Positions 1 through 60,019 of a stretch of 60,019 nt of DNA are shown one piece after another. Made by a program: the position numbers and the translations under genes. The DNA is taken from positions 1 to 60,019 of the forward strand of contig JAYEFY010000048.1 of the NCBI GenBank assembly GCA_034658815.1, written 5' to 3'. The stretch is from Patescibacteria group bacterium. GTDB taxonomy: Bacteria; Patescibacteriota; Minisyncoccia; Moranbacterales; DUUL01. Every line of letters starts with the position of its first letter. The stretch's first letter is position 1. The notes under the pieces are model-generated. The model did no database searches, was not told the DNA's origin, and worked only from the letters and a program-made list of their open reading frames with translations.

Positions 1-81
1 TTGCTGTAGATCATTAGTCTGACCAATATAAAATTTGTCGTATTTTTTATTGTACGCAATATAAACAAAAAGGTTTTGCAT
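1..81 (-). CDS. Minimal GIY-YIG nuclease, second tandem copy (only the 5' part is in the window)
   Basis: Bases 1-127 are identical to 333-459 (332-bp offset); ATG at 81 starts MQNLFVYIAYNKKYDKFYIGQTNDLQQ and the ORF runs off the window edge. Confidence 0.85.
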   Translation of the reverse strand, partial: MQNLFVYIAYNKKYDKFYIGQTNDLQQ

Positions 82-85
82 AATG

Positions 86-155
86 TGGGCGCTGAGAGAT
101 TCGAACTCCCGACCTACTGGGTGTAAATCCCGAGTACTCGGGACTCTAACCAACT
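86..155 (-). pseudogene. tRNA-Val-derived fragment lacking the first ~12 nt, with CGACTGG replaced by the perfect palindrome TCCCGAGTACTCGGGA (128-143)
   Basis: Direct comparison with the intact tRNA at 418-491. Confidence 0.85.
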
Positions 156-161
156 TGAACA

Positions 162-413
162 TTACATATTACAGAGTTTCCTATAAAACTGTTTCGATTT
201 TTGTTTTTTAAGAAACCTTTCTCTTCTTACAGTCTCTGAACGTGAGAAAAAACTTTCATAATACAAAATTTTCCATCCACCAGTATATTTTTTTGTGTAA
301 ACAGAAAAACCAGAACAATGTTCCAGTTCTCTTTGCTGTAGATCATTAGTCTGACCAATATAAAATTTGTCGTATTTTTTATTGTACGCAATATAAACAA
401 AAAGGTTTTGCAT
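162..413 (-). CDS. Minimal GIY-YIG nuclease (UPF0213/Slx1-like), 83 aa
   Basis: FVYIAY...FYIGQT motif pair, R (QQRE) and H (EH), conserved helix E (RRERFLK); true start is ATG at 413, directly after the tRNA 3' end. Confidence 0.88.
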   Translation of the reverse strand: MQNLFVYIAYNKKYDKFYIGQTNDLQQRELEHCSGFSVYTKKYTGGWKILYYESFFSRSETVRRERFLKKQKSKQFYRKLCNM

Positions 414-417
414 AATG

Positions 418-491
418 TGGGCGCTGAGAGATTCGAACTCCCGACCTACTGGGTGTAAACCAGTCGCTCTAACCAACTGAGCCAAGCGCCC
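418..491 (-). tRNA. tRNA-Val(TAC)
   Basis: GGGCGCT/AGCGCCC acceptor stem, ACTGG-TTTACAC-CCAGT anticodon arm, GTTCGAATC T loop; CCA not encoded. Confidence 0.96.
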
Positions 492-734
492 TTGTAACAA
501 GAAAAACATAAAATGACCTACTGGGTGTAAATCCCGAGTCCTTGGGACTCTAACCAACTGAGCCAAGCGCCCTTGTAACAAGAAAAACATAAAATGACCT
601 ACTGGGTGTAAATCCCGAGTCCTCGGGACTCTAACCAACTGAGCCAAGCGCCCTTGTAACAAGAAAAACATAAAATGACCTACTGGGTGTAAATCCCGAG
701 TCCTCGGGACTCTAACCAACTGAGCCAAGCGCCC
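492..734 (-). repeat. Three tandem 81-bp units: tRNA-Val 5' half with a palindrome replacing the 5' anticodon-stem strand, plus a 17-nt AT-rich spacer
   Basis: Units 492-572, 573-653 and 654-734 are identical except one base (543); palindromes at 532-547, 613-628 and 694-709. Confidence 0.95.
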
Positions 735-758
735 TTGTAATGGGGCTTTGACCATACG

Positions 759-842
759 TGCCCCGAGAGAGACTCGAACTCTCATGCGCATAAAGCGCCA
801 TGGCCCTCAACCATGTGTGTATACCGATTCCACCATCGGGGC
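759..842 (-). tRNA. tRNA-Leu(GAG)
   Basis: GCCCCGA acceptor, CATGG-TTGAGGG-CCATG anticodon arm, long variable arm, GTTCGAGTC T loop. Confidence 0.95.
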
Positions 843-994
843 GATGTTTTTAAATGCCAAATCTTTATCAATGTTACCGTGTTTTTATATTACGGTCAAG
901 ATTTGAATTTTCACACACAGTAGTTGGGCGCTGTTGCATTGTTTTTTCGTGAGCAATTCTATAGATGAAGAATAAAAAACGAAAATTCAAAATA

Positions 995-1022
995 ACAAAA
1001 AGCGCCGATAAGCGCCTTTTGT
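995..1022 (-). terminator. Probable intrinsic terminator after rplS
   Basis: On the minus strand AAAAGGCGC-TTATCG-GCGCTTTTT, about 30 nt after the stop. Confidence 0.5.
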
Positions 1023-1052
1023 GTGCATACTAAGCAAACAAACTGCTTCGTT

Positions 1053-1538
1053 TTAATTTTTCGCTTCAGTCTTTTCTCTCTTTCTTAGTGTCTTTTTCTT
1101 GGATTCCTTTTTTTCGTTTTTCTTTTCCTTCGGCTCTCGTTCTTTCTCTGCTTCTTGCAGTTCTTTGATAATTGTCTTTTCGCTTTCGGAAAGATCTCTC
1201 ACTTTCATCTTTGCGGCTTTACCGGTTCTGTCTCTCATATAATACAGTTTTGCTCTGCGTACTTTACTGCGTCGAAGAAGATCGATTTTTTCAATTGATG
1301 GAAGATAAATTGGAAAAGTTGCTTCTACTCCGATTCCTTGAGATTCACGCCGAACAGTGATAGTTGGTGAAGAACTTTGTTTTCCCTTGATTGCGATAAT
1401 TAGACCTTTAAAAACTTGAATACGCTCTCGGTTGCCTTCTTTAATATGTTTGTGGACGCGAACAATGTCACCGACTTTAAACGACGGAAATTTCTTTGTT
1501 TGCAGTGATTTATTAAATTGCACAACTTTTTCATTCAT
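1053..1538 (-). CDS. rplS: 50S ribosomal protein L19 with a charged C-terminal extension
   Basis: [39 protein letters not shown] motifs. Confidence 0.96.
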
Positions 1539-1562
1539 ATCGGAAAAGTTACTTCATTATAT

Positions 1563-1584
1563 AGATTGTTTCCAAACTAGCTTT
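1563..1584 (+). repeat. Solo terminus of the GGGACTGTTTCCAAACTA MITE-like family
   Basis: AGATTGTTTCCAAACTAGCTTT matches the terminus of the 28084-28171 element. Confidence 0.5.
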
Positions 1585-1854
1585 GTCAATAAAAATCAGG
1601 AAACTTCATTCATCATTACTGTTCGTGAACGGCATGATTCTGAGCATTCAGGATAAGATTTTTGATGGGAATTGACTCAAGAACAGTTTCTTACCAAGCT
1701 TTTCCAAGCATATCCCACTTTCTTAAATAGAGCAAGGTTATTATTGCCTAGATTTAACGGTTCGCTCAGATTGATTGCTATCTCACTATTTAATTTTTCT
1801 CGAAAATATGATATTATTCAGATAGCATCATCGTGAAAAACAAATCTTATAAAT

Positions 1855-2220
1855 ATGACATATTCCAATAACAAAGTATTTTTTGTTCTGTTCGTGTTAT
1901 TTTTTTTATGCGGAACCATTTGTTCAAGCGGACAAATAGCTGCGCAAGCCCAAGATCAAAGAAACGATCAGTCTTTAGAGATCTCAGACGAGAGAATTAC
2001 AAATGACAATGAAGCGAAAGCAATGGCCAGTGCGAATGACAATGTGAATTCGGGAGAAACAAAAGTTGCTGAGTTATCCAAAATACAACCACAAATATTT
2101 GCCGATGCTGAAGCGCCGCCCGCGGGACCTGCGGAATCGGTTGTTATTATTGCGGCAATTACATTCGGGTTTTTAGGCGCCGTGATCTTTCTGGCGCTTG
2201 TTGTTCATAATCGATATTGA
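1855..2220 (+). CDS. Hypothetical exported protein with an N-terminal signal and a C-terminal TM anchor
   Basis: Hydrophobic N-terminus, polar middle, PPAGP followed by a hydrophobic helix. Confidence 0.65.
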   Translation: MTYSNNKVFFVLFVLFFLCGTICSSGQIAAQAQDQRNDQSLEISDERITNDNEAKAMASANDNVNSGETKVAELSKIQPQIFADAEAPPAGPAESVVIIAAITFGFLGAVIFLALVVHNRY

Positions 2221-2229
2221 AACGAAGCT

Positions 2230-3189
2230 TTATTTTAGATGTTTAGAAAATTTTAGTGGAATAGGGCAGGAAAATTCATATTTTTTCATGTTGCTATATT
2301 TAAAGGAAAGATGTGAAGCATGTAAGAAAAGACGGCTAAACGGCGCGTTTTTTTGTTTAGTGTTCTTAGTAAAGTACAATTTGTCGCCGACAACAGGATG
2401 TCCAATTGATTGAAGATGAATGCGAATCTGATGTTTTCTTCCTGTTTTTAACTCAATTTCAACGAGACTGATCTTCCCGTTGTCTTTCAAAACTGAAAAT
2501 GAAGTAAGAGCGTTTTTTGGATTAATAAGTTTTTCAGCACGCGCACTAGTTGACTGGCAAGTAGGCCGTGCTTTTGATCTGCCAATAAACGTTGAGATAT
2601 CTCCCTTTTTTTGTTTAAATGTTCCCCAACAAAAAACATGATACTTTTTTCTAATGGTTCTTTCTTTAAACTGTTTTTTGAAAAATTCGAAACTTTTTTG
2701 CTTAAGAGCGATAATGAGCAAACCGGACGCATCTTTATCGAGTCGGTGGACAATTCCCGGGCGTAGCGGGTCTTCCCCGACTGACGTAATTTGCGGAAAA
2801 TGCGCGAGTGCCCAATTCACAACGGTGTTACGATGTTCATGGTCGCTCGGATGAACTGAAATTCCGGATGGTTTGTTAATAATGAGAAAATCATCATGCT
2901 TGGCAATAATAGAAATTGGCAAGTCAGCCTGTGGTTCGATGCAGAGAGGAGCTGTTTTTTGAAAAATTCGAATCTTTACTAGGTCTCCTTTTTTAATGAG
3001 ATAGCGAGGTTTTATCCTCTTTTTGTTAACTGTAATAAACCCGTTTTTAATATGCTTCTGGATCAAAGTTCTGGGAATATCGGGGAATTTGGAAGCAATA
3101 AAAACATCCAATCGCGTGTCGGTTGAATCTTGAACAATTAAAACTTCTTTAAAAATAGATTGATTCTTTTCGGAAGTTATTTTTGGCAT
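2230..3189 (-). CDS. RluA/RluD-family pseudouridine synthase
   Basis: S4-like N-terminus (RLDVFIA), NKPSGISVHP, catalytic HRLDKDASG, TGRKHQIRIH. Confidence 0.93.
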   Translation of the reverse strand: MPKITSEKNQSIFKEVLIVQDSTDTRLDVFIASKFPDIPRTLIQKHIKNGFITVNKKRIKPRYLIKKGDLVKIRIFQKTAPLCIEPQADLPISIIAKHDDFLIINKPSGISVHPSDHEHRNTVVNWALAHFPQITSVGEDPLRPGIVHRLDKDASGLLIIALKQKSFEFFKKQFKERTIRKKYHVFCWGTFKQKKGDISTFIGRSKARPTCQSTSARAEKLINPKNALTSFSVLKDNGKISLVEIELKTGRKHQIRIHLQSIGHPVVGDKLYFTKNTKQKNAPFSRLFLHASHLSFKYSNMKKYEFSCPIPLKFSKHLK

Positions 3190-3198
3190 AACGCAACA

Positions 3199-3876
3199 CT
3201 ATTTTGCGATCTTTAAAATATATTTGTTAAGGCTGTTTTCAAGACTGTCCTTATATCTGTGCATGAAAAAGAAAAACACAAGAGCCACAACAACGAAAAG
3301 AGCAACTGTCTGGGTTTTCGATATGGCCATGCCGTTGCCGATAACATTGGCAATAAAACAACCTGGAATTCTACCCAGCACGGCTGTAAGCATCAAAGTT
3401 CTGATCTTGATCTTTGTTAGTCCTGAAATGAAACATATTGCGTCATCAGGGAACATTGGAACTAAGAAAACAATGAAGATGATTGAGATTTTTCTGCTGT
3501 TTGAAATATGATGAAAGCGATCCAATGTTTTTTTTGGAACAATTTTCTCAACAAAAGGTTGCCCGAGTGTTCTTGAAAGATAGAAAGCAATAAACGAGCC
3601 AATCGACAGTCCGATTATTGAATAGACTGTTCCCATATAAGGGCCAAAAAAATACCCGCTGATAAAACCGGTTATTTGGCCGGGAATGGGGACAAATATG
3701 ACTTGAAGAGTTTGAAGAAGAATGATGAGAAATGGGCCAAGTGCTCCCGATTGCGTGATGAATAGTTTGATTTGCGAGAAATCATTAAGAGGGAAGTAGC
3801 GACTGAGAACGATTGCAAGAATAAGCAGGATGATGGTAAAGATGAGAACGCTGGCAAGAACTATTTTTTTAACCAT
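3199..3876 (-). CDS. TVP38/TMEM64 (VTT/DedA-like) membrane protein
   Basis: IPGQITGFISGYFFGP and VPMFPDDAICFISGL motifs, multiple TM helices. Confidence 0.85.
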   Translation of the reverse strand: MVKKIVLASVLIFTIILLILAIVLSRYFPLNDFSQIKLFITQSGALGPFLIILLQTLQVIFVPIPGQITGFISGYFFGPYMGTVYSIIGLSIGSFIAFYLSRTLGQPFVEKIVPKKTLDRFHHISNSRKISIIFIVFLVPMFPDDAICFISGLTKIKIRTLMLTAVLGRIPGCFIANVIGNGMAISKTQTVALFVVVALVFFFFMHRYKDSLENSLNKYILKIAK

Positions 3877-3978
3877 GAACGTTGTTTTGAATTACATAAT
3901 GACTGTTCCTAGGCACCGTTTCGCAACGAAGGTTCAGAACTTTCAACAGAAAGAGTGTTTGGGAACAATCTCTTATTG

Positions 3979-4063
3979 TGCCGGAGAGAGGACTCGAACC
4001 TCCAAGGGATAAAATCCCACTAGCTCCTAAGGCTAGCGTGTCTGCCAATTTCACCACTCCGGC
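3979..4063 (-). tRNA. tRNA-Leu(TAG)
   Basis: GCCGGAG acceptor, CTAGC-CTTAGGA-GCTAG anticodon arm, variable arm. Confidence 0.95.
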
Positions 4064-4156
4064 GGAAAGTTTTGTCCGCTGTTTCAGCGGGTACTCGCCG
4101 GTATGGCGAGCGAACTCCAATATTTACAACTCCGGTTTTTGTGACCCCGTAAGAAA

Positions 4157-4244
<88 letters not shown>

Positions 4245-4480
4245 ATTTTTCTACGGAGCAAACCGATGCATTCCTCTGCCCGTTTTTGGTTAGTGACTAC
4301 TTTCTCCCAAAGCGGATAAATTGCCACGCCTTCAAAATCGGTCTTACTCATAGAATTTTAACAATCCCAATGCTTTTTGTAAACTTTTTCGCTGGAAGAG
4401 CCGAATAATGCCAAATTTACAAAAAACTGGCCAAAAAAGACCAGCATTTGCTTGGCGCACTGACTTGTCGTTCAGGTTAT

Positions 4481-4978
4481 CTACTTCAGTAAAAATCTCT
4501 TGCTTTTACTCAAATTAATAAAGTCGTCAGCCGCTTCAATAAGCATATGCGAACAGCTTTCTTGGAATGCCAATACTTCAACGCGAACGCCTTTATTAAA
4601 CTGCAGATACTTCACCAATTGTTCATAATCGCCATCTCCACTGACCAGTACGATCACATCAAGATTATTAGCGAGTTTTATAGCGTCTATCGCGATGCCG
4701 ACATCCCAATCGCCTTTTTTCATTCCTCCTTTGAATATTTGAAGCTCCTTTGTTTTGACTTCATAGCCAAGATTTTCGAGAGAAGTGAAAAATTTTTCTT
4801 CAAGCCCTTCTTCTGTACTGATGCAGTAAGCGATTGCGCGAATGAGCTGTCTTCCCGAAACGGCTTCTTTTAAAATTTCTTTGAAGTTTACTTTTTTACC
4901 AAAGAGTACTCGCCCGCTGTAGTACATATTTTGGACATCAACCAGTACCCCGACTCTTTGTTGTGAAAATTTTGCCAT
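4481..4978 (-). CDS. NYN domain (LabA/DUF88) protein
   Basis: LVDVQNMY, KKGDWDVGIAID, LVSGDGDY acidic motifs. Confidence 0.9.
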   Translation of the reverse strand: MAKFSQQRVGVLVDVQNMYYSGRVLFGKKVNFKEILKEAVSGRQLIRAIAYCISTEEGLEEKFFTSLENLGYEVKTKELQIFKGGMKKGDWDVGIAIDAIKLANNLDVIVLVSGDGDYEQLVKYLQFNKGVRVEVLAFQESCSHMLIEAADDFINLSKSKRFLLK

Positions 4979-5152
4979 TGTGTTAATTAGAAATTATTGT
5001 TACACAATTGTTTTTATCAATGCTATTTAATATCAAAGGAGTAACTTCAATATATATTGGCAGCTCCGCCTCTTAATTAAAAAACATTTAAGAAAAAAAG
5101 CATTACGGCTGCCTATCTGCTGTAATATCGTAAACAACCGAAAAAATCCGAA

Positions 5153-5422
5153 TCAGCCTTTTAAACCAAGTTTCTTTATTACTTTTTTATATTTAGCTTC
5201 GTTAGTGGTTTTAAGGTATCTCATAAGTTTTTTTCGTTGTGAGACCATGCCCAGAAGTCCTCGCCGGGAATGCTTATCTTTCGGGTTTTTTTTCAAATGC
5301 AGAACAAGTTGCTTAATTTTAGCCGTGAAAAGAGCGATTTGATACTCCGAAGAGCCGGAATCCTTTTCATGCCGTTTAAAATTTTTAGTCGCGCTTGTTT
5401 TCTGCCGTAATGTGAGACTCAT
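5153..5422 (-). CDS. rpsO: 30S ribosomal protein S15
   Basis: DSGSSEYQIALFT, HLKKNPKDKHSRRGLL; start placed at ATG 5422. Confidence 0.96.
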   Translation of the reverse strand: MSLTLRQKTSATKNFKRHEKDSGSSEYQIALFTAKIKQLVLHLKKNPKDKHSRRGLLGMVSQRKKLMRYLKTTNEAKYKKVIKKLGLKG

Positions 5423-5512
5423 ACATTTCTGAGCCGTCCTGTCGGAGCGCTGTTTGTTTGATACAACAAACAAACAGCCAGATTTGAGATGCAATCCAAC
5501 TTCGAACAGGAA
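5423..5512 (-). promoter_or_regulatory. Structured 5' leader of rpsO (candidate S15 autoregulatory element)
   Basis: Perfect 12-bp hairpin 5449-5478 enclosed by an imperfect outer stem (5438-5444 with 5503-5510). Confidence 0.45.
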
Positions 5513-5534
5513 AGCGTGTTATTTTTATGCCTTT

Positions 5535-5562
5535 ATTATAGCAGAAAATGATACTTTTGCAA
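5535..5562 (-). promoter_or_regulatory. Sigma70-type promoter for rpsO
   Basis: TTGCAA-16 nt-TATAAT with an extended -10 TG. Confidence 0.6.
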
Positions 5563-5778
5563 TAGGCGGTCGTCAAAGATGTGTTTTACTTGCAGGTTTT
5601 TTGTTGAAACAAGCAAGCTTGGGCCAACGTAGCTTATAAAATTATTAGAAATTGATTATTAAAAAGTTCATAAATATGTACCCGCGTACTTATAAAATAT
5701 TTGTCTTTACAAATATTTTTGAGAAAATATTCATATTAGGGTAGTATGTATGAATAATATGCTTGATGAATACTTTTT

Positions 5779-8040
5779 GTGTCAAAAATACTGGATTATC
5801 TGAATAAAAAACAAAAAGAGGCGGTTGTTCAAACCGATGGGTCTGTTTTGATCTTGGCGGGAGCCGGATCGGGCAAGACACGGGCGTTAACTTATCGTGT
5901 CGCGTATCTTATCAAAGAAAAAAAAGTGCTGCCGCGCCATATATTGGCAATGACATTTACCAACAAAGCGGCGGGAGAAATGCTTGAACGTGTCAAGCAT
6001 TTACTCGGTTTACCTTCGGCAGTTTCAAGGTATTCTCCAAATTTGCCGCACATTGGCACATTTCATTCAATTTGCGCGCGCATTTTACGCAAAGAGATCG
6101 AGAAGATGGGTTACGAAAGAAATTTTGCCATATATGACAGCAGTGATCAGCTGGCTGTGATGAAGCGGGTGATAAAAAAATTGGAAATATCACAAGAGCA
6201 GTTTAAACCGCAGATTATTCTCGGCGCAATTTCAAATGCCAAAAACAAGTTGGTCGGATCGCGTAAATTTAAACAGCAAGTCGGAAGTTTTTTTGAGGAA
6301 CAAGTTTCAAAATGTTATACGAAATACCAAAAAGAACTTCGTGAGGCCAGCGCGCTGGATTTTGATGATATTCTTATGTTAATTGTGGAACTGTTTCAGA
6401 AGCACCCGGATATTCTTGAGAATTATCAGAACTTATTCAAGTATATTATGGTTGACGAATATCAGGACACGAATCATGCCCAGTATGTTTTTCTCAAAAT
6501 GTTGGCGGAGAAGAGCCGCAATATTTGCGTGGTTGGGGATGATTGGCAGTCGATCTACGGCTGGAGAGGAGCTGACGTGCAAAATATTCTGAATTTTGAA
6601 AAAGATTATCCGGAAGCCAAAGTTATTCTTTTGGAACAAAATTATCGAAGCACCCAGAATGTTCTTGACGCCGCGCACTGCGTTATTTCAAAGAATACCA
6701 ATCGCAAAGACAAAAAATTGTGGACTAAAAATGATTCCGGAAGCCCGATCACTCTTTTTGAAGCGCGGGACGAAAAAGACGAGTCGGACTTTGTCGTTAA
6801 TGAAATAAATCTGTTGCGGAAAGAAATGAAGCTAAAACTTGATGATTTTGCTGTTTTGTATCGCACTAACGCTCAATCGCGCGCGCTTGAGGAGGCATTC
6901 ATGAAAGTGGGCATTCCGTATAAAATTATCGGAGGATTCAAATTCTATGAGCGCAAGGAAGTAAAAGACATTCTGGCTTATTTATTGTTTGCGCGCAATC
7001 CCAATGATAAGGTGAGTTTTGAGCGAGTAGTGAATATTCCGGCGCGCGGAATCGGAAGAAAAACAATTGATAAGATAATGGGCGTCTGCGAGCAAAACAA
7101 AATTGATATTCTTGAGGCGATCAAGTCCATTGTATCTGTGCCGGCTGAAGATCCGAAAGAACGGGTCATTGTCTTGTCAAAGATCAAAACGCTTGAGAAA
7201 TTTCATGTTATGTTGCGAAATTTTCGACAGACGCTGAAAAATATGCCGGTTTCAAAGCTCATTACTAAAATTTACAAAGAATCCGGATATGAACAAATGC
7301 TTTCAAAGAACGGGGAGGAAGGCGCGGTACGGCAAGAAAATATTCAGGAGCTTTTAACAGTTGCTCAAGATTATGATGGGCAAGAGAACGGAGCAGACCT
7401 TTTTCTGGAGGAGGTCGCTCTTGTATCCCAGACCGACAATGATCTGGATGCTCAAAATCTTGTTCCGCTTATGACATTGCACAGCGCTAAAGGCCTTGAA
7501 TACGAAACCGTTTTTATTGTCGGGATGGAGGAAGGTTTATTGCCGCATTCAAGAGCCATACTCAATGAAAAGGAAATGGAAGAAGAGCGGCGCTTGTGCT
7601 ATGTCGGTATCACGCGCGCGAAACAAAAAGCTCATTTGATCTATACGGCAACCCGAACTATTTACGGTTCAACGCAAATATCGATCCGTTCGCGTTTTGT
7701 CGATGAAATTGACAATCATCTGTTTGAACAGCGCTATTCACAGAATGAGAGTGATGAATTTTTTACCGATTCTTTTTCGAATGATGGAAATAAGAGAAAG
7801 TCGGAGCGGCAAGGGTTCATTAAAAGAACTGAAGATGTTGAGCGAATTATCGATCTTGGTAAAAAAGGCGAGAGGAAGCAACGTGATGCCAAATTCAAAG
7901 ATGGTGATAGGGTAAAACACAAAGTTTTTGGCGAAGGCATTGTTGTTTCGCAGGACGCGAAGGCGATAAATGTTGTTTTCCCCATAATCGGACTGAAGAA
8001 GTTTGCCAAAGGAGTCGCGCCCTTAGAAAAAGCGCAGTAA
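5779..8040 (+). CDS. pcrA: ATP-dependent DNA helicase PcrA/UvrD
   Basis: LAGAGSGKT, TFTNKAA, VDEYQDTN, VGDDWQSIYGWRGA, LEQNYRS, TLHSAKGLE, EEERRLCYVGITRA, C-terminal Tudor-like domain; GTG start. Confidence 0.95.
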   Translation: MSKILDYLNKKQKEAVVQTDGSVLILAGAGSGKTRALTYRVAYLIKEKKVLPRHILAMTFTNKAAGEMLERVKHLLGLPSAVSRYSPNLPHIGTFHSICARILRKEIEKMGYERNFAIYDSSDQLAVMKRVIKKLEISQEQFKPQIILGAISNAKNKLVGSRKFKQQVGSFFEEQVSKCYTKYQKELREASALDFDDILMLIVELFQKHPDILENYQNLFKYIMVDEYQDTNHAQYVFLKMLAEKSRNICVVGDDWQSIYGWRGADVQNILNFEKDYPEAKVILLEQNYRSTQNVLDAAHCVISKNTNRKDKKLWTKNDSGSPITLFEARDEKDESDFVVNEINLLRKEMKLKLDDFAVLYRTNAQSRALEEAFMKVGIPYKIIGGFKFYERKEVKDILAYLLFARNPNDKVSFERVVNIPARGIGRKTIDKIMGVCEQNKIDILEAIKSIVSVPAEDPKERVIVLSKIKTLEKFHVMLRNFRQTLKNMPVSKLITKIYKESGYEQMLSKNGEEGAVRQENIQELLTVAQDYDGQENGADLFLEEVALVSQTDNDLDAQNLVPLMTLHSAKGLEYETVFIVGMEEGLLPHSRAILNEKEMEEERRLCYVGITRAKQKAHLIYTATRTIYGSTQISIRSRFVDEIDNHLFEQRYSQNESDEFFTDSFSNDGNKRKSERQGFIKRTEDVERIIDLGKKGERKQRDAKFKDGDRVKHKVFGEGIVVSQDAKAINVVFPIIGLKKFAKGVAPLEKAQ

Positions 8041-8076
8041 GTCGCATAAAATGCCGAAAAGAATTAAGTAAAGTTA

Positions 8077-8112
8077 ACAATTTTTGGCAGGAGTTGGTTT
8101 AGTAACAGTCCC
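8077..8112 (-). repeat. Solo terminus of the MITE-like family
   Basis: ACAATTTTTGGCAGGAGTTGGTTTAGTAACAGTCCC resembles 21381-21414 and the reverse complement of 16936-16972. Confidence 0.6.
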
Positions 8113-8200
8113 AATAGTTCTTTCAAATTCTGTCTTAAAAGTTTACGGCATTCGTTCGTAAGTTTCGTCTAAATAATTTCCGAAGAGGAGGGGAGAAAAA

Positions 8201-8689
8201 ATGTTTGACACTTTCATAGCGCTGGGCACAATCGCTGTTTGCCTGATTGGCACGCAACTGATCAAAAGACGATTATCTGACGCCAGTAATGGATCAAAAG
8301 AATTTATTCTTAAGCACAGGTTGTTGCCTCATCCAAATTCGATCAGTTTTACAGGTTTGCTGTGGGCATTATTTTCGATGGCGCTGTACTGGTTTATGTA
8401 TGCCTGGAAGTCGTCGGGCAATTTCTGCGTTCTTTCTCGCCTGCTTAACCGAATATTCGATTTGGAATTATCTATGGCAGCGAATTATTTCGGGAAAATA
8501 AAAACAGTCTGTGTCCACAGCTTGATTGTTTTTTGCGCTTTGGAAATTTCTAATGTTATCGCTTCCGGTTTTTTAACAGCTATCACTTTCTTGGCGGTAT
8601 GCTCGATCACGTTTAAATTCATCAGAATTGGATCTTTGAGGAATTTTATCTCGAATAGGAGGAAATTCAGCCGGTGCAAACTTTTTTAG
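8201..8689 (+). CDS. Hypothetical membrane protein, possibly chimeric or truncated
   Basis: Strong SD (AGGAGG); the N-terminal half is hydrophobic with HPNSISFTG, while the C-terminal half overlaps a protein-like antisense frame. Confidence 0.4.
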   Translation: MFDTFIALGTIAVCLIGTQLIKRRLSDASNGSKEFILKHRLLPHPNSISFTGLLWALFSMALYWFMYAWKSSGNFCVLSRLLNRIFDLELSMAANYFGKIKTVCVHSLIVFCALEISNVIASGFLTAITFLAVCSITFKFIRIGSLRNFISNRRKFSRCKLF

Positions 8690-8715
8690 TCAAAATATTA
8701 CAAGATTAATCCGCA

Positions 8716-8739
8716 GGGATCACGAAAATTCGTGATCCC
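8716..8739. terminator. Hairpin/terminator
   Basis: GGGATCACGAA-AA-TTCGTGATCCC perfect 11-bp stem. Confidence 0.6.
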
Positions 8740-8802
8740 TAATGTTTTTTTATAAACAATAGCCGCCTTGTTATCAGTATTCAGCGTGTTATAATTTCAC
8801 TA

Positions 8803-9747
8803 ATGAAAAAGGTTTTATGCTTGGCAATTTTACTCTCAGGGATTTTTGTTAGTTGGAAAGCTGGCTCCGTTTGGTTTTTTAAAGAAAGGACGCTGGATTT
8901 TTCAGGCGATAAATTAATAACAGTCAATGATAACGGCTTTCAATATCAGATAACGGCCAGCGCGAAAACAGTTGGCCGATTACTGGATGATGTTGGTATA
9001 ACTGTGGCTGATTGCGACAGAATATATCCGGATCAAGAAATAAATCTTTTTCCAGGAATGATTATTTCACTTCACCGTGCCATACCAATTAAAATTTATG
9101 TTGATGGCGAAACTCGTGCGTTGAATTCTTTTTCTTCTACAGTTGAAAAAGCTCTTCATGAGGCTGAGGTTGAACTAAGTCATCTTGATCAAGTAAGCCC
9201 TTCTCGAGTATCTGGTATTGAGAAAGATTTGGAAATTGTCGTTACCAGGATAAATAAGGAACAGACAGTTGCTAAAGAGCCGATTGCGTTTAAAATAATT
9301 GAGAAAAAAAATCCAAAGCTGAAATGGAGAAAAAAGAAAATCCAACAAGAAGGCGTTGAAGGTGCTAAGGAAGTAGAATATGAAATAACGTACAAAAACG
9401 GAAAACAGATCTCTAAAGAAAAATTATCATCAAAAATTACTGAAGAGCCGGTTACTGAAATAGTTTCCATTGGCACAAAAGTCAAAGTTGGAAAAACAAA
9501 GATCGGAGTCGCAAGCTGGTACGCGCATACCGGAGCAATGGCGTGCGCTTCCAGAATGTTTTCCAAAGGAACATGGTTGCGGGTAACCAACAGGGAAAAC
9601 GGGAAACAGGTTTTTGTGGTGGTGAATGACTATGGTCCGCAGCGCGGTACGGGAAAAATGATCGATCTGGATAAAATAGCATTCAAAAAACTTGCATCAT
9701 CAAGCAAAGGCGTCATCGAAGTAAAAGTAGAAGAAATAATAGACTGA
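8803..9747 (+). CDS. Exported DUF348 (ubiquitin-like) + G5 + RlpA-like DPBB protein (YabE-like cell-wall lytic enzyme)
   Basis: Signal peptide; TVGRLLDDVGI and TVEKALHEAEV repeats; G5 (QEGVEGAKEVEY...EIVSIGTK); GVASWY...VNDYGP...IDL. Confidence 0.82.
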   Translation: MKKVLCLAILLSGIFVSWKAGSVWFFKERTLDFSGDKLITVNDNGFQYQITASAKTVGRLLDDVGITVADCDRIYPDQEINLFPGMIISLHRAIPIKIYVDGETRALNSFSSTVEKALHEAEVELSHLDQVSPSRVSGIEKDLEIVVTRINKEQTVAKEPIAFKIIEKKNPKLKWRKKKIQQEGVEGAKEVEYEITYKNGKQISKEKLSSKITEEPVTEIVSIGTKVKVGKTKIGVASWYAHTGAMACASRMFSKGTWLRVTNRENGKQVFVVVNDYGPQRGTGKMIDLDKIAFKKLASSSKGVIEVKVEEIID

Positions 9748-9762
9748 TTTATTAATTTTTTT

Positions 9763-10305
9763 ATGTGCTTATTTTTTATAACAGGAAATAAAGGCAAATT
9801 TGAAGAAGTGAAAGCGGAACTTTCTCTTGTCAATCAATTTAATATTGATCTTCCGGAAATTCAAGAAATTGATTCGCGAAAAATCATCAAATCCAAGCTT
9901 CTTGAGGCATTGAAATATAAAAAGGCTGAATTTATCGTCGAAGATACGTCGCTGTATCTTGATTGTCTGAACGGATTACCCGGACCTTTGATAAAATGGT
10001 TTCTGGCATCAATTGGCGATAAGGGAATTTATGAACTTACGCGTAAATTCAAAAACAACGATGCGCAAGCCAAAACAATTTTTGGATACGCAGAGAATGA
10101 AAACAAAATACATTTTTTTGAGGGCATTGTTAGTGGATCCATTGTTTTGCCTCAAGGAAAAAGGGGTTTTGGATGGGACAGGATTTTTTTGCCGGATGGG
10201 CATAAAAAGACATTTGCTCAAATGAGTATAGACGAGAAAAATGGTATTAGTATGAGAAGAATTGCGCTTGATAAATTAAAGCACTTTTTGGATGCAAAAC
10301 AGTAG
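9763..10305 (+). CDS. Ham1/RdgB-family non-canonical purine NTP pyrophosphatase
   Basis: FITGNKGK, VEDTSL, LNGLPGP, GFGWDRIF, EKNGISMR. Confidence 0.9.
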   Translation: MCLFFITGNKGKFEEVKAELSLVNQFNIDLPEIQEIDSRKIIKSKLLEALKYKKAEFIVEDTSLYLDCLNGLPGPLIKWFLASIGDKGIYELTRKFKNNDAQAKTIFGYAENENKIHFFEGIVSGSIVLPQGKRGFGWDRIFLPDGHKKTFAQMSIDEKNGISMRRIALDKLKHFLDAKQ

Positions 10306-11128
10306 AATAAACAATCCTAAAATATCACGACATACTCCCAAGAAATCATTAGGACAGCATTTTTTGGTCGATACAAAAGTACTTGAGAATATTTTAGCTG
10401 TTGCTGATTTGCGGCAGGATGATTTGGTTGTTGAAATCGGTCCCGGCAAAGGAATTCTAACGCATAAGCTTCTCGAAAAAACAAAAAAAGTGATCGCTGT
10501 TGAGAAAGATGAAATACTCGCGCGAGAACTAAACGGCCGTTTCCAAAAGTTCATTGATAATGACAAACTGAATATTATTGCCGATGATATTCTCGAAATT
10601 AATTTTCCTGAAATTCTTGAAAAAGAAAAAGCCACGCGATATAAGGTGGTGGCAAATATTCCATACTATATTACAGGGAAGATTATCAGGCTGTTATTCG
10701 AAACGCGATATGTACCGGAATTGATCGTTCTTCTGGTTCAAAAGGAAGTTGCCGAGCGGATATGCGCGGATGTTGGAAGAATGAGCAAGCTTGCAACGAT
10801 AGTGCGATACTACGGCACGCCGGAGATAATTACTATAGTTCACAAAAGCAGCTTTAATCCATCTCCAAAAGTAGATTCGGCAATTATCAAAATAGTACCC
10901 CGCAAATATGGTGAAATAAAGCACTCCGAACACGAGAAAGATCTTTTTCGAATAATACGGATTGGATTTGCCAGTCCCAGAAAAACGCTTGCCAATAATT
11001 TATCTGTAGGACTGTGTTTGCCAAAAGAAAGTGTGAAAAAAATTCTCAAAAGGTGCAATATCGATGAAACAGTTCGAGCTCAGGAACTTAATGTCGGCGA
11101 CTGGGAGATAATTCGTAGGAATATATGA
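10292..11128 (+). CDS. rsmA: 16S rRNA dimethyltransferase RsmA/KsgA
   Basis: KKSLGQHFL, VEIGPGKG, VANIPYYIT, FNPSPKVDS. Confidence 0.95.
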   Translation: MQNSRINNPKISRHTPKKSLGQHFLVDTKVLENILAVADLRQDDLVVEIGPGKGILTHKLLEKTKKVIAVEKDEILARELNGRFQKFIDNDKLNIIADDILEINFPEILEKEKATRYKVVANIPYYITGKIIRLLFETRYVPELIVLLVQKEVAERICADVGRMSKLATIVRYYGTPEIITIVHKSSFNPSPKVDSAIIKIVPRKYGEIKHSEHEKDLFRIIRIGFASPRKTLANNLSVGLCLPKESVKKILKRCNIDETVRAQELNVGDWEIIRRNI

Positions 11129-11173
11129 ATTTCTTGATTTTATTCTCTCTCTTAAAGTCAGAAAACGTTGTGA

Positions 11174-11422
11174 GTGCGAACAGGAGTAGGTAAAATTTTT
11201 GACTATGCGGTTGAATATCTTTTGGGAAGATATGAAGAGCCAAAATTCAGCCGCTATAAATATATTAGCAGTATGCCGGCAAGTATTTATAAGAACCTGC
11301 AAAAACTATTAGTTGAAAATCTATTGCGCAGTGAGTATTATGAAAAATTATATGCTGATTTTCTGAAAAATCTGCCTCAAGCGCCGGCTAGTTCCCAATT
11401 TATCGCAGAACAAGGTCTATAG
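11174..11422 (+). CDS. Hypothetical protein
   Basis: 82-aa ORF filling the gap between rsmA and the convergent glmS; no motif recognised. Confidence 0.4.
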   Translation: MRTGVGKIFDYAVEYLLGRYEEPKFSRYKYISSMPASIYKNLQKLLVENLLRSEYYEKLYADFLKNLPQAPASSQFIAEQGL

Positions 11423-11464
11423 CTTGATTCTTTGATCTTAAAGCAAGCGATTCGCTCCAAAAAC

Positions 11465-13309
11465 TTATTCCACAGTTACTGATTTAGCAAGGTTGCGCGG
11501 TTTGTCGACATTAAAGCCTTTTTGAACTCCGACATAATAAGCTAAAAGCTGAAGCGGAATAACGGAAAGAATGGGGGTGAGCATTTCCAAAGTTTTAGGA
11601 ATATAAATCACATCGTCCGCGACTTTCTTAATTTCTCTGTCGTTTTTAGTGGCTATGGCTATAATTTGTCCGCCTCGCGCCTTGATCTCTTCCATCCCGC
11701 TTATATTTTTTTCATAAACACTGTCTTTGGGCACCACAAAAACAGAAGGAAATTTTTTATCAATAAGAGCGATTGGTCCATGCTTCATCTCTCCTGTCGG
11801 ATATCCTTCCGCGTGAACATAGGAAATTTCTTTAATTTTCAAGGCTCCTTCGCAGGCAACAGGCACATTATATTTTCTGCCCAGATAAAGAAAGTTCTTA
11901 TAATTCGCGTATTTCTTTGCAATTTTCTTTATCTCTTTAGGCTTTTTCAAAATTGATTCGACCAATTTTGGAATTTTTTTGAGGTCTTCAGCTATTCTTT
12001 TTCCTGTCACTAAAGACATGGTTCTTTGCCTTCCCAGCTTTAAAGCCAGAAGCGCCAGTATACTCAACTGGGATGTAAAAGCTTTGGTGGAAGCAACTCC
12101 TATTTCCGGACCGGCATGATTGTAAATTCCAGCGTCAGTTTCTCTGGCGATAGTCGAACCGACTGTATTAACAATTCCCAATGTCAGCGCTCCTTTGTTT
12201 TTGGCTTCGCGAACCGCGGCTAAAGTATCAGCGGTTTCTCCTGATTGGGAAATCGCCAAAACAGCGGCTTTCTTGTTTAGGATTGGCTTCCGGTATCGAA
12301 ATTCACTGGCATATTCAACCTCGACTGGAATTCCGGCATATTCTTCCAACATATACTCTCCAACTAACCCGGCATAATAGGATGTGCCGCAGGAGATAAT
12401 AATCAGCCTGTCAATTTCTCTAAGCTCATTTTCGATATTATGCAGTCCTCCTAATTTCGCTGTTCCTTCTTTTACAATTATTCTTCCTCTTGTGGCATTA
12501 CGGATGGTATCGGGCTGTTCAAAAATTTCTTTGAGCATAAAGTGGTCAAATCCCTGTTTTTGAGCTTTATCAACTGACCAATTAACCTTGGATATTTTTT
12601 TGTCCAAGATCTGGTTTTTAATATTAGTTATTTCATAATTATTTTTTTCTAAAATCGCCAGCTCACCATCTTCCAAATAAACCACTCTATCAGTGTACCT
12701 TATTATGGCTGAGGCATCTGACGCGACTATAAATTCATTTTTTCCAAATCCTAAAATCAAGGGGCTTCCGTTTCGAGCAACGATCATTTTTTCCGGTTCT
12801 TTTTTATTAATAATTGCCAAGCCATACGTTCCCTCAAGAAGTTTTAGCGATTTTATCACTGCTTCTTTAAAAGTTTCTTTTTTCGCGAATTCCTCGATCA
12901 AATGGGCAATTACTTCGCTATCAGTCTCCGATTTGAATTTATGGCCTTTTCTGACCAGTTTATTTTTTAGTTTCTGATAATTTTCAATAATTCCGTTATG
13001 TACCAACCAGATATTTCCTTGGCAATCTTTATGAGGATGGGAATTTTTGTTTGATGGTTTTCCATGGGTTGCCCAACGCGTATGGGCGATTCCAATATTT
13101 CCTTTCATTTCTTTTCCCTTGATTTTATCTTCCAATTTGACGATCTTTCCGACGGATTTTTGAGTAGCTATCTTACTACTCCCGGTTTTTTGTTTATAGA
13201 TTACGGTAATGCCGGCTGAATCATACCCGCGATATTCAAGCCGTTTTAAGCCATCCAATAAAATTGGGGCGGCTCTGTTTTTTCCAATGTAACCGACGAT
13301 ACCACACAT
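11465..13309 (-). CDS. glmS: Glutamine-fructose-6-phosphate aminotransferase
   Basis: MCGIVGY, LEYRGYDSAG, HTRWATHG, SQSGETADT, PRNLAKSVTVE. Confidence 0.98.
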   Translation of the reverse strand: MCGIVGYIGKNRAAPILLDGLKRLEYRGYDSAGITVIYKQKTGSSKIATQKSVGKIVKLEDKIKGKEMKGNIGIAHTRWATHGKPSNKNSHPHKDCQGNIWLVHNGIIENYQKLKNKLVRKGHKFKSETDSEVIAHLIEEFAKKETFKEAVIKSLKLLEGTYGLAIINKKEPEKMIVARNGSPLILGFGKNEFIVASDASAIIRYTDRVVYLEDGELAILEKNNYEITNIKNQILDKKISKVNWSVDKAQKQGFDHFMLKEIFEQPDTIRNATRGRIIVKEGTAKLGGLHNIENELREIDRLIIISCGTSYYAGLVGEYMLEEYAGIPVEVEYASEFRYRKPILNKKAAVLAISQSGETADTLAAVREAKNKGALTLGIVNTVGSTIARETDAGIYNHAGPEIGVASTKAFTSQLSILALLALKLGRQRTMSLVTGKRIAEDLKKIPKLVESILKKPKEIKKIAKKYANYKNFLYLGRKYNVPVACEGALKIKEISYVHAEGYPTGEMKHGPIALIDKKFPSVFVVPKDSVYEKNISGMEEIKARGGQIIAIATKNDREIKKVADDVIYIPKTLEMLTPILSVIPLQLLAYYVGVQKGFNVDKPRNLAKSVTVE

Positions 13310-13818
13310 ACGATTTGTTGTTTATTTTTTATTTGCAAATTAGTTTAAAACCGTTAGAGGCTCAAGAAATAATATTCTGCCGGATTGTCTGTATCACTGT
13401 AGCAATTTTTCTATATATTTAGCAAATTGGTTTGACAGGATTATTCATCCCAGCTTCGTTTTCCTGAAAATAATCCCTTTGCAGAACAAATACGAGGCTA
13501 TGAAAACTCTTACAAAGAAATACAGAGTTAGTGAGCTTATGATAGGATAGCTGCCGATTTTCATTGTTATGAATGTATTCATGGAATTTTTATTTTGTTA
13601 TAGTTGCTGCCGAGAATCACTAAAACAGCAATGACAGTTATCACGTCTTCTACTCTTAGTATTACATAAGAATACCATGATTAAATGCGTTGCATCGTCT
13701 ATAATAACAATTTCGTTGCCAACAAAATTTACATCGCGGATTTTTGTTGATATAATGAATACGTGCTGGCAGGAAATATTAAATATTAATTAGCAAATGG
13801 AAATACTGAGCATTTTGG

Positions 13819-16800
13819 ATGGATACGGTAATGCACTTAATTGTTATTTCAATCTTGATGCCTGAAGAGAAAAAGCAAAAACAAAAAAAGGACAAAATTA
13901 AGTTTGCTGATACGGGCGAGGTTCAGAAGGTGTTAAAAAAACTCAAAAGAGAATCGGAGGAAGAAGAAGCGTCACGTCATGCTAAGTCATTGGGAATGCC
14001 CTACCTTGACCTAAATATTTTTCCTATTGACCAGGAACATGCGACATTCATTTCTGAAAAAGACGCACGCAAATATCGTGTTGTTGTTATTCATAAAATA
14101 GAGAGAGATACGAAGATTGCGACAACACGCCCAAAAGACAAGGAAACAGAGCAGTATATAAGTCAGTTAAAGGAAAAAGAGGGGTTAAAAATAAAAATGT
14201 TTGTTGTTTCGAAAACATCTTTCGAACGAGTATTGGAAGAATATAAGAAAACTAAGCTTGTTGATGTTTTTGATTATCTTCGAATGGGATTAACTGGTGA
14301 AGATCTTGAAAATTTTGAAAAGGATCTGCAAGGAATTATTGATCTTGAGAAAAGAATTAATGAATTGCCTGTTACCCAAGTGCTTAACATGATTATTGCC
14401 GGAGCAGTCAAGCTTAACTCGTCTGATATCCATTTTGAACCGCAAAAAAACCAAAAAGTCCGATTACGCTATCGAATTGACGGTGTTTTGCAGACTGTTG
14501 CGGAATTGCCGATCAATATTTACCCAACGATAGTTTCTCGCATCAAAATGCTTGGAAAGATGATGATTAATGTTCGGGATATTGCTCAAGATGGGCGTTT
14601 TTCAATAAAAAAGGGTGATGGGAATGATACCGACGTACGTGTTTCAGTATTGCCGGGAAATTTTGGAGAGAACATTGTGATGCGGCTGCTCATGCATGAT
14701 ATTGGTGATCTGACAGTTGAAAAACTTGGACTTATCGGACTTAACCGTGAATGGTTAATGAATGAAGCGGATAAAAAGCAAGGAATTATTATTAATTCCG
14801 GTCCCACTGGAAGCGGTAAGACGACAACACTGTACGCGATCATTAATAGTATTAATTCATCAGACAAAAAAATTATCAGCATCGAAGATCCTATCGAATA
14901 TCAAGTTGCGGGAGTAGCTCAAACGCAGGTTGAAGAGGGAAAAGGCTACACGTTTTCTAAGGGGCTTCACGCAATTGTCCGACAGGATCCGGATGTCATT
15001 CTCGTTGGAGAAATTCGAGATGAAGATACTGCCGCAATTGCTGTTCAAGCCGCTTTGACCGGACACTTGGTCTTTACGACTGTTCATGCGAATAGCTCCG
15101 CCGGAGTTGTAGGGAGGCTTGTTGATCTTGGCGTAAAGCCAGTACTTATTTCACCGGCTGTGAACGCGTTTATCGCCCAACGGCTTTTAAGAAGACTATG
15201 TCCTCATTGCAAAGAGGAATATATCCCCGCACAAGAAACAATTGACATGATTAAGAAGATGCTTTCGCTTATATCGCCGAAAGCGAAGGTTCAAATTCCA
15301 AAAGAAATTAAAACTTTATGGAGATCAAAGGGATGTACAAAATGCCGAGGACTAGGTTATAAAGGGAGGGTTGGATTATTTGAAGTAATGATGATCAATA
15401 ATGAAATACAGCATTTAATTGAACATTTTGGTTCGGAAGATGAGCTTAGAAATGTCGCGTTGGAAAATGGAATGATTACGCTTGAACAAGATGGAATTCT
15501 CAAGTCGATAGACGGTACGACGTCTCTCAAGGAATTACAGCGTGTTGTCGGCAAAGGAGAATACTTGCTGGATCTATATGAAAAAATTGTTATTCAAACA
15601 TTAGCTCGCGGTTTGCTTATTAAAAATGATATTTTTGAACAGGTCAAAGAGGTGAAAAATGATTATGGCGCGATGAAAGAGAAATTGAAACAATTTTCTC
15701 CAAGTGAAATGGTCACTTATATTTTGGCAAGTGCGCTTTTAACCAGCGCGGGCGATGTGCATATTGAGCCGGGAGAAACGGAATTCAAAGTGAGATTTCG
15801 TATTGACGGAGTATTGCACGACATAGTTAGTTTTCCGATGACGGAATTTCTGAACACACTTAATGAAGTTAAGAATCTCACTGGAGCAAAAACTGAATCT
15901 CGAGAAGGAGTAATTGATGGAAGGTTTAGAATAATAATTCAGGAGGAAACCAAGGAAATTACCGATAAAAGTGTTGATATCCGAGTTTCTATAATTCTTG
16001 GCGGTTTTGGGGATATTATTGTGATGAGACTTTTAAACCAATCGGCAAGAGCGACGGTTCTTGAAGAGTTAGGTATTTGTTCGTATAATCTTCAAATAAT
16101 TAAACGAAACGCTTCAAAGCCGAATGGAATAATTCTTAACACCGGTCCTACCGGAAGCGGTAAAACAACAACATTGTATAGTATATTGGCATTTCTTAAT
16201 GATCCACAGCTTAAAATCATTACAGTTGAAGATCCAATCGAATATCAAATGAGCGGTATTTTACAAACGCAGGTAAAAGAGGAGGAGAATTATACTTTTG
16301 CGACGGCGATGAGAGTTCTTTTGCGGCAAAATCCTGATATTATGATGATTGGAGAGATTCGAGATGATGATACCGCAAATACAGCCTATCAAGCGGCACT
16401 TACAGGCCATTTGGTGCTTAGTACGTTACATACGAACAGCGCCGCAGGATCAGTTCAACGGCTTATCAATATGGGAATCACTTCTTCTGATTTGGCAGCA
16501 GGCACTAACTGTTTTATGGCTCAGCGTTTAATTCGTGTTTTATGTCCGTACTGTAAGAAAAAAGTCAAAGCAACGGCAAGGAAGAAGAAGATAATGGAAA
16601 CGGTTCTTGGTCGGATATCGCCGAAAACAGGATTAAAAATTCCGCGAGAGACTGAATATATTTATAAGCCTGTAGGATGTACAAAGTGTCACGGACTTGG
16701 ATATAGTGGAAGAGTTACAATATCAGAGGCATTGGAAATTGGTGAAGAAATGCAGAAGTTTTTAATTACGATGCCTACTACGATCGAACTTCGGAAAAAG

Positions 16801-16929
16801 GCAATTGAAGAAGGAATGCTTACAATGGCACAGGATGGAGTTCTAAAAATTATTGAAGGGGTAACCTCGTTTGAGGAAGTTGCTCGGCTTACTCGTGAAA
16901 TTGGAAAAGGCTCGGAAGAAAAAGTGTAG
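13819..16929 (+). CDS. GspE/PilB-family secretion ATPase with two complete tandem ATPase domains (start may be 13858)
   Basis: Two copies each of SDIH/DVHIEP, GPTGSGKTTT, EDPIEY, GEIRD, His box and CxxC...CxxC. Confidence 0.9.
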   Translation: MDTVMHLIVISILMPEEKKQKQKKDKIKFADTGEVQKVLKKLKRESEEEEASRHAKSLGMPYLDLNIFPIDQEHATFISEKDARKYRVVVIHKIERDTKIATTRPKDKETEQYISQLKEKEGLKIKMFVVSKTSFERVLEEYKKTKLVDVFDYLRMGLTGEDLENFEKDLQGIIDLEKRINELPVTQVLNMIIAGAVKLNSSDIHFEPQKNQKVRLRYRIDGVLQTVAELPINIYPTIVSRIKMLGKMMINVRDIAQDGRFSIKKGDGNDTDVRVSVLPGNFGENIVMRLLMHDIGDLTVEKLGLIGLNREWLMNEADKKQGIIINSGPTGSGKTTTLYAIINSINSSDKKIISIEDPIEYQVAGVAQTQVEEGKGYTFSKGLHAIVRQDPDVILVGEIRDEDTAAIAVQAALTGHLVFTTVHANSSAGVVGRLVDLGVKPVLISPAVNAFIAQRLLRRLCPHCKEEYIPAQETIDMIKKMLSLISPKAKVQIPKEIKTLWRSKGCTKCRGLGYKGRVGLFEVMMINNEIQHLIEHFGSEDELRNVALENGMITLEQDGILKSIDGTTSLKELQRVVGKGEYLLDLYEKIVIQTLARGLLIKNDIFEQVKEVKNDYGAMKEKLKQFSPSEMVTYILASALLTSAGDVHIEPGETEFKVRFRIDGVLHDIVSFPMTEFLNTLNEVKNLTGAKTESREGVIDGRFRIIIQEETKEITDKSVDIRVSIILGGFGDIIVMRLLNQSARATVLEELGICSYNLQIIKRNASKPNGIILNTGPTGSGKTTTLYSILAFLNDPQLKIITVEDPIEYQMSGILQTQVKEEENYTFATAMRVLLRQNPDIMMIGEIRDDDTANTAYQAALTGHLVLSTLHTNSAAGSVQRLINMGITSSDLAAGTNCFMAQRLIRVLCPYCKKKVKATARKKKIMETVLGRISPKTGLKIPRETEYIYKPVGCTKCHGLGYSGRVTISEALEIGEEMQKFLITMPTTIELRKKAIEEGMLTMAQDGVLKIIEGVTSFEEVARLTREIGKGSEEKV

Positions 16930-16935
16930 TAATAA

Positions 16936-16972
16936 GGGACTGTTTCCAAATTCACTCCTACCAAAAATTGTT
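16936..16972 (+). repeat. Solo terminus of the MITE-like family
   Basis: GGGACTGTTTCCAAATTCACTCCTACCAAAAATTGT begins 6 nt after the stop codon. Confidence 0.65.
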
Positions 16973-17059
16973 CTATCTAAGTATTCAAGATTACATCGCT
17001 CGCGAATGGCGGGGTCGGAGAATAAAAGACCGCGCTATTTGACGCAGTAAAAAAGAGGT

Positions 17060-17213
17060 ATTTTTAGCAATAAACTGTAGACAAAAAGCCCACACGCAAG
17101 GTATGAGGTAGGAACAGTTCTGAGGATAGCAAAGCCTAAACCGTACTAACCTAGTCTAAGAAAAGTTCCCGGGAATCAGAGCATTCCTTTGCCTACAGAT
17201 CATCACCAAAAAT
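17060..17213 (-). ncRNA. Rod-shaped ncRNA candidate (6S RNA-like)
   Basis: ORF-free; 17200-17213 pairs with 17060-17073 and 17187-17198 pairs with 17075-17088; central unpaired region and irregular terminal stem; own promoter upstream. Confidence 0.45.
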
Positions 17214-17253
17214 GTAAATATTCTATAACAAAAAATACTGAACACATTAAAGT

Positions 17254-17282
17254 AATGTAGCACATACGGAATATTTTGTCAA
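17254..17282 (-). promoter_or_regulatory. Sigma70 promoter firing into the ORF-free region
   Basis: TTGACA (17282-17277), 17-nt spacer, TACATT (17259-17254). Confidence 0.65.
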
Positions 17283-17412
17283 TAACTTTTAATTTTTTTT
17301 AGTGTGTATCGCATTGGTAATACTCATATGAGATAATTTTATTTCATATTGGGATCAGTCCCATGTGATGGAGAAGCGCTTTTTTGAAAATTTTTTGTAT
17401 ATATATGAACAG

Positions 17413-18423
17413 ATGATAACTTCCAACAAACAACAAAAAAGAGACAAGCAATTTGAATTAACATTGCGTCCGCAGAAAATGGATGAATATGTCGGACAAA
17501 AGAAATTAAAAAAAGCGTTAGAGATTCAGATTGGCGCGGCAAAAGAAAGAAAAGAATCCCTTGAACACGTATTACTGTTTGGCCCTTCCGGACTGGGAAA
17601 GACAACAATGGCGCATATTATCTCAAAAGAAATGGGTGTTGGAATAAAAATAACATCCGGTCCCGCAATCGAACGAATTGGAGATTTTGGTTCAATACTT
17701 ACAAATCTCAATGATGGCGATATTCTTTTTATTGACGAAATCCATCGTCTTAGCAAAATCATTGAAGAAGTGCTATATCCGGCGATGGAAGACGGGAAAT
17801 TGGATATTATTGTCGGAAAAGGACCATCAGCACGAACAATTCAGCTTGAACTGCCAAAGTTTACGCTTATCGGTGCGACAACACGACTTGGAATGTTATC
17901 ATCTCCGTTAAGAAACAGATTCGGAGTCATTCATAAACTTGAGTTTTATAATTCAGATGAGATCGGCAATATTATCAAAAGAACAAGTTCAATTCTGGAT
18001 ATGCCAATTGGCGATTCCGCAAGCAAGATAATTGCAGAATGTTCACGCTCAACTCCGCGAATAGCAAATCGGTTGCTTAAGCGCGTAAGAGATTATGCCC
18101 AAGTAAATAAGAAAGATATAATTGATAAAAAAATTGTCGAAGAAGCTTTAGATATGCTTAATGTTGACTGTCTCGGTTTAGAGGCGTCTGATCGCGAGCT
18201 TCTCAAAATTCTAATTAGTAAATTTGAAGGTGGTCCTGTCGGAGTCCAGACGATTGCGGCGGCATTTTCTGAAGAAGCTCAAACTATTGAAGAGGTATAT
18301 GAACCATACTTACTTCAAGTCGGCATGCTTGAACGGACACCACGGGGGAGAAAGGCAACAAAAGCCGCATACCGCCACTTAGGAATAAAATACCAAGAAA
18401 ACAATCAAATTTCACTCCTCTAG
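17413..18423 (+). CDS. ruvB: Holliday junction branch migration ATPase RuvB
   Basis: [44 protein letters not shown]. Confidence 0.97.
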
Positions 18424-18446
18424 ATAATTTTTCATGGCAAATAACG

Positions 18447-18668
18447 ATGATAAATATTTTCTTGATAGTGTATTTTACAATATTATCTATTTTCTTGTTT
18501 GGCGCTTTAACAATTATTTATCATCTCCAAGCATATCAATTTAATCGTCGAATTGCCATGTTCATAACGCTATTGTTTATTGTTGGATTTCTTATTGTTT
18601 TGACTGTGAATGTTGTCAATGCGATTAAAGTTGATTGGGGCGATTTCCCGATTGTTATTATTTCTTAA
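18447..18668 (+). CDS. Small two-TM membrane protein
   Basis: 73-aa ORF with two hydrophobic helices. Confidence 0.6.
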   Translation: MINIFLIVYFTILSIFLFGALTIIYHLQAYQFNRRIAMFITLLFIVGFLIVLTVNVVNAIKVDWGDFPIVIIS

Positions 18669-18670
18669 AA

Positions 18671-18784
18671 GGGATTATTTCCAAACTAGTTTTCTGCCTC
18701 GCCGAACTTACCCGTACCGAACGGTACGTTCGGACGAGCAGGCAGGCGTTGGCAAAAACTTGGAGTTAGTTTGGCGACAGTCCC
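18671..18784 (+). mobile_element. MITE-like element with an internal REP-like palindrome
   Basis: Termini GGGATTATTTCCAAACTAG / GTTAGTTTGGCGACAGTCCC; internal CCCGTACCGAACGGTACGTTCGGACG (18711-18736). Confidence 0.7.
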
Positions 18785-18795
18785 TAGAATAGTGT

Positions 18796-19389
18796 ATGAG
18801 AAGCAAAGGTCACCAGCACAAATATTTTGACTACTCTTTCAAAGGGAAAAGAGAAGAAGAGGAAATTATTCTGATGCTTAGACGGCATTGGCTTATTCTC
18901 CTTATGGAATTTATTCCGCTAGGTTTCTTTTTAATATGTTTACTATTTATTGATATCGTCGGGCCGTTTATTCTTGACTTGTTCCCGTTTCAAATAGACC
19001 AAAATTTATTTAATCTGGGTGAAAGCTTTTTGTATATGTTTTTCTGGTGTCTAGTTTTTATTGTTTGGATCGACTATTATCTTGATGTATGGATTGTTAC
19101 TGATCAACGAATTGTTAATATTGAACAAAAAGGTCTTTTCCGGCGTGAAATTAGCGAGCTTGAACATAGTAAGATTCAAGATGTGACAACGGAAATTCAT
19201 GGGATCATTGCGACACTTTTAAAATTTGGCTATGTTTATGTGCAAACCGCCGGTGAACGTTCGCGTTTCGTATTTAAACAGGTGCCGAATCCCGTGCTTG
19301 TTCGAACACTTATAATGAAACTCCAAAAACAAGTGATCAAAAGAGAGAAAATTATGGAAGGAGAAATTCTTAGGGGAAAATTTAGCTAA
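18796..19389 (+). CDS. Membrane protein with a bacterial PH (bPH_2-like) domain
   Basis: Two TM helices, then WIVTDQRIVNIEQKGLF...IQDVT...FGYVYVQTAG. Confidence 0.8.
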   Translation: MRSKGHQHKYFDYSFKGKREEEEIILMLRRHWLILLMEFIPLGFFLICLLFIDIVGPFILDLFPFQIDQNLFNLGESFLYMFFWCLVFIVWIDYYLDVWIVTDQRIVNIEQKGLFRREISELEHSKIQDVTTEIHGIIATLLKFGYVYVQTAGERSRFVFKQVPNPVLVRTLIMKLQKQVIKREKIMEGEILRGKFS

Positions 19390-19489
19390 GAGCCTGTCTA
19401 AAAAGTCCACATTCTGCTGCAAATTTCGGATTCCGGCTGTCCCGAGCCACTCGGAAATCGCAACACAAGAGACTTTTTAAACAGGCTCT
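19389..19489. mobile_element. Second MITE-like element (~100 bp) with 19-bp terminal inverted repeats
   Basis: AGAGCCTGTCTAAAAAGTC ... GACTTTTTAAACAGGCTCT (one mismatch); internal TCCCGAG...CTCGG hairpin. Confidence 0.65.
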
Positions 19490-19565
19490 GAGACGGGAAC
19501 AGTCTCAATATGTACGAAATAAAAACAGCATGCTTTCACATGCTGAAAATATAGAAAAATAAAAC

Positions 19566-20057
19566 TCAATCAAATATTAGCTGATATGTTCCGGTGTAAT
19601 AGTCGTTGGGAATGAAATTATTACTTTTTTCGGTTTTAAGTAAGAAATAGACTGTTCCGTCTGCTTTGCTTATTTTAGTTATTTTAGTGACAACCCAGCT
19701 TTTTTGTTCATTATTAAACACCTGAAGTTTCAATGTAGGATAATCGCCAGATTCTTTTATTCTGTCTGAGTGAATTGCCCGATAATGCCTTACGACAATG
19801 CCACCATTTTCTTCAGTTTGGTCTTTTATGTCTCCTTCACGTTCAACATCAAAAAATCCTTCAATGATATTCCGGGGAGGAGTTACGGCACGTCCGGTTT
19901 GTTGAACAACAGTTGTTTTGAAATTACTATTTGGGTTGAAAACATATCGTGCTTCACTACTGAATGACTTGTATTCTGAAATGATGAACAAGAACAAAAA
20001 AGTTGAAAGCATTACGGTAATGCCGGCGAAGAACTTTAGTGCTTGAGTTGCTTTCAT
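19566..20057 (-). CDS. Hypothetical membrane-anchored exported protein
   Basis: 163-aa ORF with an N-terminal TM helix. Confidence 0.65.
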   Translation of the reverse strand: MKATQALKFFAGITVMLSTFLFLFIISEYKSFSSEARYVFNPNSNFKTTVVQQTGRAVTPPRNIIEGFFDVEREGDIKDQTEENGGIVVRHYRAIHSDRIKESGDYPTLKLQVFNNEQKSWVVTKITKISKADGTVYFLLKTEKSNNFIPNDYYTGTYQLIFD

Positions 20058-20104
20058 TATTTATTTTCACATGTTATGTTACTTCTTAGTATATCACAGA
20101 TACA

Positions 20105-21127
20105 ATGAGAAACAATAAGTTATTTTGGATTCTTGCCATATTTAGCATTTTACTGTTTTTGAGCGGGTGGGCGTTGATCTATTCTTCTTTTTATAAAGAG
20201 GGATACTGTAAATGGTTTTATCCGGCAATTATATTCTTCTGCGCCTCAATTTTTTTCTATTTACTAATAATTATTGTCGAAAAGACGCGAATTTTGCTGC
20301 TTATAAGCGGTATTATCACTATACCATCAATTATTTTAGGCGGTAAATATTGGTACAGCGTAGCATTTATCTGGGCGTGTGCTTTTCTACTTTATTTTAT
20401 TGCGGTAAAACGCATCAAGATAGAACAACACAATAGAATCAAAATAGACATTTATAAAACATTACGACGAGGCGTTCCGATTATTGGAACAGCGTTAAGT
20501 TTATTAATTGCCAGTGGCTTCTACTTTTCAATAATCAATCGACAGCAAGTTGGCGAAATTCCCAAGATCGACATCCGCTTTTCAAAAAAAATGACTAACA
20601 ATGCGTTTCGTTTCATTAATTTCCTTGTTCCAACGGATGAATTTCGCTTGATCATTGAAGGAGCAACTACTGATGAATACATTTCCGAATCAATGAAAGC
20701 CCAAATGAATTTCGGTCAGCCAAGCGAGGAGCAATTTATGCAGATAGATACCATAGAAAAACCCACATCAATTCAACCGGAAAAGTTGTTTGAAAACCAG
20801 CAGGATAAACTTATTGAAAAGAATCGCCGGTTGCTTGAAAAACAGCTTGGTACAGAAGTAACAGGAGACGAGAGAATTGATGATGTGGTAAATTCTTTAA
20901 TAAATAAACGGGCAAACGAGATTCTTAACGGAGATATCATTTCCGCAAGTGTTGTGCCGGTTGGGATTGCATTCGGTATTTTTATTACCGTACGTTCACT
21001 TATTTGGATTTTAAATATCATACTATATTGGGCAGTATCCGGTATTTTTTTGTTATTAGCGAAGAAAAATGTGATTGTTATCAAAAAGAAAATGAAGGAA
21101 GTTGAAGAGATTCAACAGCAACAATAA
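20105..21127 (+). CDS. Hypothetical multi-pass membrane protein
   Basis: 340 aa, about five N-terminal TM helices, a soluble loop and a C-terminal TM. Confidence 0.75.
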   Translation: MRNNKLFWILAIFSILLFLSGWALIYSSFYKEGYCKWFYPAIIFFCASIFFYLLIIIVEKTRILLLISGIITIPSIILGGKYWYSVAFIWACAFLLYFIAVKRIKIEQHNRIKIDIYKTLRRGVPIIGTALSLLIASGFYFSIINRQQVGEIPKIDIRFSKKMTNNAFRFINFLVPTDEFRLIIEGATTDEYISESMKAQMNFGQPSEEQFMQIDTIEKPTSIQPEKLFENQQDKLIEKNRRLLEKQLGTEVTGDERIDDVVNSLINKRANEILNGDIISASVVPVGIAFGIFITVRSLIWILNIILYWAVSGIFLLLAKKNVIVIKKKMKEVEEIQQQQ

Positions 21128-21200
21128 ATATTTGTTTGACACATCATTATATTGGTGTTATTGTTAAAAGTTGTAGGGGCAATTAGATAAATCAATTTTA

Positions 21201-21415
21201 GAGAACTGTTTCTAAACCAGCTTCTTACCTTGCCCTGCCTGCCCTGCCTGTCTGCTAGCAGGCAGGTGGCAGGCGTTAGTCCCGAGTACTCGGAACTAAA
21301 TTTTTGGTTATGTTTCAGCATAAATAATATTTTCAAAGCTGTTGATCGCGCTGTTTGCAAACAGTAATAATAAATAGGCAACAATTTTTAGCAGGAGTTA
21401 GTTTGGAATAGTCCT
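21201..21415. mobile_element. Expanded MITE-like element carrying CCTGCC-type and TCCCGAGTACTCGG-type palindromes
   Basis: Left GAGAACTGTTTCTAAACCAGCTTC, right GCAGGAGTTAGTTTGGAATAGTCC; internal palindromes at 21229-21276 and 21280-21295. Confidence 0.65.
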
Positions 21416-21459
21416 ATTAAGTAAATATTGACCTAATTGGAAAGTAACACTAAATAATT

Positions 21460-22554
21460 ATGGCGAAAGATTATTATGATATTCTCAATGTGCCGAAAGA
21501 CGCGTCAGAAGAAGATATAAAACGGGCATATCGAAAACTTGCCCACAAGTACCATCCAGATAAAAAAAGCGGAGATGAGGGAAAATTTAAGGAGGTTAAC
21601 GCGGCGTATCAAGTGCTTTCAGATAAACAAAAACGTACGCAGTATGATCAATTCGGTCATGCGTTTGATCAAGGCGGAGCAGGCGGATTTTCAGGTTTTG
21701 ATGGATTTCAGGATTCTTCCGGAAAAGGGTTTGGTTTTGATTTTGGCAAGAAACAAGGATTTGAAGATATCTTTTCCGATATTTTTTCTTCTGCTGGCTT
21801 CGGTAGTAAAAACGTAGAACCGCAAGAGGCGGTTGGGTCTGACATTGCCGTTGATGTTGAGATAACTTTTGAAGAAATGGCAAAAGGGGTCGAAAAACAA
21901 ATTGATTTATACAAAAGAGTATTGTGTAGTGCGTGCGATGGAACTGGCGCGGAAAACAAAGAAACCAAAACATGTTCGGCTTGTAACGGAAACGGAAAAG
22001 TTGAAAAAACAACAAGAAGTTTTTTCGGAACATTTTCTCAAATTATACTTTGCACAGAGTGTTCTGGTAAGGGCGTTATTCCCATAAAAAAATGTAGAAA
22101 GTGCGGAGGCGACGGAGTTGTAAGAGATTATCAAAAAATAAAAGTTAATGTTCCGGCTGGGATCGAAGACGGACAGACGATTCGGATTACTGGTTATGGT
22201 GAGATGCCGCGAAGAGGAGGAAGGGCGGGTGATATTTTTGTAACGATACATATTCAAGACCATCCGGAATTTAAGCGTGTCGGGGATGATATTCATTCAA
22301 AAGTAAATATTGCCTATTCCCAAGCCGTTTTAGGCGGTAAACTCAGTGTTAATACTATCGAAGGTCCAGTCAAAATAAAAATAACACAAGGAACTCAATC
22401 CGGTGATATATTCAAAATCCGAGGAAAAGGAATTCGTCGAATAGGACGAATGGGAATCGGCGATCATTTAACTGAGATCCAAGTTTCTACTCCGGAGCAT
22501 CTTTCACGCGAACAAAAAGAAGCAGTCAAACTTCTTAATCGTCTTGGCCTTTAG
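21460..22554 (+). CDS. dnaJ: Chaperone DnaJ
   Basis: J domain with HPD, G/F-rich region, four CxxCxGxG repeats. Confidence 0.97.
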
Positions 22555-22559
22555 CTTCA

Positions 22560-23537
22560 ATGAGAAAAAATCAAAAAAAAATTATCAATCTAATCTTAGT
22601 TGCCGTACTCATTGGGATTGTTGTCGCAAGCCTGTTTTTTATTGTAGCAAAGAAGAGCAAAGAAGTTCAAACATCACTGGTTCGAAAGTATTGGGGAGGA
22701 AGCACGCAATGTATTGCTTATGTGCAGCGTTATTACAAGAATGTTTACAACATTGAGATAAATGATGTTGGTAGAGCTCAAGACCTTTATTTAAAGGCGC
22801 CGGAATATGGGCTTTACGCGCATAGAAACGGAGGGATAACTGCTCCTCAGCCGGGTCATATTTTAGTTTTTGAACATCGGAATAGGATCGGACATGTTGC
22901 GATTATAACAGGTCGCTTAAAAAATGGAATTCTTATTGCTGAACAAAATTGGGGTTCAGCGAGAATTACTACAAATGAAAGTAAGTCATTGCCCATGGAC
23001 ACGCGCAATGGCCAGTATTTTGTGCATGACAGGGATGGTTATAAGATTCTTGGATGGGTCGGGCTCATGCTCGAGAATCCTACGAGAACTTTTGATTTTA
23101 CAAACAAAAGTTCAGAAGGGTGGATCACAGAGAATAATACATCAGTCACAATGTCTGATAACGATTCTTTATTGGCTGTAGAAATAACAGGAAATAATCC
23201 TTCTATAATAAGCCCGGTTTTTATTGAACCTATAGATGTTCAAAATCATCCATGGCTTATTTTTAAAGCACGATCATATGATTTTATATTGGAAGACCCG
23301 AAACAAGGCGCAATTCATTTACGCGATGAGAATGACCAATGGGGGACAGTGATTCCTTTTAAAGTTAAAGCGCGAAAGGCGGAAACTTCGGTGATTTACT
23401 CGGTAGATCTATCAAATCTTCGAAAAGACTTTAGTATAACCCAGGTTAGAATTGAATTACCAGGATACAATAGAAAGAGCGGAAACATGTGGGAGTTTGA
23501 TTGGCTGGAAATTTCAAGGGTGAAAATAGAAAACTAG
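22560..23537 (+). CDS. Membrane-anchored CHAP-domain amidase with an uncharacterised beta-rich C-terminal domain
   Basis: TM helix; QCIAYVQRY (Cys), PQPGHILVF, GHVAII (His), AEQNWG. Confidence 0.8.
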   Translation: MRKNQKKIINLILVAVLIGIVVASLFFIVAKKSKEVQTSLVRKYWGGSTQCIAYVQRYYKNVYNIEINDVGRAQDLYLKAPEYGLYAHRNGGITAPQPGHILVFEHRNRIGHVAIITGRLKNGILIAEQNWGSARITTNESKSLPMDTRNGQYFVHDRDGYKILGWVGLMLENPTRTFDFTNKSSEGWITENNTSVTMSDNDSLLAVEITGNNPSIISPVFIEPIDVQNHPWLIFKARSYDFILEDPKQGAIHLRDENDQWGTVIPFKVKARKAETSVIYSVDLSNLRKDFSITQVRIELPGYNRKSGNMWEFDWLEISRVKIEN

Positions 23538-23598
23538 CCTGTATTAAGGGGCTGTTTCCGAGATAGCTCGCTGTTAAACAACGGAAATTGCGGCAGGA

Positions 23599-23826
23599 TT
23601 GATCGTTATTTTCGGTGAAATAATTCCACAAGCGGTTTGCAGCAGATACGCTCTTCAAATTGGAGCTAAGACCGTTTGGCTGGTTAAAGTTTTCATATTT
23701 ATACTGTATCCGGTCTGCTGGCCGCTTAGCTGGGTACTGAACAAAATGTTGGGAAAAGAGCTACCCACTATTTGGTCACGCGCGGAGCTAAAAGAAATCA
23801 TAAAACTGCAAATGTTAAATTCCTAA
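23599..23826 (+). pseudogene. Internal fragment of a CNNM/DUF21 (CBS-associated) membrane protein
   Basis: IVIFGEIIPQAVCSRY...LYPVCWPLSWVL...ELKEII is the typical DUF21 C-terminal half; N-terminal helices and CBS pair are missing. Confidence 0.75.
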
Positions 23827-23953
23827 ATGTTATTTTTGGCAGCTTGTCAAACTAGTGCTGGTCACATACAATAAAGAAAAATATCTGTGTTGGGGAGATT
23901 GCTAGCGAAACTGGTTCGGAAATAGTGTCACTATATAATGGACTAATAATCAT

Positions 23954-25258
23954 ATGGAACATTTTGAAATTATCGGGGGGAAAAAACTAAAGGGAGAAAT
24001 TGAGGTAAATGGCGCGAAAAATTCAGCTGTTGCGGTGTTAGCTTGCTCGATAATGAATAAAGGCAAGACAACGCTTAAAAATGTGCCTCAAATCGAAGAA
24101 GTTAATCGTTGGATCGAAATTTTGGAAAGTATGGGCGTAAAAATTGATCGGTACGAAAAAACCTTGATCATTACTTCTCCAAAGAAAATTCGAATCGATA
24201 GCATCAACAAAAAATCCGCTAGAAAAACACGCAGTGTGGTTTTACTGCTGGGAGCGCTGGTTGGGAAATTAAAAAACTACTCAATTCCACAAGCAGGCGG
24301 ATGTGAGTTGGGCAACAGAACTGTGCGGCCGCATCTATTTGTTTTAGAAAAGTTCGGAGTAAATATAAAAACGAAAGCAAGCAGTTATGAAGTAAATGCC
24401 AGAAAATTTCAATCTGCAAAAAAAATAGTTCTCTATGAGTCAGGAGATACAGTAACTGAAACAGCTTTAATGGCAGCTGCTCAAACGCCTAAAGAAACAA
24501 TTATTAAAATGGCGTCAGCTAATTATATGGTTCAGGACCTTTGTTTCTTTCTTCAAAAGATGGGCGTTACAATTGCAGGGGTTGGAAGCACAACGCTAAA
24601 AGTTAAAGGGAAAAAAGAGATCAAGAAAAACATAACATATGAGATCAGTGAAGATCCTATTGAGGCTATGTTTTTTATTTCATTGGCAATTACCACGAAG
24701 AGCACTTTGTTAATTAAAAAATGCCCCATTGAATTTTTAGAACTTGAACTTCTCAAGCTTGAAAAAATGGGACAGCAATTTGACATTATCAAAGAATATC
24801 TTTCACGCAACAAGAAGACAATACTTGTTGATATTAAAATACATCCTTCTAAATTAAATGCGCTTGAAGATAAAATTCACGGTCTTCCATTCCCCGGGCT
24901 TAACATGGACAACTTACCATTTTTTGTGCCGATTGCGATGATTGCAAAAGGAAAAACTTTAATCCATGATTGGGTCTATGAAAACAGAGCGATTTATTTC
25001 ACTGAACTGAATCGTCTGGGCGCGAAGATAACGCTTCTTGACCCGCATCGTGTTTATGTTGAGGGGCCGACGAAAATAAAAAGTGCTGAGATGATGTCGC
25101 CGCCGGCGCTTCGTCCGGCCGCGATTATCTTAGTTGCGATGCTTGCGGCTAAAGGAAAATCAATTTTGAGAGATATATATTCCATTGATCGTGGCTACGA
25201 AAAACTGGAAGAACGATTGAGAAAACTGGGAGCGGATATCAAGACAGTTTCTGATTAA
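23954..25258 (+). CDS. murA: UDP-N-acetylglucosamine 1-carboxyvinyltransferase
   Basis: GAKNSAVAV, AGGCELGNR (catalytic Cys), IDRGYE. Confidence 0.92.
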   Translation: MEHFEIIGGKKLKGEIEVNGAKNSAVAVLACSIMNKGKTTLKNVPQIEEVNRWIEILESMGVKIDRYEKTLIITSPKKIRIDSINKKSARKTRSVVLLLGALVGKLKNYSIPQAGGCELGNRTVRPHLFVLEKFGVNIKTKASSYEVNARKFQSAKKIVLYESGDTVTETALMAAAQTPKETIIKMASANYMVQDLCFFLQKMGVTIAGVGSTTLKVKGKKEIKKNITYEISEDPIEAMFFISLAITTKSTLLIKKCPIEFLELELLKLEKMGQQFDIIKEYLSRNKKTILVDIKIHPSKLNALEDKIHGLPFPGLNMDNLPFFVPIAMIAKGKTLIHDWVYENRAIYFTELNRLGAKITLLDPHRVYVEGPTKIKSAEMMSPPALRPAAIILVAMLAAKGKSILRDIYSIDRGYEKLEERLRKLGADIKTVSD

Positions 25259-25358
25259 ACAAAAAATCGGGAAACAAAAACCATGACGAAATTATACCAT
25301 TGTTCGACTGCGTAAAGCAGTACGGTGAATGCAAGGAAGTAAATTAAGTTGTTAAGTT

Positions 25359-25694
25359 ATGTGTCATTTTATTATGGAAAAATATTACAACGCTACCGCC
25401 GAATTTCACAAAAAATTCAAAATGAAAGGAACCAATAATGAAAATATGACTTTTCGATTGAATTTGTTAATTGAAGAACTGGGAGAATTGGCTCAAGCTA
25501 TTACTAAAGGAAAGCCGCGTGAAAACGTAATAGAGGAAAATATAGATCTATTAAATCTTGTGTTAGGTAATTTTGTAAGCTTAGGTGTTTCACTAAAAGA
25601 AATTGACGAAGCATTTTGGAAAAAGCACAAAGAGATAATGAGTCGTAAAAAGAAATTCATTGATGGAAAAAATTTCAGAGTTTCCAGATTTTAA
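25359..25694 (+). CDS. MazG-like nucleotide pyrophosphohydrolase
   Basis: LIEELGELAQAI...EENIDLL acidic helix pair. Confidence 0.75.
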   Translation: MCHFIMEKYYNATAEFHKKFKMKGTNNENMTFRLNLLIEELGELAQAITKGKPRENVIEENIDLLNLVLGNFVSLGVSLKEIDEAFWKKHKEIMSRKKKFIDGKNFRVSRF

Positions 25695-25791
25695 TAAGCA
25701 AAAACGCGGTGAAGAACCTTTTGGTTTAATTGAAGTTTATATCGTTTTATGTGTAAGAAATTAGAGCGTTATTTACAATATTGCCGCTTTT

Positions 25792-25947
25792 TTGTCATCC
25801 CGAGTCCCGAGTGCTCGGGATTGAGGGATCACTTCGCGTAAATAAGTTCACAGTCAAGGGATTCCTGCCTACCCTGCCTACCCTGCCTGCCGGCAGGCAG
25901 GGTAGGCAGGGTAGGCTTCTCCCGCTAAAGCGGGATCAGAATGACAA
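25792..25947. repeat. Composite nested REP-like element
   Basis: Outer TTGTCAT...ATGACAA; inner TCCCGAGTGCTCGGGA (25805-25820), perfect 25-bp-arm palindrome (25867-25916) and TCCCGCTAAAGCGGGA (25920-25935). Confidence 0.8.
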
Positions 25948-26234
25948 GGAGAGAAGTGCAAATAACGCTGTTGGATCTTATTTATGTTATATGCGGCATG
26001 CTCATCTTGCCGTTTTTTTGTTGATTTAACTCAAATCAAACCTGATCTCAATGCTTCGTCTTTATAGCAGCTACAATAAAATGACTTATTTGTAAGTATT
26101 ATATTGTATAAAACATATTTTTACCTTACACTTGACTAGGTGTGGATGAATGTGTCATCTTAATATATTATAATATTGTCTTATAAAACACTGGGAAACA
26201 TTGCAACTTTCAATGTTGATAATTGTACACTGTT

Positions 26235-27239
26235 ATGCTTTTAAGAAAAATTGGAATTGATCTGGGAACGGCTAATACGCTTGTTTTTGTGCCAAAGAAA
26301 GGCATTGTCGCGAACGAACCATCGGTTGTTGCGGTTACGATGGATGACAATAGAGTGCTTGCCGTTGGGAATGAAGCAAAAGAGATGATTGGTAGGACTC
26401 CTGATCTAATAACTGCGTATTGTCCGCTTAAAGATGGGGTTATTGCTGACTATCGCGTCACTGAAGCGATGCTTCGTTATTTTATAAATAAAGTAAGTCC
26501 AAGAATCAAGTTTACGAAACCGGATGTGTTGGTTTCTATTCCTGCCGGAGTTACTTCAACGGAACGCCGCGCAGTTATTGAAGCGACAATAAAAGCCGGG
26601 GCGAAAAATTCCTACATTGTAAAAGAGCCGGTACTGGCTGCAATCGGGGCCGGCATACCGATTAACAGTGCTTCAGGGAATATGATCATTGATATTGGAG
26701 GCGGAACATCAGAAGTGGCGATTATCTCACTGGGTGGCGTCGTATCTGCCCATAGCGCCAGAGTTGGCGGCAATAAGATCGATGCGGCAATTGCGCAATA
26801 CATTAAAAAGCGCCACGGTCTTTTGATCGGAGAACAAACAGCTGAGGAAGTAAAAATAGAGATCGGAAGCGCGTTGCCGCAAGTAAAGGAAGAATATGTT
26901 GAAGTGCGCGGGCGGGATTTGATGGGCGGACTGCCGAAAACGATCAGAATTTCAACCAATGAAGTTACGGAAGCGATTCAAGACGAACTTCACGAAATTA
27001 TCAACGCGGTAAAAAAAGTTCTCCAGGAAACGCCTCCGGAACTTGCTGCTGATGTTATGGATAAAGGGATGGTACTTTCAGGCGGAGGCGCGCTTTTGCG
27101 TAATCTTGACAAATTGATCACCAAGGTCACGGGAGTGCCTTGTTATCTTGCCGATGATCCGCTCTTATGCGTAGCCAAAGGAACAGGCATCGCGCTGGAA
27201 AATCTTGATATTTACAAACGGACGATTCTTTTGAAATAG
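26235..27239 (+). CDS. mreB: Rod shape-determining actin homolog MreB/Mbl
   Basis: IGIDLGTANT, PLKDGVIAD, IDIGGGTSE, LSGGGALL. Confidence 0.96.
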   Translation: MLLRKIGIDLGTANTLVFVPKKGIVANEPSVVAVTMDDNRVLAVGNEAKEMIGRTPDLITAYCPLKDGVIADYRVTEAMLRYFINKVSPRIKFTKPDVLVSIPAGVTSTERRAVIEATIKAGAKNSYIVKEPVLAAIGAGIPINSASGNMIIDIGGGTSEVAIISLGGVVSAHSARVGGNKIDAAIAQYIKKRHGLLIGEQTAEEVKIEIGSALPQVKEEYVEVRGRDLMGGLPKTIRISTNEVTEAIQDELHEIINAVKKVLQETPPELAADVMDKGMVLSGGGALLRNLDKLITKVTGVPCYLADDPLLCVAKGTGIALENLDIYKRTILLK

Positions 27240-27260
27240 AAAACTTTTTTACAGAAAGAT

Positions 27261-27668
27261 ATGAAAAAAATAATGGTCTTCGGAACTTTTGATATCTTTC
27301 ACCCGGGACACAAAAATTTTTTTGAACAAGCCAGAACTTACGGTGATTGCCTGATAGTTGTTATTGCCAGAGATAAAACTGTTTTAGAAGTCAAAGGTGT
27401 TTTGCCAAAAAATAACGAAAATGTCAGACTGAAAATGGTTCGAGAAAGCAATCTTGTTGATAGAGCCGTTTTGGGAAGCCTAGGCGATAAATATGAAATA
27501 ATTAAAGAAAAAAAACCGGACGTGATCTGTCTCGGTTATGACCAAAGGTTTTTTACGGACAAGCTTGAAGAAAAATTGGAAGAATTTGATCTGGAAGATA
27601 CCGTTATAGTCAAAATGAGATCGTATCATCCGGAAATTTATAAATCGTCAAAATATATCAAAAGATAA
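27261..27668 (+). CDS. Cytidylyltransferase-like protein (RibL/FAD synthase-like)
   Basis: FGTFDIFHPGH (HxGH), VVIARD, PDVICLGYDQ. Confidence 0.8.
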   Translation: MKKIMVFGTFDIFHPGHKNFFEQARTYGDCLIVVIARDKTVLEVKGVLPKNNENVRLKMVRESNLVDRAVLGSLGDKYEIIKEKKPDVICLGYDQRFFTDKLEEKLEEFDLEDTVIVKMRSYHPEIYKSSKYIKR

Positions 27669-27711
27669 ACAGTTTTTTAAAATCAAAAATTTAAAGCTGG
27701 ATCCGTAGTAA

Positions 27712-27758
27712 GGGACTATTCAAAAACAGGAAATCGAATTTGATTTCCTGTTTTTGAA
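27712..27758. repeat. MITE-like end (GGGACTATT) fused to a perfect 17-bp-arm hairpin; possible terminator
   Basis: TTCAAAAACAGGAAATC-GAATTT-GATTTCCTGTTTTTGAA. Confidence 0.6.
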
Positions 27759-28083
27759 CTTTGTCTGATTATTTTTCAATCCAATTCGGTTATTTTACTT
27801 TCCATCTCTTGCCAGTTTATTTTTTAGTCTGTTATTCTTTCCATTTCATCTCCCATTTCCATTCTTGATAAATGAGATGAGTTATGATTTATCGCGTGCC
27901 GTAGCCCTTTTTTCTAACTTGGTCATTATAACTGTCGATTACATCCTGCAACGAAAAATCACTGTGAGAAAAGTCCTCAAAAACTTTTTTGAATAATTTC
28001 ATTGCCGCGGTATGTTTTCTGTTCTTTTCCATTTCTATTTGATCAGGCTTTCCGATGCGGTCATACATATCAATGTGTTTTTT

Positions 28084-28171
28084 GGGACTGTTCCCAAACT
28101 AACTCCTGCCAAACATGCCGCTCAATACGGGTGGGTTCGGCGAGGCAGGAAGCTAGTTTGGAAACAGTCCC
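28084..28171. mobile_element. Best-preserved 88-bp MITE-like element
   Basis: GGGACTGTTCCCAAACTAACTCCTGCC ... GGCAGGAAGCTAGTTTGGAAACAGTCCC; the interior is homologous to 18671-18784 in reverse orientation. Confidence 0.78.
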
Positions 28172-28310
28172 TTATATGCTAGTATATCTTAATAACAGTG
28201 AGTTTCTTGTTCTTGCGGGAAATCTTTTAAAGCAGGATACGCTATTGGGGTTAGCCAAGCTCTAAACAGCTAATATTTCGAGAAAATAAAAATAAACAGA
28301 AAATAGTAGT

Positions 28311-29816
28311 ATGCTCAATTTCAAAAAGCAATTTTCAAATATTATCTATACGATCACTCTACTGTTCTTTGTTTGTGTAATTTTCTTGCCGGCAATATAT
28401 GTTTTGACTTACGCTGTTGGTGGAGACTTCTCTGTTTCCGAGGAGCTTTTAAAGGCTTTGGCAATTTCGTTTTTCATAGCTTTTGTTGTGATGATCATCG
28501 ATCTTGTTGTTGGAATTCCTCTAGCGTGGGTACTTGTGAGATCAAAAAGCAGATACAAGCTCTTACTGGACAATATTGTTGATTTTCCTCTCATTGTGCC
28601 AACGGCTGCTTTAGGGCTCTCGGTGTATTTATTTTGGGGAGAGTTTTGGCAAATTGGCAAAGGCATCACGTTGATAGTTTTACTTCATATTATTTTTACT
28701 ATCCCGTATGTTATCCGTTCAGTTGCCGCGGCAATCGAACAGATCGATGAAACATATAATGAAGCGGCATCAGCTCTTGGGGCATATCCTTTCACTGTTT
28801 TTAGAACGATTGATCTGCCTTTATTTAAAGACGGAGTTATTGTCGGTTCAGTTCTGGCCTTTACGAGAAGTTTATCGGAGACGGGAGCGACAATGATGGT
28901 AGCCAGCGCTGTTTCAATGACGGCGCCTGTTTTTATTGTTAATTTAAAACACAGCGGAGATATTCCACAGGCAGCCGCAGCCAGTATAATTCTGATCGTT
29001 TTATCTCTCGCTGTCCTGATTGTCGCGAAGTTTCTAACGAGGAAAAAACATTTTAAGTTTGAGGTAGTTCATTTTAATCTGGAGAAGCATTTGAGCGGGT
29101 TGTCGCGGATCAGAAATTGCTTTTTAGCGCTGTTTTTTTCTGTCATGGTTGTCATACCGACCGTCTATATAATCTTTTATAATTTTTTCAATTTTAATCC
29201 TGTTTTTAATTCAGTAATATTGAAGAGTTTTCTGGTCTCTTTCGGAATTGCTTTTTTTGTTACAATTATAGGATTGATCTTCGCGATTCCGATGGCCTAT
29301 TTTATAGCGCGCGGCAAGAGCAGAAAATTAAGCGTGCTGTTTGAAAACTTACACGATGTTGTTTTGCTTGTTCCGACAAGCGCTCTCGGAGTATCTCTTG
29401 CATTATTCTGGGGCAGGCTGAATTTCAGCGAGATCTTTATTTTAGCATTAAGCCATTTAAGCTTTACCTTCCCATTGCTTGTAAAGCCGATTACGGCGGC
29501 TATAAAAAATGTTGACCATAAAATTGAAGAAGCCGCCGCCGGGCTTGGCGCAAAACGAAAAAAAGTTCTGACTTCCATCATGCTCCCTTTGGTTGCGCCT
29601 GCCATTATTGCCGGAAGCATTATGGCTTTTATGAGAAGCTTATCGGAAACAGGGGCGACTTTGGCGGTTAGCAAGAATATAAAAACAGTCTCGATTCTAA
29701 TCGTGGATCTGGTAAAAAACGGCCAAATACCGGAGGCGGGATTTTTATGTTTTATCCTGTTCATAATAGCGTTTGCATTTTTAATAGTGTTGAAAAGAAC
29801 AAAAAAAGAAGTTTAA
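28311..29816 (+). CDS. ABC transporter permease with two fused TM domains (FbpB/ThiP/CysTW-like)
   Basis: Two EAA-x3-G loops and two RSLSETGAT motifs. Confidence 0.88.
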   Translation: MLNFKKQFSNIIYTITLLFFVCVIFLPAIYVLTYAVGGDFSVSEELLKALAISFFIAFVVMIIDLVVGIPLAWVLVRSKSRYKLLLDNIVDFPLIVPTAALGLSVYLFWGEFWQIGKGITLIVLLHIIFTIPYVIRSVAAAIEQIDETYNEAASALGAYPFTVFRTIDLPLFKDGVIVGSVLAFTRSLSETGATMMVASAVSMTAPVFIVNLKHSGDIPQAAAASIILIVLSLAVLIVAKFLTRKKHFKFEVVHFNLEKHLSGLSRIRNCFLALFFSVMVVIPTVYIIFYNFFNFNPVFNSVILKSFLVSFGIAFFVTIIGLIFAIPMAYFIARGKSRKLSVLFENLHDVVLLVPTSALGVSLALFWGRLNFSEIFILALSHLSFTFPLLVKPITAAIKNVDHKIEEAAAGLGAKRKKVLTSIMLPLVAPAIIAGSIMAFMRSLSETGATLAVSKNIKTVSILIVDLVKNGQIPEAGFLCFILFIIAFAFLIVLKRTKKEV

Positions 29817-29832
29817 CCATAACTCGACAATT

Positions 29833-30924
29833 ATGCCAAATATAAAATTAAAAAATGTAACAAAAAAGTTCAGATCAATAAGCGGCAAAGAAAAAGATGA
29901 AATAATTACGGCTGTTGACAATGTAAGCGTTGAGATCAAAGCGCATAGCTATAATACTGTTCTTGGGCCATCCGGATGCGGAAAGACAACCTTGCTTCGC
30001 ATGATTGCCGGACTGGAAATGCCTACTAAAGGCAAAATATTTTTCAACGGCAAAAATGTCACAAATCTTCCACCGGAAGAAAAGAACATAGGATTTGTTT
30101 TTCAGCACTATTCTCTTTTTCCGCATATGGACGTTTGGCATAATGTCGGTTACGGGCCGTTAGTCAGGAACTTTCCGAAAGAAAAAGCCGACAAGTTTGT
30201 TTACAAAGTTCTTAAAATGGTGAAATTGGACGATCGTTTCAACGCGTATCCAAAAGAACTTTCCGGTGGAATGAAACAGCGAACCGCCGTGGCAAGAGCG
30301 CTGGCGGTAAGGGCAAAACTTTTACTTTTGGACGAGCCTCTTGGCGCGCTCGATGCCCGCATTGGAACGGCTTTACGATATGAATTGATGAATCTTGTTA
30401 AGAAATATAAATTGACGGCAATTCATGTAACGCATAATCAAGAAGAAGCCATGACGATCTCTGACAACATAATTATGATGAAAAGAGGAAGGATAATTCA
30501 AACTGGATCGCCGAAAGAGATTTACCGAAAACCAAACTCGATCTTCTCCGCTTATTTTCTAGGCAGGTGCAATTTTTTCAGATGTGATGTTGTAGATAAA
30601 AATCACGTGAAGTTTCGAAATACTATTGTTGAGATTCCGAAAAGTGTAGAGAAAAGAAGGGTTATTCTTGGTGTTCGTCCGGAGAAAATTCACATAAACA
30701 GTAAAGTAAGAGAAGAAAATATTCAAGGCGCTATTGAGTCTATTAATTTTCTTGGTGATCGCTGGCAGTACAGGATCAAATTATTTGATGGAACCAAAGT
30801 CAGTGCCTTAAAAAGAAGCGAGGTCAAATTTGGGATCGGGGACAAGGTATCAATGAATTTTTATACTGACAATATTTTAATGTTTGACGAACCGGAAAAT
30901 TTTGAAAAAGAAAGATCGGTGTAA
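29833..30924 (+). CDS. ABC transporter ATP-binding subunit (PotA/FbpC/CysA-like, with TOBE domain)
   Basis: GPSGCGKTT, LSGGMKQR, LLLDEP. Confidence 0.93.
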   Translation: MPNIKLKNVTKKFRSISGKEKDEIITAVDNVSVEIKAHSYNTVLGPSGCGKTTLLRMIAGLEMPTKGKIFFNGKNVTNLPPEEKNIGFVFQHYSLFPHMDVWHNVGYGPLVRNFPKEKADKFVYKVLKMVKLDDRFNAYPKELSGGMKQRTAVARALAVRAKLLLLDEPLGALDARIGTALRYELMNLVKKYKLTAIHVTHNQEEAMTISDNIIMMKRGRIIQTGSPKEIYRKPNSIFSAYFLGRCNFFRCDVVDKNHVKFRNTIVEIPKSVEKRRVILGVRPEKIHINSKVREENIQGAIESINFLGDRWQYRIKLFDGTKVSALKRSEVKFGIGDKVSMNFYTDNILMFDEPENFEKERSV

Positions 30925-31128
30925 AAATAGGTATTAAGCATTTAGCATTGAACCCAAAAGGGTTTTTACGGGATAGGTTTGCGCACTCGCTACAATATTT
31001 TATTGTGCAATCACGATAAAAAAACAGTAAAAGTTATTTTTTCTTTCTTGCAAAAACGCGCTTGCTCCGATACAATGAAGAAAGCTCGTTAGCGTGTTTA
31101 GCAGTGGCAAAGAGACAATATTAAATAA

Positions 31129-32211
31129 ATGAAAATTGGAATCGACGCATCGCGCGCGTTTTTGAAACAGCGTACAGGCATTGAGGAGTATGCTTATCAA
31201 GTGATAAAACACCTGAGAGGAAAGCTTGATGATCATGAAGTTTTTATTTATGTCCGTAAATGGAATTCCGGAAAAATTGACTTTGAACTTCCTGATAATT
31301 GGCGCGTCAAAGAAATTCCGTATATCTACGGATGGACACAGGTTGGATTGGCGTTTGATATACTATTCAATCCTATAGATGTTTTCTTTTCGCCGGCGCA
31401 TACGACAGCGATCATTCATCCCGAAAAGACAATAGTTACGATACACGGACTTGAATACGAGCACTGTCCTGAAAATTATTCCACGTATGCCAGGTTGTTT
31501 CACCGTTTTTTTATAAAAAAAAGCTGTGCGTGGGCAACAGAAATTATTGCCGTTTCACGAAATACCAAGAAAGACCTTATAAACCTTTACAATGCTCCGA
31601 AAGAAAAGATAACCGTTGTTTATAACGGATATGAAAGAAACAGCTTCGAAACCGGAACCGAAAGAATAAGTGAAACGCCGTATGTTTTTTATATCGGAAG
31701 ACTTGAGCAAAGGAAAAATATTATAGGGATCATTAAAGCGTTTGAAATCCTTAAGAAGCGATATAAATACCATGGATCACTGTTTTTGGCTGGGAATTCC
31801 GGTCATGGGTATGATGCGATTCAAAGTACGATTGCTAAAAGTAAATTTAAAAAAGATATTAAACAGTTTGGATTTATAAGCGAGACTGAGAAATGGAATT
31901 ATCTTAAATACGCGGATGTTTTTTTATTTCCCTCTTTTTGTGAAGGATTTGGAATTCCGATTATCGAAGCGCAAAGCATTGAAACTCCCGTTGTCACGTC
32001 AAAGATCGGTCCGCTTGATGAAACAGCCGGAAATGACGAAATATGCGTCGATCCTTATAGTCCGAATGATATTGCGCAAAAAGCGCATTTGCTTATAGAC
32101 GATCCGGACTTTCGGAGCAATGTAATCATGAAAGGAAAGGAAAACGTAAAAAGATTTTCGTGGGAAAAATGCGCATGCAGCGTAACCGGTATTATCGAAA
32201 GATGCCAATAG
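31129..32211 (+). CDS. Glycosyltransferase family 4 (GT-B)
   Basis: IGIDAS, TIHGL, YIGRLEQRKN, FPSFCEGFGIPIIEA. Confidence 0.92.
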   Translation: MKIGIDASRAFLKQRTGIEEYAYQVIKHLRGKLDDHEVFIYVRKWNSGKIDFELPDNWRVKEIPYIYGWTQVGLAFDILFNPIDVFFSPAHTTAIIHPEKTIVTIHGLEYEHCPENYSTYARLFHRFFIKKSCAWATEIIAVSRNTKKDLINLYNAPKEKITVVYNGYERNSFETGTERISETPYVFYIGRLEQRKNIIGIIKAFEILKKRYKYHGSLFLAGNSGHGYDAIQSTIAKSKFKKDIKQFGFISETEKWNYLKYADVFLFPSFCEGFGIPIIEAQSIETPVVTSKIGPLDETAGNDEICVDPYSPNDIAQKAHLLIDDPDFRSNVIMKGKENVKRFSWEKCACSVTGIIERCQ

Positions 32212-32259
32212 TAGTAATGCGCTTAGTCGCAAGCTAATACAATATATTCATTTTTTGTT

Positions 32260-33984
32260 ATGAAACTTGAACAACTGACAATAAAGAACATCAAAAGTTT
32301 TAGGGACGAACAAACAGTTTCATTCAAAAGTGATCTCAATATATTTATTGGCTCAAACGCGAGCGGAAAGAATAATTTGCTGGATATTATCCATATTGTT
32401 ACGAGTTACTATTTTGTGTACCCATGGAAGCTTAAAGCAGTTGCAAAGCAGGGTTTAGCATTCTCATATGCTGTTATTGATAGTATTTATGATGGCAGAA
32501 AACATTTTGAGCCAATAGAGCAGTTTCTTGACAGAAACATTTTCGCTCAACAGGAAGAACAGCTTATTAAAATATCATTTCGGGTAACAAGCTCTGACGT
32601 CGAGAGCTTAAAAACGATCAAAAAATACGAGGAAGCGCTGAAAAAGATAGAGCGCCGGAAGTTTCACAAATTATATTTGGGTGATTTTAGCCTTAAGGGA
32701 GTAAATATTGATAAATTTACCGATAAAATATTTGAATATCAGATCATAGGCAATGAACCGATAGCCAGCGAGGATCAGCATAGAGCGGACATTTTTTTAA
32801 ATTATTTGCACTATCATGAACTCATAAGATTTTATATCAATAAGTACAATGAAGATGTAACGGAAACATATCGCATTAGAAACTTATTGCCAATTTCTCA
32901 ATATCTCTCCTCATTAAGAACCTCGGCGGCTCAAGCAGCCGAAAGACTCTTAGAGCTTGACAAAAAAATAGATCCGCTCAAAGGATTCGAAGAAGATTTT
33001 GTAATTTTTACGCTTGGAAAGCAAAATGAACAGGCAGTTTCAAAAGGAAAAAAACAGATCATTAAGGGAAAAAAAAATGAAGAACTGTTAAAGAGCATTA
33101 TTAAAAAATTAGGATATGAAAGTATCATGCTTTGTAAAAGTGAAAAACATGAAGGATACGAATTATCATTAAAAAAAGATCGCAATCAAAAATATTTTTC
33201 GAAAGCCAGTACCGGAGAATTACAAATACTCAATTTTTTGCTTTCAGTAATTACCAGTTGCATTTATGGCGGCACGGTGATAATTGGCGAGCCAGAAATT
33301 CATTTATATCCGCAGCGACAGCGTATCATGCTTGATCTGTTCCGTAAACTTTCTAAATTATTTGATCTGCAGTTTATTATCATTACTCACTCTCCTTATA
33401 TGATCGATGCCAAGTCGATTACCAGCACATTCAGGGTATATAAAGAAAACGAGAGTAGTAGAGTTTATTCACCGAACCAAACAATTTTTGAAGAAACGGA
33501 TTCTTGCGATCTTGTGCTGATAATCAACGTGCTTAACAATGAAAAAATATTTTTTTCAGAGAAAGTGGTATTGGTGGAAGGAATCGCGGATCGTATTATA
33601 TTTGAAATAATATTACGCATATTGCAAGAAAAGAAGAATAATTTTGAAACAATAGAGATCATTGATGTTTTTGGAAAAGGAAATCTTAAACGTTTCAAAA
33701 ATTTTCTCGCGGAATGGAACATAAAAAGTTATATTATTGCTGATGATGATTATGCAGACGATCTTTTACGGGAGCACAAGCGAAAAATTGAAAAAAAGGA
33801 ATTTATTGCGAGTCTTTGGAAAGAAAGCGTTTATATTCTACCCAAAGGCGATTTAGAGGATTATTTTCATGAAGGTCATTTTGATATTGATGAAGCGATA
33901 GAAATTGCTCAGCAAATTCAGAATAAAGATAGAATAATACCGGATGAACTCAGGACAATACTTGAAGAAATTATTCGCGGTTAA
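32260..33984 (+). CDS. OLD-family ATP-dependent nuclease (ABC-ATPase + TOPRIM)
   Basis: IKNIKSF, GSNASGKN, ASTGE signature, EPEIHLYP, IITHSP, LVEGIAD, IADDD. Confidence 0.85.
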   Translation: MKLEQLTIKNIKSFRDEQTVSFKSDLNIFIGSNASGKNNLLDIIHIVTSYYFVYPWKLKAVAKQGLAFSYAVIDSIYDGRKHFEPIEQFLDRNIFAQQEEQLIKISFRVTSSDVESLKTIKKYEEALKKIERRKFHKLYLGDFSLKGVNIDKFTDKIFEYQIIGNEPIASEDQHRADIFLNYLHYHELIRFYINKYNEDVTETYRIRNLLPISQYLSSLRTSAAQAAERLLELDKKIDPLKGFEEDFVIFTLGKQNEQAVSKGKKQIIKGKKNEELLKSIIKKLGYESIMLCKSEKHEGYELSLKKDRNQKYFSKASTGELQILNFLLSVITSCIYGGTVIIGEPEIHLYPQRQRIMLDLFRKLSKLFDLQFIIITHSPYMIDAKSITSTFRVYKENESSRVYSPNQTIFEETDSCDLVLIINVLNNEKIFFSEKVVLVEGIADRIIFEIILRILQEKKNNFETIEIIDVFGKGNLKRFKNFLAEWNIKSYIIADDDYADDLLREHKRKIEKKEFIASLWKESVYILPKGDLEDYFHEGHFDIDEAIEIAQQIQNKDRIIPDELRTILEEIIRG

Positions 33985-34021
33985 TTCTATGCGGAAAATT
34001 GATAAACCATGAAGAATGTTA

Positions 34022-35137
34022 ATGAAAAAAATTGCTTTTGTCCACGATTTTCTGTTATATTTTGGCGGCGCTGAAGGAACACTTAAAGTAATGGCCGAAC
34101 TCTGTCCAAACGCGCCGATCTACACGCTATTAAGTAATAAATCAATTTCAAAAAAATATTTTGGCAATGCAACGGTTATCGAATCATTTCTAAAAAAAGC
34201 GCCGGAATTTTTAAAGAAGAGGCACAAATACCTTTTTCCTCTAATGCCGACAGCGGTTGAAACGTTCAATTTGCGCGATTATGACATTATTATTTCCTCA
34301 TCATCGGCGTTCGCGAAAGGAATCGTGGTTAAGCCAAGGATAACCCATGTTTGTTATATGCACGCTCCAATGCGCTATGTTTGGGACAGTAGTCTTGAAT
34401 ATCTTGAGCAACAAAAATTAAAAGGGAAGACCAAATTGGCGACGCGGCTTCTGCTGAATTATCTGCGGATGTGGGACAGGGCGAGTGCTGAACGAATCGA
34501 TGTGCTGATCGCGAATTCGCGCTATACTGCGCAAAGAATCAGAAAATATTACCGAAAGAAATCACATATCATCTATCCGCCGGTTAACATAGAAAAATTT
34601 TCACCGACAAAAGAACATGATAATTACTTTCTCACTGTTGGAAGGCTTTCACCATATAAGCGGACGAAACTCATGATTGATGTTTTTTCGAAACTTGATC
34701 TTCCGCTTGTGGTTGTCGGAGCAGGAGAAGAATATAATGAGCTTAAGGCGATGGTTGCGGGAGAGCCGAACATTAAACTTATCGGATGGGTTGGAGAAAA
34801 AAAGTTAACAAAGCTCTATCAGAATGCCCGTGCTTTTGTGTGCGCTTCGGAAGATGATTTTAACATAACAGCGGTCGAGGCAATGGCGGCCGGAAAACCG
34901 GTTATTGCTTTGCGAAAAGGAGGAGTGAAAGAAACGGTGATTGAGGGTGTAACGGGTGAATTTTTTGACACTCCTCAAATGGAAATTATGGCTGACGGAA
35001 TACGGCGTTTCATAGAAAATGAACATTCCTATGATATTAAAGATATCAGGGAAAATGCTGAAAGGTTCGATACAAAAAGATTCAAAAAAATATTCTCGCG
35101 ATTTATTGAAACAGTAGCCAGTAATAATGGAAATTAA
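34022..35137 (+). CDS. Glycosyltransferase family 4
   Basis: AFVHDFL...GGAE, VGRLSPYKR, EDDFNITAVEAMAAGKPV. Confidence 0.92.
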   Translation: MKKIAFVHDFLLYFGGAEGTLKVMAELCPNAPIYTLLSNKSISKKYFGNATVIESFLKKAPEFLKKRHKYLFPLMPTAVETFNLRDYDIIISSSSAFAKGIVVKPRITHVCYMHAPMRYVWDSSLEYLEQQKLKGKTKLATRLLLNYLRMWDRASAERIDVLIANSRYTAQRIRKYYRKKSHIIYPPVNIEKFSPTKEHDNYFLTVGRLSPYKRTKLMIDVFSKLDLPLVVVGAGEEYNELKAMVAGEPNIKLIGWVGEKKLTKLYQNARAFVCASEDDFNITAVEAMAAGKPVIALRKGGVKETVIEGVTGEFFDTPQMEIMADGIRRFIENEHSYDIKDIRENAERFDTKRFKKIFSRFIETVASNNGN

Positions 35138-36041
35138 TAGAAAACAATGGAATTATCTTCAGCGCGTGAATGAAAAACACACCCTTTCCCACGCGTATTT
35201 ATTTGCCGGATCTGAAGGTACGGGAAAGTTAAATATGGCTATAGACTTTGCGTGCTTGGTAAATGATATCAAAAATAAAGATATTGTTCGCAACAAACAG
35301 CACCCCGATGTGATTATTGTCGAGCCGGCAGTAGAAGAAAAAAACGGAAAATGGAGGAAAAAAGATATTTCAATTGATCAAGTAAAGAACGTGATCAAAA
35401 AAGCAAGCTTTTATACATATCAATCAAGATATAAAGTGGTGATTATTTCTGAAGTTGAGCGTCTCACCAACACCGCGGCGAATAGTTTGTTAAAATTTGT
35501 CGAGGAGCCGGCAAAAGATATAATAATCTGCCTGATCTCCAGCAATGAAGATCGTGTAATTGCAACAATAAGGTCGCGATGCCAGCCAATTCGTTTTGGG
35601 CTTTATGACGATGATGATATTGCCAATTTTTTAAAGATTCGATTTCCTGAAAAGCAGCAGGAAGAAATTAAAATTTGCACAGAGCTTTCTCATGGAAGAG
35701 TTAGATTTGCTCTCCGTTTTTGTGAAAGCCGTGAAGTTAGAATAAACGCAGGCAAGAACAAGCAGATTTTTCGTGAAGCGCTTAAAGGAGGCATTCTTGA
35801 AGGACTGGCTCTTTCGGAATTTTTAGGTAATGATCGATTCGCGCTTCTCCAAGCAATGGATGAATGGGTTTGGTTTTTACGCGGATTTTTAAAAGAAAAT
35901 ATCAAAATGGGGCAAGACCGGAGCGTCACCAAGAAAGTACACTCGATCATTCTATCGCTTGTTACTCTGAAAGCTTGTGTTGAGAATGAAAATGTTAACT
36001 CTCGCATCCAAATGGATAATTTTTTTGTACAATTGTCATAA
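35127..36041 (+). CDS. holB: DNA polymerase III delta-prime subunit
   Basis: SHAYLFAG, HPDV, ISIDQVK, AANSLLKFVEEP, TIRSRC. Confidence 0.9.
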   Translation: MEINRKQWNYLQRVNEKHTLSHAYLFAGSEGTGKLNMAIDFACLVNDIKNKDIVRNKQHPDVIIVEPAVEEKNGKWRKKDISIDQVKNVIKKASFYTYQSRYKVVIISEVERLTNTAANSLLKFVEEPAKDIIICLISSNEDRVIATIRSRCQPIRFGLYDDDDIANFLKIRFPEKQQEEIKICTELSHGRVRFALRFCESREVRINAGKNKQIFREALKGGILEGLALSEFLGNDRFALLQAMDEWVWFLRGFLKENIKMGQDRSVTKKVHSIILSLVTLKACVENENVNSRIQMDNFFVQLS

Positions 36042-36097
36042 ATTTTGCGCATTCGTGAAATTGTTATAAGCTGCAATAAGCAAAGATCTTCATTATT

Positions 36098-37273
36098 ATG
36101 AATTTAAAACACAAACAAAATAAAACAAGATCAATAATCTCATCTCTCTTAGCAATTTTTCATGGCGTAGCGTTTTATATGCTGCTTGTGCTGCTTGTCG
36201 CGGGATCACTTTTTGGATTCAAGGTGTATTCGCAGGAACAAAAAATGCAAGTGCAGGTTCGAGGAACAAAAGATGTTGTGAAAGGATCGTCAATCACGAT
36301 TTGCTTTTCATCGAAAATGCTTAAAAAAACAGTGCAAGACAATATGGCAGTTGAGCCAAAACTGGATATGCAAATAACATGGAGCAGTGACAGTGAAATT
36401 GAATTAATACCGACGCAACATCTTCACCCGCAAACAGATTACAAGATAAAAATCAACGGAGCAAAGACAAAATGGAGAGTTTCACAGGATGACTTTGAAA
36501 TATCGTTTTCATCGCCGCCTTTTCCTCTGATAAAAAAAATATATCCTTCCAACGGCCAGGAAAATATCGATTATTATGAAAAAATTATGATCGAGTTCGA
36601 TCGATCGATAAGAGATGAGTATATTATGGATGTTAAAATCAAACCATTAACCGGATTTGAATATTCATACAATGAAAACAAAACACAGCTTGTAATTGCG
36701 CCAAAAACCAGTCTGGAAAAAAGTACTGAATATACCATTGCCATTTATCTTAAACATCGGTATTTTCCAGATATTAATAAACTGCTTTATTCCGGAGCGT
36801 TCACGACAAAACAGCCTCCGACAGTTGTCTATAATTTTGATAAAAACGGCAATCCGCTTAAAACCGAAGAGCGAAGGGAAGATATCGTGCCGCAAATAAA
36901 AGAAGGAAGATGCATCGAAATCGATATTTCTTCCCAATCGTTATTTATCTTTCAAGACAGCGAAGAAATTGGCGCTTATAAAATATCAACCGGCAAAAGA
37001 GGTATGGACACGCCCTCCGGAACATATAAGATAATTGCAAAATCGCGCAGGCCTTGGTCCGCAAAATACAAACTTTACATGCCTTGGTTCATGCAGTTTA
37101 CTTATGAAGGCCATGGCATTCATGAACTTCCGGAATGGCCGGGTGGATACAAGGAAGGAGCGAACCATCTTGGCATTCCCGTTTCGCATGGATGTGTACG
37201 GCTTGGCGTTGGCCCGGCAAAAGTGGTGTATGATTTTGTCGAGACCGGAACTCCGGTGGTAATTCATAGATAA
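36098..37273 (+). CDS. L,D-transpeptidase (YkuD) with N-terminal TM and Ig-like (Big_5-type) domains
   Basis: IEIDISSQ, ISTGK...TPSG, HGIH...SHGCVRL. Confidence 0.88.
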   Translation: MNLKHKQNKTRSIISSLLAIFHGVAFYMLLVLLVAGSLFGFKVYSQEQKMQVQVRGTKDVVKGSSITICFSSKMLKKTVQDNMAVEPKLDMQITWSSDSEIELIPTQHLHPQTDYKIKINGAKTKWRVSQDDFEISFSSPPFPLIKKIYPSNGQENIDYYEKIMIEFDRSIRDEYIMDVKIKPLTGFEYSYNENKTQLVIAPKTSLEKSTEYTIAIYLKHRYFPDINKLLYSGAFTTKQPPTVVYNFDKNGNPLKTEERREDIVPQIKEGRCIEIDISSQSLFIFQDSEEIGAYKISTGKRGMDTPSGTYKIIAKSRRPWSAKYKLYMPWFMQFTYEGHGIHELPEWPGGYKEGANHLGIPVSHGCVRLGVGPAKVVYDFVETGTPVVIHR

Positions 37274-37457
37274 AACATTGAAACTTGAGCAGTTTCAGAT
37301 AATACGGCGCGGATATTTTTCCTGTGCCGTTTTTGTTGTTTTGGACAGTAGATAGTAAAAATATACAATCAACTATGACTGAAGAAACACCCATATTTGT
37401 GGCAAAGGAACAAATACAGAAAAACAGCAAATTAAAAGGCACTTTTTCATAAAACCC

Positions 37458-37486
37458 TTGACATATAATATCCGCAGTGCTATGTT
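37458..37486 (+). promoter_or_regulatory. Sigma70 promoter
   Basis: TTGACA-17 nt-TATGTT with an extended -10 TG. Confidence 0.6.
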
Positions 37487-37586
37487 TGGACGTTCGACAG
37501 AGTATGGAATTGTTTTTTTCGCAAATCGAAAATGGGAATTTTCATGACTGAAAAATCGTTTTTTCACAAAATGAGAGGAGAAATAA

Positions 37587-37991
37587 ATGAACAACGAAGA
37601 AAGAAGATTTGTAAAGTGGGGAAAAATAATGATGTTGACGATAGCCTTAGGATCCTTCTTGATCCTCGCAACACTTTTTGTCTTTTGTTTTCGCTCTCAC
37701 GAATATGACAGAAATGAATTATTGGAATTCAAGACTGTCGCCAGTTCTCTGTCTACCGCCATTGAAATCGTGAAAGTGGTTCACGGTCCGATAAAAGCAA
37801 GCGGACAAGATCTGGATATTGATGGTGACAATATGAATGATTATTATATTGTCACTGAAACCGAAATCGTTTTTGCCACATCTTTCAGGAGATTGATTCA
37901 GGGTCAAGATACCGCTGAAGAACATACTTGGCGCCGAATACCGATTGAGCAATTCAAAAACGCAAGGCCGGGAGAATATCCGACCCGCTAA
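37587..37991 (+). CDS. Hypothetical membrane-anchored protein
   Basis: SD GAGGAG, N-terminal TM, DLDIDGDNMND (Dx[DN]xDG-like loop); own promoter and terminator. Confidence 0.7.
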   Translation: MNNEERRFVKWGKIMMLTIALGSFLILATLFVFCFRSHEYDRNELLEFKTVASSLSTAIEIVKVVHGPIKASGQDLDIDGDNMNDYYIVTETEIVFATSFRRLIQGQDTAEEHTWRRIPIEQFKNARPGEYPTR

Positions 37992-38014
37992 TTCAAAAAA
38001 TAAGTTCGTTGATC

Positions 38015-38049
38015 AAAAAAAGCTATCGGCTAAAGTCGGTAGCTTTTTA
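38015..38049 (+). terminator. Intrinsic terminator
   Basis: AAAAAGCTATCGGC-TAAA-GTCGGTAGCTTTTT. Confidence 0.7.
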
Positions 38050-38184
38050 GTTTTAAGACAAATAGTTTTATTTACAAAAATGGAAGCACAAGATCTTCAA
38101 AAACAAAAAGGCATGATATTTTAAAATGTCATTGCAATCTAAAAAGGCCATAGTGACAAATCGCCGGTAAAATGTGCTACAATA

Positions 38185-38259
38185 GAACTATCTCCAAACT
38201 AATATCTGCCCCGTCTTTCGCAGGCAATAAGGCAGGGAAGCTAGTTTGAAAACAATCCC
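38185..38259. mobile_element. Degenerate MITE-like copy
   Basis: GAACTATCTCCAAACTAATATCTGCC ... GGCAGGGAAGCTAGTTTGAAAACAATCCC. Confidence 0.6.
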
Positions 38260-38293
38260 ATTATAAAAATAAATAAAATTTTAAAACAAAATT

Positions 38294-40867
38294 ATGTCGG
38301 AAGAAAATAATTTTAATTCAGGAGACAGCGTTTCTAAGGATCAAGATTCAAAAATGGATACTAACGAAGATAAAGATAAGGATAAATATAAGGAAAAAGA
38401 GAAAGAAGGCAACAATAAAAAGACCTTGATCATTCTTTCTATTTTAGCAATTTGCATAGCGCTGATTTTTGCGGGAGCCTGTTTTATGTTGTTTAAACGC
38501 GTGCCAAAAAATGACGGCAAGCAAGCAATAACTCAAGATGCGATGAATGGCGAAGGCAAAGACGACAAAATGGTTGATAACGTCGGAAAAGTATTTGGCT
38601 TAAATTTAGTCAAACCGGTTTTCGCGGAGTTTGTTGAAATGAAAGACAGCATTAAACCAAGTTTGCCGAGAATAGAAATTAAGACGCAAGAGATGGAAAA
38701 TTTGAATAACTTCAAAGAAAAAGAGAACATTGATTTTTCCAACGAACAAAAACAAGCTCTGGAAGAGTACGGATTTTTTCTGGCTGATAACGATATAATA
38801 AAAGGGCAGGAAAGCGGCACGGATGATTTTGTTGATCTGTACGATCGTTTTGACGGCAACAGCAACAAATATTATCGCCAGCCGCAAAATACGGTTTTCA
38901 TCACCAGTGACACGGCTTTGCATCTTTACCACATTTTGATCGATAGGAGCTTCCAAAGGATCGAGGAGATTAAATTCCGACCTCTTCTGCGCGCCATGAC
39001 CAAGACACTATTTTTAGACTCCATAAATCAATACAACGCTGTTACTGATCCGGCGCTGAAAGAATCCTATAAAAGATTGTCCGCTTATTACTTGATTCCG
39101 CTGGTGGTTTTGGATGCCGGCAATAGATCGGCTGCCGTTGATATAGATCTGGATGATCATGAAACGCTGGCTCAGTATATGGACGCAGTCACGCGAAAAG
39201 AGATCAAGAATAGCGCGGAGAAATTGCAGTTTTCTTTGGATAACGCAACTTACGAAGATATTAGCATAGGCGAAGAAATATACGAGCTGGCCAGCCAAGA
39301 GCTGAAACTTATCAATGACGCCAAAGGGTTGGCTCCTTCACCTCTTTTTACTCCTTTGCGTCCGGTTCTCAAGAACGATTATTCGCAGTTTGTGCCGCGC
39401 TCCCATTATACCAAAAATGATATCTTAAAGAGCTATTTTATAGCTATGATGTGGTACGGCCGCATGGGCTTTACCTTGGATAGTCCGGAACTGACTCAAG
39501 ACGCGCTGGTTGTTACCAGACAGATCAATGAATTGAAGGTTGGTGATGAAGATCTGTCCAAGCTGTGGTCGGATATGACCGCGGTGATAGATTTCTTTGT
39601 GGGTGAAGTTGATGATCTGACTGCTTATCAATATACAAAAATAATGAAAGAGATATACGGAGAAAGGGTTGCTGATGGTGAAATATCGAATGATGAATTT
39701 TTGAATAATTTTATTCAAAAAGCACTGGACGAATTGCCGCCGCCAAAGATTATTTCCGAAGCATTGGATGTTTACGATGATATAGATCGCCGAAAGGAGT
39801 TATTGGCAGAGCTGATGCAGTTTCGCTTTATGGGGCAGAGATTCACTATTGATGCCTATATCATCAATAATTTAACACAGGGAGTAGGCGAACCGGACGC
39901 GGAAACCGAGCAGAAATTACCGTCCATGCCTACGGCGTTAATGCCGATCTCTCTGCTGAAACCGGATAATAAAGTGGTAAAAACAGCTTTGGATGAATGG
40001 ATTGTCGTCCACGCGCCGGATTCGGATCGAGTGATTGCCAAGTTCTATGATAAACTGGACAATGAATTTTCTTCTTACGGTGAAGATGTCTGGACGCAGA
40101 ATATTTATTGGAGCTGGCTGTACTGTTTTAAATCTTTGATGTTTGCTTATGGGGAGGGCTATCCGTCGTTCATGACCAATGAGAATTGGCAGAAAAAGAG
40201 CTTGGGAACAGTTTTAGGATCATTTACGGAATTGAAACACGATACTTTGCTTTACGCAAAACAGTCTTACGCGGAAATGGGCAGTGGCGGTGATGAACTG
40301 CCTGAATTGCCGCCTGTTGTGAAAGGATACGTGGAGCCGGATCTGATTTTTTGGAACAGGATCATCGCTTTAGCCAAAACAACGCAAAATGGATTGAACA
40401 GCCGTGATATACTGCCGGAAGAATTTAATGACAAGTATCAAGCCTTTGTCACGGCCAGTGAATTCTTCAGACAGATTGCCGAGCAGGAACTGCAAAACCA
40501 AAAAATAAGTGATGAAGATTTTGAAAGATTAAGAACTATCAGCAGTACGTTTGAAACAATAGTTGCGCCGATAGGCGGTAAAGATCTGTCAACGAAAGAC
40601 AGAAGAGCCGGCATTATAGCGGATATTCACACGGACGCGGTAATGGGGGAAATATTATATGAAGCTACAGGCAAGCCGTATATTATTTATGTCGCGGTGA
40701 GTGATGTAAACGGCACGCGCTTAACTCGCGGTGCGGTGTTCAATCATTATGAATTTACTAATCCAATAGACGGACGATTAACTGATGAAGACTGGCAGGC
40801 GAAAGTGTATGATAATGAAAGTGATCTGCCGGAGGAAGACAAATGGAGCCGGGAAATAAAAAAATAA
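38294..40867 (+). CDS. DUF3160-like large membrane-anchored protein
   Basis: FITSDTALHLYH, DYSQFVPRSHYT, YFIAMMWYGR, RFMGQRFTIDA, LGSFTELKHDTLLYAKQ, GYVEP, IIADIHT. Confidence 0.8.
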   Translation: MSEENNFNSGDSVSKDQDSKMDTNEDKDKDKYKEKEKEGNNKKTLIILSILAICIALIFAGACFMLFKRVPKNDGKQAITQDAMNGEGKDDKMVDNVGKVFGLNLVKPVFAEFVEMKDSIKPSLPRIEIKTQEMENLNNFKEKENIDFSNEQKQALEEYGFFLADNDIIKGQESGTDDFVDLYDRFDGNSNKYYRQPQNTVFITSDTALHLYHILIDRSFQRIEEIKFRPLLRAMTKTLFLDSINQYNAVTDPALKESYKRLSAYYLIPLVVLDAGNRSAAVDIDLDDHETLAQYMDAVTRKEIKNSAEKLQFSLDNATYEDISIGEEIYELASQELKLINDAKGLAPSPLFTPLRPVLKNDYSQFVPRSHYTKNDILKSYFIAMMWYGRMGFTLDSPELTQDALVVTRQINELKVGDEDLSKLWSDMTAVIDFFVGEVDDLTAYQYTKIMKEIYGERVADGEISNDEFLNNFIQKALDELPPPKIISEALDVYDDIDRRKELLAELMQFRFMGQRFTIDAYIINNLTQGVGEPDAETEQKLPSMPTALMPISLLKPDNKVVKTALDEWIVVHAPDSDRVIAKFYDKLDNEFSSYGEDVWTQNIYWSWLYCFKSLMFAYGEGYPSFMTNENWQKKSLGTVLGSFTELKHDTLLYAKQSYAEMGSGGDELPELPPVVKGYVEPDLIFWNRIIALAKTTQNGLNSRDILPEEFNDKYQAFVTASEFFRQIAEQELQNQKISDEDFERLRTISSTFETIVAPIGGKDLSTKDRRAGIIADIHTDAVMGEILYEATGKPYIIYVAVSDVNGTRLTRGAVFNHYEFTNPIDGRLTDEDWQAKVYDNESDLPEEDKWSREIKK

Positions 40868-40868
40868 G

Positions 40869-41801
40869 ATGGCATCCGGTAAGGCAAACTTGGGAATTTT
40901 TGTATTAAGCCTGCTTGCAGCAGGCTTAATTATTTTAATTGCCGCATTTTTATTTGTTGCGAATAACAGTGCGAATAACAAGAATAACGTTACCGATCAA
41001 GCTGTCGATGCGCGATCTGAGAATTTTCATTTTGCCAAGCCGGATGAACGATCTTTCTACGAAACAGCTTACCGATTTACGGATAAAAAAATAGATCTGC
41101 AGGATCAAAATGTGATTGGCGGAATTATTCCGCATCACTTGTTAGCGGCTGATTTGATCGCTGAACTTTTTTCCAATTTTACGGGCGATTATAACACGGT
41201 GGTCTTGATCGGTCCGAACCATTTTTTTGCCGGACAAGCGGAAATTATATCATCCGCGTATGATTGGCAAACGCCATATGGCGTTTTGCAATGCGACCGA
41301 AATATTCTTGACGAGCTGCTGCAATTTGAGGAGATAAAGGTCGAAGAGGATATTTTTCAAAAGGAGCATGCCATTAACAGTGAAGTGGCTTTCATCAAAA
41401 AAACGTTTCCGCGGGCAAAATTCGTACCATTGGTTTTAAGAGCCGGTGTCGATGAAAAAAATGCCGCGGATCTGGCCAGGCGCTTGGCAAATATCGCGAA
41501 AACCCAAAAAATATTGGTGTTGAACAGCGTTGATTTTTCACATTACAAAAATAGCGCGACAGCGCAAGCGCATGACAAGATCAGTATTCAGGCAATTGAG
41601 GATTTCGATTTTCGCAAGATCTATGATCTGGACATTGATTCTCCCGCGTCCATTTATATCCTAATGAAATTTAGTGAACTAAACGGCGCAAAATTCATAT
41701 TACTGCGTAATTCCAATTCAGCCATTTTGTCCGACAAACCGGATCTAAAAAGTACCACCAGCTATGTTACGGGTTATTTCGTCGTAGGAGAAAATCATTG
41801 A
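40869..41801 (+). CDS. MEMO1/AmmeMemoRadiSam protein B-like protein with an N-terminal TM anchor
   Basis: GGIIPHH, LIGPNHF, WQTPYG, KEHAI, SVDFSHY, TTSYVTGYF. Confidence 0.85.
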   Translation: MASGKANLGIFVLSLLAAGLIILIAAFLFVANNSANNKNNVTDQAVDARSENFHFAKPDERSFYETAYRFTDKKIDLQDQNVIGGIIPHHLLAADLIAELFSNFTGDYNTVVLIGPNHFFAGQAEIISSAYDWQTPYGVLQCDRNILDELLQFEEIKVEEDIFQKEHAINSEVAFIKKTFPRAKFVPLVLRAGVDEKNAADLARRLANIAKTQKILVLNSVDFSHYKNSATAQAHDKISIQAIEDFDFRKIYDLDIDSPASIYILMKFSELNGAKFILLRNSNSAILSDKPDLKSTTSYVTGYFVVGENH

Positions 41802-42099
41802 TAAAATGGAGACTCTGCCGTGGAGGACAGGTCCGCAGCTTCTTCTCGGTACGAGTTTGCCTTTGCCTTGCTTGCTGAAGTGGAATTCTCGCCTGTTTTG
41901 TCTTGCCGATAGGCGGTAGGCAGGATTTTGCTCCGCCGAAGAAGTAAAGAATACCGCACGCTTACGCACACGAAACTTTATGTATCCAACGATCGCCTCT
42001 TTAGGCCTTAAATGAAATAATTTCATGCAATTCCTAGACTATCGGGAATTTTTTTGTTAAAGTAAACATATAAAATACTATATTTAAGCCAAAACGTAT

Positions 42100-43539
42100 A
42101 TGCTGGAACAGATACGAGACGATAAAATTAAGAAATTGGAAAACTTTAAGGCCAAAGGGATCGATCCTTATCCTTCGAGTTCATTTAGTAAAGAGGATTT
42201 GCAAAAGATTGTTAAAAAAGAAGTCGGTGAAAAAGTTATAGCCGCGGGGCGCATAATGCTTTTTCGCAACATGGGCAATATCACTTTTATGCACCTTCAA
42301 GACGGAAGCGGTCGCATGCAGATTGTCGTCAACAAAAAGGAATTTAGCGAAGACTATAAGTTTTGGATGAAAAATCTTGATGTCGGTGATTTTATCGGTG
42401 TTGAGGGCGAACGGTTTGACACTCAAAAGGGAGAAAAATCGATACTTGCCAGAAAGTTTACACTGCTCGCGAAATCAATTTTGCCGCTTCCGGATAAGCA
42501 TAAAGCTTTGCAGGATGAGGACGAAAGATTCAGGAAGCGATATCTGGATATTCTTTTTGATCCGGAAGTGAGAGATATGATAGAAAAAAAAGCTGAGTTT
42601 TGGAATGCGGTTAGAGAATTCCACGTTAAACACGGCTTCATTGAAGTTGAAACTCCTGTTTTGGAAAATACAACCGGTGGAGCTGACGCCGCTCCGTTTG
42701 TTACCCACCATGATGCGCTGGACATGGATGTTTACTTAAGAATTTCAGCCGGTGAACTTTGGCAAAAACGATTGATGGTGGCTGGATTCGAAAAGACTTT
42801 TGAAATCGGAAGAATTTTCAGAAATGAAGGAATGTCAACCGAACACTTGCAGGATTATACGCAATGTGAAGCCTATTGGGCGTATGGCGATTACAAAAAA
42901 ATGTATAAATTTTTGCGTGATTGCTGCATATATGTGGCGGAAAAGACTTTTAACACTTCAAAATTCAAAATAAGGGGATTTGAGGTGAATTTAGACAAAG
43001 ATTGGCCGCTAATAGATTACTCTGAAGAAATAAAAAAACAAATAGACATTGATGTTTGGAAAGCCAGCGATAAGGATATCATCAAAAAGTTAGAAGAACT
43101 CGGAATCGATGTTGAGATCAAAAATAGGGGAAGATCGATCGATTCTCTTTGGAAGCATTGCCGAAAAAATATTGGAGGGCCGGCTATTCTCATAAATGAG
43201 CCAAAAATAATTTCTCCATTATCGAAAACATGTCGAAACAACCCAAATGCCACGGAAAGATTTCACTTTGTTATTGCGGGATCGGAAATAGGACAGGGGT
43301 ACAGTGAGCTCAATGATCCGACTGATCAAAAAGAAAGGTTTGAAAGGCAGCAAGCTTTGCGGAACACAGGAGACAAAGAAGCGCAAATGGCCGATGACGA
43401 GTTTGTTGAGGCGTTGGAGTATGGTATGCCGCCGACTTGCGGTCACGGCTTTAGTGAAAGGTTATTCAGTTTTCTGATGGATAAGCCGGTTCGCGAATGC
43501 CAAATTTTCCCGCTCATGAAGCCTAAAAAGCAAAATTAG
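42100..43539 (+). CDS. lysS: Lysine-tRNA ligase (class II)
   Basis: AAGRIM, LQDGSGRMQ, EVETPVL, GGADAAPFVTHH, YLRISAGEL, FRNEG, YGMPPTCG. Confidence 0.96.
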   Translation: MLEQIRDDKIKKLENFKAKGIDPYPSSSFSKEDLQKIVKKEVGEKVIAAGRIMLFRNMGNITFMHLQDGSGRMQIVVNKKEFSEDYKFWMKNLDVGDFIGVEGERFDTQKGEKSILARKFTLLAKSILPLPDKHKALQDEDERFRKRYLDILFDPEVRDMIEKKAEFWNAVREFHVKHGFIEVETPVLENTTGGADAAPFVTHHDALDMDVYLRISAGELWQKRLMVAGFEKTFEIGRIFRNEGMSTEHLQDYTQCEAYWAYGDYKKMYKFLRDCCIYVAEKTFNTSKFKIRGFEVNLDKDWPLIDYSEEIKKQIDIDVWKASDKDIIKKLEELGIDVEIKNRGRSIDSLWKHCRKNIGGPAILINEPKIISPLSKTCRNNPNATERFHFVIAGSEIGQGYSELNDPTDQKERFERQQALRNTGDKEAQMADDEFVEALEYGMPPTCGHGFSERLFSFLMDKPVRECQIFPLMKPKKQN

Positions 43540-43593
43540 CGCGAAGAAAATATTTGGAATAATAAAACGTTTGTTAAATAATCATAAAAAAGC

Positions 43594-43836
43594 ATGGAAG
43601 AAACAAAAAAACAAAAGCCGGACGCAAATCCATTTGAACGTAGCACGGAACAAGTTGAACAAACGGAACGGTCTGAAGATGTTGAAAATGGCGTAACTTC
43701 AGAGGAAAAAGAGGAACCCGTCAACAGCGGAGAGGTGCTGGATGAGTTTTTAAAGCAACATAAAGCTGATTATGCAAAAGGCATTTTAAAAAAACGAGCA
43801 GAAGAAACAAAAAAAGAGGACCCAGAAAAAAACTAG
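43594..43836 (+). CDS. Small acidic hypothetical protein
   Basis: 80-aa E/K-rich ORF. Confidence 0.55.
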   Translation: MEETKKQKPDANPFERSTEQVEQTERSEDVENGVTSEEKEEPVNSGEVLDEFLKQHKADYAKGILKKRAEETKKEDPEKN

Positions 43837-43955
43837 AGTAATGGTTATAATCTTACATGTGTAGGAATCAGCAGGTGAAGCATATGAAATTGTAATTTAG
43901 GCGGGACAAATATTTTTAGCAGAAGCGATTTAAATAAAAGTAAATAAATAAAATT

Positions 43956-44723
43956 ATGCTGGTGGAACGAGATAAAATTGTTGAATATTGTTCAAAAAAA
44001 CTCAAAGTAGACGAGTTCAATGATTTATGCTGGAACGGCTTACAGATTGAAGGGACCGCTAAGGTAAACAAGATCGTCACGGCTGTCAGCTTGTCCGAAG
44101 AAGTTATCAAAGCGGCTATCAAGAAGAAAGCACAGATGATCATGGTGCATCACGGCATCACACGCTTTCATTTTGGCAATCAGCCGCGGATAAGAACATT
44201 TCTAAAAAAACGATTGAGACTTATTTTGGAGAACAACATCAATCTATGCGGATTTCATTTGCCTCTTGATGCCCATCCTGAATTTGGGAACAACGCGCAT
44301 ATCATAAAACTTCTTGGCGTAAAGCAATGGAAAATATTGGATGACGGACAATACGGTGAAATACTTTTTGTTGGCAAACTTGAAAAAAGCATGAAAAGAG
44401 ACGAGTTTATTTCTCTTGTTGACTTGTCGTTAAATACATCAACAACATCAATTCTTGCCGGACCGGAAAAAATTGAAATAATCGGCGTTGTATCAGGTGC
44501 CGGCAGTGATGATTTTAAAATTGCGTATGAAAATGAGGCAAGGACGTTTATCACTGGAGAACTTCGCGAGCACAATGTATGGGAAGCGCGTGAGATGGGA
44601 GTAAACTTAATTGGCGCCGGACATTACAATACGGAAGTTTTCGGGATCAAAAACCTTGGCAGTTTAATTGCGAAGGAATTTAACATTAAGGCGGAATTTG
44701 TGGATACTCCGTGTGAGATTTAA
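43956..44723 (+). CDS. Nif3-like dinuclear metal centre protein
   Basis: NGLQIEG, MVHHG, HLPLDAHPEFGNN, GHYNTE. Confidence 0.92.
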   Translation: MLVERDKIVEYCSKKLKVDEFNDLCWNGLQIEGTAKVNKIVTAVSLSEEVIKAAIKKKAQMIMVHHGITRFHFGNQPRIRTFLKKRLRLILENNINLCGFHLPLDAHPEFGNNAHIIKLLGVKQWKILDDGQYGEILFVGKLEKSMKRDEFISLVDLSLNTSTTSILAGPEKIEIIGVVSGAGSDDFKIAYENEARTFITGELREHNVWEAREMGVNLIGAGHYNTEVFGIKNLGSLIAKEFNIKAEFVDTPCEI

Positions 44724-44733
44724 TGCCATTGTT

Positions 44734-45303
44734 ATGAAAATTGAGTATGAAGCGACATTTGAAAATATTGATAAAAATAGCATCCGCCGCCGGCTCAGAA
44801 AAGTCGGAGCAAAATTGGTCTATCCGGAGTTTTTACAAAAACGGGATGTGTTTTCTCTTCCAAGCAAGAAAAAACATGCTTGGCTGAGAGTCAGAAAAGA
44901 AAATGGAAGAAATACCATGAGCCTCAAAATTATTGATGGGAATAAGATCGAAGATCAGCGGGAAATTTGTCTCAAAGTGGGTAATTACGATAATGCGGTG
45001 GAATTTCTCAAAATGATCGGGTGTGAGTGGAAAAGCTATCAGGAAACAAAACGTGAAATATGGAAATTGGAAGATGTTGAGATCTCAATTGACGAATGGC
45101 CGTTTCTGGAACCGTTTATTGAAATTGAAGGGAAAAGTGAGGATAAAGTGAAAAACATTTGCCAAAAGCTCGACTTGGACTACAAGAATGCTCTTTTTTG
45201 CGCAATCGGTGAGCTCTATAAAAGAAAATATGAGCTTGCTCTTGATCAGATAAACAATAAAACTCCGAAAATAACTTTTGAGATGGACAATCCATTTATT
45301 TAG
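44734..45303 (+). CDS. CYTH-domain protein (class IV adenylate cyclase-like)
   Basis: IEYEATF, WLRVR, QETKRE, IDEWPFLEPFIEIEG. Confidence 0.85.
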   Translation: MKIEYEATFENIDKNSIRRRLRKVGAKLVYPEFLQKRDVFSLPSKKKHAWLRVRKENGRNTMSLKIIDGNKIEDQREICLKVGNYDNAVEFLKMIGCEWKSYQETKREIWKLEDVEISIDEWPFLEPFIEIEGKSEDKVKNICQKLDLDYKNALFCAIGELYKRKYELALDQINNKTPKITFEMDNPFI

Positions 45304-45352
45304 ATATATACAAATATAACTTGTTAAAGTTTTTGACTATTAAAACAATATT

Positions 45353-46669
45353 ATGTTGGATATAAAATATATCGAGCTTCATAAAAAAGAAGTGAAAAAA
45401 AATTGCGAACTGCGCAACATTCAATGCGATGTGAAGCGGCTTTTAGAGCTGAACGAAAAACGCAAGCGGCTTTTGCGGAATGTTGAAAATCTCAACGCGC
45501 AAAAAAATAGTTTGAATGATGAAATAAAAAGCGTGCCAGCGAGTCAAAAACCCGATATTATTGAACGAGGAAAAATAGTTAAAGAACAGCTTAGCGAGAA
45601 AGAACCGGAATTAAAGAGAATCAAAGAGGAATTTAGAAAGCTTCTGGCACAAGTACCAAATGTTACGCATCCCGATTCTCCAGTCGGCAAGGACGAAAGT
45701 GAAAATCAAGTGATCAGAAAAAACGGCGAACCGACTAAGTTTGATTTTGAACCGAAAGATCATATGAATTTGGGCGAGGCGCTTGATATTATTGACACTA
45801 AAACGGCAGCACAAGTATCAGGATCAAGATTTAACTACATCAAAGGAGAAGCAGTGCTTTTGCAATTTGCGATCATTCAATTTACGTTTGACGTACTTAC
45901 CAATGAAAAAATTATTACTGAACTTGCAAAAAAAGTTGGTAATTCATCTGGCAAGCCCTTTACGCCGATTATTCCGCCGATGATCGTGAAAGCGGACGTT
46001 ATGGAAAAGATGGATCGTTTTGAGCCAATTGAAGATCGGTACTACTTTAAAGAAGACGATGCTTTGCTTGTGGGCAGTGCGGAACATTCTTTGGGTCCGA
46101 TGTTTATGAACACAACAATTGACGAAAAAGAATTGCCGCTGCGTTTTGTCGGATATTCAACTGCTTTTCGCCGCGAGGCCGGTACATACGGGAAAGATAC
46201 CCACGGAATTTTTCGCTGCCATCAGTTTGACAAACTGGAACTGGAAATTTTTTCAGTTCCTGAAAAGGGAGAGTCCGAGCAAGATTTGATTGTGGCTATC
46301 CAAGAATATCTTATTGAAAAGCTTAAAATTCCGTATCAGGTAGTCGCGATTTGCACTGGAGATATGGGCAAACCTGATTACCGGCAAATTGATATTGAGT
46401 GTTGGCTGGCGGGACAGAACAAATATCGTGAGACTCACACGTCTGATTATATGACTGATTTTCAAGCGCGCCGTTTAAATACTAAAGTCAAACGCACGGA
46501 TAGCTCAGTTGAACTGGTGCATATGAATGACGCGACTGCGTTCGCGATCGGAAGAATTCTCATTGCTATTATTGAAAACTATCAGCAAAAAGACGGATCA
46601 GTTCTGATTCCCGAAGCTTTGCAAAAATATATGCCCGGCGGGATAAAAAAAATTGAACGCGGAGAATAA
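45353..46669 (+). CDS. serS: Serine-tRNA ligase
   Basis: MLDIKYI, SGSRF, GSAEH, FRREAG, HQFDKLE, DIECW, HMNDATAFA. Confidence 0.96.
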   Translation: MLDIKYIELHKKEVKKNCELRNIQCDVKRLLELNEKRKRLLRNVENLNAQKNSLNDEIKSVPASQKPDIIERGKIVKEQLSEKEPELKRIKEEFRKLLAQVPNVTHPDSPVGKDESENQVIRKNGEPTKFDFEPKDHMNLGEALDIIDTKTAAQVSGSRFNYIKGEAVLLQFAIIQFTFDVLTNEKIITELAKKVGNSSGKPFTPIIPPMIVKADVMEKMDRFEPIEDRYYFKEDDALLVGSAEHSLGPMFMNTTIDEKELPLRFVGYSTAFRREAGTYGKDTHGIFRCHQFDKLELEIFSVPEKGESEQDLIVAIQEYLIEKLKIPYQVVAICTGDMGKPDYRQIDIECWLAGQNKYRETHTSDYMTDFQARRLNTKVKRTDSSVELVHMNDATAFAIGRILIAIIENYQQKDGSVLIPEALQKYMPGGIKKIERGE

Positions 46670-46681
46670 AAAGCTAAAGCT

Positions 46682-47617
46682 ATGGCAAAAATAAAGTTGG
46701 CGCTTCTTAGCGGTGGAATTTCCGATGAACGTGAAGTCTCATTGAATACCGGAAAACAGATCTTTAACGCGTTAGACAAGAAAAAATATGAGATTTTTCA
46801 GTATAATCCAAAAACAGATTTAAGAAAATTTTTTCTGGATGCGTTGAATAAAAAATTCAATATTGTCTTTCCGGCGCTTCACGGACCGTTTGGAGAAGAC
46901 GGAAAATTGCAAGGGATGCTTGATATGATCGGCGTGCCGTATGTTTTTTCCGGATGCCTCGCAAGCGCGCTGGCAATGAATAAATCCCAAACAAAAGCAA
47001 TCGCGTGGAGTGTTGGAATCAACACGGCGAATTCTGTTGTTTTGGAAAAAGCGGATAAAAATCGCTTAGACCAGTTCGGATTTCCTATAGTAATTAAACC
47101 GATTGAACTTGGTTCTTCAATTGGAATGGCGGTTGCGAAAAACAAAAAAGAGCTAAAGGATGGGATCAGCAGAGCTTTCAAATTTAGCAAAAAAGTAATG
47201 CTTGAACAATATATACAAGGGCGGGAACTTACGGTGGCAGTAATGGGAAATAGGCAGGCCAGGGCACTTCCGGTAATTGAAATTATCCCAAAAAATTCAA
47301 AGTGGTTTAATTACGGAACAAAGTATGAAATAGGCGCGACAGAAAAGATTTGCCCGGCTAAGATTTCCTTTGAAGCGCGAGACATGGTTCAAAAAATAGC
47401 GATAAAAATTTATAAAGCGCTTGGATGTGAAGATGTCGCCCGGGCTGATTTTATTTGGAATGAAAAAAGCGGGAAATTTTATTTTTTAGAGATTAACACC
47501 ATTCCCGGAATGACGGAAACATCGCTTGTTCCGCAAGCAGCCAGAACAGCTGGCATGGAATTTTCTGACTTTTTGGATAAGTTAATCAAAGGCGCGATAG
47601 AAAAAAACGAGAGATAG
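46682..47617 (+). CDS. ddl: D-alanine-D-alanine ligase
   Basis: GGISDEREVS, ALHGPFGEDG, GSSIG, EQYIQGRE, LEINTIPGMT. Confidence 0.96.
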   Translation: MAKIKLALLSGGISDEREVSLNTGKQIFNALDKKKYEIFQYNPKTDLRKFFLDALNKKFNIVFPALHGPFGEDGKLQGMLDMIGVPYVFSGCLASALAMNKSQTKAIAWSVGINTANSVVLEKADKNRLDQFGFPIVIKPIELGSSIGMAVAKNKKELKDGISRAFKFSKKVMLEQYIQGRELTVAVMGNRQARALPVIEIIPKNSKWFNYGTKYEIGATEKICPAKISFEARDMVQKIAIKIYKALGCEDVARADFIWNEKSGKFYFLEINTIPGMTETSLVPQAARTAGMEFSDFLDKLIKGAIEKNER

Positions 47618-47699
47618 AATAATATTGCATAGAATTTGAATTTTTTAGTCTGTCTTTATTTTCAAGCAATTAAAAAGATCAAAGCAACAAAAAAGTTTC

Positions 47700-47730
47700 G
47701 AGCCGTCCACATTTACGGACGGCTCTTTTT
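47700..47730. terminator. Terminator between convergent ddl and tsaD
   Basis: GAGCCGTCC...GGACGGCTC followed by TTTTT. Confidence 0.7.
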
Positions 47731-47797
47731 ATGTGCTATGTCACCAACCAAAAGAATGGTGTGCACTTCAAGAGTTAATTTAAGATTATATCAAAAA

Positions 47798-48916
47798 TTA
47801 TATTTTCTGTAATTTCATATTGGCGTCAGCTTCAAGCGTTTTCCAGTTATTGCCCAATTCCTTTAAGCGATTAGCTTTTTCGAGTGCATTATAACGGTAA
47901 AATGCCGCAACTCCGATCATTGCCGCGTTATCACCGCAATATTCAAGTTTCGGAGAAATAAAACGCACAGAATCTAATTCATTTATTGATTCTTTTAATT
48001 TTTCTATAAGTTTTTTATTGGCCGCTACTCCTCCGGCAACGAGCAATGTCAAAGGAGCGAATTGCCTAACCGCATCCATTGTTTTTGAGACAAGCACTTC
48101 GATTGCCGCTTCTTGGAAAGCATAACATATTGCTCCTTTATACAACTCCATTGTTTCAGTGCCGGTCTTTTTCTTTTTCATATCTTTCATGAAATACAGT
48201 ACGGCGGTTTTAAGTCCGGAAAAAGAAAAATTAAGGTCATTGCTTGAGATCATGGGCCGGGGAAAGCTTATTGATAAAAGTGCGTCTTTTAATTTTTTGT
48301 TCTTGATCGCGCTGATATTTTTTTCAAAATCTTGCGCTCGTTTCGAGACGATCGGGCCGCCCGGATAACCCAGATCAAGCATTTTGGACACTTTGTCAAA
48401 AGCTTCGCCTACGGCGTCATCATGCGTCTGTCCGATAATCTCATATTGGAAATGGCCTTTCATGCGGATCAATTGCGTGTGTCCTCCGGATACTATCAAA
48501 GAGATCAGTGGAAACAATTTCTTAGGATCATCATTTGTTTTTAACAAATTTGCGTAAATGTGCCCTTCAATATGGTGAATGCCAATAAGTGGTTTTTTAT
48601 GGAAGTAACTTAATGTTTTCGCGACGTTCGTACCGATAAGCAAGGCGGGGATAAGCCCCGGTCCCTGCGTAACGGTGAACAGATCAACACTGTCCAAGTT
48701 AGTCTTTCCGTGTTCCAGAGCGCTGTTTATGACCGGAATACAATTTTTTAAATGTTCGCGAGCGGCAAGACTGGGAACAACCCCGCCCCATTTTGCGTGG
48801 ATGGCTATCTGTGACGAAACAATATTGGACAAAACAGAAACCGGATGAGCTGTATCACCTTGCAGTACCGCTGCGGACGTTTCATCGCATGATGTTTCAA
48901 ACGCTAGGATCTTCAT
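47798..48916 (-). CDS. tsaD: tRNA N6-threonylcarbamoyltransferase TsaD
   Basis: ETSCDETS, HHIEGH, VSGGHT, DDAVGEAFDK, FSFSGLKT, DNAAMI. Confidence 0.96.
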   Translation of the reverse strand: MKILAFETSCDETSAAVLQGDTAHPVSVLSNIVSSQIAIHAKWGGVVPSLAAREHLKNCIPVINSALEHGKTNLDSVDLFTVTQGPGLIPALLIGTNVAKTLSYFHKKPLIGIHHIEGHIYANLLKTNDDPKKLFPLISLIVSGGHTQLIRMKGHFQYEIIGQTHDDAVGEAFDKVSKMLDLGYPGGPIVSKRAQDFEKNISAIKNKKLKDALLSISFPRPMISSNDLNFSFSGLKTAVLYFMKDMKKKKTGTETMELYKGAICYAFQEAAIEVLVSKTMDAVRQFAPLTLLVAGGVAANKKLIEKLKESINELDSVRFISPKLEYCGDNAAMIGVAAFYRYNALEKANRLKELGNNWKTLEADANMKLQKI

Positions 48917-49742
48917 TCTTTTTGGAATAAATTAATAATGCAATGCCTGTAATTGTCATACAAAAGCACAAAAGTTGTCCTACTGTCAATCCAAATAATG
49001 CTGTTCCGATGTGCCGATCCGGCTGGCGGAAAAATTCAATGATAAATCGAACTATGCCGTAACCGATCAAATATAGTCCCAGAAATTTTCCCTGAAGCTT
49101 TTTGCTGTTTCGCAGAGGCCAAAAAATAAGAAAAAGAAGTAAGCCTTCTCCGAAAGCCTCATAGAGCTGGGATGGATGGCGCGACAACCCGTCTCCATCA
49201 CGAAAATTCATTCCAATGTTGCTGTCTGTAGGTCTGCCGAAAAGCTCCCCGCTAAGAAAATTGCCTATTCGTCCCCACATGTAACCGATAGGAATTGCCG
49301 GAATGGCGAAATTGGCAAGTTGGGAAAATGACAGATCGTATTTCTTACCAAGCAAAAACCCGGCCAGAGCAATTCCAATAAGTCCGCCATGATATGAAAG
49401 GCCGTAAAAACCGGTATAAGCTCCCGATTGAAAAGGGAGCAGTGAATTCAGCGGATGCGCGATGAATTCTGATAGATCGTAAAAAAATAAATAGCCAAGC
49501 CGGGCGCCGACGACCAATCCGAAAAATAAGAATATGAACATATCTTCCAAGAGGCCTTTTTTTACATAAACGCCAAGTCTTTTTTGGATCTGTGTATCAT
49601 GCAAAACTCTCCAATGAAGGAACGAATATATTGTAATAAATCCGACAAGATAGCTTAAGGAGTACCAGCGCACTCCAAAAGAACCGATGTGAAACGCTAT
49701 CGGGTCAATGAGAAGAGGCAGATTGTGCCAAAATTCAATCAT
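48897..49742 (-). CDS. lgt: Prolipoprotein diacylglyceryl transferase
   Basis: VRWYSL, GARLGY, SYHGG, GRIGNF, RHPSQLYE, EFFRQPD. Confidence 0.94.
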   Translation of the reverse strand: MIEFWHNLPLLIDPIAFHIGSFGVRWYSLSYLVGFITIYSFLHWRVLHDTQIQKRLGVYVKKGLLEDMFIFLFFGLVVGARLGYLFFYDLSEFIAHPLNSLLPFQSGAYTGFYGLSYHGGLIGIALAGFLLGKKYDLSFSQLANFAIPAIPIGYMWGRIGNFLSGELFGRPTDSNIGMNFRDGDGLSRHPSQLYEAFGEGLLLFLIFWPLRNSKKLQGKFLGLYLIGYGIVRFIIEFFRQPDRHIGTALFGLTVGQLLCFCMTITGIALLIYSKKNEDPSV

Positions 49743-49850
49743 GGATAATATTCCTATTGTATGGCATAAAAAAGCATATGGCAATTTGTTGCGGTGTAGC
49801 GTTTTGAAATATTTGGTGTTTCAGGATATAATAGAATTGCTTGCTGGTAA

Positions 49851-49871
49851 AGCTAGTTTGGAAACAGCCCC
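49851..49871 (-). repeat. Solo terminus of the MITE-like family
   Basis: AGCTAGTTTGGAAACAGCCCC. Confidence 0.6.
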
Positions 49872-49915
49872 ATAATAGTTAATGAGTATTTGATTTTGTA
49901 ATTAAATAAGTAGAG

Positions 49916-51025
49916 ATGAAAATAATAAAAAAATTCAACATTTTATTTGCGAGCATATTACTCATTGGTGTTACCGTGGCTGTATTTACTTTTTTATGGT
50001 CCACACGAGAGAATATTGACTTTGATCGTTCAGCTACGGCCGGACACGCGAAATTAATGAAGAACAGTGATCAGCGGGAGCAAGTGCCGAACGAAGTTTC
50101 AGCGCAGGCGGTGGAAGGGGAGACTGTTTTACTGAATGCGTCGGAGTCGGATCATTTTGAAGGAACAGAAACCGAAAGTACGATAGAAGACAAGCAAATG
50201 GCTGATATCAAAGAAGGTCGGGAGAAAGCTAGGTTTTCGTTTATCGCGATCGGAGATTCTGAATCATACACCAATCACACGGGACATAAAGAAGAGCTGG
50301 AAACAGTTTTAAGTCAGGCGAAAGAGCACAAGCCTGATTTCACGATTTTTACCGGGGATATCATCATTACCGGTGATGCTTCGATCAAAGGAAATGAATC
50401 TCGAATATCGAATGTCAAGCATATGATCGAAAAATATTTTAACAATTACTATATTGCTTTCGGACAGCATGATATTGAATGCGGAAAAGACTGTATCGAT
50501 TCGTGGAAGAAGATCTTTTTTGATTTTACCGTCCAAACAGACGAAGACAGAAAGCTCTATTATTCATTTGATTATCTTAACACGCATTTTGTTTTGCTTT
50601 CCACTGACTATCCGGAAGAACGCTCAGTTGATCAGGCGCAATTATCATGGCTTGAAAAAGATCTTGGATCAAATTCGCAACCAAACACGATCGTTGTGCA
50701 GCACATTCCGCCGGTTACATTTTTTAAAAAATCAGCCAGAAAATGCCATGATCTAAGTTGCGTCCCGCATGTTCGCAATAAACTTCTATCACTGTATCGA
50801 AAGTATAATGTTGATTGCGTGATCTCCGGACATGAACATGCGTTTGACCACAAAATTGTTGATGGAATAGATTTTGTATTAAGCGGCAACACTGGAAATA
50901 AACCAAAATATAAGGGGGTGATAAAAGGCAATATTTATTCCCATTTTTCTATCGACGGAGAAAAAATCATGCTCAAAGCGATCAATACTGAGAATAAACT
51001 TATTAGGGAAATTAACATTAAATAA
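49916..51025 (+). CDS. Membrane-anchored calcineurin-like metallophosphoesterase
   Basis: IGDSE, FTGDII, FGQHD (variant of GNHD), QHIPP, SGHEH. Confidence 0.85.
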   Translation: MKIIKKFNILFASILLIGVTVAVFTFLWSTRENIDFDRSATAGHAKLMKNSDQREQVPNEVSAQAVEGETVLLNASESDHFEGTETESTIEDKQMADIKEGREKARFSFIAIGDSESYTNHTGHKEELETVLSQAKEHKPDFTIFTGDIIITGDASIKGNESRISNVKHMIEKYFNNYYIAFGQHDIECGKDCIDSWKKIFFDFTVQTDEDRKLYYSFDYLNTHFVLLSTDYPEERSVDQAQLSWLEKDLGSNSQPNTIVVQHIPPVTFFKKSARKCHDLSCVPHVRNKLLSLYRKYNVDCVISGHEHAFDHKIVDGIDFVLSGNTGNKPKYKGVIKGNIYSHFSIDGEKIMLKAINTENKLIREINIK

Positions 51026-51038
51026 CTACAACAAAACG

Positions 51039-51539
51039 ATGCCTATTGATCTGTTAATCAGTTTAGGAATTCCAAAGCAATACGCAGGCGATATTTTAGT
51101 GGCGCTATTGTATATTTTAACGAGTATCGGCGTGACAATATTTATAAAAAAAAGAGATCTTGGCGCGCTTCTTTTTTCCCTTTACATCGCTTACGCAATT
51201 GTTACGAAAACATTTTTTAAATTTGCTCAAAATCCAACTACGAAAGCCGTTATTTTAATTGTTTCGATTTTTTTATTATTTGCTCTTATCAAACATTATG
51301 TCAGAATGAAAATAAGCGGTGGTAAAATTATTGTTTGGGTGAAAACTTTATTGATCGCATTATCAATTGTGGGATTACTTGCCAGCATTGTTCTTCAATG
51401 GCTGCCGGCATTAATGTTAAAAGAATTTTTTACCGCTTTTTCGTCCGAGGTTTTTCTTTCCAAAGAAGCTCAATTGATCTGGATGATCGTGCCGCTTGTC
51501 CTTATTTTTATGTTAAAACATAAACAAAGAGTATACTGA
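51039..51539 (+). CDS. Hypothetical multi-pass membrane protein
   Basis: 166 aa, about five TM helices. Confidence 0.7.
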   Translation: MPIDLLISLGIPKQYAGDILVALLYILTSIGVTIFIKKRDLGALLFSLYIAYAIVTKTFFKFAQNPTTKAVILIVSIFLLFALIKHYVRMKISGGKIIVWVKTLLIALSIVGLLASIVLQWLPALMLKEFFTAFSSEVFLSKEAQLIWMIVPLVLIFMLKHKQRVY

Positions 51540-51627
51540 TCATGCTGCCAAGGCTTGCTTTTTATGCCGTTTTGTAATACGATCAGCTGGTTGGCTGAGA
51601 AAAGTTTTAATTTGACTGAAAGTTTTT

Positions 51628-53016
51628 ATGAATAAAAAGGGGGTTTTAAAGATAAGCACAGTACTAATGGTTTTTACTCTGGTAAGCATCCTTGCCGGTT
51701 TTTTGTTTTTCAAATTTGGAGGAACCGAGATGATCAATAAGAAGGCCATTATCGTCAATTCGCTTTCAGCGTTTGAAAAAGTCATACGGTTTCTTCCAGT
51801 TGAGAAAGATACCAAAAAAGAGATCAAAACAGTTGACAAGCTCATGGAAGCGTTTATGCGGCAAGACAATATAGAGCGGTCTTACCTGGTTCTTCTGCAG
51901 AACGATATGGAGCTTCGACCGGGGGGCGGATTTCTCGGCCAATACGCAGTGGTAAAAGTAAAAAATGGTGAAGTGATTTCAACTTTTATTGAAGATGCAA
52001 ATCTTCTTGATGAGAGAATTCATACCCGAGTTGCTTCTCCGTATCCGTTTCGCCGAATGATGAGCATTAAAAAATGGAAATTTCGCGATTCGAATTTCTC
52101 ACCCGATTTTTCTGAAAATGCTGAAAAAGCGAAGTACTTTTATCGTTTGGCGGGAAGATCAAGTAACTTTGATGGCGTTGTTTCCATTAATTCGAGTGTT
52201 CTTGATAGAGTTCTTGGACTTACCGGATCGATCAATGTTCCGGGATACGGTGTTTATGAGGCAGGTAGCGCGGTAATTAAATTAGAAGACCAAATTGAAC
52301 GCCCATATCTGATTAATCCCGAACTGGATACTAGAAACAGAAAGTACGTTTTAAAAAAAATGGCGCCGATTATTATTGATAAGCTTTTTACACTTGGAAA
52401 TATTAAAAAAGTTGCCGATTTTGGTCTTGAAGAGCTTCGAAGTAAAGATGTCATGCTGAATTTTGAAGATCCGGAGTTGCAAAAACTCGTAGAAGAAGTG
52501 CATTGGGGGGGCAGTGTCGCTGAAAAGTGGAGTGGAGATTATTTGATGCTTATTGACGCGAATATGGGTGCGTTAAAATCCGATTACTATATGAAGCGGG
52601 ATATTGTCTATACAGTTGATCTTACCGCGGAAAAGCCGACGGCGACGCTTGAATACACTTATACTCATACTGCCACTCATGGAAACTGGCGAACAAGCGA
52701 TTATCATTCTTATTTGCGCGTGTATGTTCCAAAAGGCTCGAATCTGCTTGAACGTAAAATGGTGAGTTATCCGAATGTGCAGGAAGAATTCAATAAAACA
52801 TATTTTGGTTTTATCGCGCATACGCTGATTGGCAGGCAAACAAAAGCGGTCATTAAATATGAACTGCCTGAAAGTGTTAAAGACAATTACGAGTTATTGA
52901 TCCAAAAGCAATCAGGTGTCGGTGATATTCCCGTCAAAATTCACATTATTTCACATAAAGGAAACTTTATTCAGGAAACGATTTTAAAAAAAGACGCAAG
53001 GTTCGAACTTAAATAA
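51628..53016 (+). CDS. DUF4012-like membrane-anchored protein
   Basis: YLVLLQNDMELRPGGGFLG, FRDSNFSPDF, DGVVSIN, DANMGALKSD. Confidence 0.82.
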   Translation: MNKKGVLKISTVLMVFTLVSILAGFLFFKFGGTEMINKKAIIVNSLSAFEKVIRFLPVEKDTKKEIKTVDKLMEAFMRQDNIERSYLVLLQNDMELRPGGGFLGQYAVVKVKNGEVISTFIEDANLLDERIHTRVASPYPFRRMMSIKKWKFRDSNFSPDFSENAEKAKYFYRLAGRSSNFDGVVSINSSVLDRVLGLTGSINVPGYGVYEAGSAVIKLEDQIERPYLINPELDTRNRKYVLKKMAPIIIDKLFTLGNIKKVADFGLEELRSKDVMLNFEDPELQKLVEEVHWGGSVAEKWSGDYLMLIDANMGALKSDYYMKRDIVYTVDLTAEKPTATLEYTYTHTATHGNWRTSDYHSYLRVYVPKGSNLLERKMVSYPNVQEEFNKTYFGFIAHTLIGRQTKAVIKYELPESVKDNYELLIQKQSGVGDIPVKIHIISHKGNFIQETILKKDARFELK

Positions 53017-53250
53017 AAAAATTATCGATCAACCGAAAACAAGAAATCCGATGACAAAGAATCGTTATCGGATTTTCTATTTTTTCATAGCGCTTGATTG
53101 CGTTTCCGTGAAAAAACTGTTAATATTACTTGTGAGAATAAATATTTGTTCTAGATTGCAAAACAGGGGAGGGACTAAACTAAAACGGTTTAGTCGTTTT
53201 TGTGACCAGTCCCTTGAAAATTTAAAATTGATGAAAGGAGGAGAATGCCG

Positions 53251-54159
53251 ATGATTTTATTTCCGAACGGATTATCCATATCAACTATTATAATCTCAAC
53301 GGCGTTGGGCCATTCTGGGAGAGGATTTTTTCCATATCTTCTACTTCCGAATTATCGGAGATTGGTATCAACGGTAAAGCAAGAAAAAATTTCGGTGGCG
53401 ACAAAGTCTTTCACTCGGTTTCCTCGCGTGGGCAATTTTGTTATGAAAGATCCGCGAACATGGGAATATGTTCAAAAGTTGCCTGATATGGGAATGCTCA
53501 ACGCGTATGGGCTTACCAATGATGGTGTTGAAAAATGCGCGAAACAAATTGCTATTTCCCGGAAAAAAGGTTTTAATGTTATTCCAAATTTCTATCCGGA
53601 ATTTGACAAAGGCAAAGAAATAGCGATTAAAGAAACGCTGGAAGCCGTAGGAATATTCTGCTTTTATTTCGGAACGGAAAAATGGATTTTGGAACTTAAC
53701 TTTTCCTGTCCAAATTCCAAAGAAATAATCGCGGAAAATATCCAAATGGCTTCAAAGTGTGTTACGGAAGTCAAAAAGTTGTATCCGGATGTCGTGATTA
53801 TTGCCAAGACAAGTATTGTTCATCCTTATCACTTTTATACAATACTTAGAAACGCTGGCGCTGATTGTATTCACGCTATCAATACCATTCCGTACACCAT
53901 GTTGTTTGATTCAATATCGCCGCTTGAAAATGTTGGCGGTGGCGGAGTTTCCGGCGGACCAGGTTTTCAAAAATCGTTTCCGTACATTATTGAAATTCCT
54001 AAATGGACATCGCTTCCGCTAATTTTCGGATGTGGAGTTATCAACTCACGCGATATGGAAATGTGTTTTGAGGCTGGCGCGCGGTCAGTCAGTATTTGCA
54101 CCTTAGCGGCACGCGATTCAAAAAAAGCGCGAAAATTGATTTGCGAGTTTGGAAGTTAA
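53251..54159 (+). CDS. pyrD: Dihydroorotate dehydrogenase (class 1-like)
   Basis: TKSFT, NAYGLTNDG, ELNFSCPN (catalytic Cys), AINT, GGVSG; strong SD. Confidence 0.82.
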   Translation: MILFPNGLSISTIIISTALGHSGRGFFPYLLLPNYRRLVSTVKQEKISVATKSFTRFPRVGNFVMKDPRTWEYVQKLPDMGMLNAYGLTNDGVEKCAKQIAISRKKGFNVIPNFYPEFDKGKEIAIKETLEAVGIFCFYFGTEKWILELNFSCPNSKEIIAENIQMASKCVTEVKKLYPDVVIIAKTSIVHPYHFYTILRNAGADCIHAINTIPYTMLFDSISPLENVGGGGVSGGPGFQKSFPYIIEIPKWTSLPLIFGCGVINSRDMEMCFEAGARSVSICTLAARDSKKARKLICEFGS

Positions 54160-54205
54160 TCAATAAACAAGTGCGTTGTTGCCCAAAAATACAAAGGAGA
54201 GAGAA

Positions 54206-55240
54206 ATGAATGAGATAAAAACAAGAAAACCGGATAATTGGCATGCCCATCCTCGGCAGGATGATTTGCTGGCAAGAGTATTCCATCATTTTAACATATA
54301 CGGCCGGGTGCTGTGCATGGGAAATACTTCGCCATTGATTGAGACTGCGAACGACGCGCTTCGCCATAAAAATGATATTTTGGCGCAAGGTGCGCTGTTT
54401 GAGCCGGTAATGTGAATTATGCTAACGCAAGACACAACGCCGGAAATAATTTTCAAAGCCGCAAAAAAGGGAATTAAGTTTGTAAAATTTATCCCTGTCG
54501 GCACATCAACTGGAGCCGTCAAAGGACTTCGGCTTGATGATTCTGATAAGCTGTATAAAATTTTTCCGGCGATTGAAGAAACAGGTATGTATTTGCCTTT
54601 GCATGCAGAATTAATGTCGTTTATAAATGGCAAAGCAATTCATTTACAGGATCGTGAGGAAGCGGCAATTAGTATAGTTTTCGCGTTTCATAAACATTTC
54701 CCTAAAATGAAAATTACCATTGAGCATGTTTCGACTGCTAAAATGATTAACTTTGTTCAATCGCAGGATAGCGCTAATGTGCGAGCCACCTTAACCCCAC
54801 AGCACGCGTTATTGACTTATTCAGATGTATTCGACCACAATGACCATTTGATTAACCCATATAACTATTGCTTGCCGGTCGCAAAAAAAGAAATTGACAG
54901 GCAAGCGGTTATTGCGGCCATGGTCAGTGGCGATGAGCGTTTTTTCGCCGGAGCGGACTCCGCTCCTCATTGGGCAAAACTCAAAGCCGGCGATAATCCG
55001 CCAGCAGGCATTTTTTTCGAACCAGCCGAGTTTCCGCTGTGGGTAAAAATTTTTGAGAGCAAGAGCGCTTTACATAGGCTTGAGAATTTCACTTCCCGCT
55101 TCGGAGCGGAATATTACGGCTATCCGTTAAATTCCGGTACGATTACTCTTGTGCAAGAAGAATGGGAACTGCCGATTATTGAAAATGGAATTCGTTACTG
55201 TAAAGGTGGAGAAATTATCAGATGGAAAGTGGTTGAATAA
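54206..55240 (+). pseudogene. pyrC: Dihydroorotase (E. coli-type) interrupted by one in-frame TGA at 54413-54415
   Basis: DNWHAHPR, MGNT, VKFIP, LHAE, IEHVST, GADSAPH all present; ORFs 54176-54415 and 54419-55240 are in the same frame (ATG TGA ATT ATG). Confidence 0.85.
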
Positions 55241-55261
55241 ACCTAGCCAAAAGGAGGGTGT

Positions 55262-55459
55262 ATGAAATTAAAAAAGTGGCGACTAAAAAAAGAAAGGCTG
55301 ACGAAAAAGAAGAAGAAAACAAAGAAGAAGCAAGAGAACAGAGAAAATCTTAGGAAGAAGAAAAAGTGAAATGTAATTCCCAAAAGCCCAGCCTGCGACA
55401 AGCAGGCGAAGAATAAAGGGATGTATTGTCAAGGATGTAAAGACAATAAATATAGGTAA
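55262..55459 (+). pseudogene. Small charged, Cys-containing ORF, broken or recoded
   Basis: Strong SD (AAGGAGG) then ATG; frame reads 35 Lys-rich codons, TGA (55367), then NVIPKSPACDKQAKNKGMYCQGCKDNKYR*. Confidence 0.4.
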
Positions 55460-55477
55460 AAACAGAAAAGGAGACAG

Positions 55478-56047
55478 ATGATGGAATTTTGGAAGAGATA
55501 CAAGATTGGAGTTTTTGGTTCGGCAGGCGGGAGTGAAATGGATGCGTGTAAGCAAGTTGCCCGAGTTATTGGTCAGCAGATTGCCAGATTTAAAGGTATT
55601 ATTTGCACTGGCGCTTGCCCTAGGCTTCCTCATGAAGCCGCTTTGGGAGCTGATGAAAAAGGTGGTGTGGTGTTCGGTTTTTCACCGGGAATGAATTTAA
55701 GTGACCATATTCAAAATTACCATGAGTTTCCTACTTTTCCGTATACTCTCATCTTTACTGGTATGGAAAAGAAAGGGCGGAACCTGATTAATACTCGTAC
55801 TTGCGATGCCGGTATTTTCATTTCTGGAAGATGGGGAACTATGAATGAATTTACCCTTATGTATGATGAAGGTGCGAACAAAGTAATTGGTCTCTTGGCA
55901 GGTTCAGGCGGTTTTGTTGACGGAAAGATTATTCCGGTTTTAAACGAAACCGAAAAACCAAGTAAGGCAAGAATTGTGATCGAAAACAACCCTGCATTTC
56001 TGGTAGAAGAAATTTTTCAACACTTGGCAGAAATCAAACAACTGTAA
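55478..56047 (+). CDS. LOG/SLOG-family protein
   Basis: IGVFGSA, TGACP, GFSPG, GRNLIN, GRWGTMNE, GSGG. Confidence 0.82.
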   Translation: MMEFWKRYKIGVFGSAGGSEMDACKQVARVIGQQIARFKGIICTGACPRLPHEAALGADEKGGVVFGFSPGMNLSDHIQNYHEFPTFPYTLIFTGMEKKGRNLINTRTCDAGIFISGRWGTMNEFTLMYDEGANKVIGLLAGSGGFVDGKIIPVLNETEKPSKARIVIENNPAFLVEEIFQHLAEIKQL

Positions 56048-56059
56048 GGAGGAATTAAC

Positions 56060-56875
56060 ATGAAAAGCCAGATACAGAAATCAACTTTGTTTTTACCGCT
56101 TGATGTGCCGACTCTTATTGAAGCTGGAAAGCACCTGGTTAAATTGGCGCCGCTCTACGATGTGGTTAAGGTTGGACTGGAGCTAATGAGTAATGTCGGC
56201 CAAGCTACTGCTATCAACCTGCCGAAAGTATTCGGCCGTGAAGTATTTGCGGATACTAAGTATTATGATATTCCGAATACTATTAAAGGCGCGGCTAAGG
56301 CTACAACTTCGCATGGTGTCGCGTATTTTAATGTCATAGCTGAAGGCACAAGACCTATGATGGAAGCAGCTATGGAAGGCGCGCATGAACGGGCGCAGGA
56401 ATGGGGTATTCCCAGACCAAAGATTATCGCCGTGACCATTCCAACGAGCCAGAAATACGAAGACTTATTAAGGAAGGGCATGGTTCCTAAGGACATGGAT
56501 GAGCCCAAGACACCGGAAGAACAGCAAGCATTTATCACTTACATTGTGATGAAGCTGGCTAAAGAAGCAGTTTCGGCCGGAGTAGATTGTCTTTTATCTT
56601 CACCTTTGGAAGCACCGGAAATGATAAAGCAGTGGTCTGATAAAGAAGTATTGACTCCGGGTATTCGCAATCCCGACTCGCCGCCGGACGATCAAAGCCG
56701 TAAAATGTCTCCCTATGAAGCCAGAAAAAAAGGTATTACTGGATTCGTAATTGGAAGACTGGTTTCACAACCGCCTGAAGGAAAAACCATGGAAGATATG
56801 GCCAGACTGGTTCGCCAGAATATTAAACGAGCCGAAGTAGAGCTGAACTACTATAACACAGCAGGAGGTGATTAA
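56060..56875 (+). CDS. pyrF: Orotidine-5'-phosphate decarboxylase
   Basis: LPLDV, VKVGLEL, DTKYYDIPNT (DxKxxD), TPGIR, DDQSR, VIGR. Confidence 0.9.
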   Translation: MKSQIQKSTLFLPLDVPTLIEAGKHLVKLAPLYDVVKVGLELMSNVGQATAINLPKVFGREVFADTKYYDIPNTIKGAAKATTSHGVAYFNVIAEGTRPMMEAAMEGAHERAQEWGIPRPKIIAVTIPTSQKYEDLLRKGMVPKDMDEPKTPEEQQAFITYIVMKLAKEAVSAGVDCLLSSPLEAPEMIKQWSDKEVLTPGIRNPDSPPDDQSRKMSPYEARKKGITGFVIGRLVSQPPEGKTMEDMARLVRQNIKRAEVELNYYNTAGGD

Positions 56876-57580
56876 ATGACACGCGATGAGCTACTATCAT
56901 TAGACCCAAAAGTTTTTGATAATTTCGTATTATCTCAGGACGAAATACTATCCTGGTTTTCAACACTCAATGCTTTTTGGGAGTATAGCGGTAACCCAAA
57001 GGATCCGCACGCGAAATTAACAACAGGAAAGTGCAGCAATGGTTTTTTCGACTGCCTACGGGTGATCCAATATCTTAATCTTTCAAGAATTTTAGCTAAT
57101 CAGTTGGCTAAAAAGATCCGAAAGGTTATTGGAAATACAAAGGTAGATCGAACTATCGGGTCGCCGATGGCAGATATTGAATTTGCCCGTGAGGTCGGTT
57201 GGGCTATCGGCGCCAAGGCCAGTAATTTCGTTGAGAAAGATCCGAAAATCAAAGGCAAGATGGTCTGGGAACGGATGACAATCCCAGAGAATGAAACAGT
57301 ACTTCAAATTGAGGAGCTGACTACAACTGCCGGAACGCTTTTGTCTGTGCGGGCGGCAATTGACGAAAGCAATCCCACTCCGATAAATTGGTTGCCGGTA
57401 GTCGGCATTCTCGTGCATCGGCCGCCAAAACTTCCCGCCGGTCCTTATGATAACCGGCAAATTATATCTTTAATTGAAAAGGAAATTTGGGCTGTTGATC
57501 CGCCGTGTGAGCTTTGCAAGAAAGGATCGCCGCGATGGCGTCCAAAAACCCATTGGAAAGAATTGACAGGAAAAGAATAA
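56876..57580 (+). CDS. pyrE: Orotate phosphoribosyltransferase-like protein
   Basis: AKLTTGKCSNGFFDC, LQIEELTTTAGT (variant PRPP-binding loop), operon position after pyrF. Confidence 0.75.
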   Translation: MTRDELLSLDPKVFDNFVLSQDEILSWFSTLNAFWEYSGNPKDPHAKLTTGKCSNGFFDCLRVIQYLNLSRILANQLAKKIRKVIGNTKVDRTIGSPMADIEFAREVGWAIGAKASNFVEKDPKIKGKMVWERMTIPENETVLQIEELTTTAGTLLSVRAAIDESNPTPINWLPVVGILVHRPPKLPAGPYDNRQIISLIEKEIWAVDPPCELCKKGSPRWRPKTHWKELTGKE

Positions 57581-57599
57581 GTCACCTTGTCTGTCAATA

Positions 57600-57704
57600 A
57601 CAAAAAGGGAAGTAGCACAAACAAGCTATTTCCCTTTTTTCTTTTTTACCCTATTACTATTAAGCAAAAAGCCGAAAGTCCAAACGGACAACTAGGCTTT
57701 TATT
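57600..57704. repeat. Direct repeat copy A (terminator-like hairpin plus a GTCCAAACGGAC hairpin)
   Basis: Aligns with 58223-58320. Confidence 0.8.
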
Positions 57705-57762
57705 TCTTGGCAATGAAAAAGCGGCGCCGCAATGGGAACCGCTCGGTTTGCTAGAATGGTAA

Positions 57763-58152
57763 TTATAAATTCACGCTTAAGGCCTTCAACCTGCATATCA
57801 GATGAACTGCTTCCTTTTTCCAATAGTCTGCCCCTCCATATTCATCAGGAAAACCACCAATGTATAATGTAAGGACATCTATCAAGAAAGGTTTAAGCTC
57901 CCTGATAAATGTTAGTTTTCCTGCGTATATACCGCTCATTTGCTCTGGAAAGTAAGGACATCCAAACCGCAATTGAACACTCTCTACGCCTTCCAAAAGT
58001 CTATCTGTCCACGCGCGCTTACCTTCATCCTTCCACCCTTTAAACGCCTCGGACCAATCCCCTCGGCACATTTTTAATGCAGTTAGTAGAGCATCCTTCT
58101 CCTCTTCCACAATGACCAACTCCATTAACTCTGACTTTTGTTCTTCTGCCAT
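57763..58152 (-). CDS. Hypothetical protein (129 aa) with a possible internal duplication
   Basis: SD AAGGAGG, upstream TTGACA; halves LVIVEEEKDALLTAL...WKDE and LTFIRELKPFLIDVL...WKKE resemble each other. Confidence 0.7.
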   Translation of the reverse strand: MAEEQKSELMELVIVEEEKDALLTALKMCRGDWSEAFKGWKDEGKRAWTDRLLEGVESVQLRFGCPYFPEQMSGIYAGKLTFIRELKPFLIDVLTLYIGGFPDEYGGADYWKKEAVHLICRLKALSVNL

Positions 58153-58222
58153 AACTTTTCCCTCCTTTGTGTATTTTAACTAAATTATTGAATATACTTT
58201 ATAAAATGTCAAGCGTTTAAAT

Positions 58223-58320
58223 ACAAAAAGGGAAATAGCGCAAACAAGCTATGGCCCCTTTTTTCTTTTGTTATAAGCAAAAAGCTGAAAGTCCAAACGG
58301 ACGAGTAGGCTTTTATCTTT
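58223..58320. repeat. Direct repeat copy B
   Basis: ACAAAAAGGGAAATAGCGCAAACAAGCTAT...TAAGCAAAAAGCTGAAAGTCCAAACGGAC...TAGGCTTTTAT. Confidence 0.8.
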
Positions 58321-58328
58321 TATTTATG

Positions 58329-58474
58329 TATGCTGGGGAGGAGGGATTTTCGCCTCGTCTTCACTAAAGTTCAGACTTCGTTGTCCAGGGCAGCGCTGAA
58401 AGCTGTTCGCTTCCAGCGACACTCGCTTATCTCACTTTGTTCGATGCTCGCTTCTGCCCGTTCGAATCCCTCTC
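58329..58474 (-). repeat. Duplicated tRNA-Gln 3' end plus an inverted T-arm copy
   Basis: 58329-58348 equals 58521-58540; GTTCGAATCCCTC at 58460-58472 is inverted relative to the tRNA T arm. Confidence 0.75.
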
Positions 58475-58524
58475 TCAAAACACACAAACAAAAAACGGAA
58501 CAAGCCTTTTTTCATTTGTGTATG

Positions 58525-58596
58525 CTGGGGAGGAGGGATTCGAACCCCCGAATCACGGGACCAGAACCCGTTGCCTTACCGCTTGGCTACTCCCCA
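58525..58596 (-). tRNA. tRNA-Gln(CTG)
   Basis: TGGGGAG/CTCCCCA acceptor, ACGGG-TTCTGGT-CCCGT anticodon arm, GTTCGAATC T loop. Confidence 0.96.
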
Positions 58597-58745
58597 AGAA
58601 ATATTTTGTAAAAAACTTTGTCCCGTTTCAATCTTGACCACTCTTTTTATCCCATCCAAGCGGTCAGCTTGCCCGCCCGAACGTACCATTCGGTACGGGC
58701 GAGCCCGCCCGTCCGAAGCTTTAACGCAGGCGGGGCTACTCCCCA
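58562..58745 (-). repeat. 184-bp direct repeat, copy 1 (tRNA-Gln 5' half, upstream DNA, and a REP-interrupted tRNA 5' tip)
   Basis: Near-identical to 59097-59280 (535-bp offset). Confidence 0.9.
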
Positions 58746-59002
58746 ATGTTATTTTGTGTAAATAACTCCTTTAGTTGTTGGCGTAAAAATCTTTTTCCTT
58801 CAGTAGTTTTCAGATATCGTTCTCTTCGTTCAGCATCTTGCGATAATAAATATGCTTCGTAATGAATAAGCTTAACAGGTAAACGCTTACTTGTGAACTT
58901 TGATTTTCCAAGTTTATGTTCCTCAACTCTTCTTTTTAAGTTGCTCGTGCACCCAGTATAAATCTGCAAATTATTTAAAAGTAAAATATAAACGTAATGC
59001 AT
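58736..59002 (-). CDS. Minimal GIY-YIG nuclease, 88 aa
   Basis: YVYILL...IYTGCT, RRVEEH, RLPVKLIHYEAY, AERRERYLKT; stop codon supplied by the tRNA-derived TGGGGAGTAG. Confidence 0.9.
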   Translation of the reverse strand: MHYVYILLLNNLQIYTGCTSNLKRRVEEHKLGKSKFTSKRLPVKLIHYEAYLLSQDAERRERYLKTTEGKRFLRQQLKELFTQNNIGE

Positions 59003-59059
59003 TTTGGAATATTTGTATTTAATACCTACAGAAATTTATTGCACTACCGTAGGAACCAT

Positions 59060-59095
59060 CATGTCATTCGACATGATGCCATGTCGAATGACATG
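59060..59095. repeat. Perfect 16-bp-arm inverted repeat whose arms are themselves hairpins
   Basis: CATGTCATTCGACATG-ATGC-CATGTCGAATGACATG. Confidence 0.9.
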
Positions 59096-59096
59096 G

Positions 59097-59280
59097 CAGA
59101 ACCCGTTGCCTTACCGCTTGGCTACTCCCCAAGAAATATTTTGTAAAAAATCTTATCTCGTTTCAATCTTGACCACTCTTTTTATCCCATCCAAGCGGTC
59201 AGCTTGCCCGCCCGAACGTACTATTCGGTACGGGCGGGTCTGCCCGTCCGAAGCTTTAGCGCAGGCGGGGCTACTCCCCA
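59097..59280 (-). repeat. 184-bp direct repeat, copy 2; its tRNA half ends exactly after the anticodon
   Basis: TGGGGAGTAGCCAAGCGGTAAGGCAACGGGTTCTG, then the 59060-59095 palindrome. Confidence 0.9.
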
Positions 59281-59368
59281 AGATTATATCATTCCAAGTT
59301 TGTCGAGGTTCAATCATTTGACGGGGTAAAAATTGCTTCGTGTAGATATAGAAAGTATTTCAGTGCCA

Positions 59369-59417
59369 AGGGATCCTTCGACTTCTCCCGCTAAGCGGGA
59401 TTCACTCAGGATGACAA
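59369..59417. repeat. REP-like element related to the right part of 25792-25947
   Basis: AGGGATCCTTCGACTTCTCCCGCTAAGCGGGATTCACTCAGGATGACAA. Confidence 0.65.
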
Positions 59418-59437
59418 AAAGTAATATGAAGTGAAGA

Positions 59438-60019
59438 TTACTTTTTGGTAATTTTCCCTCCAAACATTTTCATCGCATCGTGGAGAATGTTGTGCTCTTT
59501 GTTGTCTGTGTTTTCGGGAAAATTCATTGATGCACATTCTTTTTCGGTGACAAATGATACTTTCAGCGACGTATCGGTGATTGTATCAACCACTTTTTGA
59601 ACTGTCAATCGATTGTTCAGCTCGGACAGCCTCTCTTTATAAAAGTCGTATTTTGTTTTTATATACAGTGTATTATTCATTATTCCGCATGGAGTACAAT
59701 TTTCCAAAAATGCGTGGATTGAATGATTGTGGGGTTTTACATCTTCTATTATCTTTGACCAATATCCCAGAACATCTTCAAAAGCAATGTTCGAACTTTT
59801 ACTTTTTGAGATATCTGATGGCGGTTTTTCCTGATCATCTGTTTTTTCTTCTACTTCGATTTCGGCCATTGCTTGTTCAACGGAAGTAACAGTCGTTTTC
59901 GGTTCTTGAAGAGTATTTTTTTCCGGAGGGGCCTCTTTTCTTAGAGCTTCCGCTTCGGACGGTTCGCGATCCGGACTATTTCGCATGCCGGCGGTTTCTG
60001 TTGCCGGAGCCGGTACGGC
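59438..60019 (-). CDS. dnaX: DNA polymerase III gamma/tau, C-terminal part (gene starts beyond the window)
   Basis: Pro/Ala/Glu-rich linker, then WSKIIEDVK...HAFLENCTP...FYKERL...AMKMFGG; frame is open to the window edge. Confidence 0.75.
   Translation of the reverse strand, partial: AVPAPATETAGMRNSPDREPSEAEALRKEAPPEKNTLQEPKTTVTSVEQAMAEIEVEEKTDDQEKPPSDISKSKSSNIAFEDVLGYWSKIIEDVKPHNHSIHAFLENCTPCGIMNNTLYIKTKYDFYKERLSELNNRLTVQKVVDTITDTSLKVSFVTEKECASMNFPENTDNKEHNILHDAMKMFGGKITKK

Follow-up and report, generated by a model that had tools for sequence, protein, structure and literature searches.

In the window analysed here (the whole stretch of 60,019 nt), a tRNA-Gln gene near one end lies downstream of the 3' part of dnaX (positions 59438–60019, minus strand; C-terminal domain of DNA polymerase III tau/gamma, a weak match to Pfam DnaX_C), and the two are separated by a direct repeat that encloses a small nuclease gene. 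The upstream repeat, R1 (59097–59281, minus strand), is 185 nt long and consists of a tip, TTGGGGAGTAGCC (59269–59281), a GC-rich nested hairpin of 63 nt (59206–59268), the tetranucleotide AAGC (59202–59205), a leader of 70 nt (59132–59201) and positions 1–35 of tRNA-Gln (59097–59131), the last base being the last of the anticodon CTG, all on the minus strand; a TATAAT sequence (59283–59288) lies directly upstream of the tip. R1 is followed on the minus strand by two 18 nt hairpins, hp1 CCATGTCATTCGACATGG (59079–59096) and hp2 TCATGTCGAATGACATGA (59059–59076), which break the tRNA copy in its anticodon loop in the order TG, hp1, CA, hp2, TG (pair at 59059–59096), and by GTTCC (59052–59056), a degenerate continuation of the tRNA; indeed, the TGGTTCC found after the pair resembles the TGGTCCC with which the tRNA itself continues. 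An ORF of 88 aa (58736–59002, minus strand) encoding a GIY-YIG nuclease (Pfam PF01541, E = 6e-13) comes next, and the second repeat, R2 (58562–58746, minus strand), is also 185 nt and has the same parts as R1: tip (58734–58746), GC hairpin (58671–58733), AAGC (58667–58670) and leader (58597–58666). R2 runs on into an intact tRNA-Gln(CTG) (58524–58596, minus strand; detected by ARAGORN and by Rfam, tRNA score 62.1 bits), which represents the regenerated target. Two copies of the stretch between the tip and the end of the anticodon thus enclose the cassette, with one tRNA kept intact: the upstream tRNA copy is interrupted by the hairpin pair and an unaltered tRNA-Gln lies 143 nt downstream of the ORF.

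The initial annotation of this DNA, made from the sequence alone, had proposed direct repeats of the tRNA-Gln 5' region that differ at few positions. The repeats are real, although their length is 185 nt and not 184 nt; their starts lie 535 nt apart and the copies differ at nine positions, five in the GC hairpin and four in the leader. Since the copies have diverged by about 5%, the insertion in the window is not recent. None of the mismatches falls within the 52 tRNA-derived positions of the repeat, versus nine in the other 133 (hypergeometric p about 0.05), a marginal value that we considered too weak for use as an argument for selection on the tRNA part of R1. The sequence TGGGGAGTAGCC occurs four times in the window, against 0.07 copies expected by chance. 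The 88-residue ORF is the sole gene between R1 and R2, with no tyrosine or serine recombinase gene there. Its last codons, ATT GGG GAG TAG, lie inside the R2 tip and equal tRNA positions 1–10, so that translation stops at the TAG of tRNA positions 8–10, in agreement with the earlier proposal that the gene borrows its stop from tRNA sequence. As to the accompanying suggestion, that the nuclease is placed under the upstream signals of the tRNA, a promoter-like TTGAAA-17-CAAAAT is present in the leaders of both repeats (59166–59138 in R1, minus strand; 58631–58603 in R2), but it is a match at consensus level, and such matches are no commoner than in shuffled sequence.

What had been described as a palindrome ahead of the nuclease gene is present and proves to be two hairpins separated by a CA spacer. 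Folded as DNA, the pair has a z value of −6.4; hp1 and hp2 are mutually inverted, they stand together on the same side of the ORF, and 2 nt are duplicated around the pair. Sixty-one hairpin pairs at related loci share this layout and have stems that covary; the layout can be written as XY, hp1, the reverse complement of XY, hp2, XY. The 2 nt before the pair equal the 2 nt after it at 48 of the 61 junctions, and spacer and 3' flank are complementary in 47/47 cases, double changes included, while the hairpin loops (ATYC and GRAT) are conserved despite the covariation of the stems. Pairing within the hairpins reaches 98–99%, a figure that is partly circular because the hairpins were chosen by a palindrome filter, and the evidence is therefore confined to the variety of the stems and to the unfiltered flank and spacer columns. 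The hairpins occur only at tRNA-derived sequence, and the cassette pair accounts for the sole two in the 60 kb window; pseudo-copies carry single hairpins in their D- and anticodon loops. Between the hairpin pair and the start of the ORF region lie 4–12 nt of local target sequence, so that the boundary of the cassette is not a simple cut site; for the same reason, cut-and-paste movement of a fixed unit was rejected.

The predicted protein belongs to the GIY-YIG superfamily by profile, conserved residues and modelled fold. The Pfam match spans profile positions 1–74 of 78, residues Y5, Y15, R25, H29 and E61 do not vary among 32 relatives, and the AlphaFold model (pLDDT 88) has the order beta-beta-alpha-beta-alpha-alpha. 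The catalytic domain takes up residues 1–70 of the 88, and searches of Pfam and NCBIfam gave no DNA-binding module or other domain. Sequence matches in the PDB were limited to 1ywl and 1zg2 (E = 1e-6); Foldseek ranked 1zg2 and 1ywl first, followed by Slx1 (7cq3 and 6seh; TM 0.58–0.64), and returned only a weak structural match to I-TevI. Both sequence and fold thus place the nuclease in the UPF0213/Slx1-like branch. Its close relatives number 302, at 60–83% identity, and matches among 50,697 phage records are only 35–40% identical. NCBIfam, PHROGs and PADLOC yielded no informative family for the protein, and nothing rose above noise in the defence-system models.

An empty allele, with one repeat and no nuclease, had been proposed as a check on the idea that the insertion duplicated its target while regenerating an intact tRNA, and such an allele exists. 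A search with the window DnaX returned only two homologues (P0121 and P0122, 49 and 43% identical), and the locus whose DnaX C-terminus is most similar to that of the window (L115; 49% identity, 5.8 billion proteins searched) carries dnaX, one tip with GC hairpin, AAGC and leader, an intact tRNA-Gln matching that of the window at 69/73 positions, and a T-arm remnant downstream, with no nuclease, hairpin pair or second repeat at the locus. The ancestral locus is of this kind, namely dnaX, tip, GC hairpin and leader, and tRNA-Gln. L115 represents a related species and not a sister strain, and as the relative is fairly distant (DnaX C-terminus 49% identical), loss rather than gain may conceivably apply. 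The gene dnaX lies upstream of tRNA-Gln in L115, L116, L102 and L108; the cassette is found between them in the window, L102 and L108 and is missing from L115 and L116. A second empty syntenic type, L097, has the order ftsX–tRNA-Gln and an altered tRNA T-loop (TCCGAAT), and was the one empty locus among only six returned by a metagenome scan with the FtsX of L028 and L008. Presence/absence polymorphism is therefore seen in L115, L097 and L116, all empty, among organisms that are related but not identical. Copy number varies over shorter distances: among near-identical strains, L102 and L103 have one cassette and L104 has two (383 bp unit). L024 has three in tandem.

Cassettes of this type are not confined to tRNA-Gln. 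Our sample, drawn from genomes of CPR, PVC-group bacteria and Cloacimonadota, covered 83 loci with 88 copies of related ORFs, and a tRNA gene lies on the same strand within 45 nt of 72 of the 88 copies, with 20 anticodon types represented and varied gene contexts around the relatives. Most ORFs have a partial copy of the adjacent tRNA on their far side; these copies are mostly 100% identical to the tRNA and end near positions 55–57, 34–37, 22 or 12, in the T-, anticodon or D-loop, and the duplications start 0–13 nt upstream of tRNA position 1 or, in the window, at the tip. Duplication of the target with one intact tRNA kept, the arrangement first noticed at tRNA-Gln, is the rule across the nuclease family. 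Among 57 type A ORFs, 20 have their end within the tRNA, and in 11 of these the stop is the TAG of positions 8–10. Tandem arrays of hairpin pair and tRNA 3' part that lack the ORF occur in L087, L045 and L025. The distribution is patchy (456 matches among 185,579 species genomes), genomes hold multiple divergent copies of the cassette, and in the protein tree CPR and PVC/Cloacimonadota sequences, 55–83% identical, interleave. Serine recombinase genes adjoin tRNA-Gln in L008 and L028, and contigs often end at cassette loci. Our full-text literature search found neither a small tRNA-linked GIY-YIG family nor the hairpin pair described; the cassette family is widespread in ultra-small (CPR) and other bacteria and apparently undescribed.

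The window itself contains a second GIY-YIG system, at tRNA-Val (1–734, minus strand; tblastn E = 2e-7). Here three tandem 81 nt units (492–734), each made up of tRNA-Val positions 1–24, a 16 nt hairpin and positions 32–48, precede an intact tRNA-Val(TAC) (417–491), an ORF of 83 aa, ORF2 (162–413; Pfam GIY-YIG, E = 2e-12), a tRNA-Val fragment with a hairpin (85–161) and a renewed start of ORF2 that runs off the window (1–82), all on the minus strand. ORF2 has weak matches to 'homing endonuclease' and 'group I intron endonuclease' entries in the NCBIfam, PHROGs and PADLOC libraries. The initial annotation had itself offered a counter-reading, a conserved single-copy repair nuclease fixed at this position; this divergent copy at tRNA-Val contradicts it, as do the differences in copy number among near-identical strains and the relatives at 20 tRNA anticodon types. 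An older scar lies downstream of tRNA-Gln (58331–58472, minus strand), in the form of a T-arm-like GAGGGATTCGAAC, a 107 nt insert and CGAAAATCCCTCCTCCCCAGCA, the last a copy of tRNA positions 57–73 and the trailer. The scar predates the cassette, as the empty allele L115 has it too.

Several known systems share features with the cassette. UPF0213/YhbQ-type proteins (PDB 1zg2 and 1ywl) and the nuclease domain of Slx1 have the same size and fold as the window nuclease; Slx1 cuts branched DNA and needs its partner Slx4, and a literature search for UPF0213/YhbQ-type proteins found no report of tRNA linkage or mobility. Islands and prophages whose integrases target tRNA genes are likewise bounded by a partial tRNA copy and regenerate the tRNA, and integrase crossover sites favour the anticodon loop and T-loop, where the flanking stems give symmetry. 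The cassette differs from them in having no integrase, an insert of about 350 bp and a hairpin pair at the junction, and in usually duplicating the 5' part of the tRNA. REP/REPIN-RAYT systems and integron attC sites also tie short covarying hairpins to one small enzyme gene and form promoterless cassettes and tandem arrays. However, their enzymes are HUH or tyrosine recombinases, and REPINs scatter between genes whereas the cassette hairpins occur only at tRNA-derived sequence; with a GIY-YIG enzyme and not an HUH (Y1) transposase, the cassette falls outside the REP/RAYT group.

Judged by analogy, SegB of phages T4 and T6, a protein of roughly 220 residues, is the closest known relative in kind. 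It is a GIY-YIG homing endonuclease with a recognition site of 27 bp, which finds many tRNA genes by their T-loop motif GGTTCRANTCC and leaves 2 nt 3' overhangs (PMC2330249). Its nuclease activity, together with homologous recombination, gives rise to tandem repeats of tRNA and segB, joined by way of microhomology that the 3' end of segB shares with the 5' end of the tRNA (PMC13096335). In both systems a free-standing GIY-YIG gene sits among tRNA genes and is linked to many isotypes, and tandem repeats of tRNA and nuclease are joined where the 3' end of the nuclease gene is homologous to the 5' end of the tRNA. On the other hand, SegB is a phage protein, whereas that of the window has 88 residues, is UPF0213/Slx1-like and is encoded on the chromosomes of CPR and PVC bacteria; moreover, neither a hairpin pair nor standing partial tRNA copies with breakpoints in loops have been reported at SegB loci, and the window family has both.

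Our current working hypothesis, to which we assign a probability of about 0.6, is that a selfish, free-standing cassette of homing type, about 350 bp long and made up of the hairpin pair and a GIY-YIG gene reduced to the catalytic domain, colonized the tRNA-Gln gene and spreads by break repair. We infer by analogy that the nuclease cleaves its target. It would make a 2 nt staggered break in the loop-coding DNA of a tRNA gene, at TTCTG^G in the window and at TTCG^AA of the T-loop in most relatives; the 2 nt duplication at 48/61 junctions is what SegB-like 2 nt 3' overhangs would lead one to expect. Repair of the left end, on which the tRNA 5' part lies, would then copy a cassette-bearing template and so add the hairpin pair and the ORF. 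Homology between the 3' end of the ORF, which carries the tRNA 5'-end sequence TTGGGGAGTAG, and an intact copy, for example on the sister chromosome, may let the growing strand switch to that copy, and copying would continue until the right end is rejoined. In the window the switch may have landed on the older upstream tip and not on the true 5' end of the tRNA, which would account for a duplication of 185 nt instead of about 35 nt. The upstream tRNA copy, interrupted by the hairpins, would no longer be a target, transcription of the ORF probably starts from the duplicated leader or promoter (the promoter matches being weak), and recombination between the repeats could then give tandem arrays, circles or loss. 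The initial annotation had likened the insertion to homing or target-primed events; anatomy and the analogy with SegB favour homing, and nothing favours a target-primed route by reverse transcription. Some features sit uneasily with the homing model. The 88-residue protein has no DNA-binding domain with which to find its site, and an enzyme specific for the T-loop would put most of the cell's tRNA genes at risk. Beside the nuclease gene stands an intact and presumably cleavable tRNA, unlike the immune occupied allele of classic homing, and the conserved sequence of the hairpin pair, its origin and its role lie outside what the model explains.

The hairpins are given a larger part by a reading that we consider unlikely, in which a true transposable element recombines at the pair and the nuclease is structure-specific. 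On one strand it would nick the loops of a DNA cloverleaf or an R-loop, and on the opposite strand the boundary of the tRNA or transcript; the partial tRNA duplication would be a long target-site duplication and the lone hairpin units would be non-autonomous. Stems that covary around conserved loops point to a folded-strand signal and not to a duplex binding site, and the spacer that is the reverse complement of the flanking dinucleotide, the breakpoints in all three cloverleaf loops, the single hairpins in the D- and anticodon loops of pseudo-copies, the ORF-less arrays, the duplication starts close to tRNA position 1 or at the window tip, and the structure-specific Slx1 nucleases as nearest folds are all consistent with it. 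However, to our knowledge no GIY-YIG transposase acts alone, the hairpins stand on only one side of the ORF, local target bases separate them from it, and the tandem arrays are explicable by ordinary recombination. It is improbable, in our estimate, that the nuclease is a resident domesticated gene that amplifies tRNA genes or guards them against incoming elements and leaves fragments as by-products of breaks. The ORF is intact and highly conserved though its flanking repeats have diverged by about 5%, the cassette occupies dnaX–tRNA-Gln loci of three lineages, serine recombinase genes do lie beside tRNA-Gln in L008 and L028, and amplification driven by SegB benefits the phage (PMC13096335); against this stand the patchy spread, the empty syntenic loci, the many different tRNAs occupied, the multiple divergent copies per genome and the lack of any above-noise match to defence-system models.

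Direct repeats of 35–185 nt can support excision, integration and changes in copy number, and the locus has the form of a circle integrated via the repeat, so that the 535 bp unit might have been moved passively by host homologous recombination, through Campbell-type integration of a circle bearing part of a tRNA and through unequal crossing-over, with no part for the nuclease in targeting. We regard this as very improbable, because it leaves unexplained the loop-specific breakpoints, the 2 nt duplication, the conserved hairpin pair, the spread over 20 anticodon types with little shared homology and the constant nuclease cargo. An assembly artefact, or an intron-encoded endonuclease within a split tRNA gene, is effectively refuted: contigs do often end at cassette loci, and group I introns bearing GIY-YIG genes occur in the anticodon loops of bacterial tRNAs, but R1 and R2 differ at nine sites and so are not an artefact, the same layout recurs in independent assemblies from many projects, and an uninterrupted tRNA-Gln is present. 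Group I introns and other ribozymes were also sought with Rfam across 57000–60019 (E ≤ 1), which gave only the tRNA and matches at chance level.

It is tempting to go beyond the homing-type cassette and to propose, tentatively and at well under even odds, a new class of minimal autonomous mobile elements of about 350 bp in the cellular genomes of several phyla. In such elements a nuclease of Slx1/UPF0213 type, consisting of the catalytic domain only, would find tRNA genes by structure (the loops of a DNA cloverleaf or an R-loop), together with a hairpin pair that mimics the T-loop (GTCGAATGAC versus GTTCGAATCC), and insertion would leave a junction of the form XY, hp1, reverse complement of XY, hp2, XY and would duplicate a long part of the tRNA gene, with one functional tRNA spared in every case.

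If the homing-type reading is true, tRNA-gene-targeting GIY-YIG nucleases, known from SegB, extend to the chromosomes of ultra-small CPR bacteria and of PVC-group bacteria and have there been cut down to about 85 residues, which raises the question of how a bare catalytic domain finds its site and what role the conserved hairpin pair has. Substrates for testing are now defined in the empty allele, the occupied allele and the hairpins. Such cassettes would explain pseudo-tRNA fragments, tandem tRNA pieces, contig breaks beside tRNA genes and genes mis-annotated as 'excinuclease ABC subunit C' in metagenome-assembled genomes. For the evolution of tRNA genes, they would mean that an essential tRNA gene present only once in a tiny genome can survive being invaded, since each surviving insertion brings with it the duplication that restores the tRNA gene.

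The GIY-YIG ORF (88 codons, 59002–58736, on the minus strand like every feature of this locus) lies between two 185-nt direct repeats, R1 (59097–59281) and R2 (58562–58746), the second of which runs into an intact tRNA-Gln(CTG) gene (58524–58596). The upstream neighbour is the 3' end of dnaX (59438–60019), and a TATAAT sequence (59283–59288) stands between dnaX and R1. R1 comprises, in order, a tRNA-5'-like tip (TTGGGGAGTAGCC), a 63-nt GC-rich nested hairpin, AAGC, a 70-nt leader and positions 1–35 of tRNA-Gln, and it ends exactly at the last base of the anticodon CTG. There two 18-nt hairpins follow, hp1 (59079–59096) and hp2 (59059–59076), with the spacer CA between them; TGGTTCC, resembling the tRNA-Gln continuation TGGTCCC, comes directly after hp2 and is separated from the ORF by 45 nt. 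The repeats, palindrome, ORF, stop and intact tRNA described in the initial annotation were thus borne out in every detail, including the derivation of the TAG stop from tRNA-like sequence: the terminal codons ATT GGG GAG TAG are the opening bases of R2, the stop being supplied by the R2 tip and not by the working tRNA. R1 and R2 differ at nine positions (five in the GC-rich hairpin and four in the leader, the tRNA-derived parts being identical), which excludes an assembly duplicate or artefact; an intron is excluded by the presence of an uninterrupted tRNA-Gln and the lack of any Rfam intron match at E <= 1 over 57000–60019. The sequence TGGGGAGTAGCC occurs four times in the window, against 0.07 expected. 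A promoter-like TTGAAA-17-CAAAAT lies six bases before the tRNA begins in both repeats, so the duplicated copy could drive transcription of the ORF, but this is a consensus match of a kind no commoner here than in shuffled sequence. Both leaders also contain CTGACCGCTTGG (59191–59202, 58656–58667), which agrees with the reverse complement of the tRNA D-arm sequence CCAAGCGGTAAG at 11 of 12 positions and could pair with the 5' part of the tRNA in a transcript.

Linkage to tRNA genes is a property of the family. The three homologs checked first occupy differing gene contexts (PilZ, an unknown gene and ftsEX), yet each lies directly 5' of a tRNA-Gln(CTG) and has a broken copy of the same tRNA upstream. 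Scanning one genome per species gave 456 relatives; the best 80 loci, with the window and the loci of the first three homologs added, contain 88 ORF copies, and the tRNAs involved are of twenty anticodon types. Fifty-five copies were of type A (ORF end no more than 45 nt upstream of a same-strand tRNA) and 17 of type B (ORF start no more than 45 nt downstream of one), the others being mostly inner members of tandem arrays or at contig ends. Type A loci have the tRNA duplicated upstream of the ORF, usually with 100% identity, from position 1 to about 55–57 (T-loop), 34–37 (anticodon loop, the class of the window), 22 or 12 (D-loop); at type B loci a copy of positions ~55 to 76 stands downstream. 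The ORF ends inside the downstream tRNA in 20/57 type A ORFs, 11 of them stopping exactly at TAG, tRNA positions 8–10, so the ATT GGG GAG TAG of the window is a family trait. Type B stops often fall within hp2 (GAATGA).

The break site is nearly always marked by two 18-nt hairpins, with the consensus CCNNrTC-ATyC-GAyNNGG for hp1 and CCNNrTC-GrAT-GAyNNGG for hp2; in the 60-kb window such hairpins occur only at the cassette. The T-loop junction reads ...GGTTCG, hp1, CG, hp2, CGAATCC..., the hp2 centre TCGAAT repeating the T-loop core, and 4–12 bases of the local tRNA continuation follow before the ORF region begins. The 2 nt flanking the hairpin pair are equal on both sides in 48/61 pairs and are mostly CG, with CA, CT and, in the window, TG also found. 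The spacer is the reverse complement of the flanks (CG/CG, CA/TG, CT/AG, TG/CA), and its pairing with the 3' flank holds in 47/47 distinct pairs in a gap-free alignment, double changes included. The stems use many different base pairs and the loops are fixed. The hairpins were picked by a palindrome filter, so part of their high pairing percentage follows from the selection itself, which is not true of the diversity of stems or of the flank/spacer rule.

A second system occupies a tRNA-Val locus at the other end of the window, also on the minus strand. Three tandem 81-nt pseudo-tRNA units (492–734), each made of tRNA-Val positions 1–24, a 16-nt hairpin (TCCCGAGGACTCGGGA) in place of positions 25–31, and positions 32–48, precede an intact tRNA-Val(TAC) (417–491). 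Three bases past it begins an 83-aa GIY-YIG ORF (413–162; Pfam E = 2e-12), 36% identical to the tRNA-Gln ORF protein, followed by a tRNA-Val fragment with hairpin (85–161) and a second start of the same ORF, which runs off the window edge. The listed 209-aa ORF (162..791) is an artefact that arises by reading through this array.

Only two relatives of the window DnaX C-terminus were found in the protein database, and the closer (49% identity) is encoded on L115, one of the loci retrieved from other genomes. The L115 locus continues after dnaX with a single tip, a GC hairpin that is shorter and lacks the inner hairpin, AAGC, a leader and an intact tRNA-Gln identical to that of the window at 69/73 positions; nuclease ORF and hairpin pair are absent from this locus, which matches the allele with one repeat and no nuclease that the initial annotation had proposed to look for in relatives. 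L115 and the window also share a downstream T-arm remnant with a homologous insert, and the L115 anatomy shows tip, GC hairpin, leader and remnant to be older than the cassette. The ORF is also missing from dnaX-tRNA-Gln(TTG) in L116 and from ftsX-tRNA-Gln in L097, whose tRNA-Gln(CTG) (2969–3041) has the T-loop TCCGAAT in place of the near-universal TTCGAAT, a difference that may mark a resistant target or stem from a sequencing error. Cassette-bearing dnaX-tRNA-Gln loci differ in breakpoint (T-loop in L102, anticodon loop in L108). Copy number varies within one population, L102 and L103 having one cassette and L104 two (383-bp unit) between identical flanks; L024 has three in tandem.

Further elements adjoin these loci. 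In the window remnant (58331–58472) a T-arm-like stem GAGGGATTCGAA...CGAAAATCCCTC, downstream of tRNA-Gln, encloses a 107-nt insert with the conserved core GCTTTCRGCGCTRCCCTGGACAAsGAA and is followed by the tRNA 3' end; stem and insert are kept in L115 (1232–1372), a longer form is present in L001 (3383–3600) and a similar motif follows a tRNA in L017. The insert had no Rfam match and may represent a small RNA or a further element inserted in the T-loop. Several lineages have GC-rich nested hairpins (CCCGCC...GGCGGG, 30–63 nt) within pseudo-tRNA tips, at the D-loop region (window 59206–59268 and 58671–58733; L028 2318–2357; L100; L102; L108), and a related one at 18696–18752 of the window has no adjoining tRNA; they seem to be a REP/MITE-like element in their own right. 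Directly beside the tRNA-Gln locus, two-part direct repeats of ~110 nt (57600–57708 and 58223–58321; 85–90% identical, composed of terminator-like hairpins) enclose another gene between repeats, a 129-aa ORF (57763–58152) without a family match. In two lineages the cassette-bearing tRNA-Gln, which may double as an integrative-element attachment site, is directly followed by a large serine recombinase gene in opposite orientation (L008 3318–4817; L028 2820–4349).

The ORF product has a GIY-YIG catalytic domain (Pfam E = 6e-13). Its relatives at 60–83% identity, most of them in genomes of Patescibacteria (CPR), Moranbacteria for example, are annotated as 'GIY-YIG nuclease family protein' or, wrongly, as 'excinuclease ABC subunit C'; a profile search of 1.84 billion cluster representatives gave 2,868 matches at E <= 1e-10. 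By sequence, relatives of solved structure are limited to the UPF0213 proteins 1ywl and 1zg2, which are also the best matches of a confidently predicted structure (pLDDT 88), followed by the Slx1 nuclease domain, with I-TevI weak. The protein is therefore a bare catalytic domain of the Slx1/UPF0213 branch.

The established precedent for a GIY-YIG cassette at tRNA genes is phage SegB, a homing endonuclease inside a tRNA cluster; its recognition motif in many tRNA genes is GGTTCRANTCC of the T-loop, and its cuts have 2-nt 3' overhangs (PMC2330249). Its nuclease activity, with homologous recombination, generates tandem 718-bp tRNA-Tyr+segB repeats joined at a microhomology of the tRNA 5' end with the segB 3' end (PMC13096335). 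The 2-nt duplication at our junctions is what a 2-nt staggered cut would leave. A break-repair mechanism, proposed by analogy with SegB and fitted to the anatomy, is the most likely origin of the cassette. A 2-nt staggered break in loop-coding DNA would be repaired at its left end on a cassette-bearing template, so that hairpin pair and ORF are copied; the template would then switch through the tRNA 5'-end sequence at the 3' end of the ORF, and copying would proceed on an intact copy up to the right end. An L115-like recipient would offer two landing sites for the switch: the older tip, giving exactly the 185-nt duplication of the window, and the true tRNA 5' end, giving the L028/L008 form. 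Recombination between repeats would yield arrays, circles or loss. The main rival is a structure-guided, transposon-like mechanism, which is kept in play by the covariation of the stems, by breakpoints specific to loops, by isolated hairpins in further loops of pseudo-copies, and by arrays of hairpin and tRNA 3' part without an ORF (L087, L045, L025). The remaining readings, a domesticated gene serving the host and recombination of a purely passive kind, are less probable.

Several genomes carry copies at different tRNAs, and in a neighbour-joining tree, short and weakly resolved, same-genome copies fall into different clades and sequences from CPR, Victivallales, Lentisphaerae, Kiritimatiellae, Verrucomicrobiota and Cloacimonadota are interleaved. 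Identity of 55–70% holds across phyla, which favours horizontal transfer. Full-text searches of open-access papers and preprints turned up no earlier account of this small family from cellular genomes, of its partial tRNA duplications or of the hairpin pair. That the cassette represents a distinct class of hairpin-guided element seems to us less likely than not; on the present analysis we rate it as a probable variant of the tRNA-targeting, free-standing GIY-YIG homing endonucleases.

Follow-up and report, generated by a model that had tools for sequence, protein, structure and literature searches.

Integrative elements that target tRNA genes keep the tRNA gene intact by means of a partial duplicate, and the sublocations that integrases use in such genes include the anticodon loop and the T-loop. 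One Allomyces case reportedly involves a mobile endonuclease ORF that moves together with a duplicated segment of the gene it targets. REPs, which are palindromic, are high-copy elements. Double-hairpin elements (DHEs) of fungal mitochondria (Allomyces, chytrids, Schizosaccharomyces) are described as two adjacent GC-rich hairpins that are dispersed and thought to be mobile, that are near-identical across species, that lie in intergenic DNA and variable parts of rRNA genes, and that are retained in transcripts (PMC10085805, PMC2800124). In an account of REPs, the palindromic units measure 20-40 bp, often occur as inverted pairs that fold into larger structures and in some cases lie inside genes, and their mark is an unpaired GTAG or CGTC tag at one palindrome end (PMC3733652). 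SegB, a free-standing GIY-YIG homing endonuclease whose gene stands next to phage tRNA genes, cuts tRNA-containing DNA and drives tandem tRNA-segB repeats, with microhomology between the tRNA 5' end and the nuclease gene 3' end in these units (PMC13096335).

Here we analysed a stretch of 60,019 nt (the window) from a Patescibacteria group bacterium of the order Moranbacterales (assembly GCA_034658815.1, contig JAYEFY010000048.1), in which a palindrome lies between a tRNA-Gln fragment and a small GIY-YIG nuclease gene; the features are collected in Table 1. An earlier note, made from the letters of the window, had described a truncated tRNA copy, which is one of tRNA-Gln, ending at anticodon CTG and followed, after one C (59096), by a perfect 16-bp inverted repeat, and this description is confirmed. 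The arms (59060-59075 and 59080-59095) are 16 nt each, 100% complementary and 4 nt apart. Each arm is itself a hairpin, as was also claimed, reading CATGTC-N4-GACATG, and the flanks extend these short hairpins to 7 and 9 bp, giving 16 pairs in total. The inverted repeat is far beyond chance, with 0.0003 perfect 16-bp inverted repeats (loops of 0-10 nt) expected by base composition in the whole window, and as DNA the copy folds at -18.2 kcal/mol (z = -7.55, 0/200 shuffles as good). DHE is strand-symmetric, because hairpin 2 is approximately the reverse complement of hairpin 1. For the DHE region, Rfam searches at gathering and loose thresholds gave tRNA only and no match for the element.

Table 1. 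Features of the tRNA-Gln locus in window coordinates
Feature	Position	Strand	Basis or detail
Double-hairpin element (DHE), 40 nt	59057..59096	-	Inverted-repeat detection, sequence reading, covariation on 4 homologues
DHE hairpin 1	59079-59096	-	7-bp stem, loop ATTC
DHE hairpin 2	59057-59078	-	9-bp stem, loop GAAT
Dead 5' copy of tRNA-Gln(CTG), nt 1-35, anticodon at end	59097..59131	-	100% identical to intact gene; no tRNA called by ARAGORN
GTTCC continuing the anticodon arm after the insert (GTCCC in intact gene); tRNA homology stops here	59052..59056	-	
AT-rich spacer, putative 5' UTR	59003..59051	-	Third, weaker stem-loop at ~59025-59053 by fold prediction
88-aa GIY-YIG nuclease ORF, minimal Slx1/UPF0213 type	58736..59002	-	Pfam PF01541, PDB matches
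Left copy of 191-nt direct repeat	59097..59287	-	Family D1; 91% over 410 nt vs contig C50
Right copy of 191-nt direct repeat	58562..58752	-	Family D1, 94% identical
Intact tRNA-Gln(CTG) gene	58524..58596	-	ARAGORN; Rfam tRNA, 62.1 bits
Promoter-like site close upstream of dead tRNA copy (TTGAAA, 17 nt, CAAAAT)	59138..59166	-	Consensus scan
Twin promoter-like site upstream of intact tRNA-Gln	58603-58631	-	Consensus scan
Extra 3' tRNA-Gln fragment (nt 57-73), downstream of gene	58332..58348	-	Repeat family D2
Inverted T-arm copy downstream of tRNA-Gln gene	~58458-58480		Sequence comparison

That the palindrome is a 40-nt DHE, lodged between tRNA positions 36 and 37 in a truncated and dead tRNA-Gln copy, is well supported, because the GTTCC after the element continues the anticodon arm; by direct reading, both flanks match intact tRNA-Gln, and the paralogous locus shows the same post-insert continuation in the form ATCCT. 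The tRNA copy had been thought to halt at its anticodon, which holds for nt 1-35 but not for the five further bases behind the insert. The window DHE can be divided into a 38-nt core and a repeated target dinucleotide TG.

The dead copy exists because a unit comprising the spacer, the GIY-YIG gene, its upstream region and the tRNA 5' part was tandemly duplicated, and a partial tandem duplication of the [GIY-YIG gene + tRNA-Gln] unit is a well supported account of the locus. The left 191-nt repeat holds a 12-nt tRNA start, a segment B', the promoter-like site and nt 1-35 of the dead tRNA, and the right one holds the 12-nt tRNA-Gln start, a palindrome-filled remnant 'B', the promoter-like site and nt 1-35 of the intact tRNA-Gln; the nuclease stop codon falls within a 12-nt copy of the tRNA-Gln 5' end. 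The paralogous locus on contig C50 demonstrates the tandem duplication, as the tail of an upstream nuclease gene copy, ~45 nt long, survives there before the same repeat unit, and similar duplications were found at other loci (tRNA-Ser-GCT on contig C18, L003, L008). A candidate nuclease-gene remnant before the left repeat of the window was rejected as not significant, with 43/500 shuffles aligning equally well. Between the window and C50 the nuclease gene is identical over 124/124 nt, whereas the leaders, including the spacer, have diverged. The promoter-like sites are weak, since the consensus scan found 3 against 1.9 expected in shuffles.

Contig pieces of relatives also align to the window, none of them spanning the locus: the 193-nt contig X2 covers 59057-59126 with 7 differences, and contig X1 links the tRNA 5' part with the nuclease gene across 61 nt, as opposed to 97 here. 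Two sequencing runs matching the window are listed, both of DNA and each with a 0.04 share of words, and no RNA run is listed. As a separate observation on tRNA-Gln genes, tRNA-Gln(TTG) is missing in this genome, at a contig end.

The earlier note had likened the breakpoint region to that used by tRNA introns and some integrases. In a reading of this kind the palindrome would mark an integrase-type crossover in the anticodon loop or be the remains of a tRNA intron, and the insertion points do fall in the same two loops as the integrase sublocations. However, within the 344-nt unique segment that separates the direct repeats the 88-aa nuclease gene is the one ORF with a family match and no recombinase is encoded, the duplicated tRNA part is the 5' and not the 3' one, the interrupted copy cannot be spliced into a tRNA because it is truncated 5 nt after the insert, and Rfam gave no match to an intron family. 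An integrase att site and a tRNA intron were both rejected on this locus anatomy and are hardly credible here; the searches of ORFs and Rfam found no such signature.

The same note expected breakpoints to cluster at the anticodon loop. Tabulated over 35 dead 5' tRNA copies, break points are indeed not uniform along the tRNA: 20 lie in a loop against 12.0 expected (p = 0.0045), and none of the 35 lies in the anticodon stems, the variable region or the 3' acceptor strand, against ~14 expected. The main cluster, however, is elsewhere than supposed, since the D-loop and 3' D-stem hold 21/35 break or insertion points and the D-arm is the main hot spot, whereas the anticodon loop has 7/35 against 3.8 expected (p = 0.08). 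At the Val locus, where the palindrome was said to abut the anticodon loop, this is what was found, with a 16-nt palindrome replacing the 5' strand of the anticodon stem; tandem tRNA-Val pseudo-copies lie at window 492-740 and 85-160.

In comparisons of 4 homologous copies, two short hairpins are kept by compensatory change. The two-hairpin fold is 98.4% paired with 7/16 pairs changed on both sides, and 0/500 shuffles were as good; the long 16-bp stem is 82.8% paired with 1/16 covarying pairs, and 164/500 shuffles were as good. The long stem was thus rejected as a conserved structure. It is the predicted minimum-energy fold in the window copy, at only 35-51% of the ensemble, whereas the minimum is the two-hairpin fold in both the paralogue and the G012 orthologue. 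A switchable fold, as proposed earlier, is therefore unsupported, the long stem being peculiar to the window copy. Pairing between the linker in front of hairpin 2 and the repeated bases (pairs 19-40 to 21-38) suggests selection on the hairpin itself, which a passive plug would not need and which counts against the nuclease-break mechanism discussed below.

A search with model R1, for which the window DHE is the top match in its own genome (E 1.4e-11), detected the family in 23/151 genomes and 15/76 genera of the order, and similarly built double hairpins at tRNA-Ser loci gave no match to this model. The own genome (1.0 Mb) has 7 DHE sites at 4 loci (C48, C50, C16, C26), and near-identical 40-mers are found in more than one family of the order. 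In 27/33 sites, with flanks read by eye and loci coming from related genomes and hence not independent events, the DHE lies in T-arm or T-loop sequence of tRNA gene fragments, sense or antisense. A strict T-loop pattern recovered only 17/33 sites, because antisense copies and A57 or variant T-loops were missed. The usual target is GGTTCG^AATCC, on either strand, in the T-loop of tRNA gene fragments, and it is well supported that members of the family as a rule occupy the C56-R57 step in the middle of the T-loop, with both bases repeated on both sides. The two bases before the DHE equal its last two in 20/33 sites (CG 11, TG 8, CT 1), against 1/33 and 0/33 in two controls. The TG cases that were checked, at tRNAs beside C16, L103 and L107, are T-loops naturally carrying A57, and therefore the two-base repeat follows the target. 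Anticodon-loop insertion was seen in tRNA-Gln only (3/33 sites), and the tRNA-Gln anticodon arm is a secondary target because GGGTTCTGGTCCC mimics the T-arm GGGTTCGAATCCC. Copies occur in both orientations relative to the tRNA, and 22/25 DHE loci in other genomes have an intact tRNA no more than 600 nt away.

A 20-nt palindrome that sits in the dead tRNA-Glu copy of this genome is lacking from that copy in a genome of the same genus, and this presence/absence pair demonstrates that palindromes are mobile. The DHE of the window exemplifies a wider colonisation of tRNA genes by DHEs and nucleases in these small-genome bacteria, apparently undescribed so far; full-text searches of the literature gave no description of such an arrangement of DHE, nuclease and tRNA in bacteria.

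It might be supposed that these palindromes are neutral debris, GC-rich sequences that litter the genome and are tolerated in dead tRNA copies, with no function and no link to the nuclease, and with perfect symmetry reflecting a recent duplication. The genome does hold many dispersed palindrome families, two of them with 77 and 50 copies, as well as 294 perfect GC-rich hairpins within its 1.0 Mb; dead tRNA copies harbour several kinds of palindrome, and one of a dispersed family lies 250 nt upstream of the DHE (window about 59380-59410). Debris is nevertheless a distinctly unlikely explanation given the high specificity for the T-loop centre, the two-base repeat, the near-identical copies across families of the order, the covarying stems, and the close nuclease relatives discussed below, all of which (10/10 among the matches listed) keep a DHE just upstream.

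Minimal Slx1/UPF0213-type GIY-YIG proteins form a very large bacterial family. The 88-aa ORF matches Pfam PF01541 over residues 1-70 (E 6.1e-13), Pfam sees only this catalytic domain in the 88 aa and no separate DNA-binding domain, and an NCBIfam search gave no family. The ORF belongs with the minimal Slx1/UPF0213 (YhbQ, YazA) proteins, in which a GIY-YIG domain stands alone in about 90-100 aa. It also matches PDB 1ywl and 1zg2 (E 1e-6), which are bacterial Slx1-family members (PMC1564403). Across genomes, GIY-YIG genes are multi-copy, patchy and often broken; 66/113 copies, counted by hand, have a same-strand tRNA within 400 nt, and the nuclease lineages track tRNA identity, the tree requiring 25 label changes where 300 shuffles gave 42.7 on average and never fewer than 38.

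The palindrome was taken to stand upstream of the nuclease start, which is correct, at a distance of 54 nt (59057 to the ATG at 59002) rather than ~57. The tie to the nuclease gene holds in its closest relatives: a DHE lies 18-170 nt upstream in 10/10 genes at least 57% identical to the nuclease among the matches listed, and its position in those relatives' tRNAs differs, being the anticodon loop or the T-loop. In the wider sample, nuclease homologues occur in 23/23 DHE-positive and 107/128 DHE-negative genomes (p = 0.024, relatedness ignored), a weak co-occurrence because 130/151 genomes carry homologues anyway; 16/23 DHE-positive genomes are without a relative of at least 57% identity among the matches listed, beyond which 353 more matches exist.

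Such proximity could also reflect a role at the RNA level, in which the hairpins form the nuclease mRNA leader as a stabiliser, processing signal or riboregulator, and might switch between long and short stems or part the mRNA from the tRNA-like 5' region. The hairpins are conserved, the DHE is on the coding strand between the dead copy's promoter-like site and the ORF, the close gene relatives have it in the same upstream range, and both folds could coexist because the long stem occupies only part of the ensemble in the window copy. We consider this role improbable, however, as the long stem is unconserved and the two-hairpin fold is minimal in the paralogue and the orthologue, copies antisense to the tRNA occur, the strand-symmetric design suggests DNA, Rfam gave no match, and the spacer is unconserved in length and sequence. 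Furthermore, no GIY-YIG gene lies within 600 nt at 17/25 DHE copies of other genomes and both orientations relative to the tRNA are found, which makes the nuclease-specific riboregulator suggested earlier unlikely.

The explanation that we prefer, as a whole with a little less than even confidence, is a DHE in a duplicated, dead tRNA-Gln copy together with a nuclease-break mechanism that we infer from the arrangement: breaks by minimal Slx1/UPF0213-type nucleases in tRNA gene loops may underlie the duplications as well as the spreading of DHEs. GIY-YIG enzymes of the homing and restriction kinds produce 2-nt 3' overhangs. The putative small GIY-YIG nucleases, whose genes lie next to tRNA genes and within 16S rRNA, would cut stem-loop-coding DNA with a 2-nt stagger, and break repair would yield partial tandem duplications of the nuclease-tRNA unit, as with SegB in phage T6. 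Repair could also copy or ligate DHEs into the cut loop sites, and an occupied site would no longer be cuttable. Surviving insertions would be only those in redundant, dead tRNA copies, and hairpins would land in the nuclease transcript leader as a consequence and not as a purpose. Unrestrained cutting would be lethal, because the intact neighbour tRNA and all other tRNAs keep uncut T-loop sequences. A two-base repeat is also expected from recombination with a matching core dinucleotide, which counts against the nuclease model. The same holds for the protein being a catalytic domain alone, for the 17/25 DHE copies of other genomes with no GIY-YIG gene nearby, for the 16/23 DHE-positive genomes that have no close nuclease relative among the matches listed, and for the weak co-occurrence. 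In a bolder form, which we regard as doubtful, the minimal GIY-YIGs here would be selfish homing nucleases that structure guides to stable-RNA genes (tRNA loops, a 16S rRNA helix), and the 38-nt DHE would serve as a hyper-parasite on them or as an immunity plug, entering by copying where a 2-nt staggered break opens the middle of a T-loop-like hairpin. The DHE would then rank with the smallest known site-specific mobile elements, its target being the universally conserved T-loop.

The main rival to the nuclease-break mechanism is a RAYT/REPIN-like route, in which a Y1 transposase of RAYT or IS200/IS605 type mobilises a REPIN/REP-like miniature element, the two hairpins serve for recognition as single strands, insertion occurs 3' of TTCG/TYYG in T-arm-like DNA hairpin loops, and the nuclease gene is a mere neighbour sharing the refuge. 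The DHE has the architecture of a REP doublet, with two inverted palindromic units able to form one long hairpin, and both the two orientations and the copies lacking a nuclease gene fit a transposase acting in trans. The genome also encodes a Y1 (RAYT-like) transposase, a 220-aa Y1_Tnp protein (contig C41; PF01797, E 3.5e-8) with an HUH-like NHYHF motif, which likewise counts against the nuclease model; its gene carries, and is trailed by, a T-arm-like palindrome built as a hairpin-of-hairpins. Y1 matches occur in 17/23 DHE-positive and 69/128 DHE-negative genomes (p = 0.058, relatedness ignored). Yet the Y1 gene is accompanied by a palindrome unlike the DHE, 6/23 DHE-positive genomes are without a Y1 match when the genome lists are cross-checked, and G131 (100% complete) is without Y1 but has 8 DHE matches, which are 4 distinct sites scored on both strands. 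Moreover, copy number here is low whereas REPs are high-copy, neither end of the window copy has an unpaired GTAG/CGTC tag, and the two-base target repeat is unlike IS200/IS605-type insertion, which is not known to make a target repeat. We regard the transposase route as unlikely on balance.

If the nuclease-break mechanism is true, it would give a concrete activity, cutting of tRNA/rRNA stem-loop DNA, to the uncharacterised minimal GIY-YIG (UPF0213/YhbQ-like) family, and it would show that so small a palindromic element can have a defined target within the tRNA motif that is most conserved. It would also account for the many tRNA gene fragments in these uncultured bacteria, for their partial tRNA copies in tandem and for assemblies that break at tRNA loci, all of which matters for tRNA annotation and completeness estimates. 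There is a connection, too, with recent phage work on a GIY-YIG enzyme amplifying tRNA genes (PMC13096335).

Compared with SegB of T4-like phages, this locus likewise has a GIY-YIG gene by a tRNA, tandem units, and a stop codon in the copy of the tRNA 5' end. SegB is larger, however, with additional DNA-binding modules, whereas the nuclease here is 88 aa of catalytic domain alone, with putative cutting activity; the host is a cellular genome, and the duplicated tRNA copies are truncated and palindrome-filled. Integrative elements that target tRNA genes use the same two loops (anticodon loop and T-loop), but this locus encodes no integrase, has the 5' and not the 3' part of the tRNA in duplicate, and carries an inserted unit of only about 0.5 kb. 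With REP/REPIN elements, the DHE shares the inverted palindromic pair and a Y1 transposase gene in the genome; it differs in being without the GTAG/CGTC tag, in its low copy number (7 sites in 1.0 Mb), in lying inside tRNA gene fragments with a two-base target repeat, and in that the Y1 gene is flanked by another palindrome. The likeness to mitochondrial DHEs is architectural only, comprising two adjacent conserved hairpins and repeated, dispersed copies within and between genomes, whereas the elements described here have a bacterial host, a precise target at the T-loop centre with a two-base repeat, and a minimal Slx1/UPF0213-type GIY-YIG as the partner gene.

At the tRNA-Gln(CTG) locus of the window (Table), an earlier note had described a perfect 16-bp inverted repeat with hairpin arms, one base after the anticodon of a truncated tRNA copy. 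This structure is real: the repeat finder returned two 16-nt arms (59060-59075 and 59080-59095), 100% complementary across a 4-nt gap and each reading CATGTC-N4-GACATG, where 0.0003 such repeats are expected by chance per window, and none of 200 shuffles reaches the stability of the DNA fold of the 40-nt block (z = -7.55). The block does start after the anticodon, but the tRNA copy is not cut there, since homology runs 5 nt beyond the insert; comparison of the flanks with the intact gene places the block as an insertion between tRNA-Gln positions 36 and 37. The statement that the palindrome of the tRNA-Val locus abuts the other side of the anticodon loop was correct.

Features of the window tRNA-Gln(CTG) locus, in order of the minus strand (DHE, double-hairpin element; dead copy, truncated tRNA gene duplicate)
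Feature	Position	Strand
12-nt copy of the tRNA-Gln start and palindrome-filled remnant B'	59287-59136	minus
Dead tRNA-Gln copy, nt 1-35, ending with anticodon CTG	59131-59097	minus
40-nt palindromic block (DHE)	59096-59057	minus
5 bases continuing the anticodon arm	directly after the 40-nt block	minus
AT-rich spacer, 49 nt	between the 5-base arm remnant and the ORF	minus
88-aa GIY-YIG ORF	59002-58736	minus
Second 12-nt tRNA-Gln start and remnant B	between the ORF and the intact tRNA-Gln	minus
Intact tRNA-Gln(CTG) gene	58596-58524	minus

Around this locus, the tRNA-Gln 3' end is joined by an inverted T-arm copy ~50 nt downstream (58458-58547, minus strand), where a long hairpin is possible across the terminator region, and an extra tRNA-Gln 3' fragment is present at 58332-58348. 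Genome-wide there are nested families of GC-rich palindromic repeats (two cores, 77 and 50 copies with ≤2 mismatches, inside longer inverted repeats), one copy being located just upstream of the tRNA-Gln array at 59340-59420.

The proposed switch between one long stem and two hairpins was not borne out. We aligned a small sample of four sequences, namely the window block, the paralogous tRNA-Gln locus on contig C50 of the same genome, the closest orthologous locus (genome G012) and a copy downstream of tRNA-Lys in genome G018. In these four the two-hairpin fold pairs 98.4% of cells, with 7 of 16 pairs changed on both sides, covariation of 0.50 and 0 of 500 shuffles as good, vs 82.8%, 1 of 16, 0.18 and 164 of 500 for the long stem. 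Energy prediction gives the long stem as the minimum for the window copy (DNA -18.2, RNA -26.1 kcal/mol; 35-51% of the ensemble), whereas the C50 and G012 copies have their minimum in the two-hairpin fold. The hairpin-of-hairpins appearance follows from the near reverse complementarity of hairpins 1 and 2, and the perfect long-range match is peculiar to the window copy.

When the order was searched with a covariance model built on the 40-nt block, 23 of 151 genomes (15 of 76 genera) gave matches, and at the majority of sites both strands scored, in keeping with a strand-symmetric element. All copies lie in tRNA gene fragments and none within an ARAGORN-called tRNA. Flanks were read at 33 distinct sites (25 in other genomes, the G012 copy and 7 in the own genome). 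By manual reading, T-arm sequence surrounds the element at 27 of them, in sense (GGTTCG^...^AATCC) or antisense (GGATTCG^...^AACC) orientation, while a strict script pattern recovered 17; two more are partly T-arm, one is elsewhere, and three (the window, C50 and genome G070) are in the tRNA-Gln anticodon loop. The anticodon arm of tRNA-Gln (GGGTTCTGGTCCC) differs from its own T-arm (GGGTTCGAATCCC) at only 3 of 13 positions, which explains why its anticodon loop is a secondary site. Moreover, the 2 bases preceding the element equal its last 2 bases at 20 of 33 sites (CG 11, TG 8, CT 1), vs 1/33 and 0/33 in two controls (p about 2e-16 against 1/16, with relatedness ignored). At the three TG loci checked (C16, L103 and L107) the T-loop of the adjoining intact tRNA carries A57, hence the repeated dinucleotide follows the target. 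The DHE is a 38-nt core flanked by a 2-base target repeat.

The earlier note also held that break points cluster at the anticodon loop. In a census of 35 dead 5' tRNA copies, the first palindrome followed the D-stem 3' strand in 11, the D-loop in 10, the anticodon loop in 7, the T-loop in 3 (the G012 tRNA-Gln copy, L002, being a fourth if two mismatches are allowed) and other regions in 4; about 14 would be expected after the anticodon stems, the variable region and the 3' acceptor strand, but none was seen there. Break points are thus non-uniform, with 20 of 35 in loops vs 12.0 expected (p = 0.0045), but the chief site is the D region (p = 9e-8) and not the anticodon loop (p = 0.08), and all these tests overstate because several loci are orthologous pairs. 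Homology to the tRNA often picks up again past the palindrome, and the dead tRNA-Glu copy of the own genome has a 20-nt palindrome that its counterpart in a congeneric genome lacks; hence the palindromes were inserted at a later stage. To read the element as an att site or an intron is very hard to credit.

Two layouts recur: a dead 5' tRNA copy with palindromes, a nuclease gene and an intact tRNA, or the mirror order, in which an intact tRNA comes first and a dead 3' copy with palindromes last. A 191-nt direct repeat (94% identical) frames the window unit, and at C50 the same repeat unit comes after the final ~45 nt of a further nuclease gene copy, which makes the structure a decayed tandem array; the same signs are seen at tRNA-Ser-GCT on C18, L003 and L008. 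Over all that is available, the nuclease genes of the window (58879-59002) and C50 (1-124) are identical at 124 of 124 nt, but their leaders before the ATG differ and their DHEs match at 35 of 40 positions, so that recent gene conversion is indicated for the ORF. The nuclease gene is cut short by the end of contig C50 and tRNA-Gln(TTG) is not assembled, suggesting an assembly break caused by the repeat. At the tRNA-Val(TAC) locus (85-160 and 492-740) there are three tandem 81-nt pseudo-copies, each with tRNA nt 1-25, a 16-nt palindrome and nt 33-49, together with a GIY-YIG ORF at about 165-414 (minus strand) and a 3' pseudo-copy beyond it. The first 84 nt of the window repeat the start of this nuclease gene, which means that the array extends past the end of the contig. 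Elsewhere in the genome, ARAGORN called a 'tRNA-???' with a 4-base anticodon (C38:4773-4855). This is a dead tRNA-Met duplicate (nt 1-37) whose anticodon loop is followed by a 16-nt palindrome; the real tRNA-Met lies 110 nt further downstream, and no nuclease gene separates the two.

The window ORF, a minimal Slx1/UPF0213-type nuclease, consists of the GIY-YIG catalytic domain alone (PF01541, E 6.1e-13) and is related to PDB 1ywl and 1zg2 (E 1e-6). The 1.0-Mb genome contains 11 such ORFs. Matches occurred in 33 of 41 relatives and, across the order, in 130 of 151 genomes; a single genome has up to 15, and many of the matches are interrupted by in-frame stops. Among 113 copies in 100 loci (rows counted by hand, same strand, 400 nt), 42 have a tRNA downstream, 24 upstream only and 47 neither, some of the last being inside 16S rRNA. 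In a tree of 99 copies, nuclease lineages track the identity of the adjoining tRNA (25 changes vs a shuffled mean of 42.7, minimum 38). An intact tRNA lies ≤600 nt from the DHE at 22 of 25 other-genome loci, and a GIY-YIG gene at 8 of 25. Among the matches listed, 10 genes (8 other-genome, 2 own) share at least 57% identity with the window ORF, and each of them is preceded at 18-170 nt by a DHE, which occupies the T-loop in some cases and the anticodon loop in others. A role of these hairpins in the mRNA leader is improbable in our judgement. Co-transcription is made plausible by a promoter-like site ahead of the dead copy, which is a consensus match only. Same-family ORFs inside the 16S rRNA gene (C48:127,260-127,640, outside the window; also L043 and L067) lie close to its 5' end (~70 nt) within a 17-bp inverted repeat that extends an rRNA helix; they resemble an intervening sequence, and the rRNA is not duplicated. 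In a clade without nearby tRNA, a conserved motif of ~25 nt (TTCACCCTGTTAAATAATTTTAAAT-like) stands just upstream of the ATG (L009, L013, L015, L016, L019, L034, L053, L054, L059, L069 and L077), a candidate target remnant or promoter.

We are confident of the description, i.e. a site-specific, structure-conserved and strand-symmetric element in dead tRNA copies, with a 2-base target repeat, tandem nuclease-tRNA duplication and tight linkage to the clade of the window nuclease. In the mechanism we propose, the nucleases would make cuts staggered by 2 nt where the DNA of stable-RNA genes encodes loops, repair would produce tandem partial duplications and would also let the DHE insert, and only insertions in redundant tRNA copies would survive. 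Staggered cutting by 2 nt is the geometry of GIY-YIG enzymes. As a whole, this mechanism has a little less than an even chance of being right, and the dependence of the DHE on the nuclease is more tentative still. The main rival, mobilization of a REPIN-like element by the Y1 transposase that the own genome also encodes, is unlikely: 6 of the 23 DHE-positive genomes gave no Y1 match, the repeat carried by the Y1 gene differs from the DHE, and the DHE has low copy number and a target repeat. That the palindromes are neutral debris is slightly less likely again. The Y1 (RAYT-like) ORF itself (220 aa, C41:3190-3900) has a T-arm-like 17-nt palindrome in frame, and after the ORF two inverted copies of this palindrome make up a hairpin-of-hairpins; the same doublet occurs at C11:15740-15800.

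A literature search over the main text of indexed papers returned no account of T-loop-targeted double hairpins, nor of UPF0213-type genes within partial tRNA duplications in bacteria. The window element differed from REPs in the tests run, namely tag, copy number and cognate RAYT. The double-hairpin elements of fungal mitochondria are, alongside REP doublets, the closest architectural relatives of the DHE, and the closest functional precedent for our preferred nuclease-break mechanism is the phage GIY-YIG enzyme SegB, for which such tandem partial duplications have been shown with tRNA genes in phage T6 (PMC13096335).
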